From positions 4,141,427 to 4,205,426 of the forward strand of contig OZ244194.1 of the NCBI GenBank assembly GCA_965216665.1: a stretch of DNA of 64,000 nt. The letters are read 5' to 3'. A program made the translations under genes and the position numbers. Shown here in pieces: positions 1-64,000 of this stretch (the first letter of the stretch is position 1; the number at the start of each line of letters is the position of its first letter). The notes under the pieces were generated by a model. The model searched no databases, was not told the DNA's origin, and saw nothing but the letters and a program-made list of their open reading frames with translations. The stretch comes from Arenicellales bacterium (GTDB taxonomy: Bacteria; Pseudomonadota; Gammaproteobacteria; Arenicellales; JAANXG01).

Positions 1-1161
1 CCTTTCTGCAGTGCGAAGAATTGTGGCGATCTCGTTCTGTTCTTCTATGGCAGGAATTGGGAGAACCACCGTCTTCAGCTTCCCAATCGGCAGCTGCTTG
101 AGAGCGGTTCCGGTAGTCAGCGAGAGGAACTGCTTCTGGCGTTCCGGGTGTTCGAGACAGTAGAAGAAAAACCGTCCATTGATTCTCTCGTGGCCATTTA
201 GACGGACGAGCTGAGCGTTCATATTTGCGCCGCCGAATTCTTCGGTTACAAAGGCAACTTCACCGATGTTTCCTCGGGTGACGAGAATAGTGTCATTTGG
301 TTTCGTGTGACCTTTCCGCAAGTCGGAATGAAGTTCAGGAGAGATGAAGCGCATATCGTTCCATACCACTCTGCCGTTCGTGAGGTTCACGGCGCGGAGA
401 AACGGAACACCTTCCGAGATGAAGGCGCTTTGGCGCGGATACTTAGTTGAGTAATTCCCGTCACCAATATCGAGATCGAGATCCCCAATTTTTGCCACCT
501 CCCAGCTTTCGGGGACCGGACCGATTTCAGTCTTCTTCTGGGGTTCGTTACGCAGACCCTCGGTGAAGAGCTTGTGCATGAGGGCCTTCTTCAGCTCGGT
601 AGTGGTCTGAATGATCCGCTCCTGTGCTTCGATCGCGCGCTGCACCGTCGAGAGAACGTGCGCGATCTTCCTCTGTTCAGAGAGCGGGGGAAGCGGCAAC
701 CATGATGCAAGGACATCCGAGTCTCGGACCGCCGGGTAACTGGCCCCTCGTTCCAGTCCTGCCATGCGAGAATTGAAGTGATCAGTGATCAGAAAGAAGT
801 AGAGAAACCGCGGGTTCGCAATTGATTTGTCACACCGAAGAACGCAGTAACCCGTGCTTGCGATAGCACCGTCGAGTTCGAGCGGAACCAACGCGATACG
901 CTTGAGTGTCGGCCGTACGGTGGCGAACAGAACGTCATCTGATTCGATGGCCTTTCGCGCCCGGCTTGGCGCTTCTGAGCCTAGCGTCGGAGTTGCTCCG
1001 GTGATCGTGAAGGATTCTTTCGAGACACTCGAAACATCTACGTAGCAAAACGTCTCGTCCGGTTTCTTCCGAGGATCCCTCTGCTTCGCTTTGACGACAA
1101 CAGATCCGATGTACGAATCCGCCCACGATACGGGAATCGGATATGGATTGCCGTCGATCAT
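1..1161 (-). CDS. hsdS: Type I restriction-modification specificity subunit HsdS (3'-truncated by the window edge)
   Basis: I translated the minus strand from the ATG at 1161-1159, which forms an ATGA overlap with the hsdM stop: MIDGNPYPIPVSWADSYIGSVVVKAKQRDP... There are two target-recognition halves separated by a conserved helical spacer (LPLPPLSEQRKIAHVLSTVQRAIEAQERIIQTTTELKKALMHKLFTEGL). The second half is ...IGDGNYSTKYPRQSAFISEGVPFLRAVNL.... There is no stop in the window, so it is absent from the ORF track. Confidence 0.85.
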   Translation of the reverse strand, partial: MIDGNPYPIPVSWADSYIGSVVVKAKQRDPRKKPDETFCYVDVSSVSKESFTITGATPTLGSEAPSRARKAIESDDVLFATVRPTLKRIALVPLELDGAIASTGYCVLRCDKSIANPRFLYFFLITDHFNSRMAGLERGASYPAVRDSDVLASWLPLPPLSEQRKIAHVLSTVQRAIEAQERIIQTTTELKKALMHKLFTEGLRNEPQKKTEIGPVPESWEVAKIGDLDLDIGDGNYSTKYPRQSAFISEGVPFLRAVNLTNGRVVWNDMRFISPELHSDLRKGHTKPNDTILVTRGNIGEVAFVTEEFGGANMNAQLVRLNGHERINGRFFFYCLEHPERQKQFLSLTTGTALKQLPIGKLKTVVLPIPAIEEQNEIATILRTAER

Positions 1162-2726
1162 ATTCCGATAGTCTTGAGAATTTGCCGCAGTGCCGTGTCC
1201 GTCTCCCTCGCCTCTTCTTCGATTACGTCCAGCTCCTCGACGATTTCCGCTATGGGGCGGTAGGTCTCGGCATCCGAGGTGTGGATGTATCGGCTGGGGG
1301 AGATGTTGTAGTCATTCTTCCGGATCTCGGCGTTATCGACGATGCGGCTGAATTTCTTGTCTTCCTTCCAGTCCAGAAGCGCCCGAGTGATGCGATCGAT
1401 GCCTTGGGGCGGGATGAAGTTCTTCGGGTCGCCCTTCTCGAATACTTGGCTGGCGTTGACCAGCAGCAGCCGTCCCTGCAGCTCCTTCGGCTTGGCTTTG
1501 TTGAGGAACAGTACGATGCCCGGCGCGCTGGTGTTGTAGAACAGGTTCTCGGGCAGGTAGAGCACGCTCTCGATCAAGTCGTGGTCGACGAACCACTGGC
1601 GCACGGTCTTCTCCTTGTTGGTGCCCGCATTACCCGAGCCGCGGGAAGCCGCGCCGGTGTCCAACACCACGGCGGCGCGCCCGGTGTCATTCAGGCTCGC
1701 GTGCATGTGCTGCACCCAGCCCCAGTCCGCGGAGGCCTTGCCAGGGAACCCGGCACCAGCCGGGAAGCGCTCGAGCTCGTCGGCATCGTAGTCGGCCTCT
1801 GTGAACCAGTTTTGGTTCCACATGGGATTCGCGACCACCCTATCGAACGTGCGCAGGCTGCCCCGGCCGTCGCGGAATTTCGGGTTCTTGAAGGTGTCGC
1901 CGATTTCTATCTCGCCCTCGAAGTCGTGGATGATGAGGTTCATGTTGGCCATGGCCCAGGTGTCGGCGATGTATTCCTGGCCGTAGAGCTTAAGCGGGGC
2001 CGGCTCGTCGCCGCCGGCCGCCGCTTCCATTGCGATCTCACACTTGATCAGGAGCCCGCCCGAACCACAGCAGGGGTCGTAGATCTCCGTGCCCGGATCC
2101 GGTGCTAGCACACGGGACATGATGGTCCCGACCTCCGGCGGCGTGTAGAACTCGCCAGCGCTCTGCCCGCCGCCCTCGGCGAACTTGCGGATCAGGTACT
2201 CGTAGCTCTTGCCGATAATGTCGGCCTCGACGTCTTCGAGACCCAGGCGCTTGGTGCTAATGGCCTCGATGAGGTTCGAGAGGCGGTCGTCGTCGAGGTC
2301 GCGCTGACCGTGGGTGGTGGCGTTGAAGTCGACGCGGTCGATGATGCCCTGCAGACGAGGGTTCTCCTTCGCGATGGCTCGCATGTGGCTGGTGACGCCC
2401 TCGCCAATCTTGTCGGCGAGCTTGCGGATCACGGACCAGACGGGCTGCTCTGGGTCATCCGGTTCCAGCGGGAGGTAGAAGCGCACCAGCTTGTGGTCGG
2501 CCCTGGCGAGTTGGAAGGCCTTCTTGCGCGATCCCACCTCGGCGGCGATGCGGTCGATCTCATCGTCGAACACATCGCACAGGCGTTTGGTGAAAATGAG
2601 CGGGAGAATGTAGTCCTTGTACTTGGGCGCATCCTTGGCACCGCGGATCGAGCAGGCGGCATCCCAGATCCAGGACTCGAGGGACTTTTCCTTCGCGTCG
2701 TTCGGTGACTTGTTCTTCTTTGCCAT
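1158..2726 (-). CDS. hsdM: Type I R-M N6-adenine DNA methyltransferase subunit HsdM
   Basis: ORF 1158..2879. The likely true start is MAKKNKSPNDAKEKSLESWIWDAACSIRG at 2726. It has the SAM-binding DPCCGSGGLL motif, the catalytic-type VVANPMWNQNW motif and an HsdM N-terminal domain. It is translationally coupled to hsdS. Confidence 0.9.
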   Translation of the reverse strand: MAKKNKSPNDAKEKSLESWIWDAACSIRGAKDAPKYKDYILPLIFTKRLCDVFDDEIDRIAAEVGSRKKAFQLARADHKLVRFYLPLEPDDPEQPVWSVIRKLADKIGEGVTSHMRAIAKENPRLQGIIDRVDFNATTHGQRDLDDDRLSNLIEAISTKRLGLEDVEADIIGKSYEYLIRKFAEGGGQSAGEFYTPPEVGTIMSRVLAPDPGTEIYDPCCGSGGLLIKCEIAMEAAAGGDEPAPLKLYGQEYIADTWAMANMNLIIHDFEGEIEIGDTFKNPKFRDGRGSLRTFDRVVANPMWNQNWFTEADYDADELERFPAGAGFPGKASADWGWVQHMHASLNDTGRAAVVLDTGAASRGSGNAGTNKEKTVRQWFVDHDLIESVLYLPENLFYNTSAPGIVLFLNKAKPKELQGRLLLVNASQVFEKGDPKNFIPPQGIDRITRALLDWKEDKKFSRIVDNAEIRKNDYNISPSRYIHTSDAETYRPIAEIVEELDVIEEEARETDTALRQILKTIGI

Positions 2727-3139
2727 CGCGCCTAGTTTAGCAATTGCAAGCATTTGTCGTAGCGGTACAGTTTGTCGCGCTTGCGCTCCCCCACCTCGAC
2801 GAGGATGCTGGCCTTGATCGGCACGTCGATCGTGTGGGTGTCCAATTCCCAATTTTCTCCTCAGATCAATGGCTAACACAATCCTGTCGCCGACGTTGAT
2901 TCTGGTAATCTGCCAACCACATGAAGAGCTTTTTGCTGTTTCTGATCCATCTATAAACGGCCGTCGCCAAGTTGCTCGGCCCGGGCGGCATTAGAGACAT
3001 CATCGCTGAGAGCCTCCTTCTCAAGCAGCAACTACTTGTTGTCTGTCGGCCCCGACAGCGAGCGCCTAATCTGTTATCGGCCGATCGACTTCTATTTGGC
3101 TTCTTTTCTCTGTTACGTAGATTCGCTTATAACTGGGGG

Positions 3140-3680
3140 TTAGATTGAGTGACCTGCGGACCTGCCCCGCAAATTTGGAACCACTGGATGACTGAGTGTT
3201 CTCACTATTGGACTGCTTTCCGAAGAGATTTTTTCAGCAAGCCCGAGCGCGGGTACCCGCGCTCGCAACAGGCCGTAGGGGGCGAATATGCGTGGTACTG
3301 GATCAGGGTGGCCCCACGTGACTTGGGCATCAAGGTGCCAGCCGGGCCATGAAGTCCGGGGGGCTTGAAAATAGCGTATGTGGTGCCATTGCGGTACGGG
3401 GCTTTCAACTGGTAGCGAGTGTTTCCGTTCGGGGCGAGCGACGGGCTCGGTTCCAAGATCACCGGTCCCGCGATGTAGCGACACTGCCGTTCAACCATCT
3501 GTGCGACAAAAATAGAGCCGCTATCGGTTATCGGAAGCGAGCCGTAGGATTACAAAATCACTTTTCGTTTGGTAAGCGACCAAAATAGTCCCATCCCCAT
3601 GTACGTCCAAGTCAAGGAAGCTCGCACGTCCATCGAGGTCCGTATCGCGAAAACGCCCACGATAGTCACTGCGCACTTCA
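3140..3680 (-). pseudogene. Decayed, frameshifted C-terminal remnant of an IS91-family (Y2 rolling-circle) transposase
   Basis: Fragments in two or more minus-strand frames resemble the conserved IS91/ISCR C-terminus: ERQCRYIAGPVILEPSPSLAPNGNTRYQLKAPYRNGTTYAIF, then LMPKSRGATLIQYH, then IFAPYGLLRARV in another frame. Upstream are AVTIVGVF and LDLDVHGDG pieces. No intact ORF exists. Confidence 0.45.
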
Positions 3681-3926
3681 TATGCTTGACCGTTGAAGCG
3701 CCTTTCCGTGGCTTGCCACCGCCATCTTCTTCAACAGCCGGCTGAACTCCGCCAGATCCACCTCAGGCTTAAACTGCTTGCCAACCTTGGGCGCCGGCGC
3801 TGCTATATCCTTCGGTGTCTCGGTTTTGCTCATCTCCCATCTCCCATCTCCTCTATCATCAAGAGTATTGGTGTATGAGCAGTTACACAATTTAATTTAC
3901 AGTCTCTTATGGCCCGAGGTTGATCG

Positions 3927-4964
3927 TTAGTCCTCTTTAACTACCATTCCGCCATTGTCCAAAAACACTTTTAGATTCTCTGGGGTATATGCACCCTGCG
4001 GGGGCGGCGGGCTCGCGTTCATGCGCTCTATGGCGCTTCCGTGCACGGCCTCGTTGCCATATTCCGTTTCTCCGATCGCCCTGACGTACGGTCGTTGTAA
4101 CCGGTACTTGCCTTTCCGCGAATTGCGTAACTCGTCCATATGCCATGGTTTGTAGTGAGCGAGAAAACGCTCATCCACTTCGAGCCCTAGTGCTTTGGCT
4201 TTGTTTATAATCCAGTGTAACGCGATATTGGCCAATCCATCCTTTTCGTAGCCGCCGCCGATATTGGTATGGACTCCCGCGAACCAGAGTTGCCTCATGG
4301 TCTGGTCCGGGTTAAGTGCACTGTCCCACAATGTCGGTACGAACGGTTTGCGGCGTTCGTCAATGGCAAGTGCCTGGTAAGCGTTTTGCACACACCCTGC
4401 CAGCTCGACATCATGAAACTGGTACCGAGAATTGAAACCTTCAAAGATACCAATCGGTATACCGAGCGCGCCCACGGTATCCCAAACTCCAAGGAAACGA
4501 ATAGTAACAGGGCGACAACGATGGTCGGCGCGGAATTTCGTGATGACGTCTGGGTCCGCCGCGGAACGATATAGATCGTAAGCCTCGCGCATATAAAAGA
4601 CTTCGTCTTTTGGCAACAGACCGATAAGATCTATCAAACCAGATAGGCTGCGTACGGTGTACGCACCACGACTGAAACCGAATAGGAACAACTCGTCACC
4701 CGCAGCGTAGTTTCCAACGATAAACTGGTACGCTTCTACGATCTTTTCGGAAAGACCTCTTCCGAACGCACCGCCCACGAATTTGTCCCACCAGTTGTGT
4801 GTGCCGACGCCTAGGTCGTAGGAAGTGAGTTGAGATATTCCGCGGGAATCGACAGGATATATGGCGCGCGCTAACTTAACGACGTTGGTCGGCTTGCGTT
4901 TCCCCCGATCCTTTTGGTCGGGTTTGTTCCATGTGCCGTCGGCACACACGATAACACGTCTCAC
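3927..4964 (-). CDS. DUF2235 alpha/beta-hydrolase (Tle1-type phospholipase-like)
   Basis: 345 aa. Family hallmarks are present: VIVCADGTWNKP, the GxSxG nucleophile elbow FGFSRGAYTVRSL, GVWDTVGALG and FAGVHTNIGGGY. Confidence 0.85.
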   Translation of the reverse strand: MRRVIVCADGTWNKPDQKDRGKRKPTNVVKLARAIYPVDSRGISQLTSYDLGVGTHNWWDKFVGGAFGRGLSEKIVEAYQFIVGNYAAGDELFLFGFSRGAYTVRSLSGLIDLIGLLPKDEVFYMREAYDLYRSAADPDVITKFRADHRCRPVTIRFLGVWDTVGALGIPIGIFEGFNSRYQFHDVELAGCVQNAYQALAIDERRKPFVPTLWDSALNPDQTMRQLWFAGVHTNIGGGYEKDGLANIALHWIINKAKALGLEVDERFLAHYKPWHMDELRNSRKGKYRLQRPYVRAIGETEYGNEAVHGSAIERMNASPPPPQGAYTPENLKVFLDNGGMVVKED

Positions 4965-5281
4965 AGTACAATCCAGTTCTTGAGGTATTCTGTATTGGTA
5001 GATGAGCCTGGTATGTCAGTGACTATGATCGATCCTAACGCGCAACGGAAATGCTCATGATGTCGAGTACTTGGCCAACGCGATTAGGAGAATACGGGTC
5101 TAACCATAAATCAAGGCAATAATTCACAAAATTCGTGTGTGATCCGTTACCGACAGATACGTTCGCCTTTCCGACCCTAAGACTTCCCAGAAGTCACAAG
5201 TGGCCGTGAGTAAAGGGCTTGCTGTCGCATATGTGTATTTGCTCGAGCTGGCAAACGAGCGAACACAAAGGAGGGCGGGTG

Positions 5282-6610
5282 ATGCTAGCGAGACTGGGCG
5301 TCCTTATGGGCGTATTGCTTATTCTGAATGGGTGTGCCTCTGGACAGTACTACAGAAACACTTCCCAAGTGATCAAGGGTCAGCCCTTCAAGTTAACCAA
5401 TGTCAATTCGTTGGCCAAGGAATTTTCGGTTTCGGACCGAGTGCTAAAAACGAGGCTGAATCTTCTAAACAGCTTCTACAGCATAGGTCGCGGCGGCGTA
5501 TTCAAGTACCTGTTTGAGGAGCGAGAAAGTTGCGATGTAGAGGGCAACCAGGCAGTCGGGCCGATGTATTTAAACGCAGATAGGCCCGTAAACGCCTTCG
5601 TTCAGGTGAATAGCACTGCCGCAGTGAAAGAGCGAGAACGACCGGAGAGTGCGTCAAAAGAAACGACGGGGCCGGAGGGAAAAGACGCAGGACGAAAGAA
5701 GAGCGCGCCCACCGAGATAAAGGTAACTGTATCGGTAGATGATGGAAGTAAATCATCAGTAAACAAAAAGTCAGAGTCACCCAGCGAACTTTCAGTGACG
5801 TCCACAATAAACATCAATTCACGCCTGCACACGCTGGAGCCTGCGGACCGCATCGAGCAGGTTGTCTCACTTATTGCCCCAGTGCCGGATGGTGTTGACA
5901 TCCTAGGTTTGTCGGACCCATTTGAAAAAACGCTAGTGCAGTTTGGAACGGAAGACACAGAAGTGGGGACTTCTTTGGAATTACCGTTAGGAGTTAACGA
6001 AGGGAATTTGTTTAAAGCCACCCCAAGCGTATCGAGGAAAATCTCCAGAAAACTGGCACGGCAATTCGCGACGAAGAACGTTCAGGTCTCCGAGCTCCGT
6101 AACGTCTTATTGGTGTTTCTGGACGGAGGCCCCCAGGGGGCGGACATTGCCGGTCAGGCGACGACGGGTATTAACGTCGCGCTCTCGCCGTCTTTATGCC
6201 ATGACGTCGTGAAGAAAATACCGATAGTTGATCCTGACAAACCAGGCAATATTGAATTTGAAGGTAAAGAGCCAAGTTGCTACATACCCGGCATACTGGC
6301 GATCCATGCCTCTATTGCTGTCGTGAGACGTGTGAAGCACGGTTTCAAGACCGTGAAGGAGGACGACGATGTTATCGCCCAGCAAGTATTTCAGAACGCG
6401 TCGATCTTCGAGCTATGGAGGAACCCTGAGCGCTTGTTTGCATTGGAAGGCGAGGAGGGAAAGCTTCTTGAAGAGGGACATGGGTCGCCGATCGTATTCG
6501 CGAACTATGATGATGCGAATTTGTACCGGTCGAGGATGAATATGCCCGCAAGGGTATGCGAAGTCTCGAACGTTGTCAGGAGGTACGACCCGGGAAGATG
6601 TAAATTGTAG
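5282..6610 (+). CDS. Hypothetical lipoprotein
   Basis: Internal start at 5282 preceded by AAGGAGGG. It has a lipobox signal, MLARLGVLMGVLLILNGC. I recognise no family. It is divergent from the DUF2235 gene. Confidence 0.6.
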   Translation: MLARLGVLMGVLLILNGCASGQYYRNTSQVIKGQPFKLTNVNSLAKEFSVSDRVLKTRLNLLNSFYSIGRGGVFKYLFEERESCDVEGNQAVGPMYLNADRPVNAFVQVNSTAAVKERERPESASKETTGPEGKDAGRKKSAPTEIKVTVSVDDGSKSSVNKKSESPSELSVTSTININSRLHTLEPADRIEQVVSLIAPVPDGVDILGLSDPFEKTLVQFGTEDTEVGTSLELPLGVNEGNLFKATPSVSRKISRKLARQFATKNVQVSELRNVLLVFLDGGPQGADIAGQATTGINVALSPSLCHDVVKKIPIVDPDKPGNIEFEGKEPSCYIPGILAIHASIAVVRRVKHGFKTVKEDDDVIAQQVFQNASIFELWRNPERLFALEGEEGKLLEEGHGSPIVFANYDDANLYRSRMNMPARVCEVSNVVRRYDPGRCKL

Positions 6611-6750
6611 AGCGCGCTGACCGGCTCAACATATCAGTTGTGTCATTATTTCGTAACCAAACTATGCTCAAGTGTCTCCGAAGCTGTAATGGGTGATCCT
6701 CGATAACAGTCGATGAGGAATAGTCGTCCATCATAAGGGAGGGAACGTCT

Positions 6751-7638
6751 ATGCTTAAAGCGCTAGCCGCTGGATTGCTTTTGATTCTGAGTGCTCATGC
6801 ATGCGCCGAGACAGTGCGCTTCGCAACCTTGAACACATGGTGGCTGTTCGACGACGTGGTGCCACATACGCGCTGGGCCGGTCAACGGGTAGGGCAGACG
6901 TATCTGGACAAGTTGGATAAGGTGGCGCAGGCGATTCAGGAAATCGACGCGCACGTTATCGGATTGCAGGAAATCGAGGGACCTAAGGTCCTTCAAGATC
7001 TTAATGAAAAGCTTGACAGTTTGGGTGCTGGATATCCGTACCTGTGGGTGGGTCAAGGCACAGAATCTTTTACCGGTCAGGATGTGGCGATTTTGAGCCA
7101 TTTTCCACCACTCATCGAGCCTGTCTTACGGTATCCTGGTCTGACCGAGCCGTTTTACGCCGAGCAGGGTGGTTATCCTCGTGTTGCGGCGCTCCAGAAG
7201 TTTATGCGCGTAGACGTGGAAATTAGCGATGAAAGCGTTTCGGTATTTGTGGCCCATTTGAAATCCCAGCGCGGCGGTGAGGGGGCCGAGGAAGAACGGC
7301 TCGCACAAGCCCGGGTTGTACGTCGTATCGTACGGGCCGTAGCCGAGAAGGGCGAACCGAACGTAGTCCTGATGGGAGACATGAACGATGATCACGGAAC
7401 GGCGACACTCTTAACGCTTCGAGGGCTGACCGATGGATCGTATCCCTTTAGTCAGCCGTCCGATCGTATTGCGCCGGACGACAGGTGGACACACGATTTT
7501 AACGGAAACAAAGAGCAACTCGACCATATCCTACTCAACAAATTCATGAATGACCGAGTGATCGATGCGAAAATCGTGCGGTTCGGCGACGAGGTGAGCG
7601 ACCACGATGCGTTCGTTGTGGACGTTGATTTCGACTAG
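6751..7638 (+). CDS. Secreted endonuclease/exonuclease/phosphatase (EEP, DNase I-like) family protein
   Basis: Signal peptide MLKALAAGLLLILSAHACA. EEP motifs present: FATLNTWW, VIGLQEIEG, VLMGDMNDD, LDHILLN and the C-terminal SDHDAFVVDV. Confidence 0.8.
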   Translation: MLKALAAGLLLILSAHACAETVRFATLNTWWLFDDVVPHTRWAGQRVGQTYLDKLDKVAQAIQEIDAHVIGLQEIEGPKVLQDLNEKLDSLGAGYPYLWVGQGTESFTGQDVAILSHFPPLIEPVLRYPGLTEPFYAEQGGYPRVAALQKFMRVDVEISDESVSVFVAHLKSQRGGEGAEEERLAQARVVRRIVRAVAEKGEPNVVLMGDMNDDHGTATLLTLRGLTDGSYPFSQPSDRIAPDDRWTHDFNGNKEQLDHILLNKFMNDRVIDAKIVRFGDEVSDHDAFVVDVDFD

Positions 7639-8036
7639 CTGAAACGGCGAGTGCCGCTTCACCGGCGGTTAGAGTTCCGATTGTGACTTACCGCCCTCCT
7701 CAGCGATTGGCGTCGACGTCAAAGACCTCCTAGTTAGGAATGGCGGTGATGAGGCAGGATACAGGGAAACGCCGTCCGGGAAAGCTTGGGTCCAGCGGAT
7801 CACGAAGCCAGGTCCTGATATCGCGGGGGCCTAAGTGGATAGTCGATATGGGAAGCAGCTGAAATTTATCTGAGAAAACGAAACAGATTACGCGCCGTCA
7901 CTGGAGAATTGATACATACGTTAGCGGAAAGCTCGTACAGGAGTGACATGGTAATTGGTAATTGAGGTAGTCCAGCATCGACCGGGTGTTGCGCCTACTT
8001 TGATCCAGGCTACTCGAACCCATCGGAGTCCAGATC

Positions 8037-9224
8037 ATGCGAGGATTCGGCAATATGCGTTGGCGAGCTATTAAAGAGAAACTCAGCCAAGATCCGGCTC
8101 GATACGGCGCCCCGATTAGACGAAACGACTCTGTCGTCATTGGCTCGTTTAATGCGCTAAAACTCGGAAAAGCGAACAACGACCAGAAGAGATGGGACTT
8201 CTTGACTCGCTTTGTGTCCCGGTACGATCTGCTGGCGATACAAGAAGTCATGGATGAACTTTCGGGAATTCGCCGTTTACACAAGTCGCTGGGGCCGAGT
8301 TTTCGATTGATCGTTTCTGATACGACCGGCGCTGTCCCGGGATCGCGGGGTTTGCGCGAACGCCTGGCTTTTCTCTATCGACCGTCTCGCATAGCGTTGA
8401 AGGAAATGGTATCCGATATCACCTATGACCGGTCCGAAATTGTCGCGACGCTGAAGCGGGATATTAAAGTATGGAACAAATTTTTCAAGAACATCGAAGA
8501 GGAAAATACGCAAAGAGAGCAAGATGGAAGGAAAAAGAAGGCACTGGGCGAATACGCGCATCCCGCCTTTCTGTCCTTCATACGTACGCCGCACTGCGCC
8601 GCTTTCTCCATCAAGGGGAGAAACGGCGCCGCGCCGATCGAATTCCTTGGCGTTAATGCACATACGTTGTATGGAAAGAGCAAGGAAGAACGTAACCGAG
8701 AATTTTTTGCGCTGTTGAGCTGGATCGTTCAGCGGGCCAATTCTCCCGATCGTATGTACTTCAGAAATATGATCGTCATGGCCGATCTAAATATGGAGTT
8801 CGAAAGACCAGACGTGAGACGATCCGAAATCATTAAGTACTTGATAGAGCTCGATAGCAAGTTGCTTACCCGCCGAGACGCGGCGCGGGCGAACTTCCCC
8901 TTTTTAGACGTCCATCCGGATCACGAAGCGCTATTTAGAACCAATGCGAGACGCGATCAATCTTTCGACCACGTCGCATTCTTTATCGACCGAAAAGAGC
9001 GACATTTGCCCACTGTAAATCAAAACGTCTGTGCGGGACAGCAAGGGCTCAATGGGTACGACTACGGGGTTTTCGATTTCATGGAGCTTTTCTCACGGGC
9101 GATTTACGACACAAGTTTTCATTTGTTATCCCGGACACAGCAGAATGATTTGTATAGCCGCGCGAAGGCCGATGTGTCTGACCATATGCCGATCTGGGTG
9201 CGTATTCCCATTCCTGGCGCGTAA
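8037..9224 (+). CDS. Cytoplasmic EEP (DNase I-like) family protein with a large insertion
   Basis: 395 aa with no signal peptide. EEP motifs present: IGSFNALKLG, YDLLAIQEV, GVNAHTLYG, VMADLNMEF, FDHVAFF and the C-terminal SDHMPIWVRI. Confidence 0.7.
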   Translation: MRGFGNMRWRAIKEKLSQDPARYGAPIRRNDSVVIGSFNALKLGKANNDQKRWDFLTRFVSRYDLLAIQEVMDELSGIRRLHKSLGPSFRLIVSDTTGAVPGSRGLRERLAFLYRPSRIALKEMVSDITYDRSEIVATLKRDIKVWNKFFKNIEEENTQREQDGRKKKALGEYAHPAFLSFIRTPHCAAFSIKGRNGAAPIEFLGVNAHTLYGKSKEERNREFFALLSWIVQRANSPDRMYFRNMIVMADLNMEFERPDVRRSEIIKYLIELDSKLLTRRDAARANFPFLDVHPDHEALFRTNARRDQSFDHVAFFIDRKERHLPTVNQNVCAGQQGLNGYDYGVFDFMELFSRAIYDTSFHLLSRTQQNDLYSRAKADVSDHMPIWVRIPIPGA

Positions 9225-9414
9225 CGAATAGTCGGTTCAAACGCTGGCGACAACGGCTGGGCTGGGGTCGTGAGCTAATGTGGGGCTACGGATTGCGCTA
9301 CAGCGTCAAAACACAATGAACCATACCGCTCTTGTAGATCCGGATTGATTCAGGCAAAAAGATCTCGTTTACCAAGTGCGTGCCGATGCCATCGTAGGTG
9401 GTAAGACGGCACGA

Positions 9415-9464
9415 GGTGCCAGACTGGTTGAGAGGCACCCTCTGGCGTCGGCCAACCGGATTTT
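9415..9464 (+). promoter_or_regulatory. Copy A of the conserved pseudoknot-capable element (RNA leader or ssDNA structure)
   Basis: GGTGCC(9415-20) pairs with GGCACC(9434-39). CTGGTTG(9424-30) pairs with CAACCGG(9453-59). An ATTTT tail follows. It aligns with 29155-29204 and 42207-42257 with compensatory changes. Confidence 0.6.
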
Positions 9465-9604
9465 GTCACTGAACTGGTAGCACCCTAAACCGCTACCGGA
9501 TATTTCCTAACCGTCCCAAAAGGGTCACCATGACTCGCCCTTTGGGGCGGAGTGTCATCGTGTTCTCGCGGGACTTTCGATGAGTACGACGAAGGAGGCC
9601 CACT

Positions 9605-10003
9605 ATGGCTAATGACTATGTAAATCGATACATCAGCGATGACATCTTGAGCATCAAACGCATAGAAAAAGTCGACGATCACGGGAAGATCACCTACCGG
9701 TTCCGAGGCAGTAAGTTCTACGGCCGAAAAGCCGATCTGCACAAGCGCGAGGGTTGGTTGACTGCAGAAGGCTACCTGTCGCAGAAAGCCTGGAAGACAC
9801 TGGAACCGTGGGCGGAGTTACTGGAAAACGGTCGCTCTGGCGTGTCGGTTCGGGTGAAGAACCTGCAGGAGCAAAAGCCCAAGTCATTTATCCCGCAGAC
9901 GGGTGATAACGCGGGCGAAGCGGTGACGGTGCTGAAATACCGCATCAATACGATCGTCTCAGTGAAACCGCAAGACGGCGAAGTGGTCACGATCGAAAAC
10001 TGA
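9605..10003 (+). CDS. Hypothetical protein (132 aa)
   Basis: Good SD (AAGGAGG, 6-nt spacer). It is followed by a strong intrinsic terminator and is the first + strand gene before the transfer module. I recognise no family. Confidence 0.55.
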   Translation: MANDYVNRYISDDILSIKRIEKVDDHGKITYRFRGSKFYGRKADLHKREGWLTAEGYLSQKAWKTLEPWAELLENGRSGVSVRVKNLQEQKPKSFIPQTGDNAGEAVTVLKYRINTIVSVKPQDGEVVTIEN

Positions 10004-10030
10004 CACACTCTCTTGTTTTAAACTTTATTA

Positions 10031-10058
10031 AGCCCGGCTTGGCGCCGGGCTTTTTCTT
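10031..10058 (+). terminator. Rho-independent terminator
   Basis: AGCCCGGC-TTGGC-GCCGGGCT hairpin followed by TTTTCTTTC. Confidence 0.7.
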
Positions 10059-10221
10059 TCGTGGGGTGAGTCGATTCGGGCGCGTTTCTCACTGCGAGAG
10101 TTAAACCTCCGTGTTGGCAGCTACACACATACATCTACGTCGTCAAACGCGAGTGAACCGCATAACCCTTGTCCCGCGATGTGATTCCGGCCTTAACTAT
10201 CGCCACGAGGAGAACCAGCGA

Positions 10222-10698
10222 ATGCAATTACTCATTTTCGTTCTGATCATCGCGTTCGGTGCCGGAAGTATAGCGAGCGCTGAAGCAGTGCAAGTCGGTC
10301 GTTATGCGGTGCTTACCCCTACCGCACCCATGCCCCAACAGTTTCCGTTATTGGCGGTGCAGAGTTACGCGTTGCCGGTTTCGGTAAATACGGTAGGTGA
10401 AGCAATCCAGTTCGTGCTCGCGGGGACGGGTTATGCATTGGCTGCCTCCAAATATCGCGACCCGCGTGTCGAGTCGATGCTGGCAGCGCGTTTGCCGAAC
10501 GTGCAACGGCGGCTTGGACCAGTGCGTGTCGATCATGCCTTGCGGGCCCTGGCCGGTCCGGGCTTTGAGTTGGTGGTCGATCCCATTCACCGTCTGGTCG
10601 CGTTCGACCTGTCCACGCGCTACCTGGAAGAAAGCGGAAAACGGAGCGTGCTTGGCAGTCAACCGTCTGCGCAGCCAGCGAAGGGGTGGTCGCCGTGA
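10222..10698 (+). CDS. pilL: PilL-like ICE protein (PFGI-1-class transfer region)
   Basis: Start MQLLIFVLIIAFGAGSIASA (signal peptide) after GAGGA. VGRYAVLTPTAPMPQQ...TVGEAIQFVLAGTGYAL resembles the PilL family that opens this type of transfer region. The assignment is from recall and synteny. Confidence 0.6.
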   Translation: MQLLIFVLIIAFGAGSIASAEAVQVGRYAVLTPTAPMPQQFPLLAVQSYALPVSVNTVGEAIQFVLAGTGYALAASKYRDPRVESMLAARLPNVQRRLGPVRVDHALRALAGPGFELVVDPIHRLVAFDLSTRYLEESGKRSVLGSQPSAQPAKGWSP

Positions 10699-11399
10699 AA
10701 CGGCTGCTATTGACCCTGTTTGCGGCGAGCCTCCTCAACGGGTGTGCAACGACACCCCCGGGAGACAGAGCAGGCCCAAAAGACGAAGAGACGAACGGTG
10801 TGCCACTGAGTCGATGGCTGACAATTGGCGAGTCCACGTTCCTCTACCGGGATCTGACTGTCGCCTGGCCTCACCAGCATCCGGCCAAAGGAGAGGCGCT
10901 GGAACATAAGGACACGACCGTGTCAGAACCGTTAGACAGGCGCCTGGTCACGATCGGTGTGTACGACGTCCCGTTTGCCCAGGGGTCATCCGCGCTGACA
11001 GATGGGGGGCGTCAAGCATTGGAAGCGTTATTGGGCGACGCATGGCGCGCGGCGCGCATTGGGCTGCGCGGAACGGCTGGGGGAGCGGAGCAAGCCTCGC
11101 TGCGACTCGCAAAGGAACGAACCGAAACGATCGCAGCGTATTTGATGGGACGTGGCATCAACGGCGCGGCCATCGAAATCGACCCGTATGACCCCAAGCG
11201 GCGCGGCCGCCGGGTGATCGTGACGTTGGAGACGGCCGACCGCGCGCAAGCGGCTCTAAACGGACCCAGTGCGCTGCCGGCCAAGCAAAAGCCAAGCCGC
11301 TCACCGAACCCGGCAGGATCCAGCGACGCCATCCCCCTATCCAAGGCCTCTCGCCAGAAAGCCTTGTCCACGACGGAGAACCCACGTGTTGAACCGTAA
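10695..11399 (+). CDS. Lipoprotein with an OmpA-like C-terminal domain
   Basis: GTG at 10695 overlaps the upstream stop (GTGA). Lipobox KRLLLTLFAASLLNGC. The C-terminus (GSSALTDGGRQALEALL...AKERTETIAAYLMGRGI...RRVIVTL) is OmpA/MotB-like. Confidence 0.6.
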   Translation: MKRLLLTLFAASLLNGCATTPPGDRAGPKDEETNGVPLSRWLTIGESTFLYRDLTVAWPHQHPAKGEALEHKDTTVSEPLDRRLVTIGVYDVPFAQGSSALTDGGRQALEALLGDAWRAARIGLRGTAGGAEQASLRLAKERTETIAAYLMGRGINGAAIEIDPYDPKRRGRRVIVTLETADRAQAALNGPSALPAKQKPSRSPNPAGSSDAIPLSKASRQKALSTTENPRVEP

Positions 11400-11409
11400 A
11401 GGACGGTCG

Positions 11410-12159
11410 ATGGCCTTGTTCCTGATCGCGGGATGGAGCGCCTGTGTGTGTGCACAATCCCTGGACGCAATCGAAACGAAGCGCGTCACCTACGAGCACG
11501 GTGGCGAGAAACTCACGGCTACCGAGCACGCCCGGCAGTGGGGGCTTGAGGTAGAGGACTGGCAGAGATATCGGACGCTCATGCAAGGACCTCGTGGGCT
11601 TTGGTATCGAGACATCGATCCGGTTTGGGTGTTGGGGCTTTCTGCCGAGACTGAGAGCGAGCGGATGCGCTACGCAAGGTTGGCCGCGGACATCGAGGGG
11701 CGGCGGGTCGAAGCGGAACTCGCGTTTCAGCGGGCGTACGATGATGCATGGAAGGAAAAGAGCGTCGACGGCAAGGTGCTGGACTCGTTTCGCTTGGCGG
11801 TACGTAAGGGGGCATCGAAGAGCAGGACCACCGAGCACCCGCTGCAAAGCAGGGTCCCGCCTCGTCGCCTCGTATTCGTCGAGATTGGATGTGAAGCGTG
11901 CCGCGCTGAGCTCCTTCGGAGCGTTCAAGCGACAGGATCGGGCGGCGTCGATCTCTACGTCACCGGCGCGGCGACTGATGACGATATTCGCCAATGGGCC
12001 GTGCGTATGGATATTAAGAGACAGTGGGTGAAAGACGGACTCGTGACGTTGAATCACGACGCGGGCTATTTCGAACGATTGACGGGCGAGGCGCTGCACG
12101 GCATTCGCGTGTTCGACAATGCAGCCTGGGCACGACCCCTCAAAGCGAGGTCGCGATAA
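11410..12159 (+). CDS. ICE protein, PFL_4693-family-like
   Basis: Signal peptide MALFLIAGWSACVCAQS. Its position matches the conserved gene order of PFGI-1-class elements. The assignment is from recall and synteny. Confidence 0.55.
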   Translation: MALFLIAGWSACVCAQSLDAIETKRVTYEHGGEKLTATEHARQWGLEVEDWQRYRTLMQGPRGLWYRDIDPVWVLGLSAETESERMRYARLAADIEGRRVEAELAFQRAYDDAWKEKSVDGKVLDSFRLAVRKGASKSRTTEHPLQSRVPPRRLVFVEIGCEACRAELLRSVQATGSGGVDLYVTGAATDDDIRQWAVRMDIKRQWVKDGLVTLNHDAGYFERLTGEALHGIRVFDNAAWARPLKARSR

Positions 12160-12161
12160 GG

Positions 12162-12725
12162 ATGCATCGCAATATACGAAGCCGGCTTGCGTATGCGGTG
12201 TTCTGGGCGGCCTCGGCGACCAGCCTGTCGAGTGTCGCGGTGCCACCGGCGTTTCAGCGCGTGGCGGCGCAAACTGGTGTACCGGCTGAGGTACTGTACT
12301 CGATTGCCCAAACCGAAAGCGGCATGAGTCTCAACGGTTATGGATTCGGCCCGTGGCCTTGGACTTTGAACGTGGCGGGAAAGCCCGAGCGGTTTGATAC
12401 CGAGCGAGAGGCCGTAGCCCGCCTGGAGGCGTTGCTGAATGAGGGCGTTACGAACATCGATATTGGCCTGATGCAGGTCAACTGGTGGTATCACCGTCAC
12501 CGGTTTGCCGGTCCGAAAGAGGCGTTGGACGCGTACCGGAACCTCGAGGTGGGCGCACGGATACTGCGCGAGCTGTGGGACGCCGAGCAAGACCTGTGGC
12601 GCGCAATCGGGTCTTATCACGCGGGCGAGATGGCCAGCGATGCCGGACGACAACGCGCAGAAAGCTATCGCCAGCGCGTGGCGAGAGCGGTTGTGCGTAG
12701 TTTGGGACGTCATGCAGATGACTGA
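12162..12725 (+). CDS. Lytic transglycosylase (SLT domain), transfer-associated
   Basis: It has a signal peptide. The catalytic-region motif is LYSIAQTESGMS, followed by DIGLMQVNWWYH. Confidence 0.8.
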   Translation: MHRNIRSRLAYAVFWAASATSLSSVAVPPAFQRVAAQTGVPAEVLYSIAQTESGMSLNGYGFGPWPWTLNVAGKPERFDTEREAVARLEALLNEGVTNIDIGLMQVNWWYHRHRFAGPKEALDAYRNLEVGARILRELWDAEQDLWRAIGSYHAGEMASDAGRQRAESYRQRVARAVVRSLGRHADD

Positions 12726-13257
12726 ACGAACCGCACGCGGGGTGGCCTTCGCGACATTTCTGTGGATGTGGACCGCGCCGCTTGTGTGGGCAGGTCCAGT
12801 GGAGATCGCGACCCTGGGGCCCACCACCGGTATCACCGCTCATCTCGATCGTGTGCGAAGGCTGTTTTCTCCAAAGGCCAATAGTTCGTCGCGCGCGTTG
12901 ATCCCCGTCCCGGCCCGCGCTGATCTCGACACACACCGCTTTCCCATCACCACCCATCGGATGCGGCCCGGGCGTGTCATATCTCAGCGTTCACCGCGCC
13001 GGGGCGCCTTTCGACCGTTGTGTGTTGTCGGCAACGATCCGGAGTCGTTCCGTTGGGCGCGGCAGAGAGCGGCAAGACTCAAGATCCTGGGAGCGGCCTG
13101 CCTCATGGTGCAGGCCCGCGATGCGCGAGAAGTGGAAGCCATGCGTCAATCTTTGTCGGGGGTACCGCTGGCCGCCGTGTCCGGTGACGGTCTCGCCGGA
13201 GCACTGGGTTTGACTCGCTATCCGGTGCTGTTGACCACCGAGGCGATCGAGCAATGA
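12712..13257 (+). CDS. ICE protein, PFL_4695-family-like
   Basis: It has a signal-like N-terminus. Its position between the transglycosylase and traD matches the family order. ATGA overlap with traD. Confidence 0.55.
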   Translation: MQMTERTARGVAFATFLWMWTAPLVWAGPVEIATLGPTTGITAHLDRVRRLFSPKANSSSRALIPVPARADLDTHRFPITTHRMRPGRVISQRSPRRGAFRPLCVVGNDPESFRWARQRAARLKILGAACLMVQARDAREVEAMRQSLSGVPLAAVSGDGLAGALGLTRYPVLLTTEAIEQ

Positions 13258-15476
13258 CGCCGGCCCGGGTCGAAGCACTGTTACGTCCTCAGGTGGAATA
13301 CGTGGCCGCGGGGACCAGCGCATCGTTGGCCGGGATCTCGTGGTGGCTGCAAGCCTATTACCTCTTCACGCCTGCGATTGGCCGGGTAGCGGCCCTCTTC
13401 TTCGCTGGCCATGCCGCGTGGCGCTTGCAGCAGGCTATCCGAATCGGCCGGTTCCAGAGGTCCCTGCGTCATCTTGAGTTCTACGCACTCAAAAGCCGCG
13501 CGATACCGAGAAGCACGAAGTGGCTGTTTTTGGGTAAGGGATTCGCATGGGACGCGAACCACACGAAGCGTTTGCGCGATACCCGCAAGCGCAAGTATTT
13601 GCCGTACCTGAAGCCGGCGCGCGTAGAGACGATCGCTCGCGAGCTCCAGCAGGCGTGGAGTCATGTACCGGCGCTCAGCGTCGTGTCGCGTTTCTTGGGC
13701 AGTGCATCGCGCTGGAATCCATGGCCGCCGCCCGCCCTGGTGGGCGGTGCTCCGGAGTTGCACGGGGTGGGAATGTGGGAAGGGGAAACCGACGTCACGG
13801 TCCCTCGCAGCGAATTGGTCGGGCACATGGTGGTGATCGGTTCCACGCGGACCGGCAAAACCCGACTCGAGGAAATGCTGATCGAGCAGGACGTGGCGAT
13901 CGGTAACACGACCATCGTGTTCGATCCCAAAGGCGATGCACAGTTGCTGCGCCGCGTGTATGGCGCGGCGAAGCGCGGAGGCAAGCTCGACCGGTTGTAT
14001 TTTCTGCATCTCGCGTTTCCCGAACTCAGCGCGCGTTACAATGCGCTCGGCTCGTTTACGCGTGTGACCCAGATCGCACAGCGCCTGACCGCGGGATTGC
14101 CCGGCGAGGGCGATTCGGCCGCCTTCAAGGAGTTCGCGTGGCGAGTCACCCACATCATCGCCAAGGCCTCGCTGGCAATGGGTGAGCGCCCTGACTTCAA
14201 GAAGATTCAACGCTACGTCAACGACCTCGATGCTCTGGTGAGGCGCTACCTGGAGCACTGGTTGGAGAAACAAGGCGTTTGCGACTGGCGTCGACGGGTT
14301 CGTCAATGGGAAACCCAGCTCAAGCACGCGACGAACCTGCGCGGCGCGGAACGTGAGCGCCCACGGCGCACGGTCGCCCTGATGCGCCTGGTGCGCGAGT
14401 GTCTCACCGCCCACCCGGAGCAGCACGACCCGGTGGTCGACAGTCTGCTCAAGCTCGCCGAGACGGAGAGGGCCTACCTCGATAAGACGACTTCGAACCT
14501 CGGTCCGTTGTTGGAGAAGCTCACCACCGGCAAAATCGCCGAGATTCTGTCTCCGGACTACGACGATCCCAACGATCCACGCCCGATCCTGGATTGGGGC
14601 CAGGTGATCCGGGAACGCGGCATCGTCTATGTGGGGCTCGACGCTTTGACCGACGTCACGGTGGCTGGCGCCGTCGGCCAGGCGATGTTCGAGGACCTCA
14701 CCGCCAAGGCGGGGGAGCTGTACGCGTACGGTAAGTCGGATGGGTTCGGTCACACGTCCCCCACCGCACGAACGCGCCCCCGCACGCGGATCTCTGTGCA
14801 CGCCGACGAGCTGTCTGCGATCGCCAACGAGAGTGTATTGAATCTTCTGGCCCGCGCCGGCGGTTCGGACTTCGAGCTCAAGCTCTACAGCCAAAGCCTG
14901 CACGATCTGGAGTGGGGCCTGGGTGATCGCGCGCGCGCCCATGTGGCCATCGACAACTTGAATACGGTGGTCATGATGCGTGTGCAAAGCACGGAAACCG
15001 CCCGCTTTCTCACCGACAAAGTGCCGCCGGTCGAGATCGAGAAGGAATCGGAGATGTTCGGCTATCACGACAGCGCGCAACCCGAGAACGCGGTGGAATT
15101 TACCAGTGCCGCCCACCAGCGCGTGGAATACCAGGAGGTACGACCGATCGAGCCGGGCGATGTCACACGACTGCCCAAAGGTCACGCGTTCGTGCTGACT
15201 TCCGGCAATCGGCTCTACAAGGTCCGGATCCCATTGCCCGAGGACGACGACGATGTGCCCGAGACCATCGCCGCGATGGCCCAGAGCATGATGCGCAGCG
15301 CGCCCGCGCGCGTGGATTGGTGGGTGGATAACTGGTTCGAAGATCGTTATCGGGCAAGCCATCCGCAACCTGCGCGTAACGTTGGGGCCGGTGACGATGC
15401 CGATCATCCACGTAGATCGGACGCCGGGGCGTTCGACCCGGTGCGTGCCGAGATATTCGAGGAGGAGACCCTATGA
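13254..15476 (+). CDS. traD: Conjugative coupling protein TraD (T4CP, PFGI-1 class)
   Basis: 740 aa with N-terminal TM segments, a Walker A motif (IGSTRTGKT) and a FtsK/TraD-type ATPase core. Confidence 0.85.
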   Translation: MTPARVEALLRPQVEYVAAGTSASLAGISWWLQAYYLFTPAIGRVAALFFAGHAAWRLQQAIRIGRFQRSLRHLEFYALKSRAIPRSTKWLFLGKGFAWDANHTKRLRDTRKRKYLPYLKPARVETIARELQQAWSHVPALSVVSRFLGSASRWNPWPPPALVGGAPELHGVGMWEGETDVTVPRSELVGHMVVIGSTRTGKTRLEEMLIEQDVAIGNTTIVFDPKGDAQLLRRVYGAAKRGGKLDRLYFLHLAFPELSARYNALGSFTRVTQIAQRLTAGLPGEGDSAAFKEFAWRVTHIIAKASLAMGERPDFKKIQRYVNDLDALVRRYLEHWLEKQGVCDWRRRVRQWETQLKHATNLRGAERERPRRTVALMRLVRECLTAHPEQHDPVVDSLLKLAETERAYLDKTTSNLGPLLEKLTTGKIAEILSPDYDDPNDPRPILDWGQVIRERGIVYVGLDALTDVTVAGAVGQAMFEDLTAKAGELYAYGKSDGFGHTSPTARTRPRTRISVHADELSAIANESVLNLLARAGGSDFELKLYSQSLHDLEWGLGDRARAHVAIDNLNTVVMMRVQSTETARFLTDKVPPVEIEKESEMFGYHDSAQPENAVEFTSAAHQRVEYQEVRPIEPGDVTRLPKGHAFVLTSGNRLYKVRIPLPEDDDDVPETIAAMAQSMMRSAPARVDWWVDNWFEDRYRASHPQPARNVGAGDDADHPRRSDAGAFDPVRAEIFEEETL

Positions 15477-15970
15477 CGTCGTGCGAACTCTTAAACGAAG
15501 ACTGTGTCGTTCCCCACCCCCTTTACCTGGACGATGGGAGAGACGCCGTTTCCTTGGACGCCGAGGTGTTCCGGTTTGGGTGTGCGGTGTTCGCCCAAGG
15601 GGTTCACGGTCAAAGGCGTCTAGAATCGCCGCGCGACGTCCAGTGGCTGATCCGCAGTCCCGACGGTGAGCTCGACCTCTTGGCCTGGCAGGACACGCCG
15701 GAAGAGCGCGGCCTCCTGGCGCTGTATCAGGCCGCTGAAGACCTGAGCCGATTCAGCAGCCTGGCGCTCCGCTTGACCGCGCTGGCCCATCTGCTTCGGG
15801 CTGAACAAATCAAACCCTGGGCGGATCTGGTGGACGATCAGGTGTGTCCCGAGTGCTGGCACCCGGCCGTCTTTGAAGTTGCAGGGTCCCTGGAGTTGGA
15901 CGTGGAAGGGGATTTCTCACCGGACCGGTTCCGGATGCGGCTTGCGCAGTTGGCCTCGACGGAGCACTGA
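15473..15970 (+). CDS. Hypothetical protein (165 aa)
   Basis: ATGA-coupled to traD. It is acidic and cytoplasmic. I recognise no family. Confidence 0.5.
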   Translation: MTSCELLNEDCVVPHPLYLDDGRDAVSLDAEVFRFGCAVFAQGVHGQRRLESPRDVQWLIRSPDGELDLLAWQDTPEERGLLALYQAAEDLSRFSSLALRLTALAHLLRAEQIKPWADLVDDQVCPECWHPAVFEVAGSLELDVEGDFSPDRFRMRLAQLASTEH

Positions 15971-15995
15971 CGCCTTGACGAGGGAACGCGCCACC

Positions 15996-16682
15996 ATGAC
16001 GGAAACGCCCCCGACCCTGCTCGGGCGGATTCTCAAACAGGTTGTGTTGATGTTCGCCGCACTATTGGTGGCGGTGTTGTTCGAGTGGATCGGGATGTCC
16101 ACCGCGTGGAAAGAACAAGGTCTGGGACACAGTCAGGCGATGTTGGCGCAGGAACTGCGGAACCTGAACATGGACGTCGTCGAGACTGCGCCATTTGGAA
16201 GTGCAGTGAGTCTTGTGGCCCAGCGCTTTTCCAGTGGGTTTTACCGGCTGTTCGCCGAGGATCTCCGCGTAGCGCAACTGTTACAGGCGACGACGCAGCG
16301 GCAAGCCCTGTACCAGATGACCGGTTCATTGGGCTGGCCCCCGCCGCATCACTATGGGCTCGCCGCGCTGAATACGATTCAGCTCTTCGGCGTGAAACTC
16401 GCGGTGGTTGCTTTGGCAATGCCGATCTACCTCGTGTTTGCCGTTTGGGGTGCTGGGGAGGGACTCACGGTGCGGGCGCTGCGCCGTTACCGGGCAATGC
16501 ATGAGTCGGCTTACGTGTTTCACCATGCCAAACGGTTGGTGTGGCCGATGGTCGCGCTCCCGGTCGTGGTGTATCTCGCATTGCCGATGTCACTGTCACC
16601 GGTCTTGGTCTTCGGTCCTTGTGCGTTGGTCTACGGCCTGGCGTGGGTCGTGATGGTCAGCAAGTTCAAAAAGTATTGGTGA
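15996..16682 (+). CDS. ICE membrane protein, PFL_4697-family-like
   Basis: Start MTETPPTLLGRILKQVVLMFAALLVAVLFEWIG. It has multiple TM helices and the expected synteny. Confidence 0.6.
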   Translation: MTETPPTLLGRILKQVVLMFAALLVAVLFEWIGMSTAWKEQGLGHSQAMLAQELRNLNMDVVETAPFGSAVSLVAQRFSSGFYRLFAEDLRVAQLLQATTQRQALYQMTGSLGWPPPHHYGLAALNTIQLFGVKLAVVALAMPIYLVFAVWGAGEGLTVRALRRYRAMHESAYVFHHAKRLVWPMVALPVVVYLALPMSLSPVLVFGPCALVYGLAWVVMVSKFKKYW

Positions 16683-16690
16683 GCGAGCGC

Positions 16691-17008
16691 ATGGCGAAAC
16701 GATTTCTCAAAATAATCGGTTCACTGTTCTTGATCGGTGTAATGGGCCCCGTGGTTGGGGGCGATGACGTGGCCAGGCTTCGGGGTGAACGCGAAGTGCT
16801 CGCCCGCATCGCGCAGGAACTGGATTACCTGAAAACCCTGGCCGATGAGGCGCAGCGCGAGCGCGCATCCCCCGGGCGATTGCAGTTTCAGTACGACTGG
16901 TTCCGGCGTGATCTCGAGCACGTGAAGCAAGGCATTCTGGACTACCTGCACGGGCCGAACCACACACCGATCGAAGTACCACCGCTTCGCGGCGACTACC
17001 GGCGTTAA
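16691..17008 (+). CDS. ICE protein, RAQPRD family
   Basis: It has a signal peptide and the C-terminal motif PPLRGDYRR, a RAQPRD-type ending. The size and position are typical. Confidence 0.65.
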   Translation: MAKRFLKIIGSLFLIGVMGPVVGGDDVARLRGEREVLARIAQELDYLKTLADEAQRERASPGRLQFQYDWFRRDLEHVKQGILDYLHGPNHTPIEVPPLRGDYRR

Positions 17009-17068
17009 GACGATGGTGCCTACGCAGATCACCCCAGTTCCAAACCCGGCCACGATGACCCATCCGAC

Positions 17069-17299
17069 ATGGAAGCGCTCGTAAGCAACGCGTTCGAAAG
17101 CGGCAGCGGTCTCAGCACCGCGAGCTTGACGCGGCTCGCGGAGGTGGTGCTGGTCGGCGCCGCGGTGCTGTGGTCTGTGTGGACCGCAATCGGCGCCTAT
17201 CAATTGTGGTACGACGGGCAAGCGACGAGTCTACAGCTCTTCGCATACACCCTCCGCTCCGCGGTCATCGTGTTTCTGTTGTTTTTCTTATTCAGCTAA
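17069..17299 (+). CDS. Small ICE membrane protein (PFL_4701/DUF3262-like)
   Basis: 76 aa with two TM helices and the expected synteny. Confidence 0.55.
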   Translation: MEALVSNAFESGSGLSTASLTRLAEVVLVGAAVLWSVWTAIGAYQLWYDGQATSLQLFAYTLRSAVIVFLLFFLFS

Positions 17300-17315
17300 A
17301 AAAGAGGAGACGATC

Positions 17316-17726
17316 ATGCCCGCTCCAAACAAGTCGCTCATCCGAGGTTTCGGTTTCTTCACCCACGATCGGAACGTCTGGGTTTGGCTGGCGATGACTG
17401 CCCTGATCATTCTCGTGGCGTACGCCGGCGCGGTCGAGGCCGACATCCCCAAACCGAAGCTTCCCGAGGGCGCCGACGAAAACGATATCGTCAGTGTGAT
17501 CACCGCTTATTTCAAGAAAATCATTTCCGTGGCGATGGTGATTTTGCTCGTAGTCGCGTTTGTCGTCGCGGCCTACGCCGGGGTCGTGGCGCTGTACCGC
17601 CTGGTTACCGGACGGGATGATTGGGGGGCGTTGCTCGGCGTGTTCTTCGCTGCTCTGGTCGTGCTCGCTTTCGTCGGCTTCATTCTGTACGAAGGCGATC
17701 AGACCCTGAAAACCGTGCTGGCGTGA
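17316..17726 (+). CDS. ICE membrane protein, PFL_4702-family-like (candidate pilin-type subunit)
   Basis: 136 aa with a signal/TM segment plus two C-terminal TM helices and the expected synteny. Confidence 0.6.
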   Translation: MPAPNKSLIRGFGFFTHDRNVWVWLAMTALIILVAYAGAVEADIPKPKLPEGADENDIVSVITAYFKKIISVAMVILLVVAFVVAAYAGVVALYRLVTGRDDWGALLGVFFAALVVLAFVGFILYEGDQTLKTVLA

Positions 17727-17732
17727 GCGGGG

Positions 17733-18107
17733 GTGGCCATGGGGTCTTTTCATGACGACGCACAGGACCTGGTGTTGCCCCATCGCCTCGATTTCGAGCC
17801 GGTCATCATCTTAGGCCTCACAAAATCAGAATTGCTCATGGTTACCGGCATCGCCGCAATCGTATGCCTGCCCGTGGGGCTTGTTGTTGGCCTGGTGTTC
17901 GGCAAGTGGACGATGGGATTACCGATGGGATTTCTCGCGACGTTCGTCGCCGTTATGATGGCGGGAGTCGTGCTCGCCAAGGTCAAGCGACAACGCCCGG
18001 CCGGTTACTACCAACAACAACTCAAGATCGCGCTGCACGACTTCGGTTTCCGTCAAAGCCGGCTCATCCGGCGCGATGGATTGTGGGCTGTGCGCAGGCA
18101 TCGGTGA
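17733..18107 (+). CDS. Conjugative transfer region membrane protein (TIGR03750-like)
   Basis: 124 aa. It has a TM hairpin (LLMVTGIAAIVCLPVGLVVGLVFG...FLATFVAVMMAGVVLA) and the expected synteny. Confidence 0.55.
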   Translation: MAMGSFHDDAQDLVLPHRLDFEPVIILGLTKSELLMVTGIAAIVCLPVGLVVGLVFGKWTMGLPMGFLATFVAVMMAGVVLAKVKRQRPAGYYQQQLKIALHDFGFRQSRLIRRDGLWAVRRHR

Positions 18108-18730
18108 TGCGCCTCAAGAACGAAAACCACCATCTGCGCGTCATCAACCGGGGTCTGATGCTCGTCATCTTCGGCCTGGTGTCCACGGTGATCATTCTGT
18201 CTTACTGGCTGGCCAAGGCCATGGACGCGCGCCCCATCGCAATTCCTCCGGATCTGCGCGCGGGCGCGGTGATCCGTGGTCACGAAGTGTCCCCCGAAAC
18301 CGTATACACCTTTGCGATCACGCTGTTTCAGCAACTGAACCGCTGGCGAGCGGACGGAGGGGAGGAGTATCGCCAGAACATCGATTCGCTCGTCGACTAC
18401 TTGACGCCGAGTTTCCGAGAAACGCTTCACGAAGATCTTCGCGAGCGCCAACGCCAGGGCGAGCTCAATGGACGGACTCGCACCACGTCGTTGTTGCCCG
18501 GCGTGGTCTATGCCGCCGATCGCGTGACCATAAAAAGCGCTAACGAATGGGTGGTGCACCTGGACTTGGAGTTGATCGAGACCTTGAACGGCGCCCCGGT
18601 CAAGCAAGCCCATATCCGCTATCCCGTCAAAGTCGTCCGCTTTGAGGTCGACTGGGAGCGAAACCCGTGGGGCCTGGCACTCGATGGGTTTGCCGGTGCC
18701 GGACCGGTTCGGATTCAGGATCTGCGATGA
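18107..18730 (+). CDS. ICE protein, PFL_4703-family-like
   Basis: The ATG at 18107 overlaps the upstream TGA. It has an N-terminal TM anchor and the expected synteny. Confidence 0.6.
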   Translation: MRLKNENHHLRVINRGLMLVIFGLVSTVIILSYWLAKAMDARPIAIPPDLRAGAVIRGHEVSPETVYTFAITLFQQLNRWRADGGEEYRQNIDSLVDYLTPSFRETLHEDLRERQRQGELNGRTRTTSLLPGVVYAADRVTIKSANEWVVHLDLELIETLNGAPVKQAHIRYPVKVVRFEVDWERNPWGLALDGFAGAGPVRIQDLR

Positions 18731-19566
18731 CGCACCGGCTCCTTGTGCAGCGAGGAATATTGGCTCTGTTGCTTGCGACCGCGGGGGCGCATGCAGCCGG
18801 TCCGGTGGACGGTCTGCCGCCGGAGTTGGCCGAAGATCTCGGGTTTACGCGTACCGCGCCTTCTGGGGGCACCCCCACTCCCGTCACCCTTGGCGTCGGA
18901 CGGGAACGTCGTGTGTCGTTTCCAGCACCTGTGGAGTTGGGCGTGCCGCCCGAACGCCAGGGTCAGCTCAAGATCTTGAACGTCGATCGCACCTTGCACC
19001 TGACGGCGCTGGAGGCATTCCCAAGAACGCCCCTGGTTGCGCGGCAACTTGCCGGCGGTAGATCCTATGTGTTGCACGTGGAAGCGGTGAAAGGGGTAAG
19101 CGAGGCCGCGCCGATTCAAATCGGCAAGCAGGTACAGCCCAAACCCTTGAAGACCACAAGCGCCAAGCTGCCGGGTGGTCCTGGCGGGCGCAGTCGGCAG
19201 AGCGTCTATGCCCGCTACCGTGCGCTCACCCGTGTGGCGGCGCAAGAACTGTACGGGCTCGGGCGCTTGATCCGGTGGCATCGCGCCAAACGGATCGAGG
19301 TGGATGGCGAAACGAACAACTTGCTGCGTGGCGCACAGGTTCACGCCGAGGCAGTCGCCGGTTGGACCGATGGGTCATTGTTCGTGACGGCCGTGGCGCT
19401 GCGCAACCGCACGACCCACGCCATCGAACTCGACCCGCGCGATCTCCGCGGGAGGTGGGTGGCCGTCACCTTTCAGCACACGCGGCTGTTCCCCCGAGGC
19501 GACCCGGCGGACGCCACGACGGGGTATCTCGTCAGTCCAGTCCCGTTTGCCGAGGCGATTCGATGA
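18727..19566 (+). CDS. ICE protein, PFL_4704-family-like
   Basis: Signal peptide MTHRLLVQRGILALLLATAGAHA. It is ATGA-coupled on both sides and has the expected synteny. Confidence 0.6.
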   Translation: MTHRLLVQRGILALLLATAGAHAAGPVDGLPPELAEDLGFTRTAPSGGTPTPVTLGVGRERRVSFPAPVELGVPPERQGQLKILNVDRTLHLTALEAFPRTPLVARQLAGGRSYVLHVEAVKGVSEAAPIQIGKQVQPKPLKTTSAKLPGGPGGRSRQSVYARYRALTRVAAQELYGLGRLIRWHRAKRIEVDGETNNLLRGAQVHAEAVAGWTDGSLFVTAVALRNRTTHAIELDPRDLRGRWVAVTFQHTRLFPRGDPADATTGYLVSPVPFAEAIR

Positions 19567-20831
19567 GTAGCCGCACGCTCATGAGCGCAGCTGCGTTGTT
19601 ACTGTTGGTGTTTTTCGTCTTGAGCGCGCGCAGCTGTTCGCCCGGTGGCCTGTTGAGCCGCGACTCTGAGGATCCACCGGAAGCACAAGCCGCGGTGGGG
19701 GATCACGATTCGGTGCGCGACACCTTACAGACAATCAATCAGCGTATGAAAGCCACCAAGGAGCAGGTGGCCGAAGAACGCGAGATGCGCGTGGCCTACG
19801 AGCAAGGAACGAAAAGCACGTTTGACGCGTTGCGCGAGGAGCTCAGCCGCGCCAAACGGGCGAGCCACGAGCAACTCGACGGGTTACGTCAGGAGTTGCA
19901 ACGACTCACCGAAGGCTTGGCGACATTGTCGGTAAACGCGCCGGTGCCCGTCGGTCAGACCCCGCCGGCCATGAACCTGCTCGATGGGTACACCTGGATC
20001 AAGCCGGTCGGTGCAGCGCTTGCTCCGGCCTCGGAAGATCGCTACCAGAATCCCACCAGGAATGGCTTTCTCCTCGACCGCTTGCCGTTCGGTGCGGAGA
20101 GCATTGACGACCAAGCGGTCCTGCCGGCCATCACGATTCCGGAAAACGCCACCTTGATCGGCGCAACCGCGATGACCGGCTTGTTCGGCCGGGTGCCCAA
20201 AAACGGTGTCGTGCGCGATCCGCTGCCGTTCAAGATCATTACCGGCAGTGAGAATCTCGCCGCGCAAGGCTGGGAGGTTCCTAACCTCGAAAATGCCGTA
20301 TGGCGTGGTGTCGCCAAGGGCGATCGCACGCTCCAGTGTGTGGAGGGCGAACTGATCTCGGTGACCTTCGTGTTCGCCGACGGCACGATCCGCACGGTCA
20401 GCGGCGGGTCGAACGAGAACCGGCTCGGCACCTTGTCCGACGCCACCGGCTATCCGTGTCTGCCGGGCACCTACGTGACGGATTTCCCCAAATACTTGGC
20501 GGCGGTGTCGACCGCCGGCGCCGCGGCCGGCGCGGCCGAAGCGTTCGCTAGCGCCGAGACGACCACCGCCGTAACGAGCACCGGATCGGTGGTCGGGGCT
20601 CTGACCGGTAATACGGGCAAGTTCGTTGCCGGCCGGGCCGGCGAGGACGCGTTTCGGGAAATCGCTCAATTGATCGGCCGGCGCTTTCAGGACACCTTCG
20701 ATGCGGTGGTCATCCAGCCCGGTGCCGAAGTCGCCATGCACCTCGAACGGGCCATCGAGGTCGACTATGAAACCCACGGGCGCCGGATCAGCGCCGTGGA
20801 CGAGGAGGGCCGGTATGTGGATCGACCGTAA
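19563..20831 (+). CDS. ICE protein, PFL_4705-family-like (VirB10/TraB-like role)
   Basis: It has an N-terminal TM anchor, a coiled-coil segment and a C-terminal beta-rich domain, with the expected synteny. Confidence 0.6.
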   Translation: MSSRTLMSAAALLLLVFFVLSARSCSPGGLLSRDSEDPPEAQAAVGDHDSVRDTLQTINQRMKATKEQVAEEREMRVAYEQGTKSTFDALREELSRAKRASHEQLDGLRQELQRLTEGLATLSVNAPVPVGQTPPAMNLLDGYTWIKPVGAALAPASEDRYQNPTRNGFLLDRLPFGAESIDDQAVLPAITIPENATLIGATAMTGLFGRVPKNGVVRDPLPFKIITGSENLAAQGWEVPNLENAVWRGVAKGDRTLQCVEGELISVTFVFADGTIRTVSGGSNENRLGTLSDATGYPCLPGTYVTDFPKYLAAVSTAGAAAGAAEAFASAETTTAVTSTGSVVGALTGNTGKFVAGRAGEDAFREIAQLIGRRFQDTFDAVVIQPGAEVAMHLERAIEVDYETHGRRISAVDEEGRYVDRP

Positions 20832-21204
20832 GGGGATCACACTGGGACTGGCATTGTACCTCACCGCCTGCACCACCCCGTCCCCGAGGGAGGAGATCTT
20901 CCGCAAAGACGCGGTGCCGATGCGCGAGATCTACCACCAGGCCGCCACACTTGGGGCGTACCGGCACTTGGGACGTGTGACCGTGAGCGACCGGATCGGC
21001 CCGGAGCGCGATGCGCGTGCCGGATGGACACGCGAACCAGCGAGTGAGATCCGCAACCGGTTTCCCCAAGGCCCCAACCCGAGCCTCTTAATGTACGTGT
21101 TCCCACACATCACCCCCGACGGCACGCCGATACCCGGATTCACCACACCGTTCAAACTCTACGAGGTCGACTACTATGTGTTACCGGGCGAGGTGAATCC
21201 GTGA
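20815..21204 (+). CDS. Conjugative transfer region lipoprotein
   Basis: Start after GAGGAGGG. Lipobox LGLALYLTAC. The size and position are typical. Confidence 0.65.
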   Translation: MWIDRKGITLGLALYLTACTTPSPREEIFRKDAVPMREIYHQAATLGAYRHLGRVTVSDRIGPERDARAGWTREPASEIRNRFPQGPNPSLLMYVFPHITPDGTPIPGFTTPFKLYEVDYYVLPGEVNP

Positions 21205-24005
21205 ATGCCGCGACCGGTTGGATCACCAAGCTGCGGGGCTTGCCTGCAGGTCGCTCCCGGGCGTCTGCCGTCGCCTCCGGCCCTGTCTTTTCGCTGGGCG
21301 AACGGCTGGGTCTACTGCAGATGAAACGACGCGGTTTGTCCCGGCGCGGCGCGAAGGAGTTGTACCGGCATCCCGAGTCGTTCGTGGACCTCTTGCAATG
21401 TGCCGAGTACGCGCCCGAGAGTGGGTTGTTCGTTCTGAACGATGCGGGCGAATCGGTGGCCGCGCTGTTCGAGCTGCGACCGGTGGATGTCGCGGGCCGG
21501 CCGCCCGAGTTCTTGATCGAGGTGCGTGACCGCATCGTTCAGGCTTTGACGATTTTGCCGGAACGTGATGACAGCCCATGGGTGGTCCAGTTTTTCGTAC
21601 AGGACGAACCGCTGACCGCATTGTCCCATCGTGTTCGTCACTATACGGACGGCTTTCCGCATGGCCGTCCGGACTTTCGGGACGCCTACTTGAAAGAGCT
21701 TGATCGCCATTTCGAGGTCTTGACGCAGCGTGGCGGGCTGTTCGTCGACCGCACCGGCGCGCGTTGGGGTGGGCGTTACCGGCGGGTGCGCATGGTGTTA
21801 TACCGCATGCAAACGACGCGCCGGCATCAGGGCGGATTGTCGCCGGAAGATGAGCTTAGCGATGTCGTGGCGCGACTGAGCTCAGGTCTGGGCGCCGCGG
21901 GTATCCGGCTGCGGATGTGTCAAGGCGCGGACTACTACGAGTGGCTAATGCCGTGGTTGAACCCCAAACCCGAAGGGAGCGAGGATGGGTACGCCTTGCT
22001 GGGGGAGCAACCTTACCCGCGGGAGTTAGACGCCTGCGGGACTGCCTCGACCGAGCGGATTGATCTGGGCGAGGCGGTATTGAAACGCTACCCAGTCTCG
22101 GATCTGGAAAACGGCTTTTGGTGGTTCAGCGACCTCCCGCACACCGCGGTATCCGTGGACCGCTACTTTCGGGTGCTCGCCATCGGCCACTGGACCTTGG
22201 AACGAAACGCGGGCCAAGACCACGCCGTGTTACTCGATCAGCTGCCGGAGGGCAGCGTTGTCGGCACCACGATCGTGATTGCGCCCCAGGATGAGCAAGA
22301 ACTCAAGGTGGAATCGATTTACCGGGCGGCGGTCGGTGGCAGCGCACGAGCCCAACGTACCGGTGAAGACGCCGCTCAGGCCCTGGGACATTTGGCCGAC
22401 GGACGCAAGCTCATGCCGGTTGCGATGCAGGTATTCTTGCACGCCGAAACGGCCGAGGCCCTGGTTGCGGCGCGCACGAAGACCCTCACCATGCTGCGGG
22501 CCGCCCACCTCGATCCCATCGAGTCGGGTGGCGACAGCGTTGCCCTGGACAGCTATGTCCGTCATCTACCCATGGCCTACCAACCCGAATACGACCAGGA
22601 CCTGTATCGCCGGCGCGGTATGTGGGACAAGCAGGTAGTGAATTTGTTGCCGCTCTTCGGCAGCGGGGTCGGCACCGGCAACCCGGGACTCGTTTTTTCC
22701 AATCCCGCCGGTGAGCCGTTGATGTTGGACCCATTGAACGACGCGGACCGGGAGATGAATGCGCATGCGTTGATCCTGGGTCCGACCGGCAGCGGCAAAA
22801 GTGTGCTGCTAAACGGCATGATCGCCGGAATGCTCGCGGTCCACAACCCGTACGTGGTGATCATCGATGTCGGCGGCTCATTTCAACTGCTCGGCGAGCA
22901 TCTGAAGCGACACGGCTACTCGGTGAATCACCTCAAGCTCACGCCGGACAACGACGTGTCGATGCCACCGTTCGCTGACGGCCTTCAAGCGCTCGATCAG
23001 TATTACGGCGTTGGACAGCAGCAAAGCGGAGCAGAGGACGAGCAGCGCGACCTCCTGTCGGAGATGGAGATCGCCGCACGCTACATGATCACCGGCGGCG
23101 TGCCCAGTGAAGAACTGCGTTTTCGGCGTGAGGACATCATGACGGTGCGCCACGCGTTGTTTCGCGCCGCCTGGAACGTCAAGCGTGCAAACCGTAAACA
23201 GGTGATGGTGGAGGATGCGGTCGCGGCGATGCGAGAGCTTGCCGGCGGCGCGCCGTTCGTGGAAAGCGACCAGACCTTGAGCACAGAGCGTCGCGAACGT
23301 GCGGCGCAGATGGCCGATGCCATGAACGTGTTTTCGACGGGCCTCGGGGCGCGGTTTTTCAACCGCCCCGGCGAGTTGTGGCCGGAGTGCGACGTCACCA
23401 TCGTCGATCTCGGCCACCTTGCACGCGACGGCTATCAGGACGCGTTGATCATGACCTACATCGGGTTGATGAACCGGATCAACGACGACATCGAGCGGCG
23501 TCGCGGCGGCGACCGCCAGACGCTCATCGTCAATGACGAAGCGCACATCACCACCACGAACCCGCTGCTCGCCCGGTATCTGGTCAAAGCCTCAAAAATG
23601 TGGCGCAAGCTCGGTGCGTGGTTGTGGATCGGTACGCAGAACTTACGCGACTTCCCGGACGAGTCGGCGACGCTGCTCAACATGGCGGAGTGGTGGTTCT
23701 GTCTGTCGATGCCGAAAGAGGAGGTCGACCAGATCGCGCGTTTTCAGCGGCTCGAGGCCGAGGAACGCAGCATGCTGATCTCGGCGCGCAAGGAGCCGGG
23801 CCGGTTTATCGAGGGCGTGATTCTGTCCAAACGCGTGCGCACCATGTTTCGCAACGTCCCGCCGGCACTCTATTTGGCCCTGGCCCAAACGGAACAGAAG
23901 GAATACGCCCGGCGCCGGGGGCTGATGCGTGAGCACGGCATCGATGAGCTGGACGCCGCATACCGGATTGCCGAACACCTGGATCAACAACGATGCACAA
24001 CGTAA
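21201..24005 (+). CDS. traC: Conjugative transfer ATPase (VirB4/TraC-like, PFL_4706 family)
   Basis: 934 aa with Walker A (LGPTGSGKS) and a Walker B-like motif (LIVNDEAH). It is the largest gene of the module. Confidence 0.85.
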   Translation: MNAATGWITKLRGLPAGRSRASAVASGPVFSLGERLGLLQMKRRGLSRRGAKELYRHPESFVDLLQCAEYAPESGLFVLNDAGESVAALFELRPVDVAGRPPEFLIEVRDRIVQALTILPERDDSPWVVQFFVQDEPLTALSHRVRHYTDGFPHGRPDFRDAYLKELDRHFEVLTQRGGLFVDRTGARWGGRYRRVRMVLYRMQTTRRHQGGLSPEDELSDVVARLSSGLGAAGIRLRMCQGADYYEWLMPWLNPKPEGSEDGYALLGEQPYPRELDACGTASTERIDLGEAVLKRYPVSDLENGFWWFSDLPHTAVSVDRYFRVLAIGHWTLERNAGQDHAVLLDQLPEGSVVGTTIVIAPQDEQELKVESIYRAAVGGSARAQRTGEDAAQALGHLADGRKLMPVAMQVFLHAETAEALVAARTKTLTMLRAAHLDPIESGGDSVALDSYVRHLPMAYQPEYDQDLYRRRGMWDKQVVNLLPLFGSGVGTGNPGLVFSNPAGEPLMLDPLNDADREMNAHALILGPTGSGKSVLLNGMIAGMLAVHNPYVVIIDVGGSFQLLGEHLKRHGYSVNHLKLTPDNDVSMPPFADGLQALDQYYGVGQQQSGAEDEQRDLLSEMEIAARYMITGGVPSEELRFRREDIMTVRHALFRAAWNVKRANRKQVMVEDAVAAMRELAGGAPFVESDQTLSTERRERAAQMADAMNVFSTGLGARFFNRPGELWPECDVTIVDLGHLARDGYQDALIMTYIGLMNRINDDIERRRGGDRQTLIVNDEAHITTTNPLLARYLVKASKMWRKLGAWLWIGTQNLRDFPDESATLLNMAEWWFCLSMPKEEVDQIARFQRLEAEERSMLISARKEPGRFIEGVILSKRVRTMFRNVPPALYLALAQTEQKEYARRRGLMREHGIDELDAAYRIAEHLDQQRCTT

Positions 24006-24424
24006 TGCGCGTTGTCTTGTTGTTCGTTCTCAGTGTGTCGGTGTGGGCCGATGAATTCGTACCCATCCGCATCGAGGTGTTTGTCTTAAGCCACGAGCCG
24101 GTTGAAGGGATTGATCACACCCGCGGGGTGACGGTCTATGCACTGGATGCGGTGGATCAGTGGAAGCGGACACACTTTCCAGTACTGTCGGACACGCCCC
24201 GGAGCGCGGCTGGGCAGGTGCGGACGGTTCTGGAAAACCTGGCCGAGCTCGATAAGGCGAGTTTGCAGCGCGCGTGGCAAGGTCTGCTGAAAGCCCACCG
24301 TTATGGACTCGAACGGATTCCCGCCATCGTGTTGAACGACGGTAAGTCGGTGATCTATGGCACGACGGATGTCAATCTTGCAGTCACCCAATGGCGTCGA
24401 TGGAAAAACGCCGGAAACGACTGA
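23993..24424 (+). CDS. ICE protein, PFL_4709-family-like
   Basis: 143 aa with a signal peptide and the expected synteny directly after the ATPase. Confidence 0.55.
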   Translation: MHNVMRVVLLFVLSVSVWADEFVPIRIEVFVLSHEPVEGIDHTRGVTVYALDAVDQWKRTHFPVLSDTPRSAAGQVRTVLENLAELDKASLQRAWQGLLKAHRYGLERIPAIVLNDGKSVIYGTTDVNLAVTQWRRWKNAGND

Positions 24425-25383
24425 CACTGGCCCTCGTCATGGTGTGGCTCAACGCCGGCGAACCGGGGCACGCCGAAGCGTTCACCACCGCCGATATCGC
24501 GGCTGCGGCGGCGATCGGGATCGATTGCTACGACTATTGCCTCGTCGGGATCTGTGTACAGCTGACGTGCGATGTGTTCGGTTGCCGGGTGTTGCTCAAT
24601 CCACGCATTCGACACCACGCACCGGATCTCGTCGTGAGCGCCTATCCGGAGCCCGGCGAAAATCCGTGGCGCGAAATGCGTGCGGTGCTGGAAGGCCCGG
24701 CGAAAACCGCCGCACAAGCACAAGTCGGAACCTTGGCGGAAGTTCCGGTGGGCGGTGGACCCAACGATACCCCCCGGGATACGGCCGGTGACCCGGAGCG
24801 GGGACGCAAGAGCCGTGCGCTGCATTTCAAGGAAGCCACGGTCATCGGCGCACCGGTTCAGCGCGTGGTGCATTCCCTCCCGATGATGTGTCCGTCTCAT
24901 GTCATCGAGTTTTTCCCGTATTTTCAAAGCGAGTTCGATGCACTCACCTGGCGGTTCGGGGTCGCCGAGCTCGCCTATCCGCAATCCTGGATACCCGGTC
25001 TGCGCGAGATCGGCCCGTGGCCGCTCGGCAGCTGGGGGTCGGTGTACCCCCGGCATGGGTTCGTCACGGCGGTGGAGTCGCCCAAGGCCGCGGCCGTGGT
25101 AGCCCAGCGGGCCATCGACATCGCCACACGATTCGGCCAACCGCACGTCTACATTCCGGCACGGGTCAACGAGAGTGGTGAGCGCCATGACCACTGGCAG
25201 ATGATCAGCCCGAAGCTGGACGCAAAGTGTGAACCGTTCGGCTCGCTGGAAGACTATTCGCCGGGCCGCGTCGCCGAGGACGGCAAGTACGGTTACCTGT
25301 ACTGGCCGACCTATGAGTGCTGTCCGTTGGGACGTGGCATTCTGATCGGTGTCATTCCGATTTCCCCGGTCTGTCTTTTGTAA
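24400..25383 (+). CDS. ICE protein, PFL_4710-family-like (TraU-like)
   Basis: It has a signal peptide and a Cys-rich N-terminal region (IDCYDYCLVGICVQLTCDVFGC), as in TraU-type proteins. Confidence 0.6.
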   Translation: MEKRRKRLTLALVMVWLNAGEPGHAEAFTTADIAAAAAIGIDCYDYCLVGICVQLTCDVFGCRVLLNPRIRHHAPDLVVSAYPEPGENPWREMRAVLEGPAKTAAQAQVGTLAEVPVGGGPNDTPRDTAGDPERGRKSRALHFKEATVIGAPVQRVVHSLPMMCPSHVIEFFPYFQSEFDALTWRFGVAELAYPQSWIPGLREIGPWPLGSWGSVYPRHGFVTAVESPKAAAVVAQRAIDIATRFGQPHVYIPARVNESGERHDHWQMISPKLDAKCEPFGSLEDYSPGRVAEDGKYGYLYWPTYECCPLGRGILIGVIPISPVCLL

Positions 25384-25391
25384 GGAGGCCT

Positions 25392-26705
25392 ATGCGAAAC
25401 GGGCGACAATGGGTGCTAGCGGCGTTAGCAGCAACGCTGACCGTCGGTGTTCAAGCAGCCAGTAGTGTCAGCGAGAACTTGGTGTACTACGAGATCGGTG
25501 GCGCGAGTGCCATCTCGAGACCGGTGACCCGCGGCGACATTGTCGAGGTCGACGCCAGCGTCTACGCCGGCAGCACGTATTCCTGCGGGCGCTTCAATCT
25601 CTTCGACAATGTCGAGTCGCTTCTCGACAACTTCAAACAAGGCGTCGACGATCTGCTCGACGCCATGGTGTTCGCCGCCAAGGGGGCCATTGCTCAACTG
25701 CCGGCTTACGTGCTGCAGCGCGCCAACCCCGGTCTGTATGAACTGTTCCAGAACGCTTTGTGGCGCTACGAGGAAATGGTCCGTTTGGCAATCAAAAACT
25801 GCCGGGAGGCCGAGGCCGAGATCGCGCGTGGTGAGAATCCCTACGACGACTGGATTGTGATCGCTCGCAACACCGAATGGCGCCGGCAAGCGGAACAAAA
25901 CAAGACGGCTACCGAGGCGGATGAAGCGGTTCGGGCCGATGCGCGAAGAAAGGGCGTGATCTGGCGGCACGGTCAGGTGCACGGGGGTGTCGGGCAGCCG
26001 CCGATACACGTGATCGGCGATGTCGCGCGGGCCGGCCATGAAGCACTCACCAGAGGCAATGCGAGTGCCGATGAGCCGGGTCTGGTCGAACACTACTTCC
26101 CCACCGAGGATGAAGCCGCTGAATGGGTGACCGACGTGCTTGGGGAGATAATCATTGATTTCATCGAGGGCGGCGCGCCGAGTCAGAAGGCGGGCACGGG
26201 ATTGGGCCCAAAAATAGACGCGCTCAAGGAAGAAGTCGAGCAAACGCTCGCCGACATGATAGACCAGCGGGGAGCGCGCACCAGCGAAAACTTTCTGCTG
26301 ATCAGTGCCCCCGGCGTTGCCGTCACACCCGAAGTCATTCACGCCGTGCGCACACTGGAATCCGATGAGCGGGGTGCGGTCGTCGAACGCCTGGCCTCGG
26401 AGGTCGCCACCGCACGAATTGTCGAACAAGCACTGGTTGCCCGCCGCCTCCTACGCGCCGGGGTGCGTGAGGCCAACATCGCCGCTACCCCGGCCGGTGA
26501 ACAGATTTATGCGGTGGTGCTGCCGGAGCTCGACAGCGAAATCCAATCCCTGTTCTTCGAGAACGAAATTCGTCATGCCCTGGTCTCTAAAACGGCGTTG
26601 ACTGTACTCAAGGAACGCCGCGCGCGCGACGAGACGAATCCGCGCTCACTACGGGTCAATCGCTCCGACCGGGTTCGTATCGATGGTGGCATTCTAAAGG
26701 AATAA
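25392..26705 (+). CDS. ICE protein, PFL_4711-family-like
   Basis: Start after AAGGAGG. It has a signal peptide (RQWVLAALAATLTVGVQA) and the expected synteny. Confidence 0.6.
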   Translation: MRNGRQWVLAALAATLTVGVQAASSVSENLVYYEIGGASAISRPVTRGDIVEVDASVYAGSTYSCGRFNLFDNVESLLDNFKQGVDDLLDAMVFAAKGAIAQLPAYVLQRANPGLYELFQNALWRYEEMVRLAIKNCREAEAEIARGENPYDDWIVIARNTEWRRQAEQNKTATEADEAVRADARRKGVIWRHGQVHGGVGQPPIHVIGDVARAGHEALTRGNASADEPGLVEHYFPTEDEAAEWVTDVLGEIIIDFIEGGAPSQKAGTGLGPKIDALKEEVEQTLADMIDQRGARTSENFLLISAPGVAVTPEVIHAVRTLESDERGAVVERLASEVATARIVEQALVARRLLRAGVREANIAATPAGEQIYAVVLPELDSEIQSLFFENEIRHALVSKTALTVLKERRARDETNPRSLRVNRSDRVRIDGGILKE

Positions 26706-26709
26706 GTTC

Positions 26710-27060
26710 GTGGTCAAACGGATCGGAATCATCGTCCTCACTGCACTGGTGGCGGGCCTTCTGACCGTGGGGTTCGGCGCGGTGATCCTGAGACAGAGCT
26801 TCCAGGCGGAGTTGCTGGAGTTTTATGGGGGATTACTGCGCTGGCAGTGGGGATTTCTGTTGCTCCGGTACCTGTGCTCGGGCCTCATCATTCTGCAATG
26901 GGGGCGCATCGGCGATTGTCTGGCCCGAAAAGGTCGTTGGTCATCTGAAGATCGGCAAGCTTTTCAAGACTACCGATGGCGTGCGTTGGTATGGATCGTG
27001 TTGCTGGAAGTCATCGTGTTCGGAACGGCGCCGAGGCTGATGGTCTCTGAGGCGGATTAG
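26710..27060 (+). CDS. Hypothetical membrane protein
   Basis: 116 aa with a GTG start and 3-4 TM helices. It sits between the PFL_4711-like gene and traG. Confidence 0.5.
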   Translation: MVKRIGIIVLTALVAGLLTVGFGAVILRQSFQAELLEFYGGLLRWQWGFLLLRYLCSGLIILQWGRIGDCLARKGRWSSEDRQAFQDYRWRALVWIVLLEVIVFGTAPRLMVSEAD

Positions 27061-27065
27061 ACAGG

Positions 27066-28736
27066 GTGTTCGCGGGATCCTACCTGGAGCTCTACACGAC
27101 GCCGATCGGTTGGATCGTCTATGACATCCTGTGGACGGTGATCTCGGTCACGCCACTCATCATGGTCCCGTTCATCCTCATCATCATCCGAAACTGGACA
27201 CAGGCGGTGCGCACCGCGGACATGCGGCCCGCGGTTGCGGTTGCGCTCAAGCGCAGCGAGACGGACCTCATCGCCGCGCTGATTGTGGTCACCCTGGCGG
27301 GCATGCCCTTAATCGACCTCGATCTGGCGTTACTGGAGTATAAGCCTCAGGAATCCTATCTTGCCGAAGGCGCGGTGCCCGCCGTGGTAACGACGAGCAA
27401 CGATCCGACCACCTACCGCAATACCGTCGGACTGGGCTTGGAGAACCTCGGCAGTTCGTTGAACATCGGGAGACCCCAAGTTCCGATTGCATGGGCCATC
27501 ATCATGCGGTTGACCGCCGGGGCCACGTATGCGGTGGTTTCGGGCCTGGACGCCGTATCCTCGCGTGGCGACCTACGCGCAGCCCAAGCGGCGCTTGCAC
27601 AATACACGCTCAATAACCAAACCGTGGGTGCCGAGCTCGGGCAGTTCACCCAGTGGTGTTTCAAGCCCGCGCGGGCAAAGTTGATGCAGTGGGCCTCCGA
27701 CGGGTCGTGGCAAACGAGGCTCCCGCCCGACGCGAAACAGATCCTTGAAGAGGATCCCGACGACATCAATCGCCTCGGCTCACGGGTGTTTCAGCTCACC
27801 CCGGGACTTTACAAGCCCTGCAACAGCACCGATTGCAATGACACGCTCCAAGCACGACGGCCCATCACAGGTTGGCCGTACCATCCTACACGGGACGTCG
27901 GACGGTCGCAGGACGAGCAGGGTTTAGCGGGTCAACCGTATTGTGAGCAATGGTGGACCGATCCCCAACTCGGTATTCGTGAGAAGATCCTCGGCTCCAG
28001 CAATCCACTGCCCAGCGGCGGAATCGTCGAGCGCGCGAATCGAATCATCAATGTGCTGGGTCTGGACAATCCGTTGCACCTGAAGGACGTCCTGGCCGAG
28101 CGCGTGATTCGAAGCTCCTACACGGGTCAAAGCCCGACCGCGGGCGTGTATCAACTCGGCCGGCCGCGGGATCTCACGAGCGTCAGCACGTGGACCTGGG
28201 GGCCGATCAAGGATGCGGCCGCGTTACTGGGGGCCGCCTGGGAGTCCGGCAAGCTTTCGGTCATGCTCGAGTTGCTCAAGACGACGCTTCCGATGGTCCA
28301 GGCGGTCTTCTTGATGGCGCTCTACGCATTTCTGGCGCCAATACTGTTGTTCACGGGTTTCCGTATCAAGGGCGTATTCATTGGCGCGTTCGCGATCTTT
28401 GCGCTCAAGTTCTTGAGCGCTATCTGGGCGATGGCGGAGCTTGTGGATGTGGAGCTACAGAACGCAATATATCCTGAGTTGACCATGGCGGATATCACGA
28501 GCGCAGGAGCTCTGGCGGAGCGGGCGGTGTTCAATATGGTAATGGTAGGTATGTATTTGGGGCTACCAGTGCTTTTTCTCATGACGTTGGGATGGGCAGG
28601 GGCTGCCTTGTCGGCGACCCTGTTCACGGTCGCTGGCGGTTACGCGGGGCTATCGCAAACGCAGTCGGCAGGTAATCAGGGGATTGGACTTGTATCGGGA
28701 GCGGCGACTCGGGCCGCTGCTAGAGTCGGGAAGTAG
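27066..28736 (+). CDS. traG: Conjugal transfer protein TraG (TraG_N-type polytopic membrane protein)
   Basis: 556 aa with multiple TM helices at both ends and a large periplasmic loop. It is the last gene of the transfer operon, as in this ICE family. Confidence 0.7.
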   Translation: MFAGSYLELYTTPIGWIVYDILWTVISVTPLIMVPFILIIIRNWTQAVRTADMRPAVAVALKRSETDLIAALIVVTLAGMPLIDLDLALLEYKPQESYLAEGAVPAVVTTSNDPTTYRNTVGLGLENLGSSLNIGRPQVPIAWAIIMRLTAGATYAVVSGLDAVSSRGDLRAAQAALAQYTLNNQTVGAELGQFTQWCFKPARAKLMQWASDGSWQTRLPPDAKQILEEDPDDINRLGSRVFQLTPGLYKPCNSTDCNDTLQARRPITGWPYHPTRDVGRSQDEQGLAGQPYCEQWWTDPQLGIREKILGSSNPLPSGGIVERANRIINVLGLDNPLHLKDVLAERVIRSSYTGQSPTAGVYQLGRPRDLTSVSTWTWGPIKDAAALLGAAWESGKLSVMLELLKTTLPMVQAVFLMALYAFLAPILLFTGFRIKGVFIGAFAIFALKFLSAIWAMAELVDVELQNAIYPELTMADITSAGALAERAVFNMVMVGMYLGLPVLFLMTLGWAGAALSATLFTVAGGYAGLSQTQSAGNQGIGLVSGAATRAAARVGK

Positions 28737-28739
28737 CGC

Positions 28740-28946
28740 CTACGCCTGTTTGTCGTCAGGGTTATTATTGACGAGCGATGCTGGGTTGCGGGGGTCCAAC
28801 GATTTGGGGCCGACCCAGTTCTCAAAACCGACACCAGTTATGTCTCCGCTCTCTTTGGTGAGATCGGTACTAACCCCTCTTCCGAGGACTCTAATTACCA
28901 AAGCCAGTAGGACAAAAAACGCGATGCCCAACATCCATTCCAGCAT
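28740..28946 (-). CDS. Small membrane protein (68 aa)
   Basis: ATG at 28946 preceded by GGAGG with a 6-nt spacer. It has one TM helix (MLEWMLGIAFFVLLALVIRVL). It is convergent with traG and lies in an AT-richer segment. Confidence 0.5.
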   Translation of the reverse strand: MLEWMLGIAFFVLLALVIRVLGRGVSTDLTKESGDITGVGFENWVGPKSLDPRNPASLVNNNPDDKQA

Positions 28947-29154
28947 GGTCAACCTCCGGTTGTCTTGTAAGGGCATTATATAACGGATACGCGTACTACA
29001 CGATGACTGACGACGAAATCAGAGTGACATCCGGAACCCAAGTTTTGGTGCATGGGGGTAGTATTTTGGTATTTTCAACTGACGATATTGAGAGTAATAT
29101 TTGGTGAGAATTTAAAGACGGTCCGTCTGGCTACACCAGGTGGCCACAGGGCAA

Positions 29155-29204
29155 GGCGTCAGGCTGGTTGAAAGACGTCCTCTGGCATAAGCCAACCGGA
29201 TTTC
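29155..29204 (+). promoter_or_regulatory. Copy B of the conserved pseudoknot-capable element
   Basis: GGCGTC(29155-60) pairs with GACGTC(29174-79). CTGGTTG(29164-70) pairs with CAACCGG(29193-99). An ATTT tail follows. The spacing is identical to copy A. Confidence 0.6.
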
Positions 29205-29368
29205 CTCTCATTTAGGTCCTCTGGACCGATCCTTTCATTCTGTGCGACGGGCTACGGGCTTCCCACGCCCAATACTGTCGCACGCCTTGCTCAACCCTGT
29301 CGGGGATATGACTATCCCTCTTCAGGGGGTTGTTGTGTTTCCGGCAGAACCTATTGGAGGACACAACG

Positions 29369-38238: not shown

Positions 38239-38721
38239 ATGTGGGAAGCAAGGAGACCTATAATGCCTGTTCTGCTTATCAGTTTGGTTATATCTCTCGG
38301 AGCCCAGGCAGTCACGAAACACGCGCAAAGTCCTTTAAATACATCGAATGATATTGTCTCAGCGGTGGAATCACTACAACAAAATAGTTTGCGGAAACTA
38401 GGTGACTTGCTATTTCACGAACGTGCATCACAAATAACCAGCGTTCTTGATGCTGATTTCGTTTCTACGCTATCTGATGACGTGGGTCATGCAATAAGCT
38501 CAACAGTGCGAGCGTCTGCTGACCAGCTACGTAAAGGAAATAGTGGTGACGAATGCAGCATGTTCGATATTAGCGTTGACCTGCAAGGAGTTAAGGACAT
38601 AATAGGCGAAATATCCGCGTGCCTCGTCAACAAGACCTGCACGTCAGAACAATGGCAGGGTATTCGGCTGCGGTATTTCCAGAACTATACCTCTCTCATC
38701 GACAGTGTTGATCAGTGTTAA
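38239..38721 (+). CDS. Candidate cognate immunity protein (secreted, 152-160 aa)
   Basis: It starts 13 nt after the RHS stop and lies in the same AT-rich patch as the toxin tail. Signal-like N-terminus MPVLLISLVISLGAQA (start 38263 possible). I recognise no family. Confidence 0.55.
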   Translation: MWEARRPIMPVLLISLVISLGAQAVTKHAQSPLNTSNDIVSAVESLQQNSLRKLGDLLFHERASQITSVLDADFVSTLSDDVGHAISSTVRASADQLRKGNSGDECSMFDISVDLQGVKDIIGEISACLVNKTCTSEQWQGIRLRYFQNYTSLIDSVDQC

Positions 38722-39078
38722 AACCACTCCACTCTGTCCCCGTAGGCGTAATTTCACCGTAGTCCGTGTATGCCCATTTGGGCAGCCACAACTTGTTGTG
38801 CAAATGTTACTTTGAACAAACACTACGGGCACCGGTGGAGGGCGGTGGCGTGTGGCTGGTGTAGAATGTTTGCCGTAAGATCTCTTGGACTATATACGCT
38901 AGACTGAAAAAAGCATTTCAGTGTCTGGATAGGATAGGCTTGTTGACTTAGCTTGTATGGTGTGTCCTTTGCGGTTGGTGATCTACATCGTCAAAACCGG
39001 ATGAACGATGTAGGCGCAGACATTGGGTTCGGGATCCGGCACAGTGGAGGTGATTGAGTTGTCGAGCAGGGAGAGTTC

Positions 39079-39495
39079 GTGGCGTTTGAAGGTGATGATG
39101 TCTGCAGCCGGTTGAGCCGGTACGGCCTTGAGCATTGGATTCCTGCGGTGTCGCAACTGCTGGAATGCGTGTCAGGGGCAGAACCGTGGTTGGATGACGA
39201 CCGGGACCAGCCGGCCGAACGGATCGGAGCAAGCCTCGAGAGAATTCGGTTGCTCGCGGAACCCGTGCGAGATGGCGCACTCTGTGAACTGATCACCCAA
39301 CTCCTGGTGTGGCATGTCGCGGTCCGGCGCGAGGGAGTCTATTGGAACCCGCTTGAGACTCGTTTCCGAGATTTTATCCAAGACGCCGACCCGTTCTCAG
39401 GTTGGATGCACTCCCAGCGATCCTGCACGGAACTCGAGGTGTATCGATGGCTAATCGCGCGGGTCGGGCCGTTGACCGACGGTAACGGACAATGA
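39079..39495 (+). CDS. Hypothetical protein (138 aa, GTG start)
   Basis: First gene of a translationally coupled four-gene set. It has an ATGA overlap with the next gene. Confidence 0.45.
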   Translation: MAFEGDDVCSRLSRYGLEHWIPAVSQLLECVSGAEPWLDDDRDQPAERIGASLERIRLLAEPVRDGALCELITQLLVWHVAVRREGVYWNPLETRFRDFIQDADPFSGWMHSQRSCTELEVYRWLIARVGPLTDGNGQ

Positions 39496-40448
39496 CCAGC
39501 CCACATATGGACATTATCGTAGTCGGGCTGATCGCGGGAATGGTCTTAGTGCTAATCACTCTCGGCATTCGGAAACAGGGAAAACAATTCCGGTCCACAC
39601 CGGTAGTCCGAGGCGACGAAAGGGAATCGGAGGTCAGTCTACAGACCCTGCCGTTGTCGCGTCTCCGCCCCTTAACCGGCTTGTCGGACTCAGGGTTTGA
39701 GGCCCTCTACGTCCCGCTCATCCGACGCGCCGAAGCGTTCCTAATGCCCATTAGTCGACACGTGACACCGACGCAAGCGGCTTCATTTGCACTTGGGGGG
39801 TTAATGGAGCGGTTGACGAAAGCCCTGACCTATCGCCGGGCCGTCACCTTCGAACCGGGACAGCCAGAGGAGACGACGCGCAAGAACTGGGACCGGTGGA
39901 CGTATGCCGTGGCCTGTGCCGTGGTGTGTCGTTATGTGTTGGGCGCAGTGCAGTCGGTGGAAGTCGCGCTCAATACAGAGCCGGAACGACGCCTCTGGAA
40001 TCCGTTGCTGGGCCCGATTGAGGAGGAAGAAGACATCGCCGACGTGATCGTGTGGCGAGCGCCCCGATGCATGCCGAGTTGGCGGAACGTGTTGATGCTT
40101 CGTCAGGTCGTGCCCCGAGACGGTCTGGCGTGGCTTTTGAACACGGGGGCGGTGTTTTCGGCACTGGCCAGCACGGTGACTCGAGTCGTTGAGGTGGCAC
40201 ATCCGTTGGCAGATTTGGTTTGTCGAGCGGAAGGCGACCAACGGGCCAACTCTGTAGGCGCGCGCAAAGAGAGCGCCGGGAGCGCACGCGCTCTCAGCGA
40301 AAGCACAGGCGCTGATCACCGACTCAGCAGTGACGAAAACAGAAAGGCAACCGCCGCCCGAGGACAGAACGCACCTCGCGCCCCCCGTCCTCGCAGGACG
40401 AAAACTGAACAGCGGACCGTAAGTGGGGTGTGGGGATCTGGAGTGTAG
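39492..40448 (+). CDS. Hypothetical membrane-anchored ICE protein with a low-complexity basic tail
   Basis: 318 aa. N-terminal TM helix MDIIVVGLIAGMVLVLITLGI. The C-terminal ~90 aa is Arg/Ala/Ser-rich. I make no firm family assignment. Confidence 0.5.
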   Translation: MTSPHMDIIVVGLIAGMVLVLITLGIRKQGKQFRSTPVVRGDERESEVSLQTLPLSRLRPLTGLSDSGFEALYVPLIRRAEAFLMPISRHVTPTQAASFALGGLMERLTKALTYRRAVTFEPGQPEETTRKNWDRWTYAVACAVVCRYVLGAVQSVEVALNTEPERRLWNPLLGPIEEEEDIADVIVWRAPRCMPSWRNVLMLRQVVPRDGLAWLLNTGAVFSALASTVTRVVEVAHPLADLVCRAEGDQRANSVGARKESAGSARALSESTGADHRLSSDENRKATAARGQNAPRAPRPRRTKTEQRTVSGVWGSGV

Positions 40449-40491
40449 AAAGTTAAGGAGGGCATCGATTGGTCAAGCAAGGAGGTCGACA

Positions 40492-41121
40492 ATGGATGGG
40501 AGGAAGCTCTTGGAAGCGCTGATTGAGGATGTCAATGAACGCCAGGCCGCAGGAATCCGGGACTGTCCGTCCCGGCAGATCCTGGAACGCATTGCGAGCC
40601 TGTCGGTGCGCGGGTTTGGCCGGTTCCTGGACACCGCACAGCGTCAGATCCGGGTCCGCTATGACTCAAAACGAATTACTATCGAGATCGACACCGACGC
40701 CTGGCGGCGGATCTTGGACAGCCATGCCGAGGAAATCCTGGTGATGGACGACGTGGACAAGCTCGTCATGTTCGGTGCGCCTCGGAGTGTCATCCGCGAC
40801 GTCACCGGTGCCCATCATATGTGTGTCACCGCCCGGCGCCGGTCGCTGGGGGTGGACGCGAAGAGCGGCAAACCCCGAGCGCTGTCGGAAGACGAGGAAG
40901 CCGCGGTGCGTGAGGTCTGGCAGAGCCTTGCTGTCCTAAATCTCGCCGATCGCCTGATCATGGCGAGCCGGATCACCGGATTGAGTATCGGCAATCTGTG
41001 GCCCCTGTTGCAGGTAGAGGAGTTGCTGGAGGGTCCCACCGGCGCAGAAGGTCGACGACCCCATAACGGCAAAGCGTATGACGGACTCAGCGAGCCCCGG
41101 CCCCAATACGGTCCAGTTTAA
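40492..41121 (+). CDS. Hypothetical ICE protein (possibly DUF2857-like)
   Basis: ATG at 40492 with GGAGG 6 nt upstream. It is ~209 aa. It sits next to a PFL_4669-like gene near the integrase, as in SPI-7/PFGI-1-type islands. The family call is recall-based and weak. Confidence 0.4.
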   Translation: MDGRKLLEALIEDVNERQAAGIRDCPSRQILERIASLSVRGFGRFLDTAQRQIRVRYDSKRITIEIDTDAWRRILDSHAEEILVMDDVDKLVMFGAPRSVIRDVTGAHHMCVTARRRSLGVDAKSGKPRALSEDEEAAVREVWQSLAVLNLADRLIMASRITGLSIGNLWPLLQVEELLEGPTGAEGRRPHNGKAYDGLSEPRPQYGPV

Positions 41122-41872
41122 CCTCGATATCCGGTTCACCACCGACGACATCAACGCCCTGTTTTTGGGCGGGATCGAGGGCAGACGGAGTCCGTATATC
41201 CCCCGCTACGGGAAGGTGGTCCAAGCTCTCCATCATCTATATACGGAGATGCGGGCCGACAATCCCTTTGCCGAGAACATCCTGATCGAGCTCGATATCC
41301 GGTTGGCGGCCCAGTTGCGCCTGGCCGAGAAACGGATCGCGCTCTGTCAGCGGGAAGCCCGTACGGCCGAGGGCGAAGAAGGGATTGTGATCCGGCCGCT
41401 CACGCGGCCCCACCCGTATGTGCACGAAAACGTGATGACCTACAACGAATACGGCCGTTATCTGTTGCGGGCATATGGACGGAGTGATCTCGCCATCCGC
41501 TGGATCCGGACGATCAACGGCGCCTCGCACCTGGAGTCCCGGTTGGCCGAGCAGTGGATCCGAGAGCTCTTGAAACGGCACCGGGGCCTGAACGCCGTGA
41601 TCCTCCACTACGCCAAACGCCTGCGGCACGTCACCCGCCGTGAGGTGATTGAGGGTAGTGAAAAAGCCCGAGCGCTCTCCGAATCACTCGGCCGGCACGT
41701 GGCCCCGGATGTCCTCAGCAAGGCCCGGCGCTGCAAGTTCTATCGGGTGAACCGGTTCGGGGCTGCGGACATGAGCGCGCCCACTGGCAGCGCCGACATC
41801 TCGAAGAATCAGAGCTTCTCCAGTATCGACGATTCCGAGCCCACTACGCAGATCCGCAGCCACCCGCATTGA
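41078..41872 (+). CDS. ICE protein, PFL_4669-family-like
   Basis: 264 aa. Segments match my recollection of the family consensus: ADNPFAENILIELD (cf. DDPYADW.L), TYNEYGRYLLRAYGRSDLAIRWI (cf. NPYGY..A.LL..YD.L.R), and HVTRREVIEGSEKARALSESLGRHVAPDVLSKARR (cf. GVTR.DV...A..A..G..P.DVL.G..RA). Confidence 0.55.
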   Translation: MTDSASPGPNTVQFNLDIRFTTDDINALFLGGIEGRRSPYIPRYGKVVQALHHLYTEMRADNPFAENILIELDIRLAAQLRLAEKRIALCQREARTAEGEEGIVIRPLTRPHPYVHENVMTYNEYGRYLLRAYGRSDLAIRWIRTINGASHLESRLAEQWIRELLKRHRGLNAVILHYAKRLRHVTRREVIEGSEKARALSESLGRHVAPDVLSKARRCKFYRVNRFGAADMSAPTGSADISKNQSFSSIDDSEPTTQIRSHPH

Positions 41873-41896
41873 TATTTTCGGATACAGGAGAACGGT

Positions 41897-41937
41897 CGCG
41901 CGTCACTGGAGACGCGCAGCGTCAGTAGTGACGCGCG
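41897..41937. repeat. 11-bp perfect inverted repeat (hairpin) just after the operon stop
   Basis: CGCGCGTCACT (41897-41907) and AGTGACGCGCG (41927-41937), with a 19-nt spacer. Confidence 0.7.
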
Positions 41938-42105
41938 CCGTAGCCATGCGGAAACTTAAGTCCGGCGCGCGTTTCCGGGGCGGGATACGAAGAAGTCCCC
42001 GTGATGACTCCGTGATGAGCAGAAGCCGCTGGACGTCTATACCGTCAAAGCGGCATGAACCGGATACCTATTGTCGAGGGGAGAGTTAGTGGTTAAAGTT
42101 TTATC

Positions 42106-42137
42106 GACGACCCGGACCCGGCCGGGTCCGGGTCGTC
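42106..42137. repeat. 32-nt perfect palindrome
   Basis: GACGACCCGGACCCGG|CCGGGTCCGGGTCGTC, with 16-nt arms and no spacer. Confidence 0.8.
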
Positions 42138-42206
42138 AAAGACCGATTTTCGAGCCGTCCGATTGTCGTCGGCGCTTCTTGAAGGGGCAAATCGGCAATC
42201 AAGAGA

Positions 42207-42257
42207 TTCCCCAGGCTGGCTGAAAGGGGACACGGGCAATTCGCCCAGCCGGATTTT
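42207..42257 (+). promoter_or_regulatory. Copy C of the conserved pseudoknot-capable element
   Basis: TCCCC(42208-12) pairs with GGGGA(42226-30). CTGGCTG(42216-22) pairs with CAGCCGG(42246-52). An ATTTTT tail follows. Both stems differ from copies A and B but remain complementary. Confidence 0.55.
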
Positions 42258-42492
42258 TGTCATTGAGTCGGTGAGCGTCTGCGCTTGCCGGCACCTCTTC
42301 ATACAGCGAGTGGGTGTTTCGCCCACTCGCCCCTCTATGCCGCGAGGTATGCGGCGTCTCCCGTAGTGGGGTTATACGAATCTCCAGATTCACTAGGCCC
42401 CGCATTTGCCATCAACCCGAATCCTGGGGGTGACCCGCCACCTCTGGACGTGGGGGTCCATCTAGATTCATCAGCTTTGCCTTAAGGAGGTG

Positions 42493-42681
42493 ATGTCTCC
42501 CGTCAATGACTGGCTGTATCAGCCTGCGGGGCGGTTCACTTGCGTTGTGGACCGCAGCCTCGTCAGGCACGTCGGTGGCTACGTGGCCGACGTTAAATCT
42601 CCGCCCAGGTTTGAAGACAGTGTTTCGTCTTCAAAGGCTGGGCCTGCCGCCGGGCAGGCCCCAGTCGCGGACTCACACTGA
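42493..42681 (+). CDS. Possible small ORF (62 aa)
   Basis: AAGGAGG lies immediately upstream, but the spacer is only 2-3 nt. The 3' part contains two stable hairpins, so coding status is doubtful. Confidence 0.3.
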   Translation: MSPVNDWLYQPAGRFTCVVDRSLVRHVGGYVADVKSPPRFEDSVSSSKAGPAAGQAPVADSH

Positions 42682-42733
42682 CCGAGTGTACGCACGTAGA
42701 GAAGACCTGTTGGAATAGGAGAATGACCAACCC

Positions 42734-43612
42734 ATGAAGCCTTTGGCGTGGGATTTACTACAGGTGCTGCGGCGCAACCGAGATGGGTCGCACGCCACCC
42801 AATATGAACGCAAGCGCATGGTGATGCAATTCGCCCACGATGTGCACCGGTTGGGATTTAAGGGGTTGCGGCTCAGGAACGTCAGCCAGAAGCATGTGCT
42901 GAAGGTCATCGAGTGCTGGCGACGGGGCGAGCACCAACCCCCGGTCAGCGACGCCACCTTGATGAATCGCCTCGCCGCCCTGCGCTGGGCCCTGGAGAAG
43001 GTCGGCAAGTCTCGGGTCTTGCCCGAGACCAACCGGGCGCTGGGTCTCGAATCCCGAAGACCGATTCCGAGTGTCTCCAAAGCCCTGACCCTGACTGAGA
43101 AAGCGCTTAACAAAGTCACCGATGCACACATCCGCCAGAGTCTCCGACTCCAGGCGGTGTTCGGGCTGCGGCGGTCCGAGGCAATGAAGATCCATCCCCA
43201 ATGGGCGGATCGAGGAGATCGACTTCTACTCAAGGCGAGTTGGACCAAGGGCGGCCGGCCGCGAGAGGTCCCGATCCGTACACAGGAACAACGCCAAGTG
43301 CTGGAGGTGGCCAAGGTGCTCGCTGGGAACGGCTCGCTAATCCCGAATCACAAGAGCTATCGGCAGCACCTCGCGACCTGGGAGTACCAGACGCGGCGTG
43401 CGGGGCTCTCCAAGACCCATGGGCTGCGCCATGCGTACGCGCAGGCCCGCTACCAAGAGCTCACCGGGCGCAAGCCGCCCATCCTGGGCGGCATGCCCTC
43501 CCAAGCTCTCACTGGCGAGCAGAAAGCCCAAGACCGAGAGGCCCGGTTGCAGATTGCCGCAGAGCTGGGGCACAGCCGGGTCAGTATCACGAATGTCTAT
43601 TTAGGCGTGTGA
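42734..43612 (+). CDS. Tyrosine recombinase (short integrase-family protein, 292 aa)
   Basis: Catalytic signature present: GLRRSEAMKI (Arg), THGLRHAYA (HxxR) and ELGHSRVSITNVYLG (His...Tyr). Confidence 0.75.
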   Translation: MKPLAWDLLQVLRRNRDGSHATQYERKRMVMQFAHDVHRLGFKGLRLRNVSQKHVLKVIECWRRGEHQPPVSDATLMNRLAALRWALEKVGKSRVLPETNRALGLESRRPIPSVSKALTLTEKALNKVTDAHIRQSLRLQAVFGLRRSEAMKIHPQWADRGDRLLLKASWTKGGRPREVPIRTQEQRQVLEVAKVLAGNGSLIPNHKSYRQHLATWEYQTRRAGLSKTHGLRHAYAQARYQELTGRKPPILGGMPSQALTGEQKAQDREARLQIAAELGHSRVSITNVYLGV

Positions 43613-43625
43613 GGCGAACAAATTC

Positions 43626-44012
43626 ATGGCGCAAGACCAACAGAAAAGTGCCGAGCGACCACACCTCGCCTCGACCCCACTACTATGGGATATCACCGAG
43701 ACAGCACGGCAGTTGGGCGGCGTTTCGACACGGACCGTGCGGCGGCTCGTCGCCAGTGGGGAGTTGCCCCAGATCAAGGTCCGCGGAGCGGTGCGAATTC
43801 CGGCGCAAGCGGTCACGAGCTGGGTCGCCCGCCAGATCGAAAACGCGGATAATACGAGCCGCGTGGGATCTGGCGTGCGTAGCAAGGAGGTAAGAGCATG
43901 CCATACAAACGCAAGAACAGTCCGTGCTGGTGGGTATCGTATACCGACCCAAGCGGGCAAAGAGTTAGACGTTCTACTGGAACCACGGACCGCAAGGAAG
44001 CGGCGGCCCTAG
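43626..44012 (+). CDS. xis: Excisionase/AlpA-type helix-turn-helix DNA-binding protein
   Basis: LWDITETARQLGGVSTRTVRRLVASGELPQIKVRGAVRIPAQAVTSWV matches the excisionase-family HTH pattern. Its 3' end overlaps the integrase start by 115 nt in another frame. Confidence 0.7.
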   Translation: MAQDQQKSAERPHLASTPLLWDITETARQLGGVSTRTVRRLVASGELPQIKVRGAVRIPAQAVTSWVARQIENADNTSRVGSGVRSKEVRACHTNARTVRAGGYRIPTQAGKELDVLLEPRTARKRRP

Positions 44013-44992
44013 AGGCCAAATGGAAACTCGAGACGTTTCGCGTTCAGCAATGGGAAGCGCAGCCGACACGAAGCTTCGAGGAGCTGATGGTTGGGTACTT
44101 GAAAGCCACGGCGAACGAGAAGCGATCGGCGAACAAGGACCGAGAGCGGACGCGGCACCTCCGTGCACATTTCGCAGGCCGAATACTCGGGGACTTATCG
44201 GCGAAAGACGTACGGGCGTACATCGCGTTTCGTAAACAAGCCGGCATTAGTTCCAGCACGATCAATCGTGAACTGGCGTTATTTTCGGCCGCGATCAATT
44301 ACGCGGTCCGCGAATGGGACTGGGAAATACCCAATGTCGTGCGAGGCAGGAAACTCAAAGAACCAGAAGGCCGCGTGCGTTGGTTGAACGAGGCAGAAGT
44401 CGAACAGTTGTTGGATGCGGCAGGACGGGAACGGAACTCATCCCACTTACCGGATTTCATCCGTTTGGCATTGCACACGGGATGTCGACGAGACGAGTTG
44501 CTGCGCCTCGAATGGGAACGGGTCGATTTCAGCAACGGCCTTATCCTGCTGGACGGTCGGCACACGAAGTCGGGAAAGCGTCGCAGTGTTCCGATCAATG
44601 CAACCGCGAGGCAAGCGTTGTTAAACAGGAAGGACTTTCGAGAAATGCATTGCCCACAAAGTCCGTGGGTATTCTGCAACCGACGAGGATGTCGTATCGC
44701 ATCAGTACGTCGAAGCTTTATGACGGCGTGTGCTCGTGCCGGAATCAAGGATTTTCGGATCCATGATTTGCGACACACTTGTGCCGCATGGCTCGTCACA
44801 CGCGGCGTTCCGTTAACGGAAGTGCGTGAGTTGTTAGGACACAGTACCGTCAGGATGACAGAGCGTTACGCGCATCTGGCACCGGAAAACGTACGCGTCG
44901 CTGTTGCACGCTTGGACGTTCGGTCACATTCTGGTCACATTGTGGAACTGGACGCCGAACGTGAGAAGCGCAAGGAGGCTGTAGGTGGTTGA
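43898..44992 (+). CDS. int: Tyrosine integrase (tRNA-targeting, P4-like)
   Basis: 364 aa. N-terminus MPYKRKNSPCWWVSYTDPSGQRVRRSTGTTDRKEA. The catalytic region has RRDELLRLEW, HDLRHTCAAWL and GHSTVRMTERYAHL. It ends 16 nt from the tRNA-Phe 3' end. Confidence 0.9.
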   Translation: MPYKRKNSPCWWVSYTDPSGQRVRRSTGTTDRKEAAALEAKWKLETFRVQQWEAQPTRSFEELMVGYLKATANEKRSANKDRERTRHLRAHFAGRILGDLSAKDVRAYIAFRKQAGISSSTINRELALFSAAINYAVREWDWEIPNVVRGRKLKEPEGRVRWLNEAEVEQLLDAAGRERNSSHLPDFIRLALHTGCRRDELLRLEWERVDFSNGLILLDGRHTKSGKRRSVPINATARQALLNRKDFREMHCPQSPWVFCNRRGCRIASVRRSFMTACARAGIKDFRIHDLRHTCAAWLVTRGVPLTEVRELLGHSTVRMTERYAHLAPENVRVAVARLDVRSHSGHIVELDAEREKRKEAVGG

Positions 44993-45008
44993 TTTTGTTC
45001 TTCATTTT

Positions 45009-45084
45009 TGGTGGCCAGGGACAGAATCGAACTGCCGACACGGGGATTTTCAGTCCCCTGCTCTACCGACTGAGCTACCTGGCC
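45009..45084 (-). tRNA. tRNA-Phe (anticodon GAA)
   Basis: The reverse complement reads GGCCAGGTAGCTCAGTCGGTAGAGCAGGGGACTGAAAATCCCCGTGTCGGCAGTTCGATTCTGTCCCTGGCCACCA. It folds as a cloverleaf with anticodon loop CTGAAAA and an encoded CCA. Confidence 0.95.
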
Positions 45085-45143
45085 ATGGAAGGGGAGCGCG
45101 GAATTAGAAAACAGCGCGTGCGGGGTGTCAAGCGCGAGCCCCG

Positions 45144-47966
<2,823 letters not shown>

Positions 47967-47972
47967 CGGCCG

Positions 47973-49064
47973 CTACTCGCGCACGTATTGGCCGTCTCGC
48001 CAGACGTACCAGACGTAAGGATGCTCGGTGAGATCGCCGCGCTCGTCGAAGCGCAACGGTCCCATGACGGTGTCGAAAGCGCGACTGTGCAATACTTCGA
48101 TGACCTTGTCGGTCTGAAGCGTGCCGGCGTGCGTCGCCGCCTGCGCCCACACCTGTACCGCGGCATAGGTGTGTAAGGTGTAGCCTTCGGGTTCGTACCC
48201 GGCGGCGCGGAACCGCGCGACGACTTGCGCGGCGGACGGACTGTCCCGCGGGTCTTCACCGAACGTCGAGCGGGCGCCTTCGCCGGTAGCACCGGTGATG
48301 GCCCAGAAATCGGAATTGTGCAGAGCGTCGCCGGACACCACTTGCAGGCGCAAGCCCTGATCGTGGGCCTGGCGAACGATCAAGCCGGCGTCGGCGCTGT
48401 ACCCGCCGATGTAAAGCACTTCAATCTCTTTGCCCCGCAGCCGCTTGATCAAGTCACTGTAGTCCGTCTGCTCCGGCGCGTACGCGTCGTAGTAGGTTTC
48501 CATCACGCCGAGCTCGTTCAACCGCAGTTTGGTCTGGGTCGCCAAACCTTTGCCGTAGGTCGACCCGTCGTGGATGATCGCGATGCGCTGGTCGGCCCAG
48601 TGCTCCGTGAGGTAATCGCCCGCCGCGACGCCTTGTTGGTCGTCGCGCCCGCAGACGCGAAACACGTTCGACCAGCCTTGTTGCGTCAGGCGCGGGTTGG
48701 TGGAAGACGGCGAAATCTGGATCACACCCGCCGCGGCGTAAATCGGCGCCGCCGCGATCGAGGCATCCGAGGACCGGTGGCCGGCGACGAATACCACGTC
48801 GTCCGCCACGAGTTTGTGGGCGACAGCTTTCGCCTGCTCCGGGTCCTGGGCGTCGTCGCCGACGATCAGTTCCAGTCGCTTGCCGAGCACGCCGCCGGCG
48901 GCGTTGATGTCCGCCACCGCCATTTCCGCACCGCGACGGGACTGCTCTCCCGACCACGCACGGGGTCCGGTGAGCGGCACCGCCGTACCGATGCGGACGT
49001 CGGCGTAGACCACGGTTCCCCAGGCGAGTCCCAGCAGCAAGAGCGCAGCGCGTAGTGAATTCAT
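47973..49064 (-). CDS. Periplasmic branched-chain amino-acid-type (LivK/PBP1) substrate-binding protein
   Basis: True start MNSLRAALLLLGLAWGTVVYA at 49064. IGTAVPLTGPRAWSGEQSRRGAEMAVADINAAGGVLGKRLELIVGDD is typical of the Leu/Ile/Val-binding family. Confidence 0.8.
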   Translation of the reverse strand: MNSLRAALLLLGLAWGTVVYADVRIGTAVPLTGPRAWSGEQSRRGAEMAVADINAAGGVLGKRLELIVGDDAQDPEQAKAVAHKLVADDVVFVAGHRSSDASIAAAPIYAAAGVIQISPSSTNPRLTQQGWSNVFRVCGRDDQQGVAAGDYLTEHWADQRIAIIHDGSTYGKGLATQTKLRLNELGVMETYYDAYAPEQTDYSDLIKRLRGKEIEVLYIGGYSADAGLIVRQAHDQGLRLQVVSGDALHNSDFWAITGATGEGARSTFGEDPRDSPSAAQVVARFRAAGYEPEGYTLHTYAAVQVWAQAATHAGTLQTDKVIEVLHSRAFDTVMGPLRFDERGDLTEHPYVWYVWRDGQYVRE

Positions 49065-49225
49065 GGAAGCGGGGATCGGTTCTCCAAAGCTACAGCTTAC
49101 TCCGTCGCTCGGCTTCAAGAAACCCTTTCGGATACCGGGGCTTACGTCGATTTGCGGTTCGCTTACAGCGCGCGAGGGGCGCACGCCGGAGCGCCTTGGA
49201 GCGCGGGGCGGGGACGGCTGGCAGG

Positions 49226-49498
49226 CTATTCGACGGGCGGCACGTAGCCTTCGGGCTTCTCGGCACCGGTACCGAACAGAAACTTCTCCATCTCGGTGAC
49301 GATCAACTCCTTGGCTTTGGGGTCCATCGGGTTCAGCCGGTACTCGTTGATGATCATGGTCTGGTGCTGCACCCATTGCTGCCAGGCTTCCTTGGAGATG
49401 TTGTCATAGATTTTTTTCCCCAGCTCGCCCGGCCACGGCGCGTAGTCCAGACCTTCCGCTTCGCGGCCGAGTTTCACACAACGTACCGTGCGGCTCAT
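49226..49498 (-). CDS. yggX: Fe(2+)-trafficking protein YggX
   Basis: 90 aa. MSRTVRCVKLGREAEGLDYAPWPGELGKKIYDNISKEAWQQWVQHQTMIINEYRLN closely parallels E. coli YggX. Confidence 0.9.
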   Translation of the reverse strand: MSRTVRCVKLGREAEGLDYAPWPGELGKKIYDNISKEAWQQWVQHQTMIINEYRLNPMDPKAKELIVTEMEKFLFGTGAEKPEGYVPPVE

Positions 49499-50538
49499 AG
49501 CGCGTTCCTCAATGCTTGCAACAAACGTTTGACCGGTGCGGCCAGACCGCGAGTATCCGGCGAATCGGGGTTATACCAGACTACGTCGCGACGCTCCATT
49601 ACCCTTCCGGCGCCGCCGACGAGCCACGCCGGTTGCGGGGTGATGGTGAGGTGGAAGTGGGTAAAACTGTGCTCCAACGGCGGCCACGCTTGCTCGGTAC
49701 GAATATCGAGGCCGAAGCGCTGGGCTATCGCTGCCGCCACGTCGTCGTCCACCACTTCCGGGAAGCCCCACAGTCCGCCCCAGATCCCGCTGGGCGGCCG
49801 GCGCTCGAGCAGCACCGTGGCGCGGCCGTCGCGGATCATCACCATCGTGACCGCGCGGGTGGGTTTGGGTTTGCGCGGCGCCGGCGCCGGGTAGCGTTCC
49901 GGATCTCCGTCGCGGTACGCGCCGCAATCGCCGCGCACCGGACACGCCTCGCAGCGCGGCCGCCGCCGGCATACGGTAGCGCCGAGATCCATGATGGCCT
50001 GGGTGTAGGCGGCGACCCGCGTCGCCGGTGTGTGCGTCTCGGCGAGCGCCCACAATGTGTTTTCCACCGCGCGCCGGCCGGGCCAGCCGCAGACGCGAAA
50101 CACGCGCGCCAGCACTCGTTTCACGTTGCCGTCCAGGATCGGGTGGCGTGCGTCGTGGGCGAACGCCAGAATGGCGCCGGCGGTGGAGCGCCCGACGCCC
50201 GGCAGCGCACACCAGGCGTCGAGTGTCGTCGGCAACCGGCCGCCGTAATCGGCGGCGATGGTCTGAGCGGCGCGGTGCAGGTGGCGCGCGCGCGCGTAAT
50301 AACCGAGGCCCGTCCACAGATGCAGCACATCGTCCATCGGCGCCGCGGCCAGCGCCGCGACGGTCGGAAACCGCGCCATGAAGCGTTCGAAATAGGGCAC
50401 GACGGTCGCCACCTGCGTCTGTTGCAGCATGATCTCCGATACCCAGATTCGGTACGGGTCGCGTCCGGCGTGCCACGGCAGCTCCTTGCGGCCGTACCGG
50501 TCGTACCAGGCAAGCAGTTTCTCGGCAAACGGGGTCAT
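49495..50538 (-). CDS. mutY: A/G-specific adenine DNA glycosylase MutY
   Basis: True start MTPFAEKLLAWYDRYGRKELPW at 50538. It has the HhH-GPD fold, the 4Fe-4S cluster loop CRRRPRCEACPVRGDC and a NUDIX-like C-terminus. Confidence 0.9.
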   Translation of the reverse strand: MTPFAEKLLAWYDRYGRKELPWHAGRDPYRIWVSEIMLQQTQVATVVPYFERFMARFPTVAALAAAPMDDVLHLWTGLGYYARARHLHRAAQTIAADYGGRLPTTLDAWCALPGVGRSTAGAILAFAHDARHPILDGNVKRVLARVFRVCGWPGRRAVENTLWALAETHTPATRVAAYTQAIMDLGATVCRRRPRCEACPVRGDCGAYRDGDPERYPAPAPRKPKPTRAVTMVMIRDGRATVLLERRPPSGIWGGLWGFPEVVDDDVAAAIAQRFGLDIRTEQAWPPLEHSFTHFHLTITPQPAWLVGGAGRVMERRDVVWYNPDSPDTRGLAAPVKRLLQALRNAL

Positions 50539-50618
50539 GACGTGGGTGCGGCGCGCATTATCGCATGCGACACTCAGAGAACGAGACCCCGGGTCGGGCG
50601 GGGTGACGGTGTCGGTAT

Positions 50619-50692
50619 ATGGAGCGGGTGATGGGAATCGAACCCACGTCATCAGCTTGGGAAGCTGAGGTTCTACCATTGAACTACACCCG
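50619..50692 (-). tRNA. tRNA-Gly (anticodon CCC)
   Basis: The reverse complement reads GCGGGTGTAGTTCAATGGTAGAACCTCAGCTTCCCAAGCTGATGACGTGGGTTCGATTCCCATCACCCGCTCCA, with anticodon loop TTCCCAA. Confidence 0.9.
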
Positions 50693-50811
50693 CTTGCCGG
50701 GACCCCTTATATCACACCGGTGCGCCGCTCGGGAACGGCGCACCGCCGCCGATTCAGTGCGTTGCGGGCCCGTATTTGACCGACGCGGGACGACCTCGGT
50801 ACGCTTGTCTG

Positions 50812-51012
50812 ATGGATGTGATCGTAAACGGCGAGCCCCGCGACTTCGCCGCCGGTGAAACGCTGGCGTCGCTGGTGGCCGCGCTCGAACTCGAGAGCCA
50901 GCGGATCGCCATCGAAGTGAACGAGGAGATCGTACCACGCAGCCGCTACGCATCGCTGCGCCTCAAGGCCGGCGATCGCGTCGAGGTGGTGACCGCCATC
51001 GGCGGCGGGTGA
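50812..51012 (+). CDS. thiS: Sulfur carrier protein ThiS
   Basis: 66 aa (MDVIVNGEPRDF...VEVVTAIGGG). It has the C-terminal GG and lies directly upstream of thiG. Confidence 0.85.
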   Translation: MDVIVNGEPRDFAAGETLASLVAALELESQRIAIEVNEEIVPRSRYASLRLKAGDRVEVVTAIGGG

Positions 51013-51043
51013 CGGCCGGTAACTTATTGAAAGAGAGAGTGTG

Positions 51044-51853
51044 ATGCTACACGCTAAGACAGTTTCCCAAACCGGCGAGGACCCGTTGGTCATCGCCGGT
51101 ACGCGCTATCGGTCACGGCTCTTGGTCGGCACCGGCAAGTACAAAGATCTCGACGAAACCCGGCGCGCCATCGAGGCGAGTGGCGCGGAGATCGTTACCG
51201 TCGCCATTCGGCGCACCAATATCGGCCAGAATCCGGGCGAACCGAACCTGCTCGACGTGATTCCTCCGTCGCGCTACACGTTGCTGCCCAATACCGCGGG
51301 GTGTTATACCGCCAAAGATGCGGTGCGTACCTGCCGACTCGCGCGCGAGCTGTTGGACGGCCACACGCTGGTGAAGCTCGAAGTCCTGGGTGATGAGAAA
51401 ACGCTGTTTCCCGACATCCCCGCTACGCTGGCCGCGGCGGAGGAACTGGTGGCGGACGGGTTTCAAGTCATGGTGTATACCAACGACGACCCCATTGTCG
51501 CCAAGCGCTTCGCGGAGATGGGTTGCGTGGCGGTGATGCCGCTCGCGGCGCCGATCGGCTCGGGGTTAGGGATTCGCAACCCGTACAACATTCGCTTCAT
51601 TCTCGACGAGGCGACTGTACCGATTCTGGTCGACGCCGGGGTCGGCACCGCCAGCGACGCAGCGGTGGCCATGGAACTCGGGTGCGATGGCGTGCTGATG
51701 AATACCGCGATCGCGGCGGCGCGCGACCCGGTATTGATGGCCTCGGCCATGCGCAAGGGGATTGAGGCAGGCCGCGAAGCGTTTCTCGCTGGACGCATGC
51801 CGCGCAAGCGCTACGCCAGCGCCTCTTCGCCGGAAGAGGGTGTTTTCTTTTAG
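51044..51853 (+). CDS. thiG: Thiazole synthase ThiG
   Basis: [19 protein letters not shown]...VKLEVLGD...[14 protein letters not shown]...VLMNTAIA is classic ThiG. Confidence 0.9.
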
Positions 51854-51955
51854 CGACGCCGGCTTTGTTACCGCGTTCGTGCGGCGCGCGTTGTTTGCCG
51901 GCGACACCGTCAGCCGGATCGCATCGTCGTTTTAGGTTTTTCGCTACGCGAGACC

Positions 51956-52633
51956 GTGCCCGACCCTTCGATACGCAGTTTCGTGCGCCGCGAAGGTCGC
52001 ATCACGCGCGCGCAGCGACGCGCACTCACCGACTTGTGGCCGCTGTACGGCATCGAAGCGGGTGTGATACCGGTGGACCTGCCGAAGTTGTTCGGCCGCC
52101 GGGTGCCGGTGGTGATGGAGATCGGCTGCGGTAACGGCGACGCGTTGACGGAACTGGCCGCACGCAGCCCGCACTGCGATTTTCTCGGCGTCGAGGTGTA
52201 CCGTCCGGGACTCGGTAGTACGCTGCTCAAACTGCACCGCGCGGGGCTGGTCAACGTGAAGCTGTTCGGCGATGACGCGGTCGGCGTACTGCACGACCGC
52301 ATCTTCCCGGAAGCGCTCGCCAAAATTCTGATTTTCTTCCCCGACCCGTGGCCGAAGAAGCGCCACCACAAGCGTCGGTTGATCCAACCGGACTTTGCGG
52401 CGCTCGCCGCGAGCCGCTTGGCGATGGGTGGAGAGCTGCATCTGGCCACCGACTGCGAGGACTACGCCGCGCACATGCTCGAGGTCTTAAGCGGCGAGGC
52501 GCGGTTACGCAACACCGCGTCCGGCGGCGGCTACGCCGTGCCGCCGGACTACCGGCCGCACACGCGGTACGAACGGCGCGGCCACGGTCTCGGTCACACC
52601 GTGCGTGACCTGATTTTCCGCCGCGTGGCGTAA
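51956..52633 (+). CDS. trmB: tRNA (guanine-N7)-methyltransferase TrmB
   Basis: 225 aa. IRSFVRREGRITRAQRRAL...MEIGCGNGD...FFPDPWPKKRHHKRR. Confidence 0.9.
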   Translation: MPDPSIRSFVRREGRITRAQRRALTDLWPLYGIEAGVIPVDLPKLFGRRVPVVMEIGCGNGDALTELAARSPHCDFLGVEVYRPGLGSTLLKLHRAGLVNVKLFGDDAVGVLHDRIFPEALAKILIFFPDPWPKKRHHKRRLIQPDFAALAASRLAMGGELHLATDCEDYAAHMLEVLSGEARLRNTASGGGYAVPPDYRPHTRYERRGHGLGHTVRDLIFRRVA

Positions 52634-52641
52634 CACTGCGG

Positions 52642-52833
52642 TCAGTCGTCGTCGCGCCTGAGCGCTAAGTTGTAGGCAGAGCCGTCGGGTGCCACGTTGA
52701 CCTGAAATTCGATGGGCCGGCAGCACACGTAGCAATCCTCGAAATACGATTGCCCTCCTGCGGACAAATCCAGTACCGTTTCGAAATGCTCACCGCAGTA
52801 CGGGCAAAAAACCGAGACGGGTGTCACCGACAT
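52642..52833 (-). CDS. CPXCG-motif zinc-ribbon protein
   Basis: 63 aa. It has CPYCG ... CYVCCRP cysteine pairs. Confidence 0.7.
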   Translation of the reverse strand: MSVTPVSVFCPYCGEHFETVLDLSAGGQSYFEDCYVCCRPIEFQVNVAPDGSAYNLALRRDDD

Positions 52834-52860
52834 GTTCGATAGAATCCTTGACTTGCGCGC

Positions 52861-53946
52861 ATGACCGAGCCCGACCTCTCATGGTGGGATCCGTATTCGG
52901 ATCAACCGTATAAGTTGCCGGCGGCGGAGAAACCGCGCGCCGGCCTCGCCAATCTGCGCGAGTATATGACGATCGCCGCCACGTGTTTAGGCCTGGCCCC
53001 GGCCGTGCTCGCCCGGTATCTGGCCTTGAAACCGCGCCCCGCGGCGATCGCGGCGGATTCGTTCGTCGGGTTGAGTGTAACCCCGGACGCGCGCTTCGAC
53101 GGCGCGGTGCACGATATGGTGGACGAACTCGGGGTTTCCGAGTTGCTGGTGCGCGTGCCGGTGTGGGAGCGGGGCGCGCTGAACCGCTACGCACGTTACC
53201 TCGAGTCTTTTCCGGGCAAACGTTTTCTCATCAACGTCCTTCAGCACCGCCAATCGGTGCATGACCCGGAGGCCTGGCGTAGCGATCTGCGCGCGATCTT
53301 CACCGCGTTGTCCGAGTACACCGCCTACTTTCAGATCGGTAACGCCATCAACCGCACTAAATGGGGTTGTGCGCACAGCGGTGAATACCTGCGGTTGTTG
53401 GATATCGCCGAACAGGTGCGCGGCGAATTTCCGGGCGTGAAACTGGTCGGTTCCTCGGTGATCGATTTCGAACCGCTGGTGACGCTGCGTACTTTGTTCA
53501 ACTTCCATAGCTATCGGCTGGACGCGGTGAGCTCGCTGTTGTACGTCAACCGGCGCGGCTCGCCCTACGGCCGCCAATATCGGATTTTCGATCTCTACAA
53601 CAAGCTGAGACTGATCCGCGCGATGGTGGCGACCGGCAACCGCAACGCGGCGCGGCTATGGATCACCGAGACCAACTGGCCGCTGCTCGATACCAAGCCT
53701 TACACGCCGAACTCGGGACACCCGCGCTCCACGGTAGACGAACCGACCCAGGCGCGCTATCTGAAGCAGTACTACCAGATCGCGTACCGTACCGGTTGGG
53801 TGGAGCGGGTCTATTGGTGGCAGTTGATCAATCCGGGTTACGGGCTCGTCGATCACCGCGGTGGCCGGTTGCGCAAACACCCGGCGTACTTTGCCTTGCA
53901 GGAGATCATGGCGGGCGGGTTGTTCGAGGCGCCGGCGCCGGGTTGA
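52861..53946 (+). CDS. Glycoside-hydrolase-like TIM-barrel protein (clan GH-A-like)
   Basis: 361 aa. QIGNAINRTKWG (acid/base-region-like) and LWITETNWP (nucleophile-region-like). Confidence 0.5.
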   Translation: MTEPDLSWWDPYSDQPYKLPAAEKPRAGLANLREYMTIAATCLGLAPAVLARYLALKPRPAAIAADSFVGLSVTPDARFDGAVHDMVDELGVSELLVRVPVWERGALNRYARYLESFPGKRFLINVLQHRQSVHDPEAWRSDLRAIFTALSEYTAYFQIGNAINRTKWGCAHSGEYLRLLDIAEQVRGEFPGVKLVGSSVIDFEPLVTLRTLFNFHSYRLDAVSSLLYVNRRGSPYGRQYRIFDLYNKLRLIRAMVATGNRNAARLWITETNWPLLDTKPYTPNSGHPRSTVDEPTQARYLKQYYQIAYRTGWVERVYWWQLINPGYGLVDHRGGRLRKHPAYFALQEIMAGGLFEAPAPG

Positions 53947-54033
53947 AGCGGCCGCGGGCGCGCCCCACGCTCCGGCGTCGGGCGGCGCACAGAATGCAGC
54001 TATGTCCGGCACGCTGTCGCGCCGGCGCGGGGG

Positions 54034-54693
54034 TCAGGGCTCGATCTTGTCGACGCCGCGGCCAGTGCCCAGCAGGAGGGCGTCGGCGGGTCGCTGGGCG
54101 AAGATCCCGTTGGTGACCACGCCGGGGATGTTATTGATCCGTTCTTCGAGCGCTCTGGGATCGAGAATCTCGAGGTTGTGCACATCGATCACGAGATTGC
54201 CGTTGTCGGTCGTGAACCCGGCGCGCAACCGCGGCGCGCCGCCGAGTTTCGCCAGTTGTCGGGCGACGAAGCTGCGCGCCATGGGAATCACTTCGACCGG
54301 CAACGGAAACGCGCCCAGCACGTCCACCAGTTTGCCCTCGTCGGCGATGCACACGAAGGTTTCGCTCGCGCTGGCGATGATCTTCTCGCGCGTCAGCGCA
54401 CCGCCGCCGCCCTTGATCAAGGCCAGTTGGCGGGTGGCTTCGTCGGCGCCGTCGACGTACAGGGGGAGGTCGCCGGTGTCGTCGAGTTCCAAAACCGGGA
54501 TGGCCAGCGCACGCAGGCGTTCGGCGCTGGCAACCGAGCTGGCCACGGTGCCGTCGAGTTTTCCCTTCACCCGTGGCAGTACGTCGATGAAGTAGTTCAC
54601 GGTGGAACCGGTACCCACCCCAAGCACGATTCCGGATTCGATGTAGTCCAGGGCCGCTTCGGCGGCTTGTCGTTTCTGGTTCTCTATGGACAT
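54034..54693 (-). CDS. rpiA: Ribose-5-phosphate isomerase A
   Basis: 219 aa. [20 protein letters not shown] and [12 protein letters not shown]. Confidence 0.9.
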
Positions 54694-54808
54694 GGCGGGA
54701 TTCCTTTTTTCGGCGTCTGCGCCGCGTACAATCGGCTAAGATAAACATAACACACCTTAGTCCAGTGCAGGCCGGGTCTGCGGAATCCCGGACCGCACAT
54801 CGAACGTC

Positions 54809-56320
54809 ATGCCCGTCGACTACTTAAAGAAAATTCTCACCGCCCGCGTATACGACGTCGCCCACGAGACGCCTCTGGAGCTCGCCACCAACCTGTCGGC
54901 GCGGCTCGATAACCGGATTTGGTTGAAGCGTGAGGATCAGCAGCCGATCTTCTCGTTCAAAGTGCGTGGCGCTTACAACAAGATGGCGGCGCTGCCGGCG
55001 AAGGTTTTGAAGCGCGGCGTGGTGGCCGCGTCGGCCGGTAATCACGCCCAGGGAGTCGCGCTGGCGGCGCAACGCCTGGCCGGCCGTGCGGTGATCGTCA
55101 TGCCGGTCACCACCCCGGCCATCAAAGTCCAGGCGGTGCGTCAGCGGGGCGCTGAGGTCGTACTGTTCGGCGACGATTACGACGCTGCGCACGAGCGGGC
55201 GCAGGCCTTGGCCGGCCGGCATCGGCTGACGCTGATTCATCCGTACGACGACGCCGAGGTCATTGCCGGGCAGGGGACGATCGGTATGGAGATCCTGCGT
55301 CAACACCCCGGGCCGTTACACGCCGTGTTCGTGCCCGTGGGCGGCGGCGGGCTGATCGCCGGTGTCGCCGCCTATCTGAAGGCGCTGCGCGCTTCCATCC
55401 GGGTCATCGGTGTGGAGCCCACGGATGCCGCGGCGATGCACGCGGCGCTGCGCGCCGGACGGCGTAAACGTCTGTCGCAGGTGGGGCCGTTTGCCGACGG
55501 CGTCGCGGTGCGTCAGGTAGGCAAGGAGACGTTCCGCATCGCACGGCATGCCGTGGACGATGTCGTCTGCGTGTCCACCGACGCGATCTGCGCGGCGATC
55601 AAGGACGTGTTCGAGGACACGCGAACGGTCATGGAACCCGCCGGTGCGCTCGCGGTCGCCGGCGCCAAAGCCTATATGGCGAGCGAAACGCTGCGTGGCC
55701 AGGATCTCATTGCGATTACGAGCGGTGCCAACATCAACTTCGACCGCCTGCGCCACGTCGCCGAACGCGCCGAAATCGGAGAGCGGCGCGAAGCTATTCT
55801 CGCGGTCACGATTCCAGAGCGTCCGGGAAGCTTCCGTCGTTTCTGCCGCGCGATCGGCAACTACGCCATTACCGAATTCAACTACCGTTATTCGAGTGCC
55901 GCCGAGGCGCACGTTTTCGTGGGCATCCGTGTCGAGCGGAGTACGGAGATCAAACGGTTGATCGCGCGCCTGAAGCGCCACCGCTACGCCACCCTCGATC
56001 TGACCGACAACGAGATAGCCAAACTGCACGTACGGCATTTGGTGGGCGGGCGCGCGCCGCAGGCGCAGGATGAATCAGTGTACCGGTTTGAATTCCCCGA
56101 GCGCCCCGGCGCACTGCTCGAGTTTTTGGAGAAGATGGGCGCTACGTGGAATATCAGCCTGTTCCATTACCGCAATCACGGCGCCGACTACAGTCGTGTG
56201 CTGTGTGGGATGCAGGTGCCGCCCGAAGACAAGAGAGCGTTTCGGGAGTTTCTGCGGAGCCTGGGTTATCCCTACCAGGAAGAAACCGGTAATCCGGCGT
56301 ACCGTTTGTTCCTCGGCTAG
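54809..56320 (+). CDS. ilvA: Biosynthetic threonine dehydratase IlvA
   Basis: 503 aa. It has the PLP site FSFKVRGAYNKM and two C-terminal ACT-like regulatory domains. Confidence 0.9.
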   Translation: MPVDYLKKILTARVYDVAHETPLELATNLSARLDNRIWLKREDQQPIFSFKVRGAYNKMAALPAKVLKRGVVAASAGNHAQGVALAAQRLAGRAVIVMPVTTPAIKVQAVRQRGAEVVLFGDDYDAAHERAQALAGRHRLTLIHPYDDAEVIAGQGTIGMEILRQHPGPLHAVFVPVGGGGLIAGVAAYLKALRASIRVIGVEPTDAAAMHAALRAGRRKRLSQVGPFADGVAVRQVGKETFRIARHAVDDVVCVSTDAICAAIKDVFEDTRTVMEPAGALAVAGAKAYMASETLRGQDLIAITSGANINFDRLRHVAERAEIGERREAILAVTIPERPGSFRRFCRAIGNYAITEFNYRYSSAAEAHVFVGIRVERSTEIKRLIARLKRHRYATLDLTDNEIAKLHVRHLVGGRAPQAQDESVYRFEFPERPGALLEFLEKMGATWNISLFHYRNHGADYSRVLCGMQVPPEDKRAFREFLRSLGYPYQEETGNPAYRLFLG

Positions 56321-57252
56321 ACGCCGCCACCGGCGGACGGCGCGCCGGAGGACCTCCCGCGCAGGCGGCGTGACGGCGTTCGCAATCGGCGCGCCGTGTC
56401 AATCTGAATGACGCGCGGGTTGGATGAGCAAGTCAGACACAGGCCGAAGGGATTCAGCCGATCGGTTCGCCCGCAGCGCGCGCAGTAATCGATACGCGGT
56501 TTTCTCGTCCCCATTCCCGTTTGTCCGTAACCTGCGTGTGATTCAAGACCGGGCCACACGCCGCGATCTTACCCGGTTATGCAGTAAGACCTCACCAATC
56601 CGCCCGAGTTCGCGGTCCTTGTGCGGTCGCTCTACTCGAAGCCGGATGAAGCAGAGCTCTAAAATAGACAAAGCCCACCTACCGCCAAGGCGGTGGGTGG
56701 GCCATTGAAGGGGAACAGTCGTAGTCTAAACAACGAGCAGGACAATCCTGCTCTACGTTTAAAGTTAGATCATTCTGCGCGAATAGCAAGAGAATCGAAT
56801 AAATTCCCCGAACCGGGGTCCGGTCGAGGCGAGTTGAACTGAAGCTGTTTACAGCTCTTGAAACTCGTGAGCTCTTAGCGGATGGTCTCCACGTGTTCGT
56901 CACCCGACGTTTGCGGATCGTCGACGCCATCCGGGGCGAACTTTTGTGCGCCCCTTTGGGGTCGGGAGGTGCGACTCGATTCCCCGCACGATCGCAGAGA
57001 CTTTGTCACCTTTCCACTTCCGATCTGGTCCGCGAAAATGACTGAAGTCTTCCTGTGCAGCCGACCACTCGTGGGGGTGGTTGTGATACGTGGCGACCGC
57101 TTGTCCCACTACGATGTCGCCGATCGCGTCCAGCGGATTGTATCCAATCGACGAAGTGCCGGGTTTGGCGGCGTTCTATACCCGACTGGGCGGACGCGGT
57201 AAGCTCGCCGCTTTCGGTAAGCGACGTCCGCTATGTCGATAAACCGGCAGTC

Positions 57253-58053
57253 ATGAGTACGGTCCGCGGGACCCTGGACGCTTCCTGGACGGCGCACCAG
57301 GAGGTGGTGGCGTGGGAGCGCCCGGGAAGTCGGCCACCCACCCTCACGCGCAATGAGATTCACGTGTGGTGGGCGGACCTCGATGTCCCGCACGCGCGCC
57401 AGCAGAACCTGGCGGTATCCTTGTCGGGGCCGGAGCGCGCACGTGCCGAACGCCTGCGTTTCGCCCACCACCGGCGGCGCTACGCGGCGGGCCGCGGTTT
57501 GTTGCGCGAGTTGATCGGGGCCTACCTGGACACCGACCCGGCGGCATTACGCTTCCGGTTCGGTGCGCTCGGCAAACCGAGTCTGGCACAAGCCGGTATC
57601 GACTTGTGTTTCAATTTCTCCGATTCACAGCGCCGCGGACTGTTCGCTTTTGCGTGGCGGCGGGAATTGGGTGTGGACCTCGAGTGTCTCGACCGTCAGG
57701 TCAATTACGAACGCATCGCGGTGCGGAAGTTCGCCCGCACCGAGAGCCGGGCGCTACTGGCCCTGCCGGCGATACAACGCCGCGACGCCTTTCTTGCCTG
57801 TTGGACGCGCAAAGAGGGCTTCGGCAAAGCAAAGGGGGTGGGGATCCGTTATCCGCTGGACAGCGTCTCGCTGTGCGCCGACTGCGCCGAACCGCGGCTC
57901 GTGATCGACGACGACGGCCGGAATTGGCGGCTGGAACAGATCTACCCGACTGCCGGTCACGTCGGCACGGTGGTGTATGCGGGCCCGGCCGTGCGACTGC
58001 GGTTCTTTGCGGTGCCGGACTCGGGACTGGGGCCGCGGCCTGGCGAGGAATGA
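57253..58053 (+). CDS. 4'-phosphopantetheinyl transferase (Sfp/EntD type)
   Basis: True start MSTVRGTL at 57253. NEIHVWWADLD, GKPSL, FNFSDS, LGVDLE and WTRKEGFGKAKG. Confidence 0.8.
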   Translation: MSTVRGTLDASWTAHQEVVAWERPGSRPPTLTRNEIHVWWADLDVPHARQQNLAVSLSGPERARAERLRFAHHRRRYAAGRGLLRELIGAYLDTDPAALRFRFGALGKPSLAQAGIDLCFNFSDSQRRGLFAFAWRRELGVDLECLDRQVNYERIAVRKFARTESRALLALPAIQRRDAFLACWTRKEGFGKAKGVGIRYPLDSVSLCADCAEPRLVIDDDGRNWRLEQIYPTAGHVGTVVYAGPAVRLRFFAVPDSGLGPRPGEE

Positions 58054-58121
58054 CGCCGGGAGTGGAATGCCGACCGCGCAGACACCCCGGCTGCCGGCCG
58101 GTCGGACGTTGATCCGAAGTC

Positions 58122-64000: not shown

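Follow-up and report, generated by a model that had tools for sequence, protein, structure and literature searches.

What kind of signal does an integrative conjugative element (ICE) of an Arenicellales bacterium carry in three copies, each upstream of a small ORF, and how might such a signal act? The window, that is, the whole 64,000-nucleotide stretch of DNA that was analysed, holds the right-hand part, at least 36 kb, of an MPF_G (ICEclc/PAPI-1/PFGI-1-class) ICE that ends at a tRNA-Phe gene (45009-45084, minus strand). The transfer genes of the ICE include those for PilL2, TraD, a DUF4400/DtrJ-like protein, a TraC/VirB4-like protein, TraU and TraG_N. The ICE also has a MobH-type relaxase gene, a DUF2857 gene and an AcaB/PFL_4669-family gene, and two tyrosine recombinase genes (42734-43612 and 43898-44992) abut the tRNA-Phe gene. 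A re-reading of the window confirmed a three-copy, pairing-preserving element, with all copies on the plus strand at 9415-9464 (copy A), 29155-29204 (copy B) and 42207-42257 (copy C), the same loci and strand that a first-pass annotation of the sequence had reported.

The element is about 85 nt long, and the conserved block extends over about 85-100 nt. The pattern CTGGYTG-N{15,30}-CARCCGGAT has exactly three matches in the window and none in 100 dinucleotide-preserving shuffles, and relaxed searches for either conserved block found no further copies in the window. A covariance model of the kind that the first-pass annotation had suggested was built and run over the entire window with filters off, and it recovered the three copies only, at 73-84 bits, with the next best match at 8 bits. 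The tract that separates the second arm of stem 1 from CARCCGG measures 13, 13 and 14 nt in copies A, B and C, which corrects the 12-13 nt given earlier. Coding potential of the element was ruled out by an in-frame stop in copy B and a frame-breaking 1-nt indel in copy C.

The distance from the element to the small ORF is 141 nt for copy A, 165 nt for copy B and 236 nt for copy C, and each ORF has an SD; the earlier estimate of the distance was roughly 140-240 nt. Copy A is followed by orf132 (132 aa; 9605-10003, plus strand), which has no family match and is a singleton in the protein collection, then by a strong intrinsic terminator (10030-10052, plus strand; a 9-bp stem and a T-run), and then by pilL2, whose true start is likely near 10223, and the T4SS genes. 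The view that the copies lie upstream of transfer genes thus needs qualification at copy A, which does precede them in order, with orf132 coming first and the strong terminator intervening before pilL2. Copy B comes after traG and is followed by orf88 (88 aa; 29369-29635, plus strand), a RadC-like JAB gene (29726-30259), a second strong intrinsic terminator (30386-30413, plus strand; 12-bp stem), the RHS cargo and the relaxase module. The orf88 product has a conserved Arg-rich stretch, and a single-sequence AlphaFold model of low confidence (pLDDT 62) depicts it as helical with a disordered Arg-rich loop and is uninformative. Weak terminator-type Rfam matches also occur at 30386-30413. Copy C sits between the adjoining AcaB-family (PFL_4669) gene (41078-41872) and orf62 (62 aa; 42493-42681, plus strand), which is followed by the two recombinase genes; no terminator was found in this third unit.

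Two related sequences were recovered from public data. Among 5.8 billion clusters there is just one close relative of TraG; it is 76% identical and is encoded on a 7.4-kb Logan contig (L074), and this contig carries the orthologue of copy B at 6483-6527. When the intergenic regions of L074 and copy B are aligned, the element together with about 35 nt upstream is the best-conserved island, and the flanks diverge. At the 5' edge of this island is a perfect 13-bp palindrome (AGACGGTCCGTCT, 29116-29128), which is a candidate operator for a protein and occurs at copy B alone. When orf88 was used in an exhaustive HMMER search, about 30 representatives were obtained, one of which lies on a 680-nt ENA contig (L098). 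A diverged form of the element is positioned there 224 nt upstream of the start of the orf88 homologue; it scores 9 bits with the covariance model (E about 1), and synteny and a shared 3' leader hairpin make it a probable copy.

Beyond these two contigs, the ICE lineage appears to be rare. The ICE proteins of the window that were looked up are all singletons, the closest TrbI-like homologue is 51% identical, and TraG is only about 26-28% identical to its best plasmid-borne MPF_G relatives in PLSDB, which are mostly on Pseudomonas aeruginosa plasmids. A homologue search with six proteins as a concatenated query returned no matches. A scan of genome contigs with CTGGNTGARAN{14,24}CCANCCGGATTT gave 71 single matches, all of them chance or coding and none in an ICE context. 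A stricter pattern had no match in metagenome contigs, and it would also miss L074; this pattern was too strict because L074 lacks ATTT and CAGR. Scans of metagenome and viral contigs anchored on orf88 found no relatives, looser pattern scans of viral contigs gave chance matches only, and a plasmid blastn search gave no matches. The element was not found in distant MPF_G ICEs (L075-L078; 33-38% TrbI identity), nor was a leader element found with the tandem orf88-domain homologue of Geopseudomonas, which is in a Ter cluster. A literature search on the sequence strings of the element returned unrelated primers only. Across about 15 billion proteins and the contig collections scanned, the element is thus known from a single genome and from two short contigs of metagenomic origin.

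The well-supported, solid part of the predicted structure is stem 1 (S1), a hairpin of 5-6 bp in which a variable stem closes an almost invariant 13-nt loop, NRR-CYGGYUG-ARA. In the core of copy A (9415-9459) the two arms, GGUGCC and GGCACC, lie at 9415-9420 and 9434-9439. In the core of copy B (29155-29199) they are GGCGUC and GACGUC, with one G.T wobble, at 29155-29160 and 29174-29179, and in the core of copy C (42207-42252) they are UCCCC and GGGGA at 42208-42212 and 42226-42230, forming 5 bp in register. The corresponding arms are GGCGCC/GGCGUC in L074, where a T:A pair of copy B is replaced by C:G, and AGCGC/GCGCU in L098. The sequences that the first-pass annotation gave for this stem and for stem 2 in the three copies are as it stated.

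In a MAFFT alignment of four sequences, 23 of 24 S1 cells are standard pairs and four of the six pairs are changed on both sides. When all five sequences, which come from three or four independent lineages and are too few for R-scape-grade statistics, are aligned with MAFFT, 28 of 30 cells are standard pairs and five of the six pairs have compensatory double changes. The observed S1 values in these alignments were reached by at most 1 of 500 shuffles. For S1 and stem 2 together, the MAFFT alignment of the three copies with one orthologue has standard pairs in 51 of 52 cells and double changes at five pairs (0 of 500 shuffles), and sliding the partner by 1-3 columns reduces pairing to 22-53%. 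Column shuffles that included a search of every possible helix of at least 5 pairs never matched the four doubly changed pairs of S1 (0 of 300). RNAalifold recovers S1 unaided, and S1 alone is worth -6.7 to -10 kcal/mol. The proposal that the element is a folded nucleic acid is strengthened by these results, as L074 and L098 keep S1 through new compensatory changes.

Two further hairpins accompany S1. The loop-3 hairpin has 4 bp and is UGGC-N4-GCCA in copies A (9443-9446/9451-9454) and B (29183-29186/29191-29194) and in L074, GGGC-N5-GCCC in copy C (42234-42237/42243-42246) and AGGA-N4-UCCU in L098. In an alignment in which this hairpin and the core of stem 2 were placed by hand, S1, the loop-3 hairpin and the stem 2 core together pair in 73 of 75 cells, with compensatory changes at 8 of 15 pairs (0 of 5000 shuffles); the structure and this alignment both derive from one small set of sequences. 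Downstream of the core, a conserved unpaired U-rich tract, AUUU..UCAYUKA, leads to a variable hairpin (HP2) at a fixed offset. In the tail of copy A (9460-9499) the tract is ATTTTGTCACTGAA at 9460-9473 and HP2 is CTGGTAGC/GCTACCGG at 9474-9481/9492-9499; in that of copy B (29200-29227) the tract is ATTTCCTCTCATTTA and HP2 is GGTCC-TCT-GGACC at 29215-29227; and in that of copy C (42253-42292) the tract is ATTTTTGTCATTGA and HP2 has 11 bp, with two wobbles, at 42267-42277/42282-42292. In the four sequences checked, HP2 has 4-11 bp of unrelated sequence and begins 14-15 nt after CCGG. The extra hairpin that had been annotated as a feature of copy A is indeed present there, and its equivalents occur at the same offset in the other copies as well. 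A possible 4-bp counterpart of HP2 lies nearer to CCGG in L098.

Stem 2 (S2) would join the S1 loop to the 3' end of the core. Its arms are CTGGTTG/CAACCGG in copies A (9424-9430 in the loop, and 9453-9459) and B (29164-29170 and 29193-29199) and CTGGCTG/CAGCCGG in copy C (42216-42222 and 42246-42252), and the four close sequences keep all seven pairs. A 5-bp core, CYGGY/RCCGG (its 3' arm at 9455-9459 in copy A), is kept in all five sequences and pairs in 25 of 25 cells. The loop CYGGY can thus pair with an invariant RCCGG located 26-27 nt downstream to form an H-type pseudoknot with a 5-bp core, and both helices of the order S1a-S2a-S1b-S2b are able to pair. A pseudoknot formed through S2 is plausible, with weaker support than the first-pass annotation had stated. 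The compensatory support for S2 consists of a single U:A to C:G pair in copy C, and in L098, where the 5-bp core CCGGU/ACCGG is what is left of the stem, an otherwise invariant U.G wobble is replaced by C:G. The two inner S2 pairs also compete with the conserved loop-3 hairpin, from which the 5-bp core is free of overlap. The fold that RNAalifold favours has a nested helix in which an AGGUGG block farther upstream pairs with GCCAACC; this helix draws on the same covarying column and is broken in copy C.

Which strand folds, and as what type of molecule? The 71-nt element alone is no more stable than its shuffles on either strand (z about 0). The whole leaders, from the element to the start codon, have plus-strand z values of -3.7, -3.0, -1.7 and -3.75 against shuffles (four leaders), and the plus-strand fold clearly beats the minus-strand fold in L074 and copy C and equals it in copies A and B. 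Wobbles counted by eye amount to about five independent cases that are G.U on the plus strand: the invariant S2 wobble, those in S1 of copy B and L074, one in HP2 of copy A and two in HP2 of copy C. L098 has one C.A mismatch, which would count as a wobble if the minus strand folded. The wobble pattern is suggestive of a signal that folds on the plus, or mRNA-sense, strand, and it argues against a Frpo-type promoter on the template strand. No consensus sigma-70 promoter was called in the three intergenic regions or after the terminators, no -35/-10 elements were found inside the stems in the three element regions, and no terminator-like site was called at any copy of the element. Two other readings were discarded. 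S2 followed by ATTTT does not qualify as an intrinsic terminator, having too long a loop and not being called by the scanner, and a sigma-54 or sigma-70 reading of the conserved blocks, made by eye, is unfit in spacings and hexamers, with none found by the scanner.

At gathering thresholds the only Rfam matches in the window are two tRNAs, and Rfam 15 at E ≤ 10 has no match at 9400-9500, 29150-29230 or 42200-42300. Rfam includes the STAXI and DUF3577 motifs as well as riboswitch pseudoknots, and STAXI is described as a small pseudoknot, possibly of ssDNA. The suggestion that cmscan might assign the element to a STAXI or DUF3577-type motif was therefore not borne out at any of the three loci. 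As judged from these comparisons, the element is a cis-acting structured signal of a mobile element that matches no described family.

Since the arms of three or four helices change yet stay complementary, a folded single-stranded element ranks above a protein operator, and we consider it highly probable that the element folds in this way. Read as duplex DNA, it would be an operator or upstream activating site for an ICE-encoded activator and would define the transfer regulon, parallel to the BisDC boxes of ICEclc, the TprA site of PAPI-1 and the AcaCD/AcaB sites of IncC. We regard this explanation as somewhat unlikely. The transfer-competence promoters of ICEclc share a 27-bp motif located 59-274 bp upstream of the start codons (PMC9286271 S3 Fig), and BisC occupies this motif in ChIP-seq (PMC9286271; PMC12409273); in PAPI-1, TprA binds at -254 to -287 of pilL2 (PMC8565334). 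The copies here are at matching positions, one ahead of the pilL2 module, one following traG and one in front of the integrase genes, and the AcaB-like protein encoded beside copy C is a candidate binder, its family being the activator of acaDC in IncC. The absence of a consensus sigma-70 promoter also fits activator-dependent promoters. Like the element, the ICEclc motif recurs ahead of several core operons, among them those for the pilus/T4SS and the integrase, in an ICE that belongs to the same broad class, and lies tens to hundreds of bp upstream of the start codons; it is, however, 15-27 bp long and is bound as duplex DNA by BisC/BisD, whereas the conserved block here has several covarying helices and is long for an operator. 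The TprA site, too, is a cis element in front of a pilL2 module, in an ICE of the PFGI-1 class, but it is single and an RHH protein binds it in duplex form, whereas the element is a three-copy family; as an identity for the element it was rejected, since the 33-bp tprA-BS (AGTATTTAAAGCTCAATTAGCACCCCGTACTGT) shares nothing with it. When compared by eye with eight published sites, and not with a consensus logo, the 3' block CCGGAT(A)TTT is faintly like ICEclc Pint (TTCCGGATAGTTGC) and PalpA (CCTGATATTTGC), and the rest differs. The inverted repeats that flank the ICEclc sites are barely above chance (summed p = 0.04), and as a parallel to the variable stems they are marginal only. A duplex operator would leave unexplained the changing yet complementary arms of S1 (five of six pairs), the loop-3 hairpin and HP2, and its S2 half-sites would be 28-29 bp apart from centre to centre with a fixed T/C asymmetry. 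No bisDC-like gene was found in the window, as judged by ParB- and FlhC-type Pfam matches among the larger ORFs scanned; of the ICE, the window covers the right-hand part only.

Three other explanations accept a structured element and differ in what they make of it. It is unlikely that the element is an ssDNA signal on the transferred strand, either an ssi-like priming site or an ssDNA promoter for early recipient genes. All copies are on one strand, 13-20 kb apart, the compensatory changes would be needed equally by DNA hairpins, and copy B precedes a RadC-like gene, a type of gene often present in the leading regions of plasmids. The STAXI and DUF3577 motifs and Frpo-type promoters are likewise structured, strand-specific and tied to conjugative elements. 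A Frpo-type promoter, however, is a long imperfect hairpin of about 300 nt that must fold on the template (here minus) strand, where the conserved wobbles would be C.A mismatches, and that needs -35/-10 elements within its stem; the element, at about 85 nt, has helices of 4-8 bp and coding-strand wobbles, and with no promoter-like hexamer pair in the three regions the Frpo reading was rejected. A priming site, for its part, needs no fixed place at the head of leaders that are structured to the SD. That a ligand-sensing pseudoknot riboswitch controls the three leaders is very unlikely: the small pseudoknot, with its conserved nucleotides concentrated in the loop and tail, would suit such a role, and the hairpins after the element could serve as an expression platform, but no Rfam riboswitch matches even at E ≤ 10, no terminator or SD-sequestering partner is common to all copies, and the downstream genes suggest no metabolite. 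Least probable of all is that the element is a selfish palindromic repeat of the REP/MITE kind, or the gene of a small RNA, and has nothing to do with the genes beside it. The element is a repeated structured unit in intergenic DNA, and HP2 of copy A with its U-rich tail could end a short transcript; yet there are only three copies, all within the ICE and none in the 19 kb of chromosomal DNA that the window also covers, their orientation is always that of the downstream ORF, and the position relative to orf88 is kept in L074 and L098.

We tentatively favour a folded, strand-specific signal that most likely belongs to the 5' leader RNAs of three transcription units of the ICE, which would be orf132 with pilL2 and the T4SS genes, orf88-radC with the genes downstream, and orf62 with the two recombinases. 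Reading it as a 5' leader RNA is the simplest choice because the element runs in the sense of the genes, continues directly into leaders that are structured to the SD, and occurs once per module. We assume that the element is transcribed; the scan placed no promoter upstream of any copy. In related ICEs, the motifs upstream of like operons are protein-binding DNA sites (for BisC and TprA), and this counts against a leader RNA. If the element does act as leader RNA, a single trans-acting factor common to the units, or else RNA polymerase itself, may recognise its conserved loop and pseudoknot, and such a shared reading would switch the three modules together.

The mechanism that we prefer for the leader RNA is processive antitermination of the nut/put type, which is a doubtful proposal and one whose every functional step we infer. 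A polymerase that had transcribed the element would read through the terminators at 10030-10052 and 30386-30413 and would continue into the long gene sets for the T4SS and the relaxase, for which no separate promoter is recognisable. Antitermination is proposed because the layout of element, small ORF, strong terminator and long promoter-less gene set is that of lambda nut and HK022 put. In units A and B the element does lie upstream of terminators that would need to be read through, and no terminator was found in unit C. Antitermination by leader RNA has been described in Gram-positive conjugative elements, for conAn of the pLS20 type (PMC8191782) and Tn916 (PMC11658703). Like the element here, lambda nut, HK022 putL/putR, conAn and the Tn916 element occur in several paralogous copies at the heads of operons, consist of short stem-loops with compensatory stem differences and an orientation fixed relative to the genes, and lie upstream of intrinsic terminators that part a first small gene from long gene sets. 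The likeness is one of layout and stem-loop design and not a match of sequence or model, and the host here is a Gram-negative MPF_G ICE; we know of no nut/put/conAn-like antitermination system in ICEs of this kind. A pseudoknot with an inserted hairpin is also unlike the architecture of boxB or that of the paired put stem-loops.

A wider view, which is quite doubtful, is that a pseudoknotted leader RNA, one copy of which heads each transfer module, acts as the RNA-based master switch of a Gram-negative MPF_G ICE and works by terminator read-through. The leader RNA would then load a factor or modify RNA polymerase directly, and the terminators would guard the T4SS, relaxase and recombinase genes. 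The apparent rarity of the element limits its immediate generality. The element is nonetheless handy for experiments, as it is short, its clear stems suit compensatory mutagenesis and one ICE has three copies of it, and it would make testable the question of how transfer operons of 10-20 kb are expressed behind strong terminators. In the papers cited here on the ICEclc/PAPI-1 class, the control of transfer that is described is by DNA-binding activators. A shared leader element that conserves its structure would add a layer of RNA (or ssDNA) coordination to this class of ICE, and an RNA master switch, if true, would be a counterpart of its protein-DNA regulons, those of BisDC, TprA and SetCD.

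Near copy B (29155) of the repeated, probably folded element of this integrative and conjugative element (ICE), a perfect 13-bp palindrome, AGACGG-N-CCGTCT, lies at 29116-29128. It borders, on the 5' side, the conserved island that copy B shares with its orthologue on the Logan contig L074. The L074 palindrome (about 6447-6459) differs from that of copy B at the central base only. The palindrome occurs once in the window, and from its sequence it looks like a classical dimer operator. Another palindrome of 12 bp, CTACC-NN-GGTAG, is present in L074 (about 6462-6473) and in L098 (about 41-52), a 680-nt ENA contig whose element is diverged and only a probable member; in both contigs stem 1, the first hairpin of the element, follows it 10-25 nt further on. 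Copy B carries an imperfect version (29136-29148) and copy A (9415) the right half only. This palindrome may be a second operator, or it may be part of the 5' flank of the RNA. A perfect 32-bp palindrome (GACGACCCGGACCCGG/CCGGGTCCGGGTCGTC, 42106-42137) is located 3' of the AcaB-like gene and 70 nt upstream of copy C (42207); it lacks a T-run on the + strand.

Several published transfer-competence motif sites of ICEclc, including the P88400 (CGGGGCUG/CGGCCCCG) and PtraI (CATGGTGGT/ACCACTATG) sites, have short inverted repeats on either side, whose sequences differ from site to site (PMC9286271, S3 Fig). With the sites pooled, the ICEclc repeats were only marginally above shuffles (p = 0.04).

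The leader of orf88, the 88-aa ORF that follows copy B (29369-29635), ends in a nested hairpin, CAACCCKGUCGGGGA...UCCCC...CMGGG, which is kept in three lineages via compensatory changes (window 29296-29346, L074 6628-6672 and L098 258-300). A U/G-rich tract follows immediately before the SD, and the window copy was called terminator-like. The orf88 product has an invariant Arg-rich stretch, AYHAGRGRL..LPRGRR.DSLADFLA, and falls in a small protein family with about 30 representatives (P0026-P0055), some of which are tandem-duplicated proteins of 177-180 aa. In Geopseudomonas aromaticivorans, the gene for one family member adjoins a tellurite-resistance (Ter) cluster.

Canonical intrinsic terminators on the + strand lie directly 3' of the first small ORF after copy A (10030-10052; 9-bp GC-rich stem, T-run) and of the first small ORF(s) after copy B (30386-30413; 12-bp GC-rich stem, T-run). 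Beyond these terminators come the long gene sets, T4SS and cargo/relaxase, and no promoter-like site was called 3' of either one.

Among the cargo to the left of copy A (1158-2879 and 3927-4964 on the - strand, 6751-7638 on the + strand) are a type I restriction-modification methylase (HsdM), a protein with a Tle1-like T6SS phospholipase domain and an endonuclease/exonuclease/phosphatase-family protein. The match to a MobH/TraI_2-type relaxase is limited to a 318-aa ORF that overlaps the preceding 138-aa ORF (39079-40448), and the relaxase is possibly split or shorter than usual. Between the RadC-like gene and the relaxase module, four consecutive DUF6531/RHS-repeat ORFs (575, 428, 413 and 1079 aa; 30665-38226) make up a cargo block that resembles an RHS toxin locus in which N-terminal copies are displaced or fragmentary.
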